This document shows, one piece after another, positions 1 through 64,000 of a DNA stretch of 64,000 nucleotides. This stretch comes from Callorhinchus milii (lineage: Eukaryota). The position numbers were made by a program, and so were the translations under genes. Every line of letters begins with the position of its first letter. The first letter of the stretch is position 1. Where the stretch lies: positions 138,200,001 through 138,264,000 of the forward strand of contig NW_024704742.1 in NCBI RefSeq assembly GCF_018977255.1, written 5' to 3'. The notes under the pieces were generated by a model, which saw only the letters and a list, made by a program, of their open reading frames with translations, did not search any database and was not told the origin of the DNA.

Positions 1-258
1 AAGACGAGGTGAGGATCTTGAAGTGGATCCTCTCTGGGACAGGAGCCGGTGCAGTCTGGCCAGGACTGGGGGGAGCGGGGAGCGGGGGTGGGGGGGGACG
101 GGGGGGGCCAGGACTGGGGGATCGGGAGTGGGGTTTGGTGCGGGTGAGAATGCGGGCGGCAGAGTTCTGGGTGATGTGGGCTGTATGGATGGTCGTGGAT
201 GGGCGACCGGCGCGGAGGGCGTTAGAGTAGTCCAACCGAGAGGTGGCAAAGGCAAAGA
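1..258 (-). mobile_element. L2 LINE ORF2 fragment
   Basis: Minus strand encodes LPVPERIHFKILTL, like the L2 C-terminal LHWLP..RI.FKIL motif. Confidence 0.75.
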
Positions 259-1024
259 ATTCCCGACTGTCCAGGACCTTGGGACGTCCTCCCAATGCGA
301 AAGGCGATATGTAAATGCAGTGTTGTATTGTAGTGTTGTTGTCTCTTCTGCAGGAATCAAGAGGGGAGAGAGCGCCATTTTGTGAGGGACATCTTCCTGT
401 GGTTGAGATGTTAAACCTCACTCCCCCGTCTGTGCCCCGTTCAGGTGGACGTTAAAGATCCCGCGACGCTGGCTGTCGGGAAAAGAGAAGGGAGTTTGTC
501 CATCTCTCCCGGGCTGGCAATTCCCCCCCCCAAAAAAATAATTGCTCACTCACTCCATGGCAGTTTGTGGGACGTTGCTGCGTCCGCCTGCAAAACACAG
601 TCACTACACTTGACGGCAATTCCAGGTGATAAGGCACTTTTGAGATGTTTGACAATGAGTGATGGGACTCTTGAGTCTCTCAGATGTTGGTTTTATTTTA
701 TTATGGGCCGGACACGGCCAACCCTTAGACCGGTCTCCTCACTCCACACACCTCTGTTTACCGGTGGTCAGTAGGAACCCGGTTGTTAGTCGAACGATGG
801 ATCACTTTCTGGGGGTAATAATCCCTTCAAATAAATAATGTGGTCACTCAATCCACGACTGTTTGTGGGACGCTGCGGTGGGCAGTTGGCTGCTGCAAAA
901 GACACAGTCACTACACTTTACAGTGTATCCTGTGAAGAGCTTTGAGACGTCTCGACGATGTGCTAAGGCGTTGGGTCAAATGCCAGGATTATTATTATTG
1001 TTGTTTGGGTTATATTTAATCCCA

Positions 1025-1097
1025 GCAGCAGGTGGCGCTGTTTCATTGCCTGCAATGAGCCGCGGTCTGAGAGGGTGACTGTGCCCCCTGGAGGCCA
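1025..1097. promoter_or_regulatory. Pair of CTCF-like motifs in opposite orientation
   Basis: gcagcaggtggcgc (+, about 1025) and tggcctccagggggcac (-, about 1081-1097) versus the core CCASYAGRKGGCRS. Confidence 0.55.
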
Positions 1098-1336
1098 TCA
1101 CACTCATTGCATCTCCCTTGGAGTCAGACTACGCGCTTCTCCACAGCTCCTGTTTGCGGGACGCTGCTGTGTGGAATTGGCTGCCACGTTTCGGCCACAA
1201 AATATACAGCCACTACACTTTACAGTGTATTCCGTGAAGCGCTTTCGGACGTCTCGAAGATAAGGCACTTTGTATAGTGTCTTTCACAACGGGAGGACAT
1301 CCCAGCGCCTTGGGGGCTGTGGGACTGTATTTTTCT

Positions 1337-1651
1337 ATTAATAATAATCCTCGCATTTGATATAGCGCTTTTCACGTCAGGAGGACGTCCCAAAGCGCTT
1401 CACAGAACACACTGTAAAGTGAATTGACTGTATATTTGTGGGCGAACGCGGCAGCCAATTGCGCACAGCAATGTCCCACAGACAGTCGTAGATTGAAAAT
1501 GACCAATTTATTATTGTTTTGTTTTGGAGGATTATTATTAGGCTCTGTGTGGAGTAAGGAAACTTGCCCGAGGTTTGGCCCTGACTGGACTTGAACTCAG
1601 GTCTCTCACTTGTAAGGCGAGTGCTCTAACCACTGAGCTACAGGACTCCAC
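1337..1651 (-). mobile_element. tRNA-Ala-derived CORE-like/Deu SINE, young short subfamily
   Basis: Head ggagtcctgtagctcagtggttagagcactcgc, ctcgggcaagtttccttac, Deu 3' block ctgtgcgcaattggctgcc, L2-like tail and (tta)n. Confidence 0.9.
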
Positions 1652-1822
1652 AATTGTATTTGCATTGTGTATCAAATGCAAGGATTATTATTATATTAGG
1701 TGACCAAAAGCTCAGTCAGAAAACTTGCTCTGGAGACGGACCTTGAACAAGGTGAGGGAGGGAGAGAGTTGGAGGGACTGTGGGATGGAGTTGCACTCAG
1801 TGGGATGCAATGGATGAAAGTC

Positions 1823-2615
1823 AACAACAACAACAACAACAAGATTCCATTTATAGAGCGCCTTTCACGTCAGGAGGACGTCCCAAGGCACTGCACAGTT
1901 GGGTCATGACCCGAGCATTGGGGAAATGGTCAGGGGACGGGAGGGAGCGAGGAGAGGGGGGATGGTCAGGGTGAGGGGAGGGAAGGGAGGGAGCGAGGAG
2001 GGGGAAATGGTCAGGGTGAGGGGAGAGAAGGGAGGGAGCGAGGAGGGGGGAAATGGTCAGGGTGAGGGGAGGGAAGGGAGGGAGCGAGGAGGGGTAGAGA
2101 GTTGAGAAGGGAGCTGAAGGCTCGGTCAAAGAGAAAGGTTTTGAGACCGGCCTTGAAGGAGGAGAGGGAGGAAGCGGCGAAGGCACTGGGGGATAGAGTT
2201 CCAGAGCCTTGGGGCTGAGAGGCTGAAGGCCCGACCACCGATGGTAGGGCGGTTGGGGCGGGGGACGTGGAGCAGACCGGAGCCAGAGGATCGGAGGGTA
2301 CGGGCAGGTACCTCTGATGGTGCAGCGGACTGGGTGGGGGACGTGAAGCAGGGCTGTGGCGGCTCAGCGGACGGTTGGGAGGGTGTTTGGGGATCCCAGA
2401 GGTAAGAAGGTTCAAGGCCGTGGAGGGTCTTGAAGGCGAGGATGAGGATTTTGAACTGTATCCTCTGGGGGATGGGGAGCCTGTGGAGCCGGGGGAGGGG
2501 GAGGGTGATGGGGTCATGGAGTCTGGTGTGGGAAAGGACATGAGCTGCAGAGTTCTGGATGATCTGCAGCTTGTGGAGGGAAGAGTTGGGGAGGCCAACA
2601 AACAGGGAGTTGGCG
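1823..2615 (-). mobile_element. L2 LINE 3' fragment with an internal tandem repeat of about 46 bp
   Basis: TIGGRAFS/SFKAGLKTFLF motifs, tail ...gtgaaaggcgctctataaatgg(ttg)n, repeat at about 1920-2095. Confidence 0.85.
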
Positions 2616-2619
2616 TGGA

Positions 2620-3530
2620 CAGCTATATTACATTGGATAGGTAACTGTTTGACGAGAAAAACCCGGAGGGTGGTGGTACAATGTCCACTGGGAAAATGTT
2701 ACCAGTGGAGTTCCACAAGGGTCTGTTTTGGGACCACTTGTGTTTAACATTTTTATAAATGATCTGGAACTGGGAGTCACAAGCGCAGTGGCTAAGTTGG
2801 CAGATGACACCAAACTAACGCAGGTGGTAGATTGCGTAACTGAACAAGAGAGGTTACAGGAGGATTTGAACAAACATACTTGGGAATTGGGCAGAACGGT
2901 GGCGGATGAAATTCAATGTGGAGAAATGTAAAGTACTTCACATGAGGACAAAAAATCCTGGAAGGGACTGTTACTTGAAAGGGAGGAAAATAATATGTGG
3001 AGTCCTGTAGATCAATGGTTTGCAAGCGAGAGACCTGAGTTCAATTCCAGACAGAGGGCGAAACCTTGGGCAAGTTTCCTTACTCCACACAGAGCCTAAT
3101 AATAATCTCTCCAAAACCAAAAACAATAATAAATTGGTCACTTCAATCCACGACTGTTTGTGGGACATTGCTGTGTGCAATTGGCTGCCGCGTTTCGCCC
3201 ACAAATATACAGTCAATACCCTTTACAGTATATCCTGTGAAGCGCTTTGAGACATCGAGAAGACGTGAAATGCGCTATATCAAATGCAAGGATTATTATT
3301 GTTATGTATTGAAAATGAAGAGGACCTGGGGTTCCTGATTGATAATAAATTGAAGCTCTTCCAACAATGCTCTGTGGCAGTGAGTAAAGCAAACCCAGAT
3401 GTTGGGATATATCAAAAGATTAATAGCAGCTGAAATGGTGGAGTAATCCAGTGAATAAATTGATGAGAATGTATTTAGATATTGTGTGCAGTTCTGGTTC
3501 CCACAGTACAAAAAGGATATTGCGGAAATC
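2620..3530 (+). mobile_element. CR1 LINE RT fragment interrupted by a SINE (2998-3303)
   Basis: [40 protein letters not shown], later YCVQFWFP-like sequence. Confidence 0.88.
2998..3303 (+). mobile_element. Same SINE family, inserted in CR1
   Basis: Same head, body and tail. Confidence 0.88.
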
Positions 3531-3555
3531 NNNNNNNNNNNNNNNNNNNNNNNNN
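3531..3555. other. Assembly gap (25 N)
   Basis: N run. Confidence 1.
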
Positions 3556-3758
3556 TCTCTCTCTCTCTTTCCATCGTGTCTGTGCTGGGGCTCGCTCCCC
3601 CACTGGAGCTCTTTACTGCGAGTTGTAGTTGTTGTTGTGATGGGAGGACGGTTGAGGAGTAGGTGGTCGAGGAAGGAGAAGATCAATTGGGCTGAAAGAT
3701 CTTCTTCAAGTGCGAGCTTGTGAAGCCTCTAACCTTCCCCTCTGTCTCCGCGGCCCAG

Positions 3759-3910
3759 CAATACTTTGACGTGCCGATCCCGGTGGAGGTGCTGGTGGAG
3801 TACATGGACACGTTCCCCTCCCGGCAGCTGGAGATTGAGGAGGAGAGGAGGAGAGGTGTGACCTGCACCAAGCAGGACAGCCCCACAAACATCAACGCTC
3901 TGCTCTCCAG
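3759..3910 (+). CDS. CCDC80-like: CCDC80-like coding exon 4 (152 bp), on the opposite strand to exons 1-3
   Basis: ctaac branch + pyrimidine tract + cag|QYFDVPIPVEVLVEYMDTFPSRQLEIEEERRRGVTCTKQDSPTNINALLS(R)|gtacgt, phase 0 to 2. Matches recalled QYYEVPITMKSVFDLIDTFQSRIKDMEKQKKEGIVCKEDKKQSLENFLSR, the segment directly after exon 3. Confidence 0.9.
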
Positions 3911-3949
3911 GTACGTGTCACTCTCTCCTTCCCGACCCCGTGCACTACA

Positions 3950-4270
3950 CTGGAGTCCTGGCGTGTAGTGGATTGAGCGCTCGCCTCGCTAGCCAGACGA
4001 CCTGGGTTTGATTCCCGGGCAGGGCAAAACCTTTGGCAAGTTTCCCCGCCCGGCTCCCCACCACCATCGGTGGTCGGGCCTTCAGCCTCTCTGCCCCCAC
4101 CCTTTGGAACTCCATCCCACAGTCCCTTCACCTCGCTCCCTCCTTCGCCTCCTTCAAGGCCCGTCTCAAGACCCTCCTCTTGTACTGCGCTTTCTCACCC
4201 TACCCTCCCTGTCCCCCCCCCACCCCTCCTGATCTCAACCCCAATTTGGGTCCAATTCCCTGATTGTCCA
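3950..4270 (+). mobile_element. SINE head fused to an L2 3' fragment
   Basis: SINE head 3950-4046, then PTTIGGRAFSLSAPTLWNSIP...SFKARLKTLL. Confidence 0.8.
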
Positions 4271-5075
4271 ACTGAGTTCCCGTGTGCCAATGCAGACGGC
4301 CATTACCCCCAAACACTCCCCCAGCCCTCCCTTCTCCTATCAGGAAAAGAGAAGGCGGTTTCTCTCCCCCTCTCTCTCTCTCTCTCCCTCTTCCGGTTTC
4401 CTGGCCAACAATCCCCCAGATCGCTTGATTTGGGGGTTCTCAAACCCAGTCACTACACTCCTCTGTTATTATTTGTGCAGAGTTTTGCTACGAGAAATTG
4501 CTAAAAAAGATGCAAACTTCTCCCCAATTTTTCCCCAAATTCCACTCAGTCCGAGAGGCCTTTGATTCCTAAGTTTAAGGTGTAATTAATAATCTAAATA
4601 ATATCACGATGGCAACACGCTTTCCCCAGATCTGCACCAGTTTCCATCTTACGTTTGCTGATGAAAAAGGTATTGCAGGCTGAGGCGAGGCGGAATTCGT
4701 GGGTTCCTGGGTGGGAGGGGAGGGGTTCAGTGTCACAAGGCAGTGGGAGTCATGTAGCTACGAGGCAGTGAGATGTGAGATGTCCCACATGGCGCCCGCA
4801 GTGACTCTGTGCTTTAAGGTTACAGTGGAAACGACGGCTGTTAATAGTCTCCTCTCCCGACGAGGACGAGTGGGCCTTTCATCAGCAGCAGGGAATGGGG
4901 TTATAGAGGAACAAGGAGAGGGGTAGGAGAGAGAGAGCAGGGAATGGGATGAGAGGGGGGCTAGGGGGAGAGGGTGTGCGGGAAGAGAGAGGATGGTGGA
5001 GGGGAAGTGGGAGAGCGTTGGAAAGTGCTGAACGGGATATGGAGAGAATCTCTCGTGGCTCAGCTAACCTCTCAC

Positions 5076-5209
5076 CTTGATTTTCATATCATAGTCTGTT
5101 AGGACCATAAAGAACTCGTTAAACGTCATGCCGTAGTGTTCTCGGAGCTGTGCGGGGAGGGCGGGGCTCAGCGAGTCGGTAGACACAGACCTGAAGGGCG
5201 CCTCCTTCT
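5076..5209 (-). CDS. CCDC80-like: CCDC80-like coding exon 3 (134 bp)
   Basis: ctctgtag|EKEAPFRSVSTDSLSPALPAQLREHYGMTFNEFFMVLTDYDMKIK|gtgaga, phase 1 to 0, in frame with exon 2. Matches recalled LRKEYGMTYNDFFMVLTDVDLRVK. Not in the ORF track. Confidence 0.93.
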
Positions 5210-5220
5210 CTACAGAGAGA

Positions 5221-5900
5221 CAACAACAACAAAATTATATTTATAGAGCGCCTTTCACGTCGGGAGGACATCCCAAAGCACTGGACAGTCAGGGGTCAGG
5301 GCCCGAGCATGGGGTATGGGTGAGGGAAGGCAGAGAGATGGGAGGGCGAACAAAGGCACGGTCGAAGAGAAGGGTCTTGAGACCGGCCTTGAAGGAGGCG
5401 AGGGAGGAAGTGAGGCGAAGGGGCCGTGGGATGGAGTTCCAGAGTGTGGGAGCAGAGAGGCTGAAAGCCCGGCCACCGATGGTAGGGCGGGTCGGGCGGG
5501 AGACATGGAGCAGCCGGAGCCCACTGAACGGAGGGAGCGGGCAGGTTGGTAGGTCAGAGAGGTAGGAGGGGGCAAGGCCATGGATGGCCCTGAAAGTGAG
5601 GACGAGGATCTTGAATTTGAGACCAGCAGAAATCACAACAACAACAACAACAACTTGTATTTATACAGCGCCCTTCACATATAGCGTCCCAGAGCACTTG
5701 ACAGTGACGGAATCTGACACCAGGCCAAGGGGGAGAGGTATGGGGAAGATTTTTAGGCGGGATTTCAAATTGGGGAGGGAGAGGGTGAGGTCGAGGCGGA
5801 GGGATTGAGGGAGGGAGTTCCAGAGTTTTGGGGTGTAGTGACTGAAGGCACTGCCACCAATGGTGGATTGGAGGGAACGAGGGAGGGCGGAACCAGGCGA
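5221..5900 (-). mobile_element. Two adjacent L2 3' fragments of different subfamilies
   Basis: FKILVLTFRAIHGLAPSYL and IGGSAFSHYTPKLWNSLP, each with a (ttg)n tail. Confidence 0.85.
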
Positions 5901-7339
5901 GCGGGGAATCTGGAACTCTATCTCTCTCTCCACTAAAAGGCTGTGGATTATGTCTGGATCCATTCATGTTGTCCAGACTGAGGTGGTGAGATGTTTGGTA
6001 GGTCAGAGGATCCAGGGATATGGGGAAAAGGCGCGTAATTGGAGTTGATCGGCCATGATCTTATAGAATGGCAGAACAGGCTTGAGGGGCTGAATGGCCT
6101 CTTCCTGTTCCTATGGTCTGGCCTCTCTGCCCCTGGTCTATCAGGTCAGTCAACTGTAGAGGGTATCACAGCCAAGTCTGACCTCTCTCCACCTGGCTGA
6201 CACACACCTACACACACACACACACGTACATAACCATTAGAGGGTGCTGTAGGAGAGTAGGAGCAGGAACTCTCTACGATTTCCTAATGAATAATCTTTT
6301 GATGAATGGAATAACTTTCCATTAACTTTCCGTAACTCACTGAGGATCTGAGAGACTGAGATCAGGATTCAGGTGAGCGAGCAATCAATCGAGGTGGGGG
6401 TGTTGGTGGGGTGGGGTGGGGGGGGGAGGAGATTGTTGGCCGGGACACTGGGCAACAGAAAGAGAGAATAGCGCTGCAGGAGATCTTTAATGTCCGATTT
6501 GACGCTGCATTCCCAGAGACGCCGTCCTTCAGATGAGACGTTAAACCTCACTCCCCGTCCGCGCCCTGTTCAGGTGGACTTTAAAGATCCCGCGGCTCTG
6601 TCGGGAAAAGAGAAGGGGGTTTCTCTCTCTCTCTCTCTCTCTCTCCCGGTGTCCTGGCCGACAATCTTCTGGATTAATCGCTCGTTCACCTCACAGCTGT
6701 ATGAAGGTGCGTGTGGGTGGAGCTTCGCTCCGTGCAAAATAAGATGCCGCATCCGTCTGCCTTAAAAACAGTCACCTCACCACCCAGCATCACCCTGGCA
6801 GGTGCGTTGAGCATTCCCAGGCACGTAAACAGTCCTGACGAGGGCCAGGGAGATGTCCCCCGGGGTTAGAGCCGGGAATGCACGGATGACGTCCGTCCAT
6901 CAATCGCCCTTGATTTGTGGCTCTGTGATTGACAGGAGGCCGGTGGCAAAGATCAGGGGGTCACGTCCTCTTTGCACGTGAGCAACATTCCTTAAATTGA
7001 CGTCTTCGTCTGTGCATCGGGCGAAGAGCAGCCAAACCTCCACAGCTACGCACTTCTCACTTGATAACAATAATGACAATCCTCGCATTTGACACAGCGC
7101 CCGATCACGTCTTCGAGACGTCCCAAAGCGCTTCACAGGTTACACTGTAAAGTGTTGTGACTGTGTATTTTGTGGACCCACCGTGAAACCCACCCTCGAT
7201 CCCCAGCCCTACCCCTCTCCTTACTGCCCAGCTCCACCTCCTTGCCCCTCGGTTCACAGACACCATCGACCTCTCCTGCCCTTAACACCGCGGCTTTCAC
7301 GTCACCATGTCTCAAAGCGCTTCTCAGGATTAGCTGTCG

Positions 7340-7750
7340 AGCGTGACAGTCCGTACCACGCTCACCTCTGAGTCAGAAGTTTGTGGGTTCAAGCCCCATG
7401 ACGGGACTCAGTGTCTGGACTGACAACCCAGTGCAGAGCCGGGGGAACAGAGAGCACTGCATTATCAGAGCCGCCATCCTTCAGATGAGACGTTAGTCCG
7501 TCTGTGCCCTGTTCAGGTGGACGTTAAAGATCCCACAGCGCTGTTCAAAAACAGAAGGGAGTTCCTCTCTCTCTCTCTCTCTCTCCTGGTTTTCTGCCCG
7601 ACAATTCCCCAAGTAAAACCCGTCACTCACTTTATGGCTGTTTGTAGGACTTGGCTAAGTGCAAATTGGCTGCCACATTCACCTATAAAAACACACAGTC
7701 ACTACACTTTGTGGTAAACGTGGAGCACTTCTGAGATGTCCTCCTGATGC
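7340..7750 (+). mobile_element. Deu-domain SINE (SacSINE1/AmnSINE-like)
   Basis: ttcagatgagacgtta...caggtggacgttaaagatcccac...gaaggga...gctgtttgtagga...aattggctgcc. Further pieces near 395-650, 6510-6780, 7815-8045(-) and 29100-29360(-). Confidence 0.82.
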
Positions 7751-8650
7751 GGCAGCAGATCAGCAATGTCCCACAAACAGCCATGAAGTGGATGGGCAAT
7801 ATTCCCCACAGCCCCGCGGCATCTTTAACGTCCGCCTGAACAGGGCGCAGACGGGGAGTGAGGTTTAACGTCTCATCTGAAGGACGGCGTCTCTGACAAT
7901 GCGTCTCTCTCTCTCTCTCTCTCTCCCCCCACCCCAGCGCAGCAATGGAGCATCAGCCTGGACCGTGAGCTCAGAGCCCCCGACGTGTTGGGCTCGAACC
8001 CACAAACCTCCTCACTGAGAGGCGAGAGTGTGAGCGACTGAGCCGGGCTGTCGCCACAAACGCCAACAAATTGCAATCACGAAGCACCCCTTCAGGTCAG
8101 CAACGACAACAAATTACGCTTGTGTGGGGCCCTTCACGTCGGAAAGACGCCCCAAGGCTCTGGTGACACGAATGCAAAGCGTAGGGACTTCCGTCAGCAA
8201 ACGCAGCAGGCGTTTTGCGCACAACGGCGTCTCACTAACAGTCGTGAAGTGAGCAAGCGATTGTATCTGGGGGCTCGTGGAGTCCTGTGCTGTAGCGGTC
8301 AGATCACTCGCCTCACAACCAAGAGGACTGTTTGTGGGACACCGACGTGCGCAATTGGCCGCCGTGTTTCGCCCACGAAGAGCACAGTCACTCCGCCTTA
8401 CGCTATATTGTGCGCAGCTCTACGAGACGCCATAATGCTCCATATCAACGACATTACGACGGGTTGTGTCGAATGCCAGGAATAATATAATGACTGTGTA
8501 TTTTGGAGGAGAACACGGCAGCCAATGTGCAGGGAGGTGACGGCTCACACACAGTCGTGAAGTGAGCGAGCGATTATATCTGGGAGATTGAGCCCCCCCC
8601 ACCCCCACACGCCCACTTCGCAGCTGCCGCTGGCCGGGGTCCGCACTCAC

Positions 8651-8807
8651 CGAGCTGGTAGGTCTCCACGCTGAGGTTGCTGTTGGAGATGGAGCCCAGG
8701 ATGGACACCACACTGACCTTGCGCAAGGCCAGCTCACACACGTGCTCCAGGTACAGGTCTCTCTGCCGGACATGGTGCTCTGTCTCCCTGCCCGGTGCCG
8801 TGATAAT
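8651..8807 (-). CDS. CCDC80-like: CCDC80-like coding exon 2 (157 bp)
   Basis: gtgcag|IITAPGRETEHHVRQRDLYLEHVCELALRKVSVVSILGSISNSNLSVETYQL|gtgagt, phase 0 to 1. Matches recalled CCDC80 LITAPKAENNMYVQQRDEYLESFCKMATRKISVITIFG. Confidence 0.93.
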
Positions 8808-9471
8808 CTGCACGAACACAGGCGGACGGCAGTGTCACCAACAACACAATGACAATAATAATCCTTTGCATTCGACACAGCCCCTCATCACGTCTTCGAG
8901 ACGTCTCAAAGCGCTTCGCAGGATACACTGCCTCCTCGCTGACTCCATCCAGGTTAAGGAAGATGTCACGAAAATTATGGCGTTCACTCACACACAGACA
9001 GACACACACTGACTCACACACACACACACAGTCACACACACACACACACAGTCACACACACACACAGTCACACACACACACACAGTCAGTCACACACATA
9101 CACACACTGACACACACAGTCACTCACACACACACACTGACTCACAGACACACAGTCACTCACTCACACACACACACACACACACACGCATCCTCTGGGC
9201 ATCTAAATACAGATGGGGGGTGGGGGGTGGGGGGGGAGAGCAGGGAATGGGGTTAGAGTATAGAGAGAGCTCCAGTGGGTGGGGGGGGGGATTTTGGGGG
9301 TGTTAAAAGCAGGTCTTCCTTTGGTTCTACACCAAGTCCTGAGCAGGAGAGGGGGCAGTGGTGGGGGGGTAGTGTGGGGGGAGAGGGCAGTGTGGGGAGA
9401 GGGCAGTGTGGGGGGGCAGTGGGGAGGGGGGGAGGGAGCAATGGGGGTGGGGGGGGTGGAGTCACACTTAC

Positions 9472-11529
9472 TAGCAATCGCCTCTTGTTCTGAAAGTGTC
9501 TCAGAAACCCCTGCAGGTCCTGGCTGGGTGGGGGGCCGGGGGGGTCGCCTCTCCGCTTCTCTTTCTTCCTCCTGTCCTTTCGGTTCCTCTTTTGCCCCCG
9601 CTTGCGCTTCCTGCCTCCGCGTTTGCCCCCCCTGGTGGAGTTGCGGTCTCTCTGGCCGCCCTTGGCTTGGGGGGGCTTGGGGATGGGGTCAGGGGGGTCA
9701 CCCGGCCTCTCCCCCTCGCCCTCGCTCGCTGGCCCCGGCTGCCTGACGGGGTTACCCCCCAAGGTTGGGCTGGAGGAGAGGGCGGGTGGGGGCTTTGCGC
9801 TGGTGCTGACCCACTGAGCGGCCCCCAAACTGGGCTGAGGGTTCCTGGATGTCCCCAAACCCCTCTCCCGCTCCCCGGGGGCTGCTGAGCTGGTGTCGCC
9901 TTGTCTGGGGGTCCGATCGCTGGGGTCCCGGGCGGTGTTGGTCGGGGGCTCGGGGTGTAGCCGAGGAAGGGTGGGTGGGTGCGGGCGGCGATGGGAAGGT
10001 CTCTCCCTCTTGGAGGCCAACATCTGGCTCACCCTCTGCCTGACCCTCTCCAACAGTGAGGTCTCCCCTCGCCGCCCAGACCCTCTGCCCGCAACCGCAG
10101 CTCTCGCTCCGACCCCAACCCCAACCCCACTCCCAGCCCCAACCCCACTCCCAACCCCACTCCCAACCCCACTCCCGACCCTATTCCCAGCCCCAACCCC
10201 ACTCCCAGCCCCAACCCACTCCCAGCCCCAACCCCACTCCCAGCCCCAACCCCACTCCCAACCCCACTCCCAACCCCACTCCCGACCCTATTCCCAGCTC
10301 CAACCCCATGTGGAGCCCTAACCCCGTGATGGAGCCCATTCCCAGCCCTGGCAAACGCCTTGCGCCTCTGCGCACTGCCCGCCGCCCGGGTGGCGGCCCC
10401 CCCTGGCCCGCGGGCCCGCTGCCTGTGAGCCTTACACTGGACCTGGAAGCCCCGACGCCGGGTTTTCTCCATCCGCATGCGGGGCAGCGCGTCCACCGCC
10501 TCCAGGGCCGCCTGCGCCCGCACAGCGTAGGGGAAGCGCTCCCGGACGCCCAGGTCCTTCCCCAACACCAGGAGAGCGAACTCGCCGGCGTCCAGCGCAA
10601 AATAGCGCCTCATATTGGCCACCACGGGGGGGGGCACCGCCTGGCGGCCGGACACAAGCCCCCGGGGGGAGACCCTCACCACCCAGCCCCCCCCGGGGCT
10701 CCCCCAGGGCTCCCCCCGGGCCCCCCCCCAGGGCTCCCCCCGGGGCTCCCCCCGGGGCTCCCCCCGGGGACCCCCTCAGCCCCGAGCAGCAGTAGGAGGT
10801 GGAGGTCCCTCTCGGCCAATTGACAGCCCAACTCCCTGTTCCTCTCCAGGTCCAGTTGCTGCTCCATCAGACGGTAGGAGGGGTCCTCGGGACCGGGGGC
10901 GGACAGCACCAGCCACCGGTACCGCCCCGCGTAGGGGGCCAGTAACCCCAGCCCCGCCCCGGCCAGGACCCCCCCAGCCCCCCGCCCGCCCTGCCCCCCC
11001 GCCCCCCCCCAGCCCCCCGCCCCCCCCCAGGCCCCCGCCCGCCCTGCCCCCCCCGCCCCCCCCAGCCCCGCCCCGGCCAGGACCCCCCCAGGCCCCCGCC
11101 CGCCCTGCCCCCCCCGCCCCCCCCAGGCCCCGCCCGCCCTGCCCCCCCCGCCCCCCCCAGGCCCCGCCCGCCCTGCCCCCCCCGCCCCCCCAGCCCCCCG
11201 TCCCCCACCCAGAGATACCCCTCCCCGGCTCCCCCTCCCTCACCCCCTCCCTCACCCCCTCCCTCACCCCCTCCCCCTCCCTCACCCCCTCCCTCTCCCT
11301 CACCCCCTCCCCCTCCCTCACCCTCACCCCCTCCCTCACCCTCACCCCCTCCCTCACCCCCCTCACCCTCACCCCCTCCCTCACCCTCACCCCCCCCCTC
11401 ACCCCCTCCCCCTCCCCTCACCCTCACCCCCTCCCCCTCCCTCACCCTCACCCCCTCCCTCACCCCCTCCCTCTCGCCCCCCGTCTGCCCCAAAGCCAAC
11501 AGCAGCAGCAGGAGGGTCCCCCAAGTCAT
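9472..11529 (-). CDS. CCDC80-like: CCDC80-like secreted protein, large first coding exon (signal peptide, low-complexity repeats, DUF4174 domain 1, Lys/Arg-rich stretch, start of domain 2); several apparent frameshifts
   Basis: ATG at 11529 gives [18 protein letters not shown] (signal peptide). [27 protein letters not shown]...CQLAERDL and [51 protein letters not shown] match CCDC80 domain 1 as recalled (FAGKNRVWVISAP...ERYPYPVRLEAMYEVIDQGPIRRIEKIRQKGFVQKCKA). Ends FQNKRRLL then donor gtaagt at 9471. Frame breaks lie in G/C runs and repeats. Confidence 0.9.
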
Positions 11530-11539
11530 CTCCTCTGCC

Positions 11540-12755
11540 TCTCGCCTGTCCCCAACTCGGCTCTCAGCCCCTCCCCCTCTCTCCCTCCCTCTGTCCCTCC
11601 TCTCCCTCTCTCCCTCCTTCCCTCCTCTCCCTCTGTCCCTCCTCTAACTCCTTCCCTCTGTCCCTCCTCTCCCTCTCTCCCTCCGTCCCTCTGTCCCTGC
11701 TCTCCCTCTGACCCTTCTCTCCCCCCTTCCCTCTGTCCCTCCCTCTCTCCCTCCTTCCCTCTATCCCTCTGTCCCTCTCTCCCTCCTCTCCCTCTGTCCC
11801 TCTCTCCCTCTGTCCCTCTCTCCCTCTGTCCCTCCTCTCCCTCTGTCCCTCTATCCCTCTGTCCCTCTCTCCCTCTGTCCCTCTCTCCCTCTGTCCCTCT
11901 CCCCCCTTCCCTCTGTCCCTCCCTCCTCTCCCTCTGTCCCTCCCTCCTCTCCCTCTGTCCCTCTGTCCCTCCTCTCCTCACTCCCTCACTCACGGCAGTT
12001 TCCTGGACACTCACTAACGTAATCCACAGCTCAGCCACTGGTCGGTAAGTACCGAACGACTGACTGTTACTGTCGGAGAAAACTTTTTCCTCGATGTCTG
12101 TGTATGTGTTTATGACTCTCTGTGTGTCTGTGTGTCTGTCTGTGTCTCTCTCTGTGTTTATGTCTGTCTGTGGTCAGTGTCTATGTTTCTCTCTGTGTGT
12201 GTGTCTCTGACTACGTTTCTCTGTCTGTGTGTCTGTGTCTCTCTGTGTGTTTATGTCTGTCTGTGGTCAGTGTCTATGTTTCTCTGTGTGTGTGTGTCTC
12301 TGACTACATTTCTCTGTCTGTGTGTCTGTGTCTCTCTGTATGTGTTTGTACATACGTGTCTGTCTGTGTGTCTATGTCTCTGTGTGTTTGTATTTGTATG
12401 TTGGTGTGTCCATATCTCTACGAATGTCTCCGTGTGTGTCCATATGGCTGCGTGTATGCTCCATGTCTGTGTGTGTGTCTATGTGGGTGTCTATATCTGT
12501 GTATGTCTCTCTCTACATGTGTCTAAATCTCTGTGTGTGTCTCTCTACATGTGTGTTTCTATCTGTGTGTGTCTATATCTGTGTGTGTCTCTCTACATGT
12601 GTGTCTCTATCTGTGTGTGTCTATATCTGTGTGTGTGTGTCTCTCTCTCTATGTGTGTGTCTGTATCTGTGTGTGTGTGTGTGTGTGTCTCTATCTGTCT
12701 GTGTGTGTGTCTCTCTTGCTATGTCTATGTGTGTGTGTGAGTGCCTGTGTGTGTG
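11540..12755. repeat. CT-rich and GT-rich simple repeats flanking a unique island (about 11990-12095) upstream of the CCDC80-like ATG
   Basis: (ccctctgt)n-like followed by (tgtgtc)n-like. Confidence 0.9.
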
Positions 12756-13000
12756 GTGGAGGTTTGGGGTGAGGGTAATGCCTCTCGGGGGCAGATGGTA
12801 GGATGGAGGTTGAGGTAACTGTAGATGAGAGACTTAGTCTCTCACCTTTACACAGTCGGAGACTCCAACCTCTCTCACTCCGTGTCAACCACCTGCCCTC
12901 AACCCTCAACCTTCACACTCAGCACATATACCTCTCGTCAAGTGTTCAAACCAAAACAAGATTCTCGTTTCCCTTCTAACTTTCTCCCCCTCCTTTGCAG

Positions 13001-13545
13001 GCGGAGGCGGCTCAGTCACCCACACTCTCACCTCTGGGTCAGGAGGTTGAGTGCTCGAGCCCGTATCAGGGGGCTTTGAGCTCCAGTGCTGCGAGGTCAC
13101 TCCGTGAACCAATTCATACACTGTTTGTGAGTCAGATTGGCCCCATATCGGGACTTGGAATCACATAGTCTAAGCTGATGCTCCAAGGTAGCGCTGTGGG
13201 GGTGGGGGGTGGGGGGTGGGGGTGGCATTGACGGAGGAGCCGTCCTTCAGATGAGACGTTAAACCGAGGTCCCATCTGCCAGTTCAAGCGGATGTTAAAG
13301 ACCCCATTGAGCGATTCAAAAAGAGAAGGGAGTTTCTTCCGTGTCCTGGCCACAATCCTTCAGATAAAGTGTGGTCACTCAATCCACAACTGTTTGCGGG
13401 ACACTTGCTGCGCGCAACTGGCTACTGGTTTTCACCCACAAAATACACAGTCACTCCACTTTACAGTATATCCTGTGAAGCGCTTTGAGACGTCTTGATG
13501 ACATGATAAAGCGCTATATCAAATGCAAGGATTATTCTTGTTATT
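13001..13545 (+). mobile_element. Deu-domain SINE, near full length
   Basis: tRNA-like head, ccgtccttcagatgagacgttaaaccgagg Deu core, L2-like tail. Confidence 0.82.
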
Positions 13546-14384
13546 TGCTTGGCCACCGATGAACAGCCTCAAAGTGCCTCAGAGCGAGTTGCTATCACGT
13601 GTAGTGACTGTTTTTGTCGTGAAGCAAGGCAGCGTTGCTCGCAGCAAAGCCTTGAGGTGAACGACTAATTTATCTTGGGAATTGTTGTCCAGGGAGAGAG
13701 AAAACAGCACCTCAGGATTTTTAACATCTGATTGAAAAGGCACAGATGGAACTTGGTTTTAACATTACACCTGAAATGTGGTGCCTCCGACAATACCCCC
13801 CCCGCCCCACACCCCCCTCCTCCCCCAACCACCCACTCTCCCTCGCCCCGCATTGCGCCAGAGCGTCAGCCTGGACTGCGAGTCGAGTCTGTGAGATACT
13901 CAGCTTTTATTTCCATCTGTAACGGTCTCGCTGAGCTATTTATACCATCAAAGGGATTGTCTGCTTTGAAGGAAAACAAACAGGACGCCCGGTTCATATG
14001 GAAATATTCACTCCGCGTTGGAACCTTAATCAATCCCAGATGACGCAAAGCAAAGCCAAAGGAACTATCAGTCTCCGACCTCAGCGTTCAGGTCACACAA
14101 GCAACTCAGACGGTGTGTCTGACCCACGGGGAAACGCATCGCTATGCTTAAGGTTCTCCAAACCGGATCACTGAGAGGTTAACATGGTTTCCGAAAACCT
14201 GGAATGGAGTGCAACCACTCACCCAATAACCAAGTTATGACTCTCCTCCATGAGCGGGAGGTAAGCAGGTCTACTTGGAATTGAGTTGATGACACACTCG
14301 GAATTGAATCTGGTCTCTAGTCTGGTTCCTGAGCCAGGAGAGTCCACAGTATCCCAGGGCTCTCACTGCTGATGGCAGCACAGC

Positions 14385-14830
14385 ACAGCCCGGCCCGGCT
14401 CATGGGCAGGACCTGGAAGGGCCGACCAGTCACTGGGGGCCGGGAATCCTCCCCTTCAGCTCCTGTTAACCCTACAGCCAAAGCCCTAATTAACAGGGAG
14501 GGTGGTCCTCGCTGGACAAGCAGCGGGAAAGCTTGCACACAGTGCTCTAAATGGCCGAGCTGTGTGGGTTTAACGGGTTAGACTCCAGCAGTTACCCCAA
14601 CACACACTGGGGGATCCCCAAGTCTTGGATCTTGCCAACCTGTGCCTAATATTCTCCGGAATTAGGTAAACAAGGAGTGTCCATCCAAGGGAGAGAGCGA
14701 AAGAGGGCGAGTCCACAGTGCGGATCAGACACAGGGAAATGTCCATGTGTAGGTGACGTACATATGTAGAACTCACAGTCTAAGAGACTGTTAAGCGTGG
14801 CGCGAGGTTTCCACGTGTCAGACCAGTTGG
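14385..14830 (+). mobile_element. Interspersed repeat, probable 3' UTR of an RTE-like LINE
   Basis: Homologous to 16122-16520 (+) and to 57020-57540 (-), which is attached to an RTE-like RT C-terminus. Confidence 0.6.
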
Positions 14831-15854
14831 CTGACCACAAATGTGGCTTCTAACCAGCTTTGCTCCAATATTAAGAGACATGCCCTTGGTTTGGGTCCAG
14901 CAGAGCAGGTTTGCGTGACAATACACTGCCTTTCGCCATCTGGAATGCATTTTTCTCTCTGCACTGCTGAATGCGAGGCCGGGATATTTTGGTCGTTTCC
15001 TGTTTCGTTCTCCTTCCATTTCCTGTCGAGCTCTGACTGTCAATTTCAACTGTACTATTCAAGCTATTTTTTAACAGACTTTGCAGCAAGAACAACTTGC
15101 ATTTATCACCCTTCAGTTGGGTAGTGTCTCGGACCACTTGACAGTGGTGTGGTTTGGGGCCAAGTTGGAAAGGCGGGAGGGGACCGAAGGAATGGTCAAA
15201 GAGGAAGGTCCTCAGGTGTGATGATTTGAAGAGCCGATACGCAGGGATGAAGGCAAGGAGTTCCAGGGATTCAGGTGTAGTGGCTGAAAGCACGACCGCC
15301 GATGGTGGAGCACAGGAGATGAGGGATGTGCTGGAGACCCAAACCAGCTGAGCGAAGGCAGGGGGTAGCGCATTCGGTGCCTGTTCAGGGGACGTTAAAG
15401 ATTTCATGGGGTATTTAAAGAGATGGGCAATTCCCCTGGTGGTGTCCTGGCCAGCAATCCCTCAGATAGAATCCATCTCACAGCTTGTAGTAGTCCTGTA
15501 GCTTAGTGGTTAGAGCGCTCGTAAACGAAAGGACCCGGGTTCAATTCCCGGGCAGGGAGAAACATTGGGCAAGTTTCCTTACTCCACACACCTCTGTTTA
15601 CTTAGCAGTAAGTAGGACCCACGCTGTTAGTTGATTAGCAGATTGATTTTCCAGAATTAATATCTTTCCTTGCATTTGAAACAGCGTCTTATCACATCTT
15701 CGCGATGTCTCAAAGAGTGGGGGCAGAGTGGCTGAAGGCTTGTCTGCCAATGGTGGGCCGGGCGAGGCGGGGGACCTAAAGCAACGGACGCTGACCAAGG
15801 AACCCAGTAAAAGTAGTCAATTCAACGGTCAAACAAGGTCAAAGCTTTACAATG

Positions 15855-15860
15855 TTTATT
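15855..15860 (-). terminator. Candidate polyadenylation signal (AATAAA) for C5orf34
   Basis: TTTATT on the plus strand in AT-rich unique sequence about 1.4 kb past the stop codon. Confidence 0.45.
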
Positions 15861-16121
15861 TACACAATATTTACACAAATATTTCTCATTATTAAGTGCG
15901 ATATTTGTTTCTCGTTATTGACCCAGAAAGCCATCACCGTCACTCAAGAGGCTCTGAACCAGACCAGAGTTTCACCTGCGCATTTTATTAGCGGGGAAAA
16001 CGCCACAGAATAAATCGCAAAAAAATTGCTGCTCAGATAAAATTCACTTTTCCCCCAACTCCCTCTAAAGGTGACATGTCTGGCAATCAGAATCAGGCCC
16101 CCCCTGTGATGGTCTGTGACG

Positions 16122-16520
16122 TGAAGGGCCGACCAGTCACCGGGGGCTGGGAATCCTCCCCCTCAGCTCCCGTTACCCCCGCAGCCAAAGCCCTAACTAA
16201 CGGGGAGGGTGGTCCTCGCTGGTCAAGCAGCGGGGAAGCTGCCAGACAGTGATCTCAATGGCCGAGCTGTGTGGGTTTAGTGGGTTACACTCCAGCAGTT
16301 ACCCCAACACACACTCTGGGCCCCCCCAGGCCTTGGCTCTTGACAACCTGCGCCTAATACTCTCCGGAATTAAATAAACAGGAGGCCTCCCTCTGTGGAG
16401 AGAGAGAGAGCTCATCTCATTCCAACAATCTATCTCTGGGATTTCCATGTGTAGGTGGGATACATGGAATTGGTTTGGAGACTCTGAAGCAACGGTGATG
16501 GGTTTCCATGTGGGTCAGAC
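16122..16520 (+). mobile_element. Second copy of the same repeat
   Basis: gaagggccgaccagtcac...ctccagcagttaccccaacacacact...ctccggaatta shared with 14415-14665. Confidence 0.7.
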
Positions 16521-17159
16521 ACCCGGATGGGGAACAAAAACTCCCTCTCCCCCCCCCCGTTCAGGCTCTACACAGCCTGATCGCTCAGGCTGACATCCTC
16601 AGCTTGCGCTGAGCTACCTGGTTGCATATAAGGCTCCCACAGACCAAGTCAGTGAGCTTGAGTGCGGGGGGGGGGGGGGGGGGGGCTACCGTCCCCAAGG
16701 CCTGAAATTCACCAGATTCTCGGCTTTAAGATTGTTTTGCTTTGGATTGTCAGGTGGAGCGGATCGTGAAAAATTCTTGAATTCATTGTGGATTCGGAAA
16801 TCGGTTTCTCTTTAAGAACCAGAGAGAGAGAGAGAGAGAGAGAACCCGACTCCCGGATCAAAGAGTGGGTTCAGGAGTTCCTCACTTTTAAGAGTTGTCT
16901 TGAACTCTAACGGCAGAAATGGTCTGAGCACCTGAGTGACACTGCAGGTAATCCCTGACCCCTGTCTGGAGACACCCCCCGCCCCCCCCCCCCCACCCGA
17001 TTAATGGTGAGGTTCAAATCACCAGCACTGGGTGGGGAGGGGGCTTGAACCCACAACCGTGTTGGGGTGTGAGCAGCAGGGCTCAGCGGAGGCTGTCACT
17101 AATGGGAGTGAGACCACGAGACCACCTCCCAACACCTGCCACCAAAGCCAACCTGGGAA

Positions 17160-17177
17160 GAGCGCCCCCTCCTGGCC
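17160..17177 (-). promoter_or_regulatory. CTCF-like motif in the C5orf34 3' UTR
   Basis: Minus strand ggccaggagggggcgctc. Confidence 0.5.
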
Positions 17178-17241
17178 AGGTGTGGGATCCCACCCTCACA
17201 CACACCCCCACCCTCACACACGCCCTCCCCACCCGTGAGGG

Positions 17242-17429
17242 CTAACTCCCGGGGCTGCCGGCTCTGTCCTTGCCCCTCAGCAGGACCTCGATGTCCTGGA
17301 TGGCTTGGGAGGTCCTCCGCAGCACAGCCCCAATGTCTGCCCCTCCACGAGGTGGCCCCGGCGGGCTGGCAGGGGCCTGGGCTGGGTCCGGGGCATCTCT
17401 CTTCGTACAGTTGGAGTTCTCCAGGAGGA
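17242..17429 (-). CDS. C5orf34: C5orf34 homolog last coding exon with TAG stop
   Basis: ccccgcag|(F)LLENSNCTKRDAPDPAQAPASPPGPPRGGADIGAVLRRTSQAIQDIEVLLRGKDRAGSPGS*; recalled human LLLENSG...VSIALKKTSEILHDIDCLL. Confidence 0.87.
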
Positions 17430-18489
17430 CTGCGGGGGTCAGGGGTCAAAGAAAATCCACGCATACACACACACCAAATCCCAGGGCTTCCTTGCGAAGT
17501 GTCCGAATCCACCTGGTTGGATCCTCCTCTTGCCCTCACTCCATCCTCTCACCCCCCCCATCCCCCCACCCGGCCCCCACACACAAACACGCCTATCCCA
17601 CTGCCCCTTCCCCGTTCACTTGCCCCCCACTTCTCTCTGCTCAAGCCCCTTCACCTGGGTTCCCACCTTGCTCACAGCACTGAGACAACCCTTGACCGTT
17701 ACCTCTGCCCCCACCCTTTGGAACTCCCCCAGTTCCTCTGCCTCGCTCCCTCCCTCCCTCGCCTCCTTCAACGCCTGTCTCAAGATCCTCCTCTTCGACT
17801 CCACCTTTGGTCACCCTCCTACCCCTGCCCTCCCAACCCCCTGCACGGGTCCCCACGACTGTCCAGCGCCTTGGGACATCCTCCCGCTGTGAAAGCGCTG
17901 TGTAAATATAATGTGTTGTTCTCTCTCTGGGACCAGAGCTCCCTCTGTCTCCTTGTCCTCTCTGCTACTTTTAATACTGTGGACCATTCTACCTGCCTCT
18001 CCTCCCTCACCCACCTCTCCTGGTCCCAGTCCTACTTGACCCACCACCTCTGCTGTCTGCTCTCTGTTATCTGCGGAGTACATCAATCCTCAGCCTCTCT
18101 TCCTCATCTACACATCTCTCCTCTGGTCAGAAGGTTCGAGCCCCCCCCCCACCTGCCTGTCAGGTATCAAAGGTGAGATCAGCCACAATTTCTCACAACT
18201 CTCAATGTTTTTTGAAGGGATTAATAGCCCCGGAAAAGTGATGTGCCATTTGACTGACCGCTGGGTTCCTACTTACTGCTGGTAAACAGTGGCGTGTGGA
18301 GTAAGGAAACTTGCCCAATGTCTCACCCTGCCCGGGAATCGAATCGAACCTCACTTGCGAGGTGAGCGCTCTAACCACTAAGCTACAGGACTCCAGACTT
18401 AGCCAAGTTCACCTCTCCCCTCAGGCTCCCAGCAGTTTGTCGTGACACTCCCAGTCAGCAAAGTTGACGTGAATACACTGTAAGGATAC
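17430..18489 (-). other. U12-type (minor spliceosome) GT-AG intron of C5orf34
   Basis: The 5' end GTATCCTT is the U12 donor consensus. TTCTTTGAC, with its A at 17446 (about 16 nt from the 3' AG), resembles the U12 branch site TTCCTTRAC. Confidence 0.82.
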
Positions 18490-18530
18490 AGTTAAATCGC
18501 TGGATCTTCTGAAGTTCCGCGAGAACAGAC
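18490..18530 (-). CDS. C5orf34: C5orf34 homolog micro-exon (41 bp)
   Basis: tttctctcag|(W)SVLAELQKIQRFN(F)|gtatcctt; recalled human WSVASELEKIQKFN. Phases 2 to 1 are consistent. Confidence 0.9.
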
Positions 18531-18767
18531 CTGAGAGAAAGATTCATGTCAACAGCAACTGGAGAGAGAACTCACATCCTAAAGGGCATCTTGCTACCAT
18601 CTGTTTGAAAATTCATTGACTGTTTATAACACTGGAAATGTCCATAATGTCTGCGCTGGTGCTCACTGCCCCACTGGAGCTCTGTACTCTAACCCCATTC
18701 CCTGCTCTCCCCCCATCGTATAGGAGATTGCTCGTTTAACCAAAGGTTTAGCGGACAGACCACTTAC

Positions 18768-18872
18768 CAGTTGCCGTGCTCTCCGAGCTGTGGTTCATCA
18801 ATATTCCCGGTGCTTGTCTCCCGAGACTCTTCACTCACTCCTCGGCACCACTGCACCACCGTCACCACATAC
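18768..18872 (-). CDS. C5orf34: C5orf34 homolog exon (105 bp)
   Basis: tacag|(R)YVVTVVQWCRGVSEESRETSTGNIDEPQLGEHGN(W)|gtaagt; recalled human RYVTTVTSWCRRL...QENW. Confidence 0.87.
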
Positions 18873-19619
18873 CTGTACCGGTCACAGCGCAGTGAAACAG
18901 CTGCTTCTCACACAGCGCCTCTCACAGTGAGCGCTCTCACAGCCACGATAAGGAGCACCGAGCGGTGAGGAGGGGAAGGAGAATTTAAGGGTTATGGCCA
19001 ACAGCTATGATCAGAGAAAGAGCTTTTAAAATGGGTTTTGCAAACAGGAACAGAAGGAGTCACCATTGACATATCAGACACATTCCATAGATTCTTTTAG
19101 ATGGGAACTGGATAAAGGCTGGAAGAGGGGGAGCGAGAGGGGGAACGGGATGAGACTGGGAGGGTTAAATTTCACTGAAGCAGAAAGGGTTAAGCGGCAC
19201 CTGATCAAGGTCGTCGGAGTCAGTAACAAGTCAGTCGCCTCGCAAGTAAGAGGACCTGGGTTCGGTTCCCCGGGCAGCGCGAAACATTGGGCAAGTGTAT
19301 TCCTTACTCCACGTGTCTCTGTTTACCCGGCAGTAAGTACGAACCCGGCTGTTAGTCGATTGGCGGATCGCTTTTCCAGGGATTATACCCCCTCCAAAAA
19401 AAAGAATAAAAAAGATTAAAAATGCGGTCACTCAATCCACGACTGTTTGTGGGAGACTCCTGTGCGCGCACAAAACATACAGTCATTTCACTTTACAGCC
19501 TCAAAGACATGATAAGGCGCTATGACAAATGCAAAGATTATTATTATTATTATAATAAGTTTAAGATAATCACAAAAAGGAATTAAAGTTTGACCGTGCC
19601 TTCAGCTCCCCTCTCGACT

Positions 19620-19862
19620 CTCTCCCCCCTCCTCGCTCCCTCCCTTCCCTCCCCTCACCCTGACCATTTCCCCCCTCCTCGCTCCCTCCCTTCCCTCCCC
19701 TCACCCTGACCATTTCCCCCCTCCTCGCTCCCTCCCTTCCCTCCCCTCACCCTGACCATTTCCCCCCTGCTCGGGTCATGACCCAACTGTGCAGCGCCTT
19801 GGGACGTCCTCCTGACGTGAAAGGCGCTTTATAAATGGAATCTTGTTGTTGTTGAATCTTGT
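19620..19862 (+). mobile_element. L2 3' end with the same tandem repeat as 1823-2100
   Basis: Reverse complement of the 1823-2100 unit, including gggtcatgaccc and the tail. Confidence 0.85.
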
Positions 19863-20744
19863 TGTAAAGGGGAGCGTCAGATAACCGGTCTTTGCACAGA
19901 GGGGATAAGGAGACCTAACCTCCCCTTTAATTATTTTTGTGATAATCTTAAATCTTTCCCAGGGGAAAGAGAAGGGCGTTTCACTCTCTCTCTCTCTCTC
20001 CCCCCGGTATCCTGACCGACAATCCCCCAGATAAAATCAGTGTCAGTCGAGCCTCTTTCGAGTCCCTGAAGTGGAGCTTCGAACCCACGATCTCCTGATG
20101 ATAATCCTTGCGTTTGATGTAGCGCCTTATCACATCGATGGAGACTTCTCAAAGCGCTTCACTGAATATACTGTAAAGTGAAGCGACTGTGTATTTTATG
20201 GGCGAAACGCGGCGGCCAATTGCGCACAGCAGTGTCCCACAAACAGTCGTGGATTGAGTGACCACATTTGTTTGGTGGTGGGTGGGGGGGGGGGGTGGGA
20301 AGAGGGAATATTATCTCTGGAAAGAGATTCGCCAATCAATGAACAGTTGGTCAGTGAAGAGAGATGTGCGGAGTAAGGAAAACTGCCCTCGGGTGTTGCT
20401 CCTTTGATTTGTTTTCAATTTGTTTTTCATCCCAGAGGTGAGGGTGAGAGACTGAGCCCAAGAGAGAAAATCGGGCTGTATCGTCAGGCGATTGCGTTTC
20501 TCAGTCGCGTCAGTCAGTCAGCGGTGTTGGCGATGTGGCTGAGCTCTGGTTTGTCGGTTTAATGGTTGGTTGGGGGGGGGATATGTAATGTAAAAACAAT
20601 GTTGGAAGCTCTCAGTGAGCAAGCTCCAGCGTGTTTGCGTATGCCAGTTATTCCCCGTCAGCAGACAGCTGGGAACCTTTAACTTTTGAACCGAGTCCTG
20701 GAATCTCCTGGCATCTCTCACTTTTTTTCTTTATTTCCTCCTTA

Positions 20745-20780
<36 letters not shown>

Positions 20781-21420
20781 CTCTCCTCTCTCTCTTCACT
20801 CCCTCTGCTCTCTTCACAATCTCTCTCTCTCTCTGCGCTCTCCGCACTCTCTCTTTGCTTTCTCTCTCACGCTATGCTCTCTTCATATTCTCTCTCTTTC
20901 TCTTTTCGCTCTCCGTGCTCTCTCTTCGCGCTCTCTCTCTCTCATTGCTCTCTTTACCTCTCTCTCTTCGCGCTCTCACTTTCCGCTCTCTTTCTTTGCA
21001 CTCTCTCTCCGCACTCTCTTCGCTTTCTCTTCGCTTTCTCTCTCTGCTCTCTCTTCAAACTCTCTCCGCTGTCTCTTCGCTCTCTATCTTCGCTCTCTCT
21101 TCATTCTCTCTCCGCTCTTTTTCTCCACGCTCTCTTCGTGCTCTCTCTCTTCGCACTCTCTCTATCTCTCTCCGTTCTCTGCTCTCTCTCACTCTTTGCT
21201 CTCTCCCCACTCTCTTCGCTCCCTCTCTTCACTCTCTTTCTCTCTTCGCTCTTTCTCACGCTCCACTCTCTCCTCGCTCTCTCTCTCTCTCTCTCTCTCC
21301 TCGCTCTCTCTCTCTTCACTCTCTCGCACTCTCTTTGCTCTCTCTCTCTCACTCAATCCGCTCTCTGCTCTCTCTGTCTTGGTTCTCTGTGACTCTCTCT
21401 GTCTTGGCTCTACACTCACA
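20745..21420. repeat. CT-rich low-complexity tract
   Basis: (ct)n with cgct/cact interruptions. Confidence 0.92.
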
Positions 21421-22055
21421 TTTTGCACTTCAAAACACAGAATTCTGTGACTTTAACACAGTTAAAGATAAGGCAGATAATAATAATAGATAGTCACTGA
21501 GAGAAATACAGACAGACAGAGAGAAGGATAGAGAGCAATGTTTACACACTTAAGAGAAAAATACAGAATCAGACACAGACAGACAGAACCACACACACAG
21601 ACACAGATACACAATTATAATAATTCTTACATTTGATACATGGACTTTCACGCTGGGAGGACATCTCAGAAATTCACTGGATTTACTGTTAAGTGCAGCA
21701 ACTGTATTTTGGAGGTGAACAACAGATACACAGACACACACAGATACACACAGACACAAATAGACAGAGACAGACAGAGGGATTAATTGGCAGACTAATA
21801 GACGGAGAGAGGACAACAACAACAACTTGCATTTACACAGCGACATTCACACAGGGTAGCGTTTAACAGTGGCGAGCCGTGGGGAGGGAGGAGGTGAGCG
21901 GAGGCCCGGTCGAAGAGCAAGGTCTTCAGGCGCGATCTGAAAATGGGGAAGGAGGGGGCAAGGTGGAGGGGTTGAGGGAGACAGTTCCAGAGTCTCGGAG
22001 CATAGTGGCTGAAAGCACGGCCGCCGATGGTGCAGCGGAAAGGACGAGAGACAAG

Positions 22056-23870
22056 CAACAACAAAATTATATTTGTAAAGCGTCTTTCACATCGGGAGGT
22101 CGTCCCAAGGCGCTGGACAGACAGAGTTACGGACCCGAGCTGAGGGTCGGGGTGGATGGAAGGCGGTGGGGGAAGCAGGGAGATTGAAAGCACAGTCGAA
22201 GAGGAGGATCTTTAGATGGGTCTTGAAAGAGACGAGGGAGGGGGCGAGGCGGAGGGGCTGCAGGATGGCATTCCAGAGGGTGGGGGCAGAAGGCCTGCCT
22301 GCCAATAGTGGGGCAAGCGAGGCGGGGCGGGGGATGTCAAGCAGGCCGGAGCCTGCTTAGTGAAGGGAGCGAGCAGGATGGTAGGGGGTTAGGAGGTCGC
22401 AGAGGTAGAGGGGAGCAAGACTATGGTGGACTTTGAAGGTGAGGACCAGGATCTTGAACTGTATCCTCTGTGTGATGGGAAGCCAGTGGAGTCAGGTGAG
22501 AATGGAGGTGATAGTGTCATGGAGCCTGGTGGGGGTGAGGATGGGAGTGATGGGGTCGGGGAGCCTGGTGGGGGTGGGATGGGTCTGATGGGGTGGGGGA
22601 GCCTGGTGGGGGTGAGGATGGGGGTGATGGGGTCACGGAGCCTGGTGGGGTGAGGATGGGGGTGATGGGGTCACGGAGCCTGGTGGGGGTGAGGATGGGG
22701 TGATGGGGTCACGGAGCCTGGTGGGGGTGAGGATGGGGGTGATGGGTTCACGGAGCCTGGTGGGGTGAGAATGGAGGTAATGGGGTCGGGGAGCCTGGTG
22801 GGGGTGAGGATGGGGTGATGGGGTGGGGACCCTGGTGAGGGTGAGGATTGGTGTGATGGGGTCGGGGAGCCTGGTGTGGGTGAAGATGGGGGTGATGGGG
22901 TCAGGAGCCTGGTGGGGTGAGGATGGGGGTGATGGGTCACAGAGCCTGGTGGGGTGAGGATGGGGTGATGGGGTCGGGGAGCCTTGTGGGGGTGAGGATG
23001 GGGATGATGGGGTACAGAGCCTGGTGGGGGTGAGGATGGGGGTGATGGGGTCATGGAGCCTGGTGGGGGTGAGGATGGGGGTGATGGGGTCGGGGAGCCT
23101 GGTGGGGGTGAGGATGGGGGTGATGGGGTGGGGGAGCCTGGTGGGGGTGAGGATGGGGTGATGGGGTCGGGGAGCCTGGTGGGGGTGAGGATGGGGGTGA
23201 TGGGGTCGGGGAGCCTGGTGGGGGTGAGGATGGGGTGATGGGGTCGGGGAGCCTGGTGGGGGTGAGGATGGGGGTGATGGGTGGGGAGCCTGGTTGGGGT
23301 GAGGATGGGGTGATGGGGTCGGGGAGCCTGGTGGGGGTGAGGATGGGGGTGATGGGGTCGTTGAGCCTGGTGGGGGTGAACATGGGGTGATGGGGTTGGG
23401 GAGCCTGGTGGGGGTGAGGATGGGGTGGGGTGGGGAGCCTGGTGGGGTGAGGATGGGGGTGATGGGGTGGGGGAGAGGACACGGGCTGCAGAGTTAGTTC
23501 GGGATGATCTGCAGTCTGTGGAGGGAGGGGTTGGGGGCCGACAAGGAGGGAGTTTGCATAGTGGAGTCTGGCTGTAATGAGGGGTGTGTGAGGGTCTCGG
23601 GGGCTGTGGTGTGAGACAGTGGGGGAGTCGGGCCATGTTGCGGGGGTGGGGGAGGCAGAGCGGGTCATGGCGCAGATGTGGGGTAGAAAGGATAGTTGAG
23701 GGTCAAACCAGACCCCAAGGTTCTGGACTGGCACAGTGAGGGGGAGTGAGCCCCAGGGATGGTGATGCTGTCAACGCCTGAGGTGAGGAGGCGCTGACGG
23801 GAGCCAAATAGGAGCCCAGAGGCAGCCGAGCGGAGGCAGCAGGTAGTGGATTTGGGGGTAAGCAGGAGAG
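22056..23870 (-). mobile_element. L2 LINE fragment containing an internal minisatellite
   Basis: NLGVWFDPQLSFLPHI, ARLHYANSLL and SFKTHLKILLF motifs on either side of the array. Confidence 0.85.
22515..23475 (+). repeat. Minisatellite of about 38 bp (ggagcctggtgggggtgaggatgggggtgatggggtcgg), roughly 25 copies
   Basis: Read directly. Confidence 0.93.
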
Positions 23871-23905
23871 AGAGAGACAGACACACACAGATTACTGGCT
23901 TCTAC

Positions 23906-23990
23906 CTTTCATACATTCCAGGAGACTGGGTGAGGACCATCTGGGAGGTCTGGTCTGGGAGCAGTAACTGACACCAGGCAGACACTTGTG
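23906..23990 (-). CDS. C5orf34: C5orf34 homolog internal exon, 5' part lost in gap
   Basis: QVSAWCQLLLPDQTSQMVLTQSPGMYE(R)|gtagaa resembles recalled GWCKLTFPDGQEQLIQIEHPEPYER. Phase 2 fits the next exon. Confidence 0.8.
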
Positions 23991-24015
23991 NNNNNNNNNN
24001 NNNNNNNNNNNNNNN
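23991..24015. other. Assembly gap (25 N) truncating a C5orf34 exon
   Basis: N run. Confidence 1.
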
Positions 24016-27000
24016 TTGACTGTATTTTGTGGGTGAAATGCGGCAGCCGATTGTGCACAGCAGCGTCCCACAAACAGTCGTGGATTGAAAGACCAATTTT
24101 TTTTGGAGAGATTATTACCCCAGAAAGCGATCCGCCAATCAACAACCGAGTTCCTCCTTACTGTCAAGTAAACAGAGGCGTATGGAATCGTGCCTAAGAT
24201 TTTGTCCTGCCGGGAATCAAACCCAGGTCATCTTGCTCGCGAGGCGAGAGGTCTAACCGCTACACTGCAGGGCTCCATTGATCAGCCAGCGAGTCATTGT
24301 GAGTTAACTTGAGGCGTTTCCTCTTATCATAGGGAGAACCACACAAAAAAATTGCTCTCTTTCTCCCTGTGTGAGTGGCCAAGGAGACTTAAATGTTAAC
24401 AATGAAATAATAATAATCCTTGTATTTGATACAGCGCCTTATCACGTCTTCGAGAAGTCTCAAAGCGCTTCGCAGGATGTATTGTAAAGTGTAGTGACTG
24501 TATATTTGTGGGCGAAACGCAGCAGCCAATTGCGCACAGCAGTGTCCCACAAACATCATGGATTGAGTGACCAAATTATTATTATTTTTTGAAGGAATTA
24601 TTAGCCCTGGAAAAGCGATCTGCCAATCGACAAACAAGTGGGTTCCTATTTAATGCTAGGTAATCAGGGGAAACTTGCCTAAGGGTTTGCCCTGCTTGGG
24701 AAACAAACCCACGTCCTCTCGCTTGCGAGGCGAGCGCTCTAACCACTGAGCTACAGGACTCCGCAACAATCAGAGCCAACAGGACTGCGAGGGCTGACAG
24801 ACAGCAATGTACCTGGGGTGGAAACCACGCAGTCACTGATTTCTGCCTCATTCCCTGCTTCTTCCTTCAGGCCTCACCCCACAGGGAAAGAGGGAGAGAG
24901 GAGATGGCTTGGTGTGGGCCAAGTGGCCTGTTTCCGTACATCTATGTTAATTCTACGTAAGCACAGAACAAGTACCCAGAAGCACACAGAAAAGCGCAGA
25001 TTTCTCACAATACCACACTGTCTAAAACCACAAACCTCAAATGTCTTGCCACTTCCTCAAAAGGGTTATTGAAAAGGAATTTTTTTGTCAGCTGGGTGGC
25101 TGACATTGTAGTAACCCATCATCATAGCTAAGAGTATCGAAACCAGAGCTCCACATGTGGATGCCAACTCCACAAAAATGTTCCAATAGTGCCAAGGAAC
25201 GTTTAACACCTCCACGGGCAAGCAGGAACTCAGTTTATCATCTGATCCGAAGGGCGGCACCTTCATTATTGGTTCATTTCCACTCTTAGTTCCCATAATA
25301 CTCTGTGTAGTTCTGTATTGCAGTGGCTAGAGCGCTCGCCTCTCAAGCGAGAGTACCTGAGTTTCCCGGGCAGGGCAAAACATTAGACAAGTTTCCTTAC
25401 TCCACACGCCTCTGTTTACCAGCAGTGAGTAGGAACCCGGTTGTTAGACGTTTGGCGGATTGCTTTTCCGGGGGTAATAATCCCCTCAAAAATAAAAATA
25501 ACAATAATTTGGCCACGCAATCCACGACTGTTTGTGGGACGCTGCTGAGCACAATTCGCTGCCCCGTTTCGCCCATAAAATATACCTCGATTCGCTTTAC
25601 AGTATCTTCTGTGAAGCGCTTTGAGGCGTCTTGAAGATGCGATAAGGCACTATATCAAATGCTAAGGATTATTATTAGTAGTAGTAGTTCACATTAACAC
25701 TCCAAATTCAGTTTCTCCAATTCCATTTCCAGATTTTGACTGTATTTCTGTTTAATACCGTGCATCCATTTCCAAGAAAATCAATTTAGTGAGGATTTTT
25801 GCCTCTACAACTATTGATTTACTGTTAAATAACTGGAGGCAGTAACTGTTCTGATGAAGGATCATCCCAACCCATTAACCTGTCTTTCATTTTCCAATAC
25901 TGTTTGGTCAAGCCTCCACTCAACTGGTACCGGCCTCCTGATCGTCCCTCGTACTCTCCGCCCCACCATCGGAGGTCGTGCTTTCAGCCAGTGCCCCAAA
26001 ACTCTGGAACACTCTCCCTCAATCCCTCTGTCTTGCCCCCTCTCTCCCCTCTTTCAAGTCCCTCTTGAAGACTTTCCTGTTCGACCATGCTTACAGTCAC
26101 CCCCCACCTCCACCCGGCTCGGAGTCAGGCTCCGCCACTGTTAAGCTCTCTGAGAGCGCTATACAAGTGCCAGTTGTTGTTGTTGTTGTTGTTGTTTGAT
26201 GCAGTGGTGGTGGATTGTTGGAAGTGTGTCCTTCAGATGAGACTTTAAACCGAGCTTCTGTCTGCCTGTTCAGCACTTTGAGATGTCTCAACAACATGAT
26301 AAGGCGCTTTATCAAATGTAAGAATTATTATTATTATTTCAGATTTGCAGCATTCATCAACTTTCTTTATGATTTGAAAATCTTAAGTTACTTTTGAAAA
26401 TGTTTACTTAAGTGTTTAGAATAATACAACAATAATAATCTTTGCATTTGTTATAGTGCCTATGAAGTCAAAACATTCAAAGTGCTTTCAACTCACAAAA
26501 TATACAGTCACTCTACAATATATTCTGTGAAGCACTTTGAGATGTCACAACAAAGTGATAAGGCGCTATATCAAATGCAAGGATTATGATTATTATTATT
26601 ATTATTAGAGCACTTGCCTCGCACGTGAGAGACCTGGGTTCGATTCCCAGCAGGCCAAAAATAATAATAATAATAATAATATCTTGCATTTGATATAGTG
26701 CTTTTCACGTATTCTCGACGGCTCAAAGCACTTCACAAAATTTGCTGTAAAGCAAATTGACTGGTTATTTGTGGGCAAAACGTGGCAGCCAATTGCGCAC
26801 AGCAGTGTCCCACAAACAGTCGTGGAAATGACCAAATTATTATTGTTTTTTGTTTTGGAGAGATTATTATTAGGCGTGTGGGGTAAGGAAACTTGCCCAA
26901 GGTTTCGCCCTGCCTGGAATTGAACCTAGGTCTCTCGCTTGCAAGGCGAATGTTCTAACCATGTTGGGCAAGCATCCTTCAAATGCAAGAAGTATTATCA

Positions 27001-30000
27001 TTATTACTATTCACAAGCAATTCCTACCAAGTGTAGAGACTGGAAATTTATAAGCAAAATTGGCAGTAGATTTGCACCCACAACATCCAACAAACCACCA
27101 GAGAGTTAATTTACCTGAAAAATTATAATAATAGTAAACCTGGTAGTTGATATAGCTCCTTAGCACATCTTCTAGACGTCTCAAAACGCTTCACAGAATT
27201 TCCAGTAAAGTGAAATGACTGTATATTTTGTGAGTGAAACTCGGCAGCCAATTGTGCACAGCAGTGTTCCACGAACAGTCGTGGATTGAGTGACCACATT
27301 TTTTTTATTTGACAGGATTGTTACCCCTGGAAAAATGATCTGCCAATCGACTAACCTATCAGGGTTCCTACCTACGCACAATAAACAGAGACGTGTGGAG
27401 TAAGGAAACTTGCCTAACGTTTTGCCCTGGCCGGGAATCAAACCCAGGTCCTCTTGCTTGCGAGGCGAGTGCTCTAACCACTAAACTACAGGACTATTCA
27501 CCAAGAGAAGAAACATTCTTCACTTTCCTAATTTCATCGACATCTAACTGAAGAACTGGCTCTTTTTTAGATCAATGAGGACATTGATCAGAAGAAGATC
27601 TGCTCAAATCAACCTTTTTCAATATCATGCCTTATTAATGACAATAAATAATCCATACTGTACCGTATGTCACATGTACAGTTATTTAAAGAAGAGACAA
27701 ACTATGGATTGATTCCAAATCCTTGGAGTATAGTTTATGTTCAGGCATGTACAATTGATATCCTTGGCATAACAGCCAAATAATATTACTCTCATTTTTA
27801 ATACACTCTTAAAAATAGTATATGCAAGTGCTTGGAGACATCCTCCCAACATGCAAGGTATTATATAAATGTAAATGTATTATTTTATAATATATAAACA
27901 TATATTTTAATATATTCTGTGTTTCTCAATTCTCACTTACGAAATACGTTGGTTCTTCTGATCCTGCACAACTTTGCCCCATCCGCCTTCTCCTATCTCC
28001 TCCAGTCCTATTCTCACGTCCACTTCCTGTGCTCCACAAACCCAGGGCTGCTGCACATCCCTCACCCCCTTCTTCCACCATTGGCAATTGAGATTCCAGT
28101 CACTACACCTCTATTCTATGGAATGCCCTCCCCAATCTCTCTGCGAGCGAGAGACCTGGGTTTGATTCCCAGCAGGGCGAAACCCTGGGGCAAGTTTTCT
28201 TACTCCACACACCTGATAATAAACCCTCAAGAAAAAATAAAATAATAATTTGGTCACTCAATCCATGACTGTTTGTGGGACGCCGCATTTTGCCCACAAA
28301 TATATAGTCAATTCCCTTTACAGTATATTCTGTGAAGCGCTTTGAGACTTCGAGAAGACATGAAAAGCGCTATATCAAATACAAGGATTATTATATATTA
28401 TTAGCCTCTGCTCAGTTTCCCCCAACTGCCCCTTTTTCCCTCATTTGCTGTGTCCCACAACACCATCCAATCCACATAAAGTTCTGTGAGATGTTCTCCC
28501 AGGTGAAATGTACATATGCAATTTAGTGTTCTTGTTGTATACATAATAGGAAATCCTCCCAACAACAACAAAATTACTTTTGGATACTTTCACATCGGGA
28601 GGACGTCCAAGGCGCTGGACATTTAGTGTTTCGGACCTGAACTGGGGGTCCAGGATCGTGGAGGGTCAGAGCAGGGAGGCGAAGGAGGGAGTGACTGAAG
28701 GCACCGTCGAAGAGGAGAGTCTTGAGATGGGTCTTGAAGGAGGCAAGGGAGGGGGCAAGGCGGAGGGACTGGATGGAGTTCCAGAGGGTAGGGGCAGAGT
28801 GGCAGAAGGACTGCCCACCAATGATGGGGCGAGCATGGCGGGGAACATGAAGCAGGCCGGAGTCCGCTGAGCGGAGGGAGCGGGCAGGTTGGTGGGGGTT
28901 AGAAGGTCATGGAAGTAGTTAGGAGCAAGGCCACATTTCTGCCAAGTTGAGAATGAGTTGATGCAGGAGTGTGGAATTAAAAGAACTTGTGTTTTTATAG
29001 CACCTTATCATAACAAACCATCTCAAAGCACTTTTCACTAATTGCGTCAAGTGAACTGAAGCAATTTTGTACACAGCCAGGTTCCACGACTGCCATTAGG
29101 TGAATGCTCAATTAATCTGAAGGAATGGTTGTTGGCTAGCACAGGAAAAAAACTCCCTTCTCTTTTTCGAATAGTGTTATGGCATTTTTAACATCCTCCT
29201 GAACAGGCAGACAGGACCTCGATTTAAAATCTAACCAGAAGGACGCAACCTCCAACAGTGCAGGGCTGGCCCCAGTACTGTACTAGAATGTCAGCCAAGG
29301 TTATGCTCAAGTCTCAACACAAAGCCTGAACTCATAACCTTCTGACTCAGAGGTGAGTCAAAACGAAAGGAGGTAGAAATGAAAGCAGGTTCACCATTTC
29401 CTTCTCCTGAAGGCAAATAACACCTTCTTTCTTCTAATGGGATCCAGTCATCTCGGCGATGTTCAGCTGTAATATCTAGCCATAACACACACATAAGCCT
29501 TGACATGTTTACTCCTGCCCTTTTCCCACAAACAGTCGTGGATTGAAAATGACCAATTTATTATTGTTTTGTTTTGGAGGGATTATTATTAGGTGTGTGG
29601 AGTAAGGAAACTTGCCCAAGGTTTCGCCCTCTGTCTGGAATTGAACTCAGGTCTCTCGCTTGCAAAACGAGTGCTCTAAGAATTGAGCTACAGGACTCCC
29701 TTAACCTAAACACCATGATTTCAAAATTTACAAAGAAAAATAGATCATAGAAACAGGAGGAAGCCATTCAGCCCCTACAGTCTGTTCTATCATTCTATAA
29801 GATCATGGCTGACCTGTACCTAATTCCAATTACCTGCCTTTGCCCCCATATCCCTTGATATTCTGACCTAACAAACATCTATCCAACTCAGTCTTGAAAA
29901 TGTGTATGGATCCAGCATCCACAGCCTTTTGGGGGAGAGAGTTCCAATTTCCACTACCCTTTGGGTGAAAAACCTCCTCCTGATTTCACTGCTAAATGGC

Positions 30001-31925
30001 CTAGCTCTAATTTTAAGATGATGCTTTGCCAAGAGGAGATAGGCGACGCATCGCTCACCATGTCCAAACAAAAGTCAACAGGATTCTGGGCTACATCAAG
30101 ACATGTCTAAGCTATATAACTGTCTGGTCAGGCTGCACCTGGAACACTGTCTGCAATTGTACAGCACCTTATCACGTCTTTGAGACGTTTCAAAGTCTTC
30201 ACAGGATAGCCTGTAAAGTGAATTGACTGTTTCTTTAGTGGGCGAAATGCGGCAGCTGATTGCACACAGCAATGTCCCAAAATAATTGTGGACTAACCAG
30301 GGAAAGTGATCCACCAATCGACTAACAACTGGGTTCCTACTTACTGCTGCTAAACAGAGTGTGGAATAATGAAACTTGCCCAATGTTTTGTCCTGCCCTC
30401 GAATCAAACCCGGGTCCTCTCGCTTGTGAGGCGAGTGCTCTAACCACTGAGCTACAGGACTCCACAATAGACTATTGAAAGAGAATAGATTCTAATCAAT
30501 ATCCCCACAAGGGAAGACCTAGGCTTACTTTAAAGCACCCCAGGCACCAAGTCTACATTCCAACACACTGAGTATGTTAGTTATTTGAGCCACAAACAGA
30601 AAGGTTTGGATTACAATTGCAATGGAGGACTTCAGCCTTAGGGGCTTCAGTAAAAGTTCCACACTACAGTACATATCCATTATCTTAGGCAAGCTAAGGA
30701 CTTAGCAACAGTCTAAGCAACACATGAAACATTAATAATAATAATAATCCTTGCATTTCACATAGCGCCTTATCACGTCTTCAAGATGTCTCAAAGCGCT
30801 TCACAGGATACACTGTAAAGTGAATTAACTGTATGTTTTGTGGATGAAACGTGACAGCCAATTATGCACAGCAGTGTCCCACAAACAGTCGTGGATTGAG
30901 TGACCAAATTATTATTTATTGAACAAAAAAAGTTGAAGGAATTATGATCCCTGGAAAAGCGATCTGCCAATTGACTAACAACTGAGTTCCTACTCACTGT
31001 TGGTAAACAGAAGCGTGTGGAGTAAGGAAACTTGCCCAACGTTTCGCCTCCTGCCCGGGAATCAAACCCAGGTCCTCTCGCTTGCTCCATTACTAACAAT
31101 TAAGTCCGAGACGTACTTTATTTTATTTAGATGAATGGCTAATATTTAAACACAATACTCTGAAGGAAGTACTATTTTATTACAATAGAAAGACTAATAA
31201 CATTTCCTTCCAACAGATTTTTTTNACAAAATCAAGGTCCACTGAAATTGTATAATTCCCTTCAATTGTTCTTCAGACAAAAAAGCTAATTTGCTAATTC
31301 AACTCTCGTATAACTATGTCTGTAGGAATAATCCACTTTCAGTACAATGATAGCCACAATTTATTTTTATTGAGATCACAGCACAAATTATGACAAAGAA
31401 CAAAATTGAGGGTAAGAAGAGAACAAAAGGCTTTAATCTGATTTGAAAGATTGCATGACATGTCTAACCCACTTTAATTTAGCAATTATGGGTTATATTA
31501 GCAGTTTAAATGCGACTACAGTATTTCACTTAACAGGAAAGTGGCTTGGGAGCTTGTGGTGGAAAAGTATTCTTCAGGACATGGGGTCCTGCAGCTCAGT
31601 GGTTAGAGCACTCATCTCGCAAGCGAGAGGACCTGGGTTCAATTCCCAGCTAAGAAGAAAGATTAAGCAAGGTTCCTTACTCCACATGCCTGTTTATCTA
31701 CCAGTAAGTCGGACCCGGTTGTTAGTCAATTGGCGAATCATTTTACTGGGGTAATAATTCCTTCAATTATTTTAAAATTTGTTTGAGGGACACTGCTGTG
31801 TGCAATAGGCTGCCGCCCAAAAAATATTGTCAATTCACTTTACAGTATGTTCTGTGAAGCGCTTTGAGACGTCTCAAAGACCCGATTAGGCGCTATATTA
31901 AATGCAAGGATTATCATTATTAGAT
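24016..31925. mobile_element. Dense cluster of CORE-like/Deu SINE copies plus L2/CR1 pieces
   Basis: SINEs at about 24016-24277(-), 24405-24762(-), 25305-25680(+), 26660-26960(-), 27120-27495(-), 28140-28400(+), 29525-29700(-), 30160-30465(-), 30733-31085(-), 31582-31922(+). L2 at 25910-26200(+) and 28560-28935(-). CR1 tail at 29745-30020(-). Confidence 0.85.
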
Positions 31926-32169
31926 TACCAGCTGAAATGTGTCTGCAGTATTTCACTTAACAGGAAAGGGGCTCGGGATCTTGTGGACGAAAACGTATTC
32001 AATCCATCATCCCATAGGATTAGGTACAGTTACAATGGGTGCTTAGCAGTCGTACAGAAATGGAATAAACTCATCAAATCAAAGGAAGAATATGATTAAC
32101 CTGTGAGATGCTGCTGACTGGAGCAAGCAATAAAGAGTATCCCATGCAGCCCGGTTATAATGCAGTTAT

Positions 32170-32735
32170 AATGCCCTGCGTGTCGGCCTTCCCAACACCT
32201 CCCTCCACAGGCTGCAGATAAGCCAGAACTCTGCAGCCCGTGTCCTCTCCCGCAACAAACTCTGTGACCCCATCTCCCCCACTCTCGCCCGACGCCATTG
32301 GCTCTCTATCCTTCAGAGGATCCAGTTCAAGATCCTGGTCCTCACCTACAAAGCCCTCCATGGCCTCGCCCCACTGCGACTCCTAACCCCCTACCAACCC
32401 GCCCGTTCCCTCCGCTCAGCCGGCTCTGGCCTGCTCTATGTCCCCCGACCCACCCGCCCCACCATTGGTGGGAGAGCCTTCAGCCACTCTGCCCCAACCT
32501 CTGGAATTCCATCCCCGAAACACTCCGCCTCATACCCTCCTTAGCCTCCTTCAAGCCCCGCCTCAAGACCCTCCTCTTCAACCATGCCATCGGCCACCCC
32601 CTGCCCCTCCACTCCCCTCCCTTCTCGCACCCTGACCCCAGCTCGGGTCTGAAATGCTGTGCACTGCCCAGCGCCTTGGGAAGCCCTCCCGACATGAAAG
32701 GCGCTATACAAATGTAATTTTGTTGTTGTTGTTGT
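32170..32735 (+). mobile_element. L2 LINE 3' fragment
   Basis: HWLSILQRIQFKILVLTYKALHGLAP, SFKPRLKTLLF and a (ttg)n tail. Confidence 0.88.
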
Positions 32736-33537
32736 ATGGCTCCTTCCCTTACCTCAGTTTTATCGTTTCAACAACTTGCATTTATATAGCGCTCTTCACA
32801 CAGGGTAACGTAGTCCCAGAACACTGAACAGTGGCGGAGCACGACACCGAGCCGGGGGTAGGATTGAAGTGACCATAGGCCCGGTCAAAGAGGAAGGTCT
32901 TCAGGCGCGATTTGAAAAGGCAAAGCAGAGATAGGGGGGTAGAGGGGAGTGTCCCAGAGTTTGGGCTGAAAGTACTGCCACCAATGGTGGAACGGAGGCC
33001 ATATCAAATGCAAGGATCATTTAAATTATTTCTATCCAACAGCAGATTTTTGCACACTTTATTGAAGTCCTGGAGCTTACAAATTATGCATTATTCATTA
33101 CAAAATGCTTTGAGACATCTCAAAGTTGTGCTAAGGTGTTATATCAGATGCAAGGATCATTATGATTATTACTCACTCATGCTACATAAATTGTAACACA
33201 GGGATTGGTCAAATTGGTCATTCACTTTATGGCTGTTTGCAGGACGTTGCTGTGCACAATTGGTTAGGGGCGCTCACTCTACAAAATACACAGTCACTAA
33301 CACTTCACAGTAAAAATGCTGTGAAGTGCTTAGAGACATTTTGACCATGTGATAAGGCACCCTATGAACTGCCAGGAATAATTATTACAATATGTTCACC
33401 ATCATCTCCTGCTCTGCACATTTGCAAAGTAGAGCATAATATTGACAACATCCAATGACCATATGTCGGCTAAAGCTATCATGAGAAGCAGGCAACCGTG
33501 TCATAACCAAATTTGCTTTAGAATGTAGCGTGTTACT

Positions 33538-34370
33538 TAGAACATACGAACAGATGTAACCATTCAGCCCCTCCAGCCTGTTCCACCATTGCATAAGACC
33601 ATGGCCGATCTGTACCTCAACTCCAATTGGTAATAATAATAATAATAATCCTTGCATTTGATATAGCGCTTTTCACGTCGGGAGGACGTCCCAAAGGGCT
33701 TCACAGAACACACTGTAAAGTGAATTGACTGTATATTTGTGGTGACGCGGCAGCCAATTGCGCACAGCAATGTCCCACGAACAGTCGTAGACAGAAAATG
33801 ACCAATTTATTATCGTTTTGTTTTGGAGGATTATTATTAGGCTCTGTGTGGAGTAAGGAAACTTGCCCGAGGTTTCGCCCTCTGCCTGGAATTGAACTCA
33901 GGTCTCTCACTTGCAAAGCGAGTGCTCTAACCACTGAGCTACAGGACTCCAATTACCCGCCTTTGCCCCATATCCCTGGATCCCCGACCTAACAAACATC
34001 TCTCCACCTCAGGCTGGACAATGTGAAAGGATCCAGTTATAATCCAAGGTCTTTTCGGGGGGAGAGAGAGAGAGAGAGAGTTCCAGATTCCCATTGGCCT
34101 TTGGGTGAAAACCGGCCTCTGATTTCACTGCTAAATGTCCGGCTCTAATTTTAAGATGATGCCTTGTTCTGGATTCCTCACCAGAGGCAATAGTTTCTCT
34201 GTCGCTGCCTATCGAATCCCTTTATCATGGTACAACACCTCAATCAGATCAGCCCTCAACCTTCTAACCTCAGGGAATACAGACCGAGTTAATACAACCT
34301 GTCCTCATAATTTAACCCTTTAAACCCCGGTATCATTCTGGTGAATCTGCTCTGCACCCCCTCCAGTGCA
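33538..34370 (-). mobile_element. CR1 3' end interrupted by a young SINE (33633-33950, -)
   Basis: The CR1 tail ccattcagcccctc...atggccgatctgtacctcaactcc continues after the SINE; ctccaatt occurs on both sides. Confidence 0.82.
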
Positions 34371-34597
34371 GACACACTGTAATTATAGACCAGACTGACT
34401 CAATTAGTTTAATTATTTTTCCAAGAAGTGTTTTGCAAGAAGCAATTTTGCTTTCAAGAGTGATCCTCTGTACCGGACAAACTCTCTGCTGCCCCCACCC
34501 AGTCCTTCTGTGCTGAGCAGCCAACTTGGCTATCAGCTCAAAGTCCTGACATGGGCTTGAACCCACAGCAATCTGATTCCGAGCTAAACTGCAGGCA

Positions 34598-34933
34598 TGG
34601 AGTTCCTGTAGCTCAGTGGTTAGAGCACTCGCTTTGCAAGCGAGAGACCTGAGTTCAATCCCCGGGGGGGTCAGGGCCAAACCTCGGGCAAGTTTCCTTA
34701 CTCCACACAGAGCCTAATAATAATACCTCCAAAACAAAACAATAATAAATTGGTCATTTTCAATCCGCGACTGTTTGTGGGGCATTGCTGTGCGCAATTG
34801 GCTGCCGCGTTCACCCACAAATATACAGTCACTTCCCTTTACAGTGTGTTCTGTGAAGCGCTTTGGAACGTCCTCCCGACGTGAACAGCGCTATATCAAA
34901 TGCAAGGATTATTATTATTATTATTATTATTAT
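34598..34933 (+). mobile_element. Young short-subfamily SINE
   Basis: Full head to (tta)n tail. Confidence 0.9.
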
Positions 34934-35154
34934 TGTCAGCGACACCGTCCTTTGAACGTTGCTCTGGATGTCCTATTGCCTGACACGAGCGCAAACCCAT
35001 CACCAGGTCCTGAGAGTCTCCAAACCAAACTACAGCAACAACAACTTGTATCGATGAAGCCCGACAGACACTCGGCCGACCACAACATCACTCAGTTTCA
35101 TTACTAAAATGATGAGGTTAAAGCTATTTGACTATGTGCCATTGCTGTCTCCAA

Positions 35155-37902
35155 AACTCTCACTCTCTCTCTGCCACTGTCACTCTCTCGTTGTCACTGT
35201 TGCTCTCTCACTCTCTCATTGTCACTCTCACTCTCTCACACTGTCACCCTCTCACTGTCACACCATCACCCTCTCATTGTTACCCTCTCACCGTCATTCT
35301 CTCACCATCACTGTTACTGTCACACTGTCACTCTCTCACTGTCACTCTCTCACTGTCACTCTCTCACTGTCACTCTCTCACGCTCTCACCGTCACTCTCT
35401 CATTGTCACTCTCTCACCGTCACTCTCTCACCGTCACTCTCTCATTGTCACTCTCTCACAGTCACTCTCTCACCGTCACTCTCACTCTCTCCCCGTAACT
35501 CTCTCACTGTCACTTTCTCACGCTCTCATCGTCACTCTCTCTCTGTCATCCTCTCACTACACTGTTACTCTCGCCCTCACTCTCTCGCCCTCACTCTCCC
35601 GCCTTCACACTCTCGCCCTCACACTCTCCCGCCCTCACTCTTTCGCCCTCACCCACCGCCATCACCATCACTCCCCCGCCGCCGTCACCCTCACTCCCCT
35701 GCCGCCGTCACTCTCTCACTGTCACCCTCTCACCTTCACCCTCTCACCAACTCTGTCACTCTGTTGCCCTCTCTGTCACTCTCTCACTGTGACTCTCTCA
35801 CTATCACTCTCTCACCGTCACCCTCTCACCAAGTCTTGTCACTCTGTCACTCTCTCACTGTCATTCTCTCACCATCCCCTCTCACCAACACTGTCACTCT
35901 CTCACTCTCTCACTGTCACTCTCTCACTGTCACCCTCTCACCTTCACCCTCTCACCTTCACCCTCTCACCAACTCTGTCACTCTGTTGCCCTCTCTGTCA
36001 CTCTCTCACTGTGACTCTCTCACTATCACTCTCTCACCGTCACCCTCTCACCAAGTCTGTCACTCTGTCACCCTCTCTGTCACTCTCTCACTGTCATTCT
36101 CTCACCGTCACCCTCTCACCAACACTGTCACTCTCTCACTCTCTCACTGTCACTCTCTCACTATCACTCTCTCAACCTTCACCCTCACCTTCACCCTCTC
36201 ACCAACTCTGTCACTCTGTTGCCCTCTCTGTCACTCTCTCACTGTGACTCTCTCACTATCACTCTCTCACCGTCACCCTCTCATCAACACTGTCACTCTC
36301 TCACCCTCTCAGTCACCCCCTCACCATCACCCTCTCACTGCACCGTCACTCTCCCGCTGTCACCCACCCTCACCCGTTCACTCCCCCACCGCCAACCCCC
36401 AAACCGCCACTCCCCCACTGCCACCCCCACTCCCCACTGTCTCACACACTCTGTCTCACACTCCCTCTCTCTCTCTCTCCCTCTCTCTCTCTCTATCAAC
36501 TTTCTCTCTCTCACACACACTCTCTCTGTCACACTCTCTCTGTCTCACACACTCTCTCTCTCTCTATCTCACACACTCTCTCTCTGTCACACTCCCTCTC
36601 TCTGTCACAGTCTCTCTCTCTGTCACACTCTCTGTCACACTCTCTCTCTCTCTGTCTCACACTCTCTCTCTGTCACAGTCTCTCTCTCTGTCACACTCCC
36701 TCTCTGTCAGTCTCTCTCTGTCACACTCCCTCTCTGTCAGTCTCTCTCTGTCTCACATTCTCTCTGTCTGTCTCACACTCTCTCTCTGTCACACTCCCTC
36801 TCTCTCTCTGTCATACTCTCTCTCTCACTGTCTCACACTCTCTCTGTCACACTCCCTCTCTCTCTGTCTCACACTCTCTCTGTCACACTCCCCCTCTCTC
36901 TCTGTCTCACACTCTCTTTTCTCTGTCTCACACACTCTCTGTCACACTCCCCCTCTCTCTCTGTCTCACACTCTCTCTCTCAGTCTCACACTCTCTCTCT
37001 GTCACATTCCCTCTCTCTCTCTGTCACACTCCCCCTCTCTCTGTCTCACACTCTCTCTCTGTCACACTCCCCCTCTCTCTCTGTCTCACACTCTCTCTCT
37101 CTGTCTCACACACTCTCTGTCACACTCCCCCTCTCTCTCTGTCTCACACTCTCTCTCTCTGTCTCACACACTCTCTGTCACACTCCCCCTCTCTCTCTGT
37201 CTCACACTCTCTCTCTCTGTCTCACACACTTTCTGTCACACTCCCCCTCTCTCTCTGTCTCACACTCTCTCTCTCTGTCTCACACACTCTCTGTCACACT
37301 CCCCCTCTCTCTCTGTCTCACACTCTCTCTCACTGTCTCACTCTCTCTCTCTCTCTCACTGTCCCTCTCTCTCTCTCTGTCACACTCCCCCCCACCCCCT
37401 CTCTCTCTGTCACTCCCCCCCTCCCCTCTCTCTCTGTCACACTCCCCCCCTCTCTCTCTGTCACACCCCCCCCCTCTCTCTCTCTCTCTCTGTCACACTC
37501 CCCCTCTCTCTCTCTCTCTGTCACACTCCCCCCTCTCTCTCTCTCTGTCACACTCCCTCTCTCTCTCTGTCACACTCCCCCCTCTCTCTCTCTATGTCAC
37601 ACTCCCCCCCTCTCTCTCTGTCACACTCCCCCCCTCTCTCTCTCTGTCACACTCCCCCCCCCTCTCTCTGTGTCACACTCCCCCCCCTCTCTCTCTGTCA
37701 CACTCCCCCCCCCTCTCTCTCTCTCACACTCCCCCCCCCTCTCTCTCTCTCTCTGTCACACTCCCCCTCTCCCTCTCTCTGTCACACTCCCCCTCTCTCT
37801 CTGTCACACTCCCCCCTCTCTCTCTGTGTCACACTCCTCCACCCCCCCTCTCTCTCTGTCACACTCCCCCCTCTCTCTCTCTCTGTCTCACACTCTCTCT
37901 CT
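35155..37902. repeat. (CT/CA)-rich degenerate simple repeat
   Basis: gtcactctctca and gtcacactcccc units; source of the spurious 935-aa ORF. Confidence 0.95.
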
Positions 37903-37953
37903 CGGTGCCCGGAGCCTGAAGCTCACAATAAATGAAGGTAAAGCGTGACTCAC

Positions 37954-38040
37954 ATTGCAGCTCAGGACACAGCCTCCTCTTCCTCCTCTTCCTCCTCTTC
38001 CTCTTCCTCTCCGCCGACAAATCACTGCGGCTCCACTCCT
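37954..38040 (-). other. Candidate non-coding first exon of an unidentified gene
   Basis: Unique CpG-containing island with a (GAG/GAA)n tract ending ...ctgcaat|gtgagtc (strong donor), between microsatellites. Confidence 0.4.
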
Positions 38041-39260
38041 CTCTCTCTGTCTATTCTCACACTCTCTCTCCTTCTTTTTTCTCTAATCTCACACTCTCTC
38101 TCTCTCTCTTTCACTATATTCTCACTCTTTATTTTCACACCATCTCTCTCTCTATTCTCACTCTCTCTCTCTCTATTCTCACACTCTCTCTCTCTCTCTC
38201 TATATTCTCACACTCTCTCTCTCTCTCTATTCTCACACTCTATCTTTCTCTCTCTCTATTCTCACACTCTATCTCTCTGTTCTCACACTCTCTCTCTATT
38301 CTCACACTCTACCTTTCTCCCTCTCTCTCTCTATTCCCACACTATCTTTCTCTATCTCTCTATTCCCACACTCTCTATTCTCACACTTATCTCTCTCTCA
38401 ATTCTCACTCTATCTCTCGCTCTTTTTCTCTCTATTCTCACATTCTCTCTCTCTTTCTGTCTGCATATCTATTCTCACACTTTCGCTCTCTCCGCCGCCA
38501 AATCACTGCACTCCACTCCTCTCTCTATTCACACTCTCTCTATCCTCCCCCTCTCTATCTATTCTCACACTCACTCTCTCCTCTCTCTCTCTTTTCACAC
38601 ACTCTCTCTATCCTCTCTCGCTCTCTATTCTCACACTCACTCTCTCCTCTCTCTCTCTATTCACACACTCTCTCTCCTCTCTCTCTATTCTCACACTCAC
38701 TCTCTCTCTCTATTCTCACACTCACTCTCTCTATTCTCACACTCACTCACTCTCTCTCTCTCTCTCTCTTTTCACACACTCTCTCTATCCTCTCTCTCTC
38801 TCTATTCTCACACTCCCTCTCTCCTCTCTCTCTCTCTATTCACACACTCTCTCTCTCTCTCTCTATTCTCACACTCACTCTCTCTCTATTCTCACACTCA
38901 CTCTCTCTATCTATCTTCTCTCTCTCTCTCTCATTCTCACACTCACTCTCTCTATCGCTCTTATTCTCACACTCACTCTCCCTCTCTCTCTCTCTATTCA
39001 CACACTCTCTCTTCTCTCTCTATTCTCACACTCACTCTCTCTCTCTCTCTATTCTCACACTCACTCTCTCTCTATTCTCACACTCACTCTCTCTCTCTCT
39101 CTATTCACACTCACTCTCTCCTCTCTCTCTATTCACACACTCTCTCTCTCCTCTCTCTCTCTCTATTCTCACACTCACTCTCTCTCTCTCTCTATTCTCA
39201 CACTCACTCTCTCTCTCTATTCTCACTCTCTCTCTCTATTCTCACACTCACTCTCTCTGT
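38040..39260. repeat. (ctattctcacact(ct)n) simple repeat
   Basis: Read directly. Confidence 0.95.
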
Positions 39261-39289
39261 CCCGATATTTTTTCTGGATTCTTCCATCG

Positions 39290-39358
39290 AAGGGAAACCA
39301 CTGCGCGCGGAGCGGCCACGTCATCCCCTCCTACGTCATCACGCAAACAGCGTCACTG
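39290..39358. promoter_or_regulatory. Candidate promoter core with CRE/ATF half-sites
   Basis: tgcgcgcgg (NRF1-like), cacgtca, tacgtca and gcgtca in about 60 bp of unique CpG-rich sequence. Confidence 0.5.
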
Positions 39359-41310
39359 ACCCTCACTGTCTCCCTCACTGACCCTCACTGTCCCCCTCAC
39401 TGTCTCCCTCACTGACCCTCACTGTCTCCCTCACTGTCCCCCTCACTGACCCTCACTGTCTCCCTCACTGTCCCCTCACTGTCCCCCTCACTGTTCCCCT
39501 CACTGACCCTCACTGTCTCCCTCACTGACCCTCACTGTCCCCCTCACTGACCCTCACTGTCTCCCTCACTGTCCCCTCACTGTCCCCCTCACTGTTCCCC
39601 TCACTGACCCTCACTGTCTCCCTCACTGACCCTCACTGTCCCCCTCACTGACCCTCACTGTCTCCCTCACTGTCCCCCTCACTGTCCCCCTCACTGTTCC
39701 CCTCACTGACCCTCACTGTCTCCCTCACTGTCCCCTCACTGTCCCCTCACTGTTCCCTCTCACTGACCCTCACTGTCTCCCTCACTGACCCTCACTGTCC
39801 CCCTCACTGACCCTCACTGTCCCCTCACTGTCCCCTCCTCACTGTCCCCCTCACTGTCCCCCTCACTGTCCCCCTCACTGACCCTCACTGTCCCCGCTCA
39901 CTGACCCTCACTGTCTCCCTCACTGACCCTCACTGTCCCCCTCACTGACCCTCACTGTCCCCCTCACTGTCCCCCTCACTGTCCCCCTCACTGTCCCCCT
40001 CACTGTCCCCCTCACTGACCCTCACTGTCCCCCTCACTGACCCTCACTGTCTCCCTCACTGACCCTCACTGACCCTCACTGTCTCCCTCACTCACCCTCA
40101 CTGTCTCCCTCACTGACCCTCACTGTCCCCCTCACTGACCCTCACTGTCTCCTACTGTCTCCCTCACTGTCTCCCACTGTCTCCCTCACTCACCCTCACT
40201 GTCTCCCTCACTGACCCTCACTGTCTCCCTCACTGACCCTCACTGTCTCCCTCACTGACCCCCTCACTGACCCTCACTGTGCCCCTCACTGACCCTCACT
40301 GTCCCCCTCACTGTCCCCCTCACTGACCCTCACTGTCTCCCTCACTCACCCTCACTGTCTCCCTCACTGACCCTCACTGTCTCCCTCACTGACCCTCACT
40401 GTCTCCCTCACTGACCCTCACTGTCTCCCTCACTGACCCTCACTGTCTCCCTCACTGACCCTCACTGTCTCCCTCACTGACCCTCACTGTCCCCCTCCTG
40501 ACCCTCACTGTCCCACTCACTGTCCTCACTGTCCCCCTCACTGGCCCTCATTGTCCTCCTCACTGACCCTCACTGTCCCCCTCCTGACCCTCACTGTCCT
40601 CCTCACTGTCCCACTCACTGTCCTCACTGGCCCTCATTGTCCTCCTCACTGGCACTCACTGTCCCTCACTAACCTCCTCACTGTCCTTCACTGACCTCCT
40701 CACTGACCCCCTCAGACCCTCACTGACCCTCACTGTCCTCCTCAGACCGTCACTGTCCCTCACTGACCAACTCACTGACCCTTACTGTCCTCACTGTCCC
40801 TCACTGTCCTCCTCACTGTCCTTCACTGACACTCACTGTCCCTCACTGACCCTCACTGTCCTCCTCACTGTCAGGAGGACATCCCAAAGCGCTTCACAGA
40901 ACACACTCAATGTCCCACAAACAGTCGTAGATGGAAAATGTCCTTACTGTCCCTTACTGACACTCACTGTCCTCCTCACTGTCCCTTATTGACCCTCACT
41001 GTCCTCCTCACTGACCCCAGTGTCCCTCACTGAACTCACTGTCCCTCACTAACGTCCTCACTAACCTCCTCACAGACTCTCACTGCCCCTCACTATCCCT
41101 CACTGTCCCCCACGGATCTGTTTACTGTCCCTCACTGACCTCCACACTGTCCTCATTGACCTCCTCACTGACCTCTTCACTGACCCTCACTATCACTCAC
41201 TGACCTCCTCTCTGTCCCTCACTGACCTCCTCACTGTCCTTCTCATTGACCTCCTCATTGATCTCCTCACTGACCTCCTCACTTACCTTCTTATTGACCC
41301 TCATTGTCCG
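39352..41310. repeat. 10-12-bp minisatellite (cctcactgac / cctcactgtctc)
   Basis: Homogeneous at the left end and decaying to the right; contains an internally deleted SINE piece at about 40870-40940. Confidence 0.95.
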
Positions 41311-43134
41311 GACTTTAATAATAATAATACAACAAGATTACTTTTGTATAGCCGAGCTGAGGTCAGGGGGGAGAAGGGAGGGGAAGGGGGTGGCCGATGG
41401 CATGGTCGAAGAGGAGGGTCTTGAGGTGGGACTTGAAGGAGGCTAAGGAGGGGGCGAGGCGGAGTGATTATTATTATGATATATAATAATTCATAATATC
41501 ACAATCATAATCTTGTTGGGATACGGCAACTTATCACATCATTTGGAGGCCTCAAACGACTTATAATAATCATAATCCTTGCATTTGTTATAGCGCCTCA
41601 TCACGTCATCGAGACGTCCCTCACTGACCCTCGAGGGCTGGGGTGATGGGGTACGGAGTTTAGTGTGTGTGATAGGGAGCCAGTGGAGCCTGGCGAGGAC
41701 TAGGGTAATTGGGGTACCGTGTACTCTCACTAACTGTTCTTCCCCCTCTCCCTGACCGTCAGGCTATCCTCCAGGGACTTTTTTGTGTCAATCACTTCAG
41801 GAAATTGGCCTTGGCTTGGCTGTCAGATTTCAGTAGTGTACCGCAGTGTAATATCCTTCAATTCATCCATGCATCACCATCGCTGCCTTATTTGGTCCTG
41901 GGTTGAGCACAGATTATTGGCAAGACGCCACTTTCAGGAACACAAGTGACGATGGCTTTGTGGCTCTGGGATCCCGGACTTTAATAGTAATAATATCATA
42001 ATCCCACATAATACACAATCATAACCTTGTTGAGATACACAACAACAAGATTACATTTGTATAGCGCCTTTCATGTCCGGAGGACATCCGGTGACTTATC
42101 ACATCATTTAGAGCCTTGAACAATTTATAATAAATAATAATCCTTGCACTTGATATGGCGCCTCGAGACATCTCAAAGCGCTTCACAAATATATTGTAAA
42201 GTGCAGTGACTGTGTTCAGTTTGTGGGTGAACGAGTCAGCCATCTTCTACTCAGCAAAATGCCAGAAATAGCCATGGAGTGAGTGACCATCTTATTGGGG
42301 GATTGTGTAAACTGTAGCGGCAACGCTGAATTGATACACACACAGATCTCAACACCGTTTTGGTAGTATAAGTTCAATCAAAATAACTGGTGTTAGAATT
42401 TACACTTTTTGTATAATGTTAGAATCATAATAGATGTTGCGAACGGGTTAACTTTTAAGTTCAGTGTGTTGTGGGCAGCTGGACTGAAACTCAGGAGTTT
42501 ACACCCAGGATCACGCGAGTGTCTCAAGGACAAGATGTGTATTACTGTCCTGCACTTACACAAGATAACGGACTGTCTCAAGGACAGTGTGTTTGTGTGT
42601 GTGGAGCACGTACACCCCATGAGATTTCACGTGAACCCAGCATGATTTGGCCAGGTGCCTAATGTCTCCACCATAATTGAATGGACACAAGCTTAAGACA
42701 CCGTGCCAGACCAAGATCGCGCGCCCAGGACAGTACCTACCGTGGGTGGAAGACTCAGAGCGAGAAGACAGAAGTAGATGACCACGAGGAGGGATTACGC
42801 CGGTAGTATCGTTCTGTTAGTGAATCTATTGATTGTGCTCACTTGCCCACGCCCATCGGGAACTTGGACGATCCTGGAGTTTAATAACACTACTCTGGTT
42901 GCAAACAGTGGTTGTGTTTGATTGGAACTCGAAAAGAAGATTTTATTTTCTAACACTGGGTTAGTGATTGGTTTATACCTTAAGGGTTAAATGACATTAG
43001 ACTTTAAACTAAATAGATCACATACAGTCCCAGATCACATATGGTCGCGTACTATCCGATACGGGCTCGATAAATCATAAGTTTGGATCACATAATATCA
43101 AAGTTTTAAGGGAAGAGGGCGCGTTATGCATGGA

Positions 43135-44700
43135 TGTGTGGATGTGCGAAATATCCTACTGGTACCAGCAGTCAATCACCACGGTTGGTAGGAAGACGCT
43201 TGCTGGGAAGGGGCTGGGTCAGCGGTCAAATTTGACTGGTCTCTGGAGTCTTGACAAGGCTTCCTTTTCTCTTTCTCTCACTCTCTCGCTTGGCTGCCCG
43301 TCTCCCTCTGGTGTGTCTGTGCTATTCTGCCTTAGCCGATCTTTCCCTGAAGTCTGCAGTCCGGAGTTCTCCAGTGATCAGCGTGATCGACTGGAAGAGC
43401 TGCCGGTTTGCTGGTCCCTGAGTTTTGACTCAGAGTCTGTGTGGTTCTCGCTCCTTCAGCCCTCCTGCTCGTCCTCCGAGGAGTCGTTCTCAATCTTGAG
43501 TTTCTGTGGTTTTGGTTGGAGAGGTCAGCCCTTCGCAAGGGTGACCACAGAGCCTCCTCCTCTGTTCTCTCCCCAATCAGTGACACTTCACTCAGTTTCT
43601 ATAAGTACTGACTTTACAGTCACATCCTCACTTTTGACCGTTACCTTCCTTCAGATCTGCTCACGAACTAGTCAGCAGTCCCAACAACATGGTCTTTATT
43701 GTATTGGTACCCCTCAGTGATGAGTTCTTCCACATTCCTTTGCCCCTTGTGAGTCTTCTCCTGACTCCTAATTCCTCCTCCCAGTCTCCCTGTCCTGGCC
43801 TTGAAACTGTTTGCTGACATGTTTCTTTGTTCTGGAAAATATAACTTGGTCTAACGTCTCTGATAGCTCTAAACCAGTGTGTACCGGCCTGCTGACCACT
43901 AGGTTCCATTTACTGCTGACCAGGGGTTTTATAGGTCATTCAATTGCCTATTCTCCTTATTAATAATAATAATAATCCTTGCATTTGATATAGTGCTTTT
44001 CACGTCTTCTCAACATCTCAAAGCGCTTCACAGAATAGAATGTAAAGTGAATTGACTGTATATTTGTGGGCGAAACGCAGCGCCAATTGCACACAGTAGT
44101 GTCCCACAACAGTCATGGATTGAAAATGACCAATTTATTATTGTTTTTTGTTTTGGAGGGATTGGAGTAAGCTGGTTCATCAGATTCGAATCTTTCTTGA
44201 GAGCATTGCACAGAGATGGCTTCAGTAGCCACCACAGTTGAAGCTCACTGACCGATTGCTTCTGCCTCCCACCAACCGTTGGTTCTTCTTCCCTGGCAGG
44301 AGGTCCTTCTTCCAAGGGTGGAGGACTTCTGTGAGGTCTGTCCGAGGGAAGGCCTGCAACAGCCGAGCTTTCATCTGTTCCCTTTCCAACATGGCAGACC
44401 TGAAGCATTCTACGTTGAGCTCCTTGCGGAGCTGTGTTGCTGATTTTCCCATTGTTCTGCGAAGTGTGGGGTGTTTGGTCCGGGCAGCTGCTGAAGGCCT
44501 CTCAATTGGTTTGGATGACCATCAACTTCAGTAGACCATAAAATTCATGTGACAACTGCAAAGGTATTGCGGGAAGGTTGCCTTTCAGATGTAATACCAG
44601 GCCATGTCATTGTGAGGCAGTCTTTCCACTCCTGCAGCCAGGGTGATGGTCACATCAGGGCAAGAATATCTGCTTTGGGCAAATTAGAATAGTCCTCTTG
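43135..44700 (-). pseudogene. Degenerate coding remnant, possibly retroelement gag/ORF1
   Basis: The minus strand reads K/E/S-rich peptides broken by stops (PQKLKIENDSSEDEQEG*RSENHTDSESK) and SFNCGGY*SHLC, which resembles a zinc knuckle. A SINE is inserted at 43960-44163. Confidence 0.3.
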
Positions 44701-45334
44701 TAATATCTGTTATGAACAACAGGGATACATTACCCATAATTATATGAATCAACGCTTATAGTCATGATCATACATAATAATCATCCATAGCTAATCATTA
44801 TTTACAGTCCCACCTTGAGGGGGAAAGGCTTAACCTTGACCCTCACCTCCGAATTAAATATATTAGGTCCGCCTGGGTTGCTCATTGTTGTAGCTCATGA
44901 ACTGGTCGGCAGGCCCACCACACTGACCCGATCAGCACTACCATCACTATCATTTGGACAATCGTGAACACTTGTGACATCAAGTGCATGAAGGGGTGTT
45001 GATGCAGCAGGTGTCACGATGATCCAGATTGTAATGGTACCACGTTCTCATCCTTGGTTCTGCTTCTATAAGGATCAGCAGATTATGTGTTACTTATACA
45101 GTTTCAGCTGATTAATGTGATGCCATCTCGTGTGCTTCCTCCTTTTTATATTGTATTGTAGTAAATATACAGAGGGGCTGGCTTTATCTACTATGGGAAA
45201 GCGGCCTCTATATCGGCTTCAAAAGGATGACTTTTCTTCCCGAAGTCCATAACCATAACCAAGTCTCCCACATCTATTCAGTCGCTATGACTTTTTTGTC
45301 AAAGCAGCGTTTCATTGCTGTACAATAAAGATTC

Positions 45335-45823
45335 AGGAGAAATCGAGAAGATACAGAGGAGGGCAACCAAATGATTGAGGGAATGGAGGACTGGACTATG
45401 AGGAGCGACTCAGTAAGTTGGGTGTGTTCACACTGGGAAGAGCAGATTGAGAGGCGACACGATTGCTGTCTAAGATTCTAAAGGGGCCAAACAATCTGGA
45501 TCATGACTGTCTGTTTCAACTTGTCCAGAATAGTAATACCAGAGGCCACGGCCTGCGATTGAAGGGGGAATTCAGAACAAATCTATGCAAACACTATTTC
45601 AATGAGCGAATAGGGAACCTGTGGAACAGGCTCCCGAGGGAGACGGCTGAAGCAGCAAATGTTGATTCTTTCAAACACAAACAAAGATGGTTTTCTTTTA
45701 GGAAATAACATGATGGGATATAGTACATAGGGAGCTCAGGACATATGTGCAGCGACCACCGGGAAGGTGGAAGGCAAACTAGAATGACCTTGGTCTTTTT
45801 TCGTCTAACATTTCTTATGTTCT
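45335..45823 (+). mobile_element. CR1 3' end
   Basis: EKIQRRATK, NTRGHGLRLKGEFRTNLCKHYFNERIGNLWNRLP. Confidence 0.9.
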
Positions 45824-45889
45824 AATAATCCACGACTGTTTGTGGACACTGCTGTGTGCAATTGGCTACCGCGTTTTAATAATCCTTGT

Positions 45890-46924
45890 AATAATAATAA
45901 TAATCTTTGCATTTAATATAGCGTTTTTTCACGTCTTCTCGACGTCTCAAAGCGCTTCACAGAATAGACTGTAAAGTGAATTGACTGTGTGGAGTAAGGA
46001 AACTTGCCCAAGGTTTCGCCCTCTGCCTGGAATTGAACTCAGGTCTCTCACTTGTAAGGCGAGTGCTCTAACCACTGAGCTACAGGACTCCACAAAATCC
46101 TTGCATCTGATATAGTTTTGAGACGTCTCAAAGCGCTTCACAGAATATACTGTGAAGTGAATTTACTGTATATTTGTGGGCGAAACGCAGCAGCCAATTG
46201 CGCACAGCAGCGTCCCACAAACAGTCGTGGAATGAGTGACCCCTTTTTTTTTAAGGTACGATTATCCCCAGAAAGCAATCTGCCAATCAACTAACAAGTG
46301 GGTTTCTATTTATTGCTGGGTAATCAGAGGCATGTGGAGTGAAGAATTTTTCCACAGTTTTCCCCTGGCCGGGAATCAAACCCAGGTCATCTTTCTTACG
46401 AGGCGAGTGCTCTAACCACTGAGCTACAGGAGTCCGAGCTGAATGTGGCAGCAAATTTCCTCACAGGAACGTCCTGCAAACAGCCATGAGATGAGTGATT
46501 TTATCTGGGGAATTGTTGGCCTGGACACCGGGAAAGAAAGAGAAACTCCCTTCTCTTCTTTAACGTCCACCCAAACAGGCACAGACAAAACCTTGGTTCA
46601 ACATCTGAATAATAATAAAATAATCCTTGCATTTGATATAGCGCTTTTCACGTCGGGAGGACGTCCCAAAGCGCTTCACAGAACACACTGTAAAGTGAAT
46701 TGACTATATTTGTGGGCGAACGCGGCAGCCAATTGCGCACAGCAATGTCCCACAAACAGTCGTGGATTGAAAATGACCAATTTATTATTGTTTTTGGAGG
46801 GATTATTATTAGGCTCTGTGTGGAGTAAGGAAACTTGCCCAAGGTTTCGCCCTCTGCCTGGAATTGAACTCAGGTCTCTCACTTGCAAAGCGAGTGCTCT
46901 AACCACTGAGCTACAGGACTCCAC
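45890..46924 (-). mobile_element. Three tandem SINE copies, the last (46608-46924) young and full length
   Basis: Repeated head and tail motifs. Confidence 0.85.
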
Positions 46925-47104
46925 AAACGGAACGGAAGGACGATGTCTCCGACAATGTGGCACTCTCTCTCTCTCTCCCACAGCACTGCACTGGGAGCAT
47001 CAGCCTGGGCTGTGAGCTCAAGTCTCCGACACATTTATTCCCTTAGTACCTACATAGTCTCAAAGCTCTTCACAGGATGTACCCTAAAGTGAAACACAAA
47101 AAAT

Positions 47105-48310
47105 ACGACCTAACTCTGATTACCCGCCCTCTCCCCATATCCCCTAATCCCTCTGTTTTTCAAGAATCTATCAGTCTCAGCCTTGAAGATGTTCAAGGAC
47201 TGACATCTACAGCCTTCTGGGGGAGTGAATTCCATAAAGTCACTGCCTTCTGAGTGAAGAAATGTTTCCTCAACTCTGTTCTAAAAGGCTGACCCTAATT
47301 TCAGACTGTGACCCCTGGTTATAGATTCTCTCCCGGGGAAACAGACCCTCTGTGTCTACTTTATCAGCCTTTAAGATCTTATATGTTTCAATAAGATCTC
47401 CCCTAATTCTTCTGTACTCTATAGAGAATACAGCCCCAGTTTATTCAGCCTCTCCTCATAGGTCAGTCCCCTCATCCCAGGAACTAACCGAGTGAATCTA
47501 CGCTGCACCCCCTCGAGGGCAAGTATGTCCTTTTTTAAATAAGGACCAAAACTTGACACAATACTCTCGGTGCGGTCTCACCAAAGCCCTATACAGTTGC
47601 AGTCAGACTTCCCTACTCTTATATTCTAAACCTTTTGCAATGAACGCTAACTGCCGTTCGCCTTCTCAGTTGCTGCTGCACTGCAAACTAACTTTTTGAG
47701 ACCGGTGTACACGGACACCCAAATCCCTCTGAACACTAACACTATCTAATCTCTCCCCTCCAGAAATAATCTGTTTTTCTATTTTTTCTACCCGGGTGAA
47801 TAACCTCACACTTCCCCACATTAAATTCCATCTGCCACCTCCTCGCCCACTCCCCGAGGCTATCTATGTCCCGCTGCAATCTTTTTGCATCATCCTCAGA
47901 GCTCACTCTCCCACCGAGTTTAGTGTCATCTGCGAATTTAGATACGTTACATTCAATGTCCTCGTCCGGATCATTGATGTAAATTGTAAATAGCCGAGGC
48001 CCAAACACTGATCCTGTGGCACTCCTCTAGTCACCTCCTGCCAATTCGAGAATGACCCATTTATCTCTACTCTCTGTTTTCTACCCGTTGGCCACTCTTC
48101 AATCCATTCAATCCAATTCAATCCATTCAATCCAATTCAATCCAATAATATGTTCCCATTAATCCCGTGGGCCTGAACCTTATGCAATAGCCTTTTCTGT
48201 GGCACTTTGTCAAATGCCTTTTTGAAATCTAAATATACTACATCTACTGGTTCCCCCCATCTAACCTGCAGATACATCTTCAAAACATTAGATTAGTTAA
48301 ACACTTCCCT
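47105..48310 (-). mobile_element. CR1 LINE RT fragment
   Basis: GPRLFTIYIND...VSKFADDTKLGGRV...WQMEFNVGKCEVIH; GRKQRVEINGSFSNWQEVTRGVPQ. Confidence 0.92.
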
Positions 48311-49831
48311 TTTGCAAAGTATATCCAAGTATAAAGGTCTGTTCCCAGAGGAATAAGCTTGGTTCGAACCCCAGCTCTGCGTTGACGAGCTTTGCCCCGT
48401 TGGAACGTCACACAATGTTTCTCAAGGCTGATGAACTCCAGCTCACAGCAGGCAAGCAAAGGGAAAAACCTCAATGAGGAGAGTGACTGTGCAGCCTTCA
48501 GTGTGGGATTGCAGCGTGGTTTCAGATGCGGACGGAGAGCCTGGTCACAGAAGTCTCGACCATGTCATTAAGTCTTGTAGCATATTGGTTAGATCGCTCG
48601 CCTCGCAACTGAGAGGACCTGGGTTTGATTCCTGGGTAGGGCAAAACATTAAGCAAGTTTCCTTACTCTATACACAAGCCTCTGTTTAGGAGGAAAATGG
48701 TTGTCAGTTGATTGGCAGATCGATTTTCCAGTAGTAATCCCTTCAAAAAGAAAAAAAAAATAATAATTAGGTCACTAAATCCACGACGTTTTGTGGGACA
48801 CTGCTGTGTCACAATTGACTGCTGCGTTTCGCGCACAAATTACACAATCAATTCGCTTTTCAGTATATTCTGTGAGGCGCTTTGAGATGTGATAAGGCGC
48901 TATATAAATAATAATAATCCTTGCATTTGATATAGCACCTTATTACATCTTCAAGACGTCTCAAAGCGCTTCACAGAGTATACTGTAAAGTGGATTGACT
49001 GTGTATTTTGTGCGCGAACCGTGGCAGCCAATTGCGCACAGCAGCGTCCCACAAACAGTCGTGGAATAAGTGAGCAAATTATTATTTTTAACAATAATAA
49101 TCCTTGCATTTGATATAGCGCCTTATCACATCGTTGAGGCGTCTCAAAGTGATTCACAGGATATACCGGAAAGTGGATTGACTGTATTTAATTATATTTT
49201 GTGTATCTTGTGGATGAGAGAGTATTGAGAGAGTAAGGTGAGAGGAGGCAAAGAGGGTCGGCATGGGAGGAAGGGGATGACGGTTTGTCAGGAGGCTCCG
49301 GGAAGGAGGGAGGGTTGGGGAGGGAAGGGAGTGAGGCCAAGGGATTTTGTGAGTAACTGTAGATTGGTAACCGAGTCTGAGGATTCTCAGAAATCATTCC
49401 AACACAATTCAAGGGAAATGTTGCAAGACCTTGGTGCTAAAGGTCACTGAGTATCCACGACCGGCAGTCAGTTCAGTCCAGTAGTGTTTCTGTCCATCTA
49501 TCGAAGTCTATCGAATAGTCATCCAGCTCTCTTTCCCCTTTCCCCCCATTCCCTCCCCCTGCCACCCCCTCTCTGCCCCCAAGAGACAACAGCCGCTGAA
49601 CAGATGTGGAGAGAGATTATCTCCCCCAGAATAGCTGTGCTTGGAATGCGAGATCAGGAAATGTTGTTTCCCACAAACACAGATTAGACAGTATTCTTTT
49701 CAGAAATAACATTATGGGATTTAGTACCTAGATAGTTCAGGACATATGTGCATGCAACCACCAGGAAGGTGGAAGGTGAACTAGATGGACCTTGGTCTTT
49801 TTTCGTCCAGCATTTCTTATGTTCTCAAAAA

Positions 49832-49928
49832 GCCAAGTCGCTGGGAGCCCTCAGCAGGTCAGGCGGCATCTATGGAGAGAGGAAAGTGAGTCAACGTTTC
49901 GGGTCCATGACCCTTCGTCCGAACTGGG
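49832..49928 (-). mobile_element. Penelope-like terminal-repeat fragment with a hammerhead-like core
   Basis: Minus strand cggacga-a-gggtc-atg-gaccc-gaaac...ctccatagatgccgcctgacctgctgag; a second copy lies at 63061-63187. Confidence 0.6.
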
Positions 49929-50854
49929 GCACGCTGTGGGGGAGAGGCTTTTAAGAGCTAACAGAGAGGGGGGAGTCAGGGCAAGGAAGACAGAGGAGAA
50001 AATGGGGTAGAGGACGGGGGATGATGGGTTAAAGAGGTGTTAATGATGCAAAACAAAGGGGGATTGCAACAAAGCAGGCGAATAGAGGTGTTAATACTGC
50101 CGAACAAAGAGAAATTCCCTTCTCTTTTCCAATGGCGCCGCTGAGATCTTTTAAACATCCATCTGGACAGGCAGACGGGAGCCAGACTTGACATCTCTCT
50201 AACCAGCGGGAAATTTACTGACTGGAACTGGTTGACATCAGGACATTGGACTCATTTCCCAAAAGAGTCCAGTGCTGTGATGGGAAGAGGTTCAGTGGGG
50301 ATAATGGGAAGATGTGGTTAAATGGGTTAAAGTTCTTCTTCCTGCGAACCAATCATTGCGCTTGTCCTCTGTTTGTGAACGTTTCTGGATAAATGCAACT
50401 AGATGGGTTTCCTCTGGTCCCTCGTGTGTTTATTTATTGAATGTGAAAGTGCAAAAGTCAATGCTTGTCTGTTTAGTTTGGATGTCAAGTTACAACCTTG
50501 TACTCTGAGGGGATCTGTCTGTCTCTTTCTCGCTCTCTCTCTCTATATATGTATATACACTGTATATATCTTATATCTCTCTATATGTGTATATTTCGTC
50601 CACATTTCACCCACAAAACAGTATATTCAATCACTTCACTTTACAGTATATCCTATGAAGTGCTTTGAGACGTCTCAAAGACTTGATAAGGCGCTGTATC
50701 AAATGTGAGGATTATTATTATATACAGTATATATCTTATATATCTCTCTTTTACGTCTCTTCTCACTTGTACTTATTCTCTATGTCTGAGACGCTATCCT
50801 GTGTGAGGTTTGCGAAGTGAGTGCTCTCTCTCTCTTTAAAGAGAAACCTTGCAG

Positions 50855-52100
50855 CAGCAGCAACAACAACAACTTGCTTTTATACAGTGCCCTCCACGCA
50901 GGGTAGCATTTCAGAGCGCTTAACAGTGGCGGAGCCAGACTCTGGGGTAAGGTACGGTTGGAGGCAGGCAATGTGGTGGAGATGGAAGAAGGCGGTCCTG
51001 GTCAGGGACCAATGTGGGGGAGGAAGGACAGCTGGGGGTCAAACCGGACGCCTAGGTTGTGCACTGGTTCAGTGAGTCTGAGGGAGAGCCCAGGGAGGTT
51101 GAGGAGTGAAGACTTTGATGGGAGCCAAGGAGTATAGCTTCTGTTTTGTCCATATTCAGCTGCAGGCCCTGATACTAATAATAATGTCTGCCAATGATGT
51201 CTGCCAATAATAATGATGTCTGCCAGACAAGCCGATAGAACATCAGGGACCTGGAGTTGGTGCTGGAGGAGGCAAAGTAGATTTGTGTGTTATTCGCTTA
51301 CATTTGGAAGTTTCCCCCAGAGGGAACCTATAGATAAGGAAAAGAAGAGGGTCAAGGATGGGGTCCCTGGGGTATCCCACAAGTGATGGTTAGAGGTTAG
51401 AGCACTCGCCTTGCAAGCGAGACACCTGGGTTCAATTCCAGGCAGAGGGCGAAACCTTAGGCAAGTTTCCTTACTCCACACACCTGATAATAATCCCTCC
51501 AAAACAAAACAATAATAAATTGGTCATTTTCAATCCACGACTGTTTGTGAGACACTGCTGTGCGTAATTGGCTGCCGTGTTCCGTCCACAAATATACGGT
51601 CAATTCACTTTGCAGCATATTCTGTGAAGCGCTTTGAGACATCCAGAAGACATAAAAAACACTATATCAAATGCAAGGATTATTATATTATTTATTATTG
51701 TTATGGGGCGGGAGGAGAAACCATTTGCTGTGATGAAATGGAGGTGGCTGGTTAAGTAGGACTTGAACTATGCGAGTGCAGTCCCACTAAGGTGGCTGAG
51801 GGAAGAGAGGCCAATGGAGGAGGATGGCATGGTCGACAGTGTCGAAAGCGGCAGAGAGGTCCAGGAGGACGAGGAGGCAGATGGAGCCCTGGTCACAGAT
51901 AAAGAGGACGTTGTTTTTAACCTTGACAAGTGCTGTCTGTGCTGTGGGTATCAGGGCAAAAACCAGACTGCAGGGGCTCGAGGAGGGAGTGGAGGGAGAG
52001 ATGTGATCCAAGTTGACCTGCAACAATGCGTTCTAGGACTTTGGCAAGGAAGGGTAGGTTGGAGATGGGATGGTAGTGTGGGAGATTAGAGGGATCGAGG
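50855..52100 (-). mobile_element. L2 RT fragments interrupted by a SINE (51385-51700, +)
   Basis: CDQGSICLLVLLDLSAAFDTVDHAILL; HPISNLPFLAKVLERIV. Confidence 0.85.
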
Positions 52101-54017
52101 GTGCGATAAGCTTGAATGCTGCAAAGGCAGCTAGTAGGAACCCTATTGTTAGTCGATAGGCGGTTCACTTTTCCGGGGGTAATAATCCTTAAAAAAAACA
52201 CAATAATAAATTGGTCACTTCAACGTATTAGATTTTGATTAAGATTTAATCCAAATGCTGTCGCTTGCAGATCAGACTGGTGTACAGGTTGTACGAGTCT
52301 CCAGGAGAAATAAGAGCTGTACAGTTCCATATTGCCAAGGATCCGCACATTCTCGATGTCGAAAGACCCACTAAAAAAGATTTGGTTTTCCAATCATGCC
52401 ATTTTTATATAGTTATACCATTCAATTTGAGCAGTAATCACAGAATATCAATCACTCGTGCCAGGCAATAGTACTGTGTGCAATTGGCTGCCGCCCACAA
52501 ATATACGGTCAATTCACTTTACAGTACAGTCTTTTCTGTGAAGCGCTTTAAGATGTTTCGAAGACATGAAAAGCGCTATATAAAATGCAAGGATTAATAT
52601 TATTATTAATTATTAATAATATTATCAGAACCAGGAACCGCCAACTCATTTTGGAGATACCCTCCTGGTTCTGCTCGACAGGACTCTGTCTGAGGCACAC
52701 ACCACGGCAGTGTTCCAGAGTGCAATTGCTGTTTCCATATCGACCTGTCCACTCCCTCCACTCAGGAAGCTCCAGCGGCGATCGTTCCTTCAGCCTCTCT
52801 GCCCCTACCCTTTGGAAATCCCACAATCTCTTCATCTCACTCCCTCCCTCACATCCTCCAAGGCCTGTCTCAAGACCCTACTCTTCGACTGAGCCTATGG
52901 TCACCCTCCTACCCCCACCCTCACTGCCCTCCACCCCTCCTGATCCCAACCCCCTGCTCAGGTTCAAATCCCTGACTGTCCAGCGCCTTTGGCCGTCCTC
53001 CCGACGTGAAAGGCAGATGCTGTGTAAATGTAATTTGTTGTCGTTCTATCCACAAGAAGGTTGACCCTGGTGAGACTGAGAACCAGCGAGAGATCTCACT
53101 GATTGCTTGAGGTGGTGCTTTGGGGAGTGAGTTTTGGCATGCGCTGAGGTTTGATCAGGAAAGAACAGGCTGGATTTTGTTTTTGCGGAGGAGTGTGCGG
53201 GGCAGTGTGATGATTTATACAACAATGGAATTTTCTTCAAAAACAGTCGAAAAATAGTGGGTGTCAATAAAATCCCGGGAAGCTTAAATTGTCAACATGA
53301 ACCCCCCCCAGCTGTTTAATAATAATCCTTGCTGACGCACAATGTTTTAACTCATGGGGTGAGAGTGTGAGCGAGTGCACAACACTGACATCCAAATGGC
53401 AAATGTAAGAATGTGAAACAACCTCCTGGTCCATAACTTGTGCTGATGCGAAGTTACGGGGGTTATGTGATAAGAGTTTTGCTTGAAGGTTTCAAGAGGA
53501 AACCACGGAGTGTGTGGCTGAGTCACATGTAGGTCAAACTGGCAGGATTCCTTCCCTGAAGGACATAATAAAAATATTAATAATAATAATAATAATCCTT
53601 GCATTTGATATAGCTCCTTAACACGTCTTCGAGACGTCAAAGCACTTCATAGAATATACTGTAAAGTGAATTGACTATATTTTGTGGGCCAAACGTGGCA
53701 GCCAATTGTGCACAGCGACATCCCACAAACAGTCATGGATTGAAGTGACCAAATTTATTTCTTTGGAAGGGATTATTATCCCTGGAAAAGCGATCCGCCA
53801 AGCGATTAACAATCGGGTTCCTACTCACTGCTGGTAAACAGAGGCGTGTGGAGTAAGGAAACTTGCCCAACATTTTGCCATTCCCGGAAATCAAATCCAG
53901 GTCCTCTGGCTTGCGAGACGAGTTCTCTAACCACTACAGGATTCCACAACAACAATTTACATTTATACACGCAGGGTAGCGTTTCGGAGCGCTGTACAGA
54001 GGTGGATCCTGAACCCA

Positions 54018-55865
54018 ACAACAACAACAACAAACAGATTACATTTATATAGCGCCTTTCACGTCGAGAGGACGTCCCAAGGCACTGGACAGTGTACAGA
54101 ATTTCAAACATGAGCTGGGTTCAGGGGGGAGAAGGGAGGGGAGGGGAAGGGGGGTGGCCGATGACATGCTCGAAGAGGAGGGTTTTGAGGGGGGACTTGA
54201 AGGAGGCTAAGGAGGGGGTGAGGCGGAGTGATTGGGGGATGGAATTCCAGAGTTTGGGGGCAGAGTGGCTGAAGGCTCTCCCGCCAATGGTGGGGCGGGT
54301 GGGTCGGGGGATGTGGAGCAGCCAGAGCCGGCTGAGCAGAGGGAGCGGGCAGGTTGGTAGGAGGTTAGGAGGTTACAGACGTAGGGTGGGGTGAGGCCGT
54401 GGAGGACTTTATAGATGAGGACCAGGATTTTGAACTGGATCCTCTGAAGGATAGAGAGCCAATGGAGTCGGGCGAGAGTGGGGGAGATGGGGTCACGGAG
54501 TTTGGTGCGGGAGAGGACACGGGCTGCAGAGTTCTGGATTATCTGCAGTCTGTGGAGGGGGGAGTTGGGAAGGTCGACACGCAGGGAGTTTGCATAGTCG
54601 AGCCTGGAGGTGATGAAAGCACGAACAAGTGTTTCAGCGCCTGAGGGGTGAGGTAGTGGTGGAGTCGGGCGATGTTACGGAGGTGAGGGAAGGCAGAGCG
54701 GGTCATGGCTTGAATGTGGGGGAGAAAAGACAGTTGAGGGTTGAACATGACACCCGGGTTCCTGACTGGCGGTGAGTTGAAGTGTGCAACCATGGAGGGT
54801 GATGGTGCCGGAGCCTGAGGTGCTGAGGGCCGATCAGGAGGGCCTCAGTCTTGTTCACATTCAACTGTAGGAAATTTGCCCTCATCCAGGACTTAATGTC
54901 CGACAGACAGTCTGTCAGTCAGCAGTGGTCCTGGAGTTGAGGGTGGGGGCAGAAAGATAGAGTTGGGTGTCATCCGCATACATGTGGAAGTTGACCCCAT
55001 GTCTGCGGATGATGTCACCGAGGGGGAGAATGTAGATATTAAAGAGGAGACAAGGACAGAGCCCTGGGGGACGCCAGATGTGACAGTGCGGGGGCTGGAG
55101 GAGAAACCATTAGAGGCTACAAAGTTGAGACAGTGAGAGAAATAAGATTCGAACCAGGCAAGGGCAGATCCATGACTATTAAGTAAGGCGGATAGGCGAT
55201 GTATGAAGATGGAATGGTCAACAGTGTCGAAGACGGCAGAGAGGTCGAGGAGGACAAGGAGGCAGAGGGAGCCCTGATCACAGATGTTCAGAATGTCATT
55301 AGTGACTGTGACCAGGGCTGTTTCCGTGCTGTGGGCTTCGCGGAAGCCCGATTGGAGGGGTTCAAAGAGGGAATGGCGAGAGAGAAAGGAGCGGAGCTGG
55401 GACACGATGACTCATTCCAGGACCCTGGAGAGGAATAGGAGGTTAGAGATGGGCCGGCAGCTGGAGAGGAGGGATGGATCCAAGGAAGGTTTTTTCAGGA
55501 TGGGCATGATGACGGCTGTTTTTAGGGGGGTGGGAACTGTACCGGTGGACAAGGAGAGGTCGATGAAGTAGGACAGGAGAGAGACCAGAAGGTGGAGCTG
55601 GGAGATGAGGAGAGAGATGGGGATGGAATCAAGGGAGCAGGTGGTGGGTTTGAGTTTGCGAACAATGGTGGGGAGGGAGAGATAGGGTCGAAGGAGTATA
55701 GGGGGTGGATGGGTGGGGGATGGGTCATGAGGGAGAGGTGATGTGGGGGTGGTGATGGACGGGGACGGGGAAGAGGTGGCTGAACATATCCCCTCGATTT
55801 TGGATTCAAGGAAGTCCAGCATCTCCTCACAGTTGGACCGCAAGCCGAGGATATAGAGGAGGTGA
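54018..55865 (-). mobile_element. Longest L2 LINE (RT to 3' tail), frameshifted
   Basis: [75 protein letters not shown] and a (ttg)n tail. Confidence 0.93.
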
Positions 55866-57019
55866 CCATAAATAAGCACGGTCGAAGAGGAAGGTCTCGG
55901 GTGCCATCCGAAGACAGGCAAGGCGGAGGGATTGAGGAAGAGTGTTCCAAAGTCACGTGGCATAGTGGTTGAAAGCACGGCCATCGATGATGGAACGCAG
56001 GTCACGAGGGACAAACAGGAGGCTGGATCCAGCTGTGCGGAGGCAGCGGGTAGTGGGTTGGGAGAGTAAGCAGGTCAGAGAGTTCGGGGAGTGCCAGGGC
56101 ATGAGAGACTTGTGCGCAAGACTGAGAATTCGGTGACAAGCCTGTGGAGCCTGGCGAGACTGGGTGATGGGAAATGAACTGGTTGAGCTGTTACAACAAT
56201 TTGGTGACGATATGGCCATTTTTCTGGCTCCAGTTCAAACGACCAACCTTTCAAATCCATTCCTTACAAAGCCGCAATGCAGAGTCAATTGGTCAACACG
56301 TCAACGCTGTGTTAGTGTGTGTGTGCCGCCTGGTGGCAGTCACAGAATCCACACCAACAACAATAATCCTTGCGCTTCAAAGTGCTTCACTGGATTTGCT
56401 GTAAAGTACAGCGACTGTGTATTTTGTGGTCAATTGCGGCAGCCAATGTGTGAATAGTATTTCTTACAGATGTTGCGTTTGATCCACAAAATACACAGTC
56501 AATTCACTTTCCAGTATATTCCGTGGAGCACTTTGAGATGTCTCAAAGACGTGATAAGGCGCTATGTCAAATGCAAGGATTATTATCAGTATTATTATAA
56601 ATAGCTGTGAAAAAAATTACCAATTTTATGATATATTGAATTATGTCATATTATGTATCATCACATTATATATCCGTTCTTCAGAAGAGATGTTAAACCG
56701 AGGTCCATCTACCTGTTCAGGTGGATGTCAAAGATCCCATAGCACTATTTCAAAAGAGAAGGGAATTTCTCTCTCTGTTTCCTGACCAAATAAAATCAGT
56801 TGTTCACTCCATGGTCACAAATACATAGTGCTTTGAGTCATCCTTCCAACGTGATAAGGCGCTACACGAAATGCAATTATTTTTATTATATTAATAATAT
56901 AGTGAATAGGGTGGTACGCCACATTGGATAGATGTCACTCACCTCACTCCTCCCGCCATCTGGGGACGATGTATCTCACTCACCTCACTCACACCAACAG
57001 GGGGCATTGTGATCCACTC

Positions 57020-58250
57020 ACTCACACCATGTTTCTGGTCAGCCGGGTGTTTGACACATGCTGAAACCTCACCAAACCAAACCGAGAATGCCATGCTTCA
57101 CACCTACCTGTTAGGCTGTGGCTTGCAGGGTTAACAGGAGCTGAGTGGAAAGATTCCCTAGTCCCAGGGACTGGTCTGCCTTTCCAAGTGGAGTCCTGTA
57201 GCTCAGTGGTTAGAGCACTCGCTTTGCAAGTGAGAGACCTGAGTTCAATTCCAGGCAGAGGGCGAAACCTTGGGCAAGTTTCCTTACTCCACACAGAGCC
57301 TAATAATAATCCTCCAAAACAAAACAATAATAAATTGGTCATTTTCAATCTACGACTGTTTGTGGGACATTGCTGTGCGCAATTGGCTGCCGCGTTCGCC
57401 CACAAATATACAGTCAATTCACTTTACAGTGTATTCTGTGAATCACTTTGGGACGTCCTCACAACGTGAAAAGCGCTATATCAAATGCAAGGATTATTAT
57501 TATTATAAGACCTGCCAATGAATCAGGCTGCCCGGGCCCTGGAGGACTGGGCAACACAGCTCAGCATGAAACGTGTGAGACCTTTGCCAGCATGTGGCAG
57601 AGCTTAGGCACACATCCCTTCTAATTGAGCAATGGTTCCCCAGTTGGAGGTGCAGAGTTTAAGTAGAAGCTACTTGCCTCTCTGCAGCAAGGTGGATTCC
57701 TGGTGTTGGACATACAAATGTGTGTTCATGAACTTGGACTCCAGGTAATGCCTTCCAGCACCTGTCATCTGAAGCCACAGGTTTCCTCATCAGCTATCTG
57801 AGGGACATCTACCTTCAGGACAGGTTGTGACGTGCCAGCCACCTTGATGTTCTTGAGGTCCAAGTCCAATGTCGCGTACCAGGCTCACTCAGCCCCAGCT
57901 GCTTAATCCAGATCCTCACACGAGGGGCCTTGGCAAGTAGACGTGCCTCCAGGGAGCTTGGCGTCAGATCAGTGTAGGCCAGAGCCTTCCTCCCTGTAGC
58001 CACTTCCCGTGTTTACCACAAAGCTACCGCACTGCTTGATTCTAGTCTCTCCACATGGGTCGGAGGAAACCTCTCCACTGCATTCCCGGGAGCTCAGATC
58101 CACAAAGGAGGATTGTTTGGACATGGGTCTCGTATGTCACAAACTTGACCTGTACTTGGACCTTGTTCTTGAAGAGAGACGTGAATGACCAGAGTGCCCT
58201 TCGCCCCTTCGATGTGCCGTCCCTCAGGACAGTGAGCACTCTGTCTCCAT
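57020..58250 (-). mobile_element. RTE-like LINE C-terminus and 3' UTR, split by a SINE
   Basis: SLFKNKVQVQVKFVTYETHVQTILLCGSE resembles the RTE-clade K.K.R.Y...V...LLYGSE motif. Confidence 0.55.
57188..57507 (+). mobile_element. Young short-subfamily SINE
   Basis: Near-identical to the 33633-33950 and 46608-46924 copies. Confidence 0.92.
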
Positions 58251-58344
58251 CACTCATTCCCACCATCAGGAGGTGCTGTGTCTCCATCAACAACTTGCAT
58301 TTACAAAGCGCCCCTTTGCAGGGTAGTGTCCCAGAGCTTGACAT

Positions 58345-59230
58345 GCGGGCTGGTGGGGGGGGTGTGGGCTGGTGGGGGGCGGTGCGGGCTGGTGGGGGGG
58401 GGTGCGGGCTGGTGGGGGGGGTTGAGGGCTGGTGGGGGGGGGGGTGCGGGCTGGTGGGGGGGGGGTGCGGGCTGGTGGGGGGGGGTGCGGGCTGGTGGGG
58501 GGGGGGGTGCGGGCTGGTGGGGGGGGTGCGGGCTGGTGGGGGGGGTGCGGGCTGGTGGGGGGGGTGCGGGCTGGTGGGGGGCGGTGCGGGCTGGTGGGGG
58601 GGGGTGCGGGCTGGTGGGGGGGTGGGGGGGGGGGGTGCGGGCTGGTGGGGGGGGTGCGGGCTGGTGGGGGGGGGTGCGGGCTGGTGGGGGGGTGCGGGCT
58701 GGTGGGGGGGCGGTGCGGGCTGGTGGGGGGCGGTGCGGGCTGGTGGGGGGGGTGCGGGCTGGTGGGGGGGGGTGCGGGCTGGGGGTGGGGGGGGGGTGCG
58801 GTGGTGGGGGGTGCGGGCTGGTGGGGGGGGTGCGGGCTGGTGGGGGGGGGTGCGGGCTGGTGGGGGGGGGGTGCGGGCTGGTGGGGGGGGGGGTGCGGGC
58901 TGGGGGGGGGGGGTGGGGCTGGGGGGGGGGTGCGGGCTGGTGGGGGGGGGGTGCGGGCTGGTGGGGGGGGGGTGCGGGCTGGTGGGGGGGGGGTGCGGGC
59001 TGGTGGGGGGGGTGGGTGCGGGGTGGTGGGGGGTGGGTGCGGGGCTGGGGGGGTGGGTGCGGGCTGGTGGGGGGGGGGGTGCGGGCTGGTGGGGGGGGGT
59101 GCGGGCTGGTGGGGGGGGTGCGGGCTGGTGGGGGGGTGCGGGCGGGGGGGGGGTGCGGGCTGGTGGGGGGGGTGCGGGCTGGGTGGGGGGGGGTGCGGGT
59201 GGGGGGGGGTGCGGGCGGGTGGGGAGGGGG
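58345..59230 (+). repeat. G-rich minisatellite (gtgcgggctggtggggggg)n
   Basis: About 20-bp unit with variable G-run length. Confidence 0.95.
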
Positions 59231-59328
59231 TGTGAGTGCTGTTCTGAGTTACATTATCATTAATATTTTTTAATGTCTATTTAAACCTGACTACACCGTC
59301 ACGGGGGGGGGGGGGGTGGCGACCATTT

Positions 59329-59462
59329 GGAGGACCGGTGAGGACCATTGGAGGACCAGTGAGGATCATTGGAGGACCGGTGAGGACCATTGGAGGACCG
59401 GTGAGGACCATTGGAGGACCGGTGAGGATCATTGGAGGACCGGTGAGGACCATTGGAGGACC
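59329..59462 (+). repeat. 21-bp tandem repeat (ggaggaccggtgaggaccatt), 6 copies plus a partial
   Basis: Read directly; appears as the EDHWRTG repeat in the ORF track. Confidence 0.92.
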
Positions 59463-59667
59463 CGACAGCGCCAGGAGGACCCGTGGAGAGGATGTGCCCG
59501 GGAAAGAGAGGTCGCCTCTTGGCCGCGACGGCGCCTCATTGTCGCCGGTGGGGGGGGGGTGGGGGGTCGCTATTCCCGGCCATTGTTGACCGGCTTCCGG
59601 TCGGGTCGGGCGGCGCTTCCGGCGGGCGGTTGGTTGAGGGGATTTGAAGATAAACACGGGCCCAGCC
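59463..59667 (+). promoter_or_regulatory. PAIP1 CpG-island promoter / 5' UTR
   Basis: CpG-dense. Two CTTCCGG ETS/GABP-type motifs (about 59594 and 59616) and a YY1-like GGCCATTGTT (about 59578) lie just upstream of the ATG. Confidence 0.7.
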
Positions 59668-59980
59668 ATGGACGGCAAACCCGCCGCTTTCGACCGGGCT
59701 CCGGGAGCGGGCCGGGGGCGGGGCCGAGGGCTGGCCACGGGCTCGCCCGGCCTCAGGGCCCAGGGACACGGCGACAGCGCGCAGGAGAGCGGCCTGTCCG
59801 GCCCTGGAGGGGGGGGAGGAGGAGGAGTTGGAGGAGGCCCGGGCCCCGGGGCCGGCTCGGGAACAGGCTCCGGCTCGGGCGCCGCTTTCCCGGGTAATGG
59901 TGTTCATGTCAAGGGCGGAATCCAGCAGCAGGAGCCGCTCCGGCAGCCGAGGAGCAGCCCCCCACTGGCAGAGTATCAGG
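59668..59980 (+). CDS. PAIP1: PAIP1 (poly(A)-binding protein-interacting protein 1) exon 1
   Basis: Kozak gccATGg, then MDGKPAAFDRAPGAGRGRGRGL...FPGNG...EPLRQPRSSPPLAEYQ(G)|gtaacc. Matches recalled human MSDGFDRAPGAGRGRSRGL...FPNG...PPLRQPRTTPP. 313 bp, phase 1. Confidence 0.9.
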
Positions 59981-60421
59981 GTAACCTCATCATATATAGC
60001 TAAACACTGGGGTGTACCCCCCACACACACACACACACAGAGTATCAGGGTAACCGCATCATATATAGCTAAACACTGGGGTGTACCCCCCCCCCCCACA
60101 CACACACAGAGTATCAGGGTAACCGCATCATATATAGCTAAACACTGGGGTGTACCCCCCCCCCCCCCACACACACACAGAGTATCAGGGTAACCTCATC
60201 ATATATAGCTAAACACTGGGGTACCCCCCCCCCCCACACACACACACACAGAGTATCAGGGTAACAATATATAGCTAAACAGTGAGGTGTACCCCCCCCC
60301 CACACACACACACACACAGAGTATCAGGGTAACAATATGTAGCTGAACAGTGGGGTGTACCCCCCCCCACACAGAGTATCAGGGTAACTAATATATAGCT
60401 AAACAGTGGGGTGTACCCCCC

Positions 60422-60463
<42 letters not shown>

Positions 60464-60630
60464 CAGGGCAACATCATCATATATAGCTGAACAGTGGGGT
60501 GTACCCCCCCCCCACACACACACAGAGTATCAGGGTAACAATATATAGCTAAACAGTGGGGTGTACCCCCCCCCACACACACACAGAGTATCAGGGTAAC
60601 AATAATATATAGCTAAACAGTGGGGTGTAA
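59968..60630 (+). repeat. Young minisatellite (about 55-85 bp unit) built from the PAIP1 exon 1/intron 1 junction
   Basis: Unit cagagtatcagggtaac...atatatagctaaacaStggggtgtaccccc(ca)n; the true junction plus 9 copies. Confidence 0.9.
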
Positions 60631-60669
60631 TAATAATATCATCATTAATGTTGTTAATATAATATGACT

Positions 60670-62150
60670 AAACAGTGAGGAGCAGCCCCCCCGCCCCCGC
60701 CCTGCCACTGGCAGAGTATTCTGGTAGCTCATCACAATCAAATATATTAATATAACCGTTAATAACATTAATATTAATTGCTCTGCACAATCGGCTGCAG
60801 TGTTTCGCCCACAAAATATACAGTCACCACACATTACGGTATATTCTGTGAAGCGCTTTTGAGACGTTGCGAAGACGTGATGAAGCATATCAAATGCACG
60901 GATTATTATTATTATACAATGTCATCAATAAAATGCAACTAGACCGTGAGGAGCAGAGTATCCTGGTAACCTCATTACAATATAATAACTAATGTATGAT
61001 GTAACTAAATGTTGAGGAGCAGCCCCGCCTCTGACAGAGTATCCTGGTAACTCACAAATATATAATTAATATAATAATTAATATCATTAATATAACATCA
61101 TTAATATAATAACTCCACAAATGAAGAGCAGTACAGGGGTAACTCATATGGTTAATAGCATTATGAATGTCATCATTATAATACAATAACTAAACACTGA
61201 GGAGGAGTCCGCTGCTGGCATAGTATCCGAGTAATAATATTGTTATAACTAATCTATCGTAATTAATATAACTAATCACAGGCTGAGTGTCAGTGTAACT
61301 CATATAGTTATTAATATAATAGCTAATAACATAATTAATTTCATTAATATAATGTAACTGAACCCTGAGGAACAGTCCGCCACTGGTAGATTATCTGGGT
61401 AACAATATCAAAATAATCCTTGCAATTGATAAAGCGTCTTATGTCTTCGCAATGTCTCAAGGCGCTTCGCAGAGTATACTGTGAAGCGAATTCACTATAG
61501 TTTGTGAACAAATCGTGACAGCAATTGTGCACTGCAGTGTCCCACAGATAGTCGTGGATTGAGTGGCCCATTATTATTTATTTAATTATTTGACGAAGGG
61601 AATTTTACCCTCGGAAAATGATCCACCAATCGACTAACAATCAGGTTCCCACTTACTGCTAGGTAAACAGAGGCTATGGAATAAGGAAATTTCCCTAATA
61701 ATAAATAAATAGTAAAATTCCCTGCCCAGGAATCAAACCAGGTTCTCTTGCTTGCAAGGCGATTGCTCTAACCACTGAGCTACAGGACTATAACATAATT
61801 AATATAATTGCGGAGCAGCCCATCACTGGCAGAGTACCATAATTATTAATAATTTATAAGATAAAAGTATCAGCAATGTAACATCATTTCTATAATAATT
61901 CAACATTGAGGAGCAGCCCGCAACTGGCAGAGTACCAGGGTAACTCATATCATTAATGTAATAACTAATATATAATGTGTATAATATCAGGAATATAATA
62001 ATTCAACACTGAGGTGCAGCCTGCCAGTGCCAGAGTTTTTGGATGATAATAATATAATTAATATAATAATTAATATAATATACAGGTAATTAGTATAATA
62101 ACTCAACACTGAGGATCAGACCCCACTGGCAAAATACCCAGGTAACACCT
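60670..62150 (+). repeat. Older degenerate copies of the PAIP1 exon 1 end in AT-rich spacer
   Basis: gaggagcagccc...actggcagagta...ggtaac variants near 60678, 60948, 61014, 61123, 61199, 61367, 61810, 61908, 62011 and 62111. Confidence 0.8.
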
Positions 62151-63019
62151 TTATTATAATAATATCATTAATATGGTTACCAATAAACACAGTAATCAGT
62201 TTATTTATAAAATCACCCCCAAAATATAGTCGCGCCAGTTTACACATATTCTGGGAAGCATTTTGAGACATCTTGACAAGGTGATAAGGCGCAATATAAA
62301 ATGCAAGGATTATTATTATATTGTTAGTGATTCGGATGAGGTGTTAAAATTAAGTCCCACCATTCTGGTTGGGCAAGCGTTAAAGATCCTGCGGTGCTAT
62401 TGGTAAAGCCAAGGGAATTTCTCTCTCCCAATATCCTGGCCAATAATCCCCCTGATATAATTGGACACTCACTTCATGGCTGTGTGTCTGTGAGAGTGCA
62501 GTGCCCAGATTGGCTGCTGCGTTTGCCTATAAATACACAGTGACTACAGTAAAATCCAGAAGGACACCGTCAACATCCCAGTTTACAGTCAATGTTAAAC
62601 AATTAATAATAAACCTCATGTTTGATACAACATCTGTTGTATTGAAGTGACTCAAAATGCTTGAGGCAGTTGCTGACAAGTGTAGTGACTGCAAAATCAC
62701 TGCATTTGCTCACAAATAAGTCACTGCATTTGGTGAACACTCTTTCCCCCCCCCACCCCTCCTCTCTGTTTCTCTTCTCTCTCTGCCTGGTGATTTCTTT
62801 TGTCTCTGTAAAATGCTTTGTGTAAGCTGTTGTGAAGCTGCTAGACTTTCACTGCGAGAAACACTGTGTAAGAGTGAGCTGTGAGTTTTTTTTGGTCAGC
62901 CTGCCCTCAGCCCCTCTTGATCCCAACACCGAGCCGGGTCCAAATCTCTGATTATCCAGGGCCATGGGACATCCTCTTGATGTGAAAGCTGCAGTGAAAA
63001 TGTAATTTATTGTTTGTTG

Positions 63020-64000
63020 TTACATAAGAAATGCTAGACGAAAAAAGACCAAGATCCATCCACGTAGGGTTCTGACGAAATGTTGAACCACTTTCCTTTC
63101 TCCATAGATGTTGCCTGACCTGCTGAGTGCCCAGCGATCACTGTTTTTGTTTCAGATTTCCAGCATCTGCAGTATTTTGTGTTTTATCCAAGGTCCATCT
63201 AATTCACCTTCCACACTCCTGGCAGTCGCATGCACATATAATAATAATAATAATCCTTGCATTTGATGTAGCGCTTTTCACGTCTTCTTGACGTCTCAAA
63301 GCACTTCACAGAATATACTGTAAAGTGAATTGACTGTATATTTGTGGGCGAACGCGGCAGCCAATTGCGCACAGCAATGTCCCACAAACAGTCGTAGATT
63401 GAAAATGACCAATTTATTATTGTTTTGTTTTGGAGGATTATTATTAGGCTCTGTGTGGAGTAAGGAAACTTGTCCAAGGTTTCGCCCTCTGCCTGGAATC
63501 GAACTCAGGTGTCATATACACACACACACACACACAGCCCGAACTACCTACATCCTAAATTCCATAATGTTATTTCCTAAAAGAAAACTTGTTAATCTGT
63601 TTGAAAGAATCAACATGTCCTGCTTCAGCCGTCTCCCTCGGGAGTCTGTTCCTCAGGTTCCCTATTCGCTCATTGAAATAGTGTTTGCATAGATTTGTTC
63701 TGAATTCCCCCTTCAATCGCAGGCCGTGGCCTCTGGTATTACTATTCTGGACAAGTTGAAACAGACAGTCATGATCCAGATCGTTTGGCCCCTTTAGAAT
63801 CTTAGACAGCAATCATGTCGCCTCTCAATCTGCTCTTTCCCAGTGTGAACACACCCAACTTACTGAGTCGCTCCTCATAGTCCAGTCCCTCCATTCCCTC
63901 AATCATTTGGTTGCCCTCCTCTGTATCTTCTCGATTTCTCCCATATCCTTTTGTACTGCGGTGACCAGAACTGCATACAGTATCTAAGTACAATCTCACC
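63020..64000 (-). mobile_element. CR1 3' end with nested Penelope-like fragment (63061-63187) and SINE (63239-63510)
   Basis: Nearly the same peptide as 45335-45823; the tail matches 49700-49825 once the insertions are removed. Confidence 0.88.

Follow-up and report, generated by a model that had tools for sequence, protein, structure and literature searches.

Gap filling of the PBJelly type extends the flanks of assembly gaps, a gap being defined as 25 or more N, into the gaps themselves and can leave them "overfilled"; in the available text of the report that describes it, some overfilled gaps are linked to suspected inversions in the draft (PMC3504050). Mis-joins and inversions are also described for vertebrate assemblies, in an account whose accessible sections include a true gene-disrupting inversion, which affects the STARD5 gene of the greater horseshoe bat (PMC8081667). 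The gene described here, which belongs to the CCDC80 family, resembles STARD5 as presented in those sections in that the exons of one gene lie on opposite strands. Whereas splicing evidence is lost in STARD5, spliced contigs that run through exons 3, 4 and 5 of this gene are present in two studies, and one of the breakpoints lies on the edge of a gap. The likeness to a gap-filling misassembly comprises one end of the reversed block at a gap edge, the other at what would be a former contig end within a repeat, missing exons, and gaps of exactly 25 N. It differs in that the attachment of an extension in reverse is undescribed in the available portions of PMC3504050 and PMC8081667, and in that the gap filler behind this assembly is only conjectured. 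In the literature searched, including the accessible parts of PMC3504050, PMC8081667, PMC6733440 and PMC10166144, no description was found of a flank extension flipped in place. The comparisons below indicate that the flipped block is very probably the end of a contig, misassembled where it meets a gap.

The window, the whole stretch of 64,000 nucleotides that was analysed, corresponds to positions 138200001-138264000 of sequence C1 in the assembly of Callorhinchus milii (G000, 992 Mb searched). Positions are in window numbering unless C1 or a second sequence, C46, is named, and the local survey of repeats and gaps covered 1.004 Mb around the window. Comparison data were Logan contigs of the same species from seven of the 24 listed runs, here X1 to X7. 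The DNA-type runs X1-X4 represent four samples, all from one study, and the RNA-type runs are X5, X6 and X7, with X5 and X6 from two different studies; the RNA label of these three is a guess, as none is recorded as RNA, and is backed by GT..AG joints. No compared run is known to derive from the sequenced animal, and Logan contigs lose rare variants, so that they can demonstrate a normal allele but not the absence of an inverted one. A contig was accepted as bridging a junction with at least 31 letters on the short side.

CCDC80 is a protein of three P-DUDES domains, according to the available part of its description (PMC3285184), and the window gene, with DUF4174 matches in exons 1, 2, 3 and 5, shows collinear similarity to the CCDC80-like genes represented by two skate proteins, P0001 and P0002, of which P0002 bears the name "coiled-coil domain-containing protein 80-like". 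From the 3' end of exon 1 through exon 5, 114-116 of 185 residues are identical to the skate proteins (116 of 185 for the collinear match to P0002 residues 640-824), and exon 4, for which these two are the closest named relatives, is 68-70% identical to them. The first and second of three DUF4174 domains are present; of the third, the assembly holds the first 23 residues only, with 23 codons of exon 5 that match DUF4174 positions 5-27 and P0002 residues 801-824, and a weak PF13778 match at 4817-4915 (+) corresponds to the start of that exon. Set against the skate CCDC80-like proteins, the window gene lacks about 130 C-terminal residues in the assembly and has an exon 1 that is frame-shifted as written. 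A second CCDC80-family gene lies at C46:85366-106415 with all of its exons collinear on the minus strand. Over exons 2-4 the window gene is the closer of the two to the skate CCDC80-like proteins; the C46 gene is probably CCDC80 proper.

Table 1. Features of the CCDC80-like gene and its surroundings as assembled (window numbering)
Feature	Position	Strand	Remarks
Exon 1, large first coding exon	9472..10942	-	about 71% GC; start unmapped; donor after 9472; first DUF4174 domain
Exon 2	8651..8807	-	157 nt; AG/GT ends
Exon 3	5076..5209	-	134 nt; AG/GT ends; RNA joint 5076-3759
Part of intron 3	4889..4960	-	ends in first half of tandem repeat unit; inner junction 4888/4889
Exon 4	3759..3910	+	152 nt; AG/GT ends; spliced in RNA-type contigs of runs X5 and X6
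Exon 5, 5' part	4819..4888	+	70 nt; third DUF4174 domain starts; cut at 4888
Reversed block, putative contig end	3556..4888	+	1,333 bp; uncertainty at its ends 0-2 nt
(CT)n tract and second half of repeat unit	3556..3617	+	would lie 3' of 4889 in gene order, judged from unit order in other copies
25-N assembly gap	3531..3555	.	probably hides rest of exon 5 and last exons

A first-pass annotation of this DNA, made from the sequence alone, had recognized a segment of about 1.3 kb that runs against the direction of the gene, and this reversal is indeed present in the assembly. Exon 4, bounded by AG and GT, lies on the plus strand and exons 1-3 on the minus strand; the path from exon 3 to exon 4 is ungapped, the exons share one frame in gene order, and the length of exon 4 is not a multiple of 3, all as had been stated. 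The statement that exons 1-3 are in frame holds from the 3' part of exon 1 onward. It fails for the rest of exon 1, in which the assembly uses three reading frames, that is, at least two frame changes, and in which short tandem repeats are present; these changes may be consensus errors or true lesions. The picture of a single flipped exon has to be enlarged, as the block also holds the 5' part of exon 5 (acceptor AG at 4817-4818); it thus carries one and a half exons, and it begins at the first base past the 25-N gap.

The breakpoints themselves have moved. They had been placed at 3617/3618 and 4904/4905, the left one only 62 bp from the 25-N gap, which had gone unmentioned. The compared runs leave the assembly at 4888, exon 5 is cut at 4888/4889, and intron-type repeat sequence begins at 4889. 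This inner junction is ungapped and shows 2 nt of microhomology; the "ct" microhomology reported for a join of 3617 to 4904 is unsupported, the block being 3556-4888. On its right the block ends in unique exon sequence, with no more than these 2 nt of microhomology, and the homologous inverted repeats at both breakpoints that recombination between repeats would call for are not present.

The earlier placement had been drawn from a split repeat, and the motifs cited for it at 3601-3617, 4904-4887, 18672 and about 9240(-) exist as written. They belong to a tandem unit of about 65 nt whose halves alternate in an array 51 kb upstream. Within the 1.004 Mb surveyed, the join proposed in the first-pass annotation occurs in 50 copies and the gap-side join (4889 to 3556) in 40; since both are common in the region, a rebuilt repeat is no evidence for either one and cannot fix breakpoints. 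The unit that ends at 4889 (-) continues as the sequence at 3556 (+) within 1-2 nt, as it does in the upstream array. This continuation of the unit from 4889 into 3556 places the free end of the block at the edge of the gap.

Contigs from other samples of the species read differently from the assembly at this point. In all four DNA-type runs (X1-X4) a contig departs from the assembly at 4888, with 95, 41, 85 and 158 letters after the departure, and the RNA-type contigs extend, by subtraction, 548 (X5), 215 (X6) and 358 (X7) nt past the same position. The loose end at 4888 begins with an identical 30 letters in four of four runs (X1, X3, X4 and X7); by eye these read in frame as VGTLSSRVCQ, opposite LTALTGQECN of skate P0002, and extend exon 5. 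Among the pieces listed, none crosses 4888/4889 in any of the seven runs (four DNA-type, three RNA-type), and the assembled junction is thus unsupported in every one of them. The gene-order join is seen directly in DNA in one of the two DNA-type runs whose compared stretch could reveal it. In this contig, X2 record 9, the segments 3666-4007 (342 nt) and 4890-4982 lie five letters apart and on opposite strands, which is the order of the gene. The X2 contig is without about 110 bp (3556-3665), so it gives the orientation but does not read the exact 4889-3556 seam; in X1 that seam falls inside the high-copy repeat and is unbridged. Intron 3 is polymorphic in this respect, X2 carrying the allele without these bases, and X1 and X5 have three small differences in common at 3661-3664.

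The first-pass annotation had suggested that transcripts be checked for a junction of exon 3 to exon 4, and RNA-type contigs supply it. In both of the RNA-type runs compared over the two exons, exon 3 lies directly 5' of exon 4 in one contig: X5 record 17 (1,296 nt), which has the joint across strands, and X6 record 23 (864 nt), from the other study. Both runs also contain a joint of 3910 to 4819 with GT..AG, and in X7 the end of exon 4 precedes 4817 as a loose end and the common continuation follows 4888. Over exon 4 the contigs reach a depth of about 6-11, similar to the exon 3 side, this depth not being a measure of copy number. In other samples of the species both kinds of contig, DNA-type and spliced, have exon 4 after intron 3 and then an exon 5 that carries on.

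The remainder of the gene was sought in several ways. Residues 825-954 of P0002 match the C46 paralogue only, with none on C1; a genome search with the PF13778 profile and the last exon of the paralogue gave no further match for the window locus; a 22-nt probe to the missing part of exon 5, with 1 mismatch allowed, had 0 matches in the assembly; and tblastn over 100 kb to the left and 40 kb to the right of the window recovered no missing 3' exons. The genome searches rank the best candidates only, so that they make the absence of the 3' exons likely, short of proof. As the remainder of exon 5 and the final exons, which together encode about 130 residues, were recovered nowhere in the genome, they probably lie inside the 25-N gap.

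What has been assembled as a flipped block is most likely not a real biological feature, since other samples splice exons 3-5 in the normal order; of the two options offered in the first-pass annotation the artefact of assembly or processing is the best reading. In the mechanism proposed here, an assembly or gap-filling step would have reverse-complemented the terminal 1,333 bp of a contig, 3556-4888, in place. The earlier contig may have ended at 4889, within the high-copy tandem repeat beside the (CT)n tract; a long-read extension could then have reached 1.33 kb into the gap, ended in the middle of exon 5 and been attached the wrong way round, and the leftover gap would have been written as 25 N. 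PBJelly presumably pads leftover gaps to 25 N. The block end at 3556 is the first base after such a gap, and in the surrounding 1.004 Mb there are 10 gaps, of which nine are exactly 25 N.

The alternative that survives best is that the sequenced animal has a real 1.33-kb inversion (3556-4888), probably heterozygous and produced by end-joining, that cuts exon 5 and yields a null allele, the assembler having broken at one breakpoint and kept the other. The ungapped 4888/4889 junction with its short microhomology is what real end-joining also gives, heterozygous rearrangements can cause contig breaks, and intron 3 is polymorphic, as the X2 allele attests. Nevertheless, the block has an end that falls on a gap edge to within 2 nt, none of the seven runs has a piece over the assembled junction among those listed, and the rest of the gene is absent from the assembly and does not appear beyond 3556. 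A true inversion would put the rest of exon 5 just past 3556, where the assembly has a gap; of the two junctions that such an event would leave, only 4888/4889 is present, the other end of the block being the gap. An inverted junction in the population, or a loss of splicing, is likewise not what the runs display, as the junction is unseen in the seven and spliced forms are present, although rare alleles are missable in such data. The gene-disrupting allele put forward as the other option in the first-pass annotation is contradicted in every compared run that bears on the question and could hold for the sequenced animal only, as an allele private to it. A real inversion in that animal is on these grounds very unlikely, and there is only a slim chance that the reference has fixed a rare natural loss-of-function allele of this kind, absent from the other samples examined.

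It is highly improbable that the block is instead an inverted duplicate or chimeric fold-back, with the true exons 4-5 in normal orientation inside the gap. According to the available text of PMC3504050, about 1% of PacBio reads contain opposite-strand parts that overlap, owing to missed hairpin adapters, and the 25 N do not fix the size of the gap. Against this, exon 4 is single-copy in the assembly: the DNA search for a second copy, which the first-pass annotation had named as a possible sign of an inverted duplicate, returned none, the sole other match being one of 65 nt at 81% to the flank. The block also continues the intron at 4889 without the duplicated overlap that a fold-back should leave, and contig depth over exon 4, which is no guide to copy number, is like that of the exon 3 side. 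The inversion within the contig from 3618 to 4904, marked by the split repeat, has next to no chance of being correct: its join does restore the repeat unit in one of its permutations, but both permutations are common, re-inversion leaves exon 5 hitting stop codons five codons after 4888, the runs diverge at 4888 and not at 4904, and X1 record 1 (3588-4024) spans 3617/3618, its shorter side having 30 letters, one under the 31-letter rule.

With the 25-N gaps, the frame changes in exon 1 and an inverted duplicate close by, the neighbourhood looks error-prone. The duplicate is an inverted duplication of about 29 kb (24890-54123 versus 67793-97427; 96.8-98.9% identical) that begins 0.9 kb away from the second gap, also of 25 N. 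Between its arms, gap openings equal or exceed substitutions in three of four segments, and the alignment suggests that it may be a false duplication. A flip at that second gap (24016, with an inner point at about 26506) was considered and rejected, the inverted duplicate being collinear across the candidate. A split-repeat test at gap edges, for which 16 of 20 edges were testable, was non-discriminating, since 92 of the 229 testable random controls (of 300) were also positive; with that same control rate, the test at edge 3556 returned 4885-4889 among several candidates. To the left of the gap beside the block, a LINE-like fragment at 2620-3530 (+), which we take to be of CR1 type, is cut by the gap and contains a SINE-like repeat inserted at about 3000-3305; its orientation is consistent by eye, and no flip is therefore seen on the left side of the gap. 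Elsewhere on C1 a SPRY1-like open reading frame (C1:848464-847460, minus strand) has a 25-N gap (C1:842924-842948) 4.5 kb from its stop codon. This locus is a possible candidate for a second gap-side flip, and fixing the ends of its block would take orthologous UTR sequence.

The biological weight of the reversed block is small, exons 3-5 occurring in normal order in spliced and DNA-type contigs. In practical terms, the assembly both breaks and truncates the gene, so that annotation or gene-loss studies that rely on it could score this CCDC80-like paralogue as lost or pseudogenised in the lineage. Should further 25-N gaps in the assembly prove to have reversed contig ends next to them, nearby "inversions" and "gene losses" would be suspect as well.

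Follow-up and report, generated by a model that had tools for sequence, protein, structure and literature searches.

Minisatellites that repeat a 5′ splice site have been described in human genes and in amphioxus. In the accessible text of Borensztajn et al. (2006; PMC1557585), the 37-bp VNTR of human F7 intron 7 repeats identical donors of which the most upstream is used, and identical downstream donors did not compete in an F7 minigene. The same text lists minisatellites with 10–25 repeated donors in IFI6 (6-16), CBS intron 13, LMNB2 and PDGF; those of LMNB2 and PDGF have units of 81–100 bp, and there only the true donor is reported as used. The CBS repeat is linked to lower activity in the accessible part of PMC1395315, which records an association only. 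In amphioxus, minisatellites termed “mirages” occur in Adh3 and in the globin genes BflGb6 and BflGb9, where, in the accessible sections of the paper, splicing is apparently undisturbed and turnover takes place in clusters (PMC3087553). Our literature search, which covered mainly open-access papers, returned these related precedents, along with unrelated papers, and no report of an array at PAIP1. Here we describe, in Callorhinchus milii, a minisatellite whose first unit straddles the boundary between exon 1 and intron 1 of PAIP1, and which most likely arose through the turnover of tandem repeats, without a regulatory function under selection.

The window, that is, the whole stretch of 64,000 nucleotides that was analyzed, contains an open reading frame that starts at the ATG at 59668 and ends PPLAEYQGNLIIYS followed by a stop codon. 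A protein search with this frame gave 14 matches, of which 13 were named PAIP1 (12 from sharks and rays, and one from alligator with E = 0.3) and one was unnamed, supporting the gene assignment made in an earlier note on this DNA. Over 104 aa the frame shows no difference from C. milii PAIP1 (XP_007899849.1; P0019), and the same holds for the whole overlap with a second C. milii record (P0018). A query taken from the region past the junction led to a cluster of four C. milii proteins, two of which span the junction. These two proteins match the exon and continue EYQ-DNN, so the intron follows the first base of an Asp codon, at 59980/59981. On the basis of protein identity, the coding part of exon 1 lies at 59668–59980 on the forward strand and comprises 104 codons plus one base (phase 1). 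The 5′ untranslated part, on the same strand at 59561–59667, was delimited from the RNA-type contigs of runs X2, X3 and X1, of which the first begins at or before 59561, the second at 59589 and the third at 59632; exon 1 thus starts at or before 59561. No further PAIP1 exon, exon 2 included, was found within the window.

Donor use was read from three RNA-type runs (X1, X2 and X3) among the ten on record, all three from one study and with an RNA status that was guessed; the contig comparison took in the old layer of the array described below and skipped most of the young array as repeat. In all three runs the exon 1 contigs left the genome at 59985 with one differing letter and continued for 195, 1552 and 513 letters past that point, the 1552 letters of the X2 contig forming one piece at a depth of 134, while the DNA run X10 matched without difference to 59998. 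Judging from EYQ-DNN and from this mismatch pattern, exon 2 would start with ATAAC, which against the GTAAC of the intron gives exactly one mismatch and four matches. The true 5′ splice site is accordingly placed at 59978–59986 on the forward strand (AGG/GTAACC, cut at 59980/59981) by the RNA-type contigs and the proteins, and the donor position of 59980 given in the earlier note fits three of three RNA-type contigs and two of two junction-spanning proteins. These results fit the most upstream donor as the carrier of dominant splicing, and it is the dominant form that they describe, since contigs drop rare forms, nonsense-mediated decay would hide them and the joint tables were dominated by interspersed repeats. 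Depth at 60454–60602 was left out of account, being high in the DNA run as well. RNA-type contigs at a depth of 2–3, as compared to 48–134 for the spliced contigs, cross the old donor-like sites at 60966, 61399 and 62086 unspliced, and may correspond to pre-mRNA or DNA. The agreement at four of five letters between the predicted exon 2 start and the intron start (59981–59988) has a parallel in young copies 4, 5, 8 and 9, which read GTAACAAT, a sequence similar to the Asp-Asn-Asn codons with which exon 2 begins; this resemblance is either due to chance or a trace of an intron or exon-end origin.

The intronic half of the first repeat unit (59981–60008, forward strand) carries an in-frame TAA at 60001–60003, and read-through of the true donor yields GNLIIYS before this stop, as had been noted earlier. 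The premature stop anticipated for use of a downstream donor is also borne out: direct use of any copy leads to a stop at codon 112. In the case of copy 1 the stop lies only 46 bases ahead of the new junction; later exon junctions should still trigger decay even at this distance. Any RNAs arising from rare direct use of downstream donors would therefore probably be removed by nonsense-mediated decay. Upstream of the true donor, an exonic GT at 59894 (59891–59901) pairs better with U1 than the true donor does (−7.4 versus −5.9 kcal/mol); it lies 87 bases away, and splicing from it would remove 29 residues while keeping the frame. This GT is read through in the dominant contigs, indicating that plain scanning is not the whole rule of donor choice.

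The core CAGAGTATCAGG/GTAAC, present at 59969 at the true junction, recurs at 60038, 60107, 60178, 60249, 60317, 60372, 60456, 60523 and 60584. The nine further junction copies, one with GC for GT, that the earlier note had counted are thus recovered within 620 bases, nine being the copy number in the assembly. Tandem Repeats Finder (TRF) and the core search delimit this young layer of nine units at 60009–60621 on the forward strand, with a period of 69 bp (TRF) and units of 56–88 bp, each made up of a decayed exon piece, a C-run, (AC)n, the last 12 exon bases, the donor and the intron start. Positions −12 to +5 are kept by eight of the nine copies; GC replaces GT in copy 7 (60456–60472, forward strand), which pairs with U1 at −3.1 as compared to −5.9 kcal/mol. 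A truncated unit identified by unit alignment at 60622–60676 (forward strand), devoid of exon end and donor, joins the young layer to the old one. It is extremely improbable that the young array is an assembly artefact. No contig among those listed spans it, and C-runs and (AC)n are prone to error, but the X10 DNA contig breaks exactly where a repeat predicts that it should, at 59998, where the last unique 31-mer ends, which shows that the repeat is present in the raw data and not just in the assembly. Furthermore, another X10 contig connects the last young unit with the old layer, others cover parts of old copies, and the young cores fall into two subgroups with shared variants.

The old layer (60677–62192, forward strand) contains ten secure and two weak decayed units with AT-rich intronic halves. 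Ten older degenerate copies, whose presence had been claimed before, were found between 60677 and 62153, with scores of 30–62 against the junction, whereas the best score per 1-kb block in the 58 other blocks of the window was 12–28; two further fragments (approximately 61123–61143 and 61866–61882) score 18, which is the chance level, and were counted by position alone. GT is kept in ten of the twelve. The layers differ in age, as had also been proposed, young cores being 0–5 mismatches apart and old units 70–92% like the junction. Two interspersed repeats, neither assigned to a strand, interrupt the old layer. One piece, with approximate ends at 60780–60922, has inverted matches to 63234–63343 and a contig depth of thousands; the other, at 61400–61790, has matches of 66–74% over 290–400 bases at at least nine other places in the window. 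Both are presumably SINE-like. Between 60887 and 61563 the X10 sequence differs from the window by six letters and five gaps over 677 bases, while the other X10 pieces listed show 0–1 differences each, and X10 here represents a diverged haplotype of this portion of the old layer. The old layer also holds four AATAAA signals, at 60927, 61700, 61704 and 62182, and the two best U1 matches, at 62086 and 62142, sit 96 and 40 bases ahead of the last of them.

Comparison of the units indicates that both layers belong to a single array with a common breakpoint. The claim that the old copies carry a longer piece of exon did not hold, because the spacer of the young units lines up in register with the exon piece of the old ones. 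The breakpoint CTAAACA(C/G)T is common to young and old units; in old units it is followed by GAGGAGCAG, a C-run, ACTGG and the last 12 exon bases, and in young units by GGGGTGTAC, a C-run, (AC)n and then the identical 12 exon bases. Intermediates exist as well, in that young copy 5 retains GAGG and old copy 11 has GAGGTGCAG. Alignment of the shortest young spacer to the exon piece beats shuffled sequences with p = 0.011, a value that is modest alone and gains from lying in register behind the common motif. We thus rejected the idea that the young units captured a shorter exon piece, as the spacer is a decayed exon piece with a shared breakpoint and intermediates. The proposal of repeated expansion from the same seed stood in part: re-amplification is supported, and the data are better read as one founding duplication, the exon-proximal end of which was later re-amplified from a decayed copy. 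In this scenario approximately 32 exon bases and the intron start would have been copied once; a first array would have been amplified, have decayed and have acquired the two interspersed repeats; and the exon-adjacent copy, whose exon piece was already a C-run and (AC)n, would later have been re-amplified, either by slippage or by unequal exchange with the real junction. It is thus most likely, from the unit alignments, that the young layer grew from a decayed neighbor of the exon. The stretch that the young units and the gene would still have in common begins 12 bases before the exon end (−12) and reaches into the intron. Exchange within this stretch would leave the protein unchanged and copy the donor, so the young donors could be perfect without selection.

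Considering that the earlier note had proposed that the copies act as decoys or bind U1 and thereby tune PAIP1 output, we analyzed computed pairing energies with U1. The true donor pairs weakly (−5.9 kcal/mol), and the copies are weak too. Sites whose pairing matches or exceeds that of the true donor number 12.7 per kb in the young layer and 4.4 in the old one, as compared to 5.3 in the upstream 16 kb and 1.1 in the 1.8 kb of intron that follows; the old layer shows no excess of U1-pairing sites over flanking DNA. In the twelve old copies, 22 of 24 letters of the GT are kept versus 291 of 356 elsewhere (p = 0.28), with no sign of selection to keep or remove it, and six among the remaining 35 letter pairs are better preserved than GT. 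Nor did positions +1 to +5 of the old copies differ from the exon (52/60 versus 261/320 kept; p = 0.46). In simulations of neutral decay at 15–22%, the ten GT pairs retained, the mean pairing with U1 and the four sites that match the true donor all fall within the simulated range, the smallest one-sided P being 0.09. These tests concern twelve short, related old copies, which gives them little power, and do not extend to the young layer. At positions −3 to −1, the old copies are more diverged (19/36 kept versus 242/284 in the rest of the exon piece), an excess found post hoc and inflated by shared ancestry, three copies sharing one variant; the changes alter donor strength both ways and, by eye, the number of different letters is slightly above that of other three-base windows.

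Because the first donor is dominant, the decay of the old copies looks neutral, U1 pairing is weak and the F7 minigene donors did not compete, the proposed decoy role was not sustained. It is very unlikely that the copies form a selected device that sets the PAIP1 level, either as U1 decoys or as a shield against premature polyadenylation at AATAAA. Sites that match the true donor are 2.4 times as dense in the young layer as upstream, and the old layer combines its four AATAAA signals with the two best U1 matches shortly before 62182, but neither GT nor U1 pairing is conserved in excess in the old copies, where power is low. All young sites are weak, one young copy is without GT, and the old layer varies in X10. 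In addition, eight weak sites per nascent RNA could not deplete U1, given its abundance in the cell. A leak is less improbable than a device, although still unlikely: the array would have an accidental origin, the nearest one or two copies would take a measurable share of splicing, and degradation of the RNAs with the stop at codon 112 would slightly shift PAIP1 output without selection. Consistent with a leak, the true donor is weak and the first three copies, 69–209 bases away, share its letters from −3 to +6. IFI6 and CBS use two further copies, as far as the accessible text of PMC1557585 goes, and the association of the CBS repeat with lower activity (PMC1395315, in part) points the same way. 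At odds with it, the X2 contig runs past the junction as one deep piece, and the accessible text on F7 reports that the copies did not compete, 50 further clones per transfection included (PMC1557585). A leak need not give copy number any influence, as the share going to the nearest copy need not rise with the number of copies.

The young units can also be read as acceptor, 9-base exon and donor. The layout C-run/(AC)n, CAG, 9 bases and donor is present in nine of nine young units, one with a GC donor, and the first of these nine hypothetical in-frame microexons would lie at 60041–60049 on the forward strand. Such an exon would add Glu-Tyr-Gln to the flexible N-terminal part of PAIP1, in frame and without a stop, and its RNA would escape decay. 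The young units have lost each of the three AG pairs in the exon piece (one survives in copy 5), their CAG follows a C-run and (AC)n, and nine bases preserve the frame. At the same time, the 20 bases before the CAG are 50–75% pyrimidine with 0–2 T, and the CAG was already in the exon, so that no new signal had to be selected. Introns between neighboring units would measure 46–75 bases, which is at or below the usual vertebrate minimum, although skipping one unit gives 129. The added residues were not seen in three of three dominant RNA-type contigs, in which rare forms are dropped, or in two of two proteins. C-rich tracts can drive cassette exons via poly(C)-binding proteins, according to the accessible part of PMC4797308, and the C-rich run before CAG in each young unit resembles the exons described there. 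Unlike those exons, however, a PAIP1 exon would have only nine bases, with (AC)n between the C-run and the CAG, and its inclusion was not seen in the dominant contigs. Taken together, we regard the microexon reading as highly doubtful. In a broader version, decay of the copied exon piece into a C-run and (AC)n would have made every young unit a functional acceptor, 9-base exon and donor; the array, variable in length, would supply in-frame microexons that place Glu-Tyr-Gln approximately 35 residues upstream of the PABP-binding motif, and RNAs that use a copy directly would go to decay. This version seems to us barely more credible. If it were true, both the amount and the sequence of a translation factor would depend on repeat number, and the locus would represent exon birth from a splice-site minisatellite in progress.

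We return to repeat turnover as the most likely explanation. Here, the first donor would win because it marks the end of the cap-proximal exon and is transcribed first, much like the upstream-first rule of human F7. Tandem repeat makes up 19.6% of the window and two further arrays lie just upstream of the gene, so that an array at an exon edge needs no special cause. One of the two is a G-rich 20-bp array of 45 copies at 58344–59232, which, judging from its composition, could form quadruplexes near the promoter; the other is a 21-bp array of 6.7 copies at 59321–59462. A 38-bp array of 26 copies at 22495–23475, rich in GGTGAG, was considered as a second case and rejected, being repeat-derived DNA for which no adjoining exon was found. 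A Pfam search of 300 of the 348 candidate frames yielded no exon set adequate as a baseline of other junctions. On the minus strand it gave a weak C5orf34_C match at 23905–24111 (E = 8e-4) that adjoins an assembly gap, and three DUF4174 matches at 5067–5234, 8577–8834 and 10032–10775, which are probably exons of one gene. In human, C5orf34 is a neighbor of PAIP1 on the same strand; here it would be upstream and on the opposite strand.

The PAIP1 array belongs with the boundary-spanning splice-donor minisatellites of human F7 intron 7, CBS and IFI6 and with the amphioxus mirages. It has a first unit that spans the boundary, head-to-tail donors in the intron, a dominant upstream donor and a homogenized cluster beside diverged units. 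A search of the other scanned genomes gave no stretch resembling it. It offers a natural example of a first exon that selects the correct donor among approximately 19 look-alikes, and of repeat turnover across the edge of a coding exon without change to the protein; its significance would rise if PAIP1 output depended on copy number or if the mRNA contained the 9-base exons. According to the accessible text of PMC1557585, splicing in IFI6 and CBS also employs the next two copies, whereas PAIP1 splicing is known from its dominant form only. Like the mirages as presented in the accessible sections of PMC3087553, the array consists of tandem copies of an exon–intron boundary, with homogenized clusters and outlying units left out; in the amphioxus globin genes the units are few (6 and 3 in BflGb6), and length variation was shown there. 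Differences from F7, as far as the accessible text on that gene goes, concern the position and make-up of the array: PAIP1 involves a first exon and F7 an internal one, the PAIP1 units measure 56–110 bp with 32 exon bases as compared to 4 exon bases in F7, and PAIP1 has approximately 20 copies in a young and an old layer, with microsatellites inside the unit. As in that description of F7, the first unit spans the exon–intron boundary, the donor is repeated in the intron and the most upstream one is used; in this cartilaginous fish, the upstream-first rule thus extends to an exon next to the cap.
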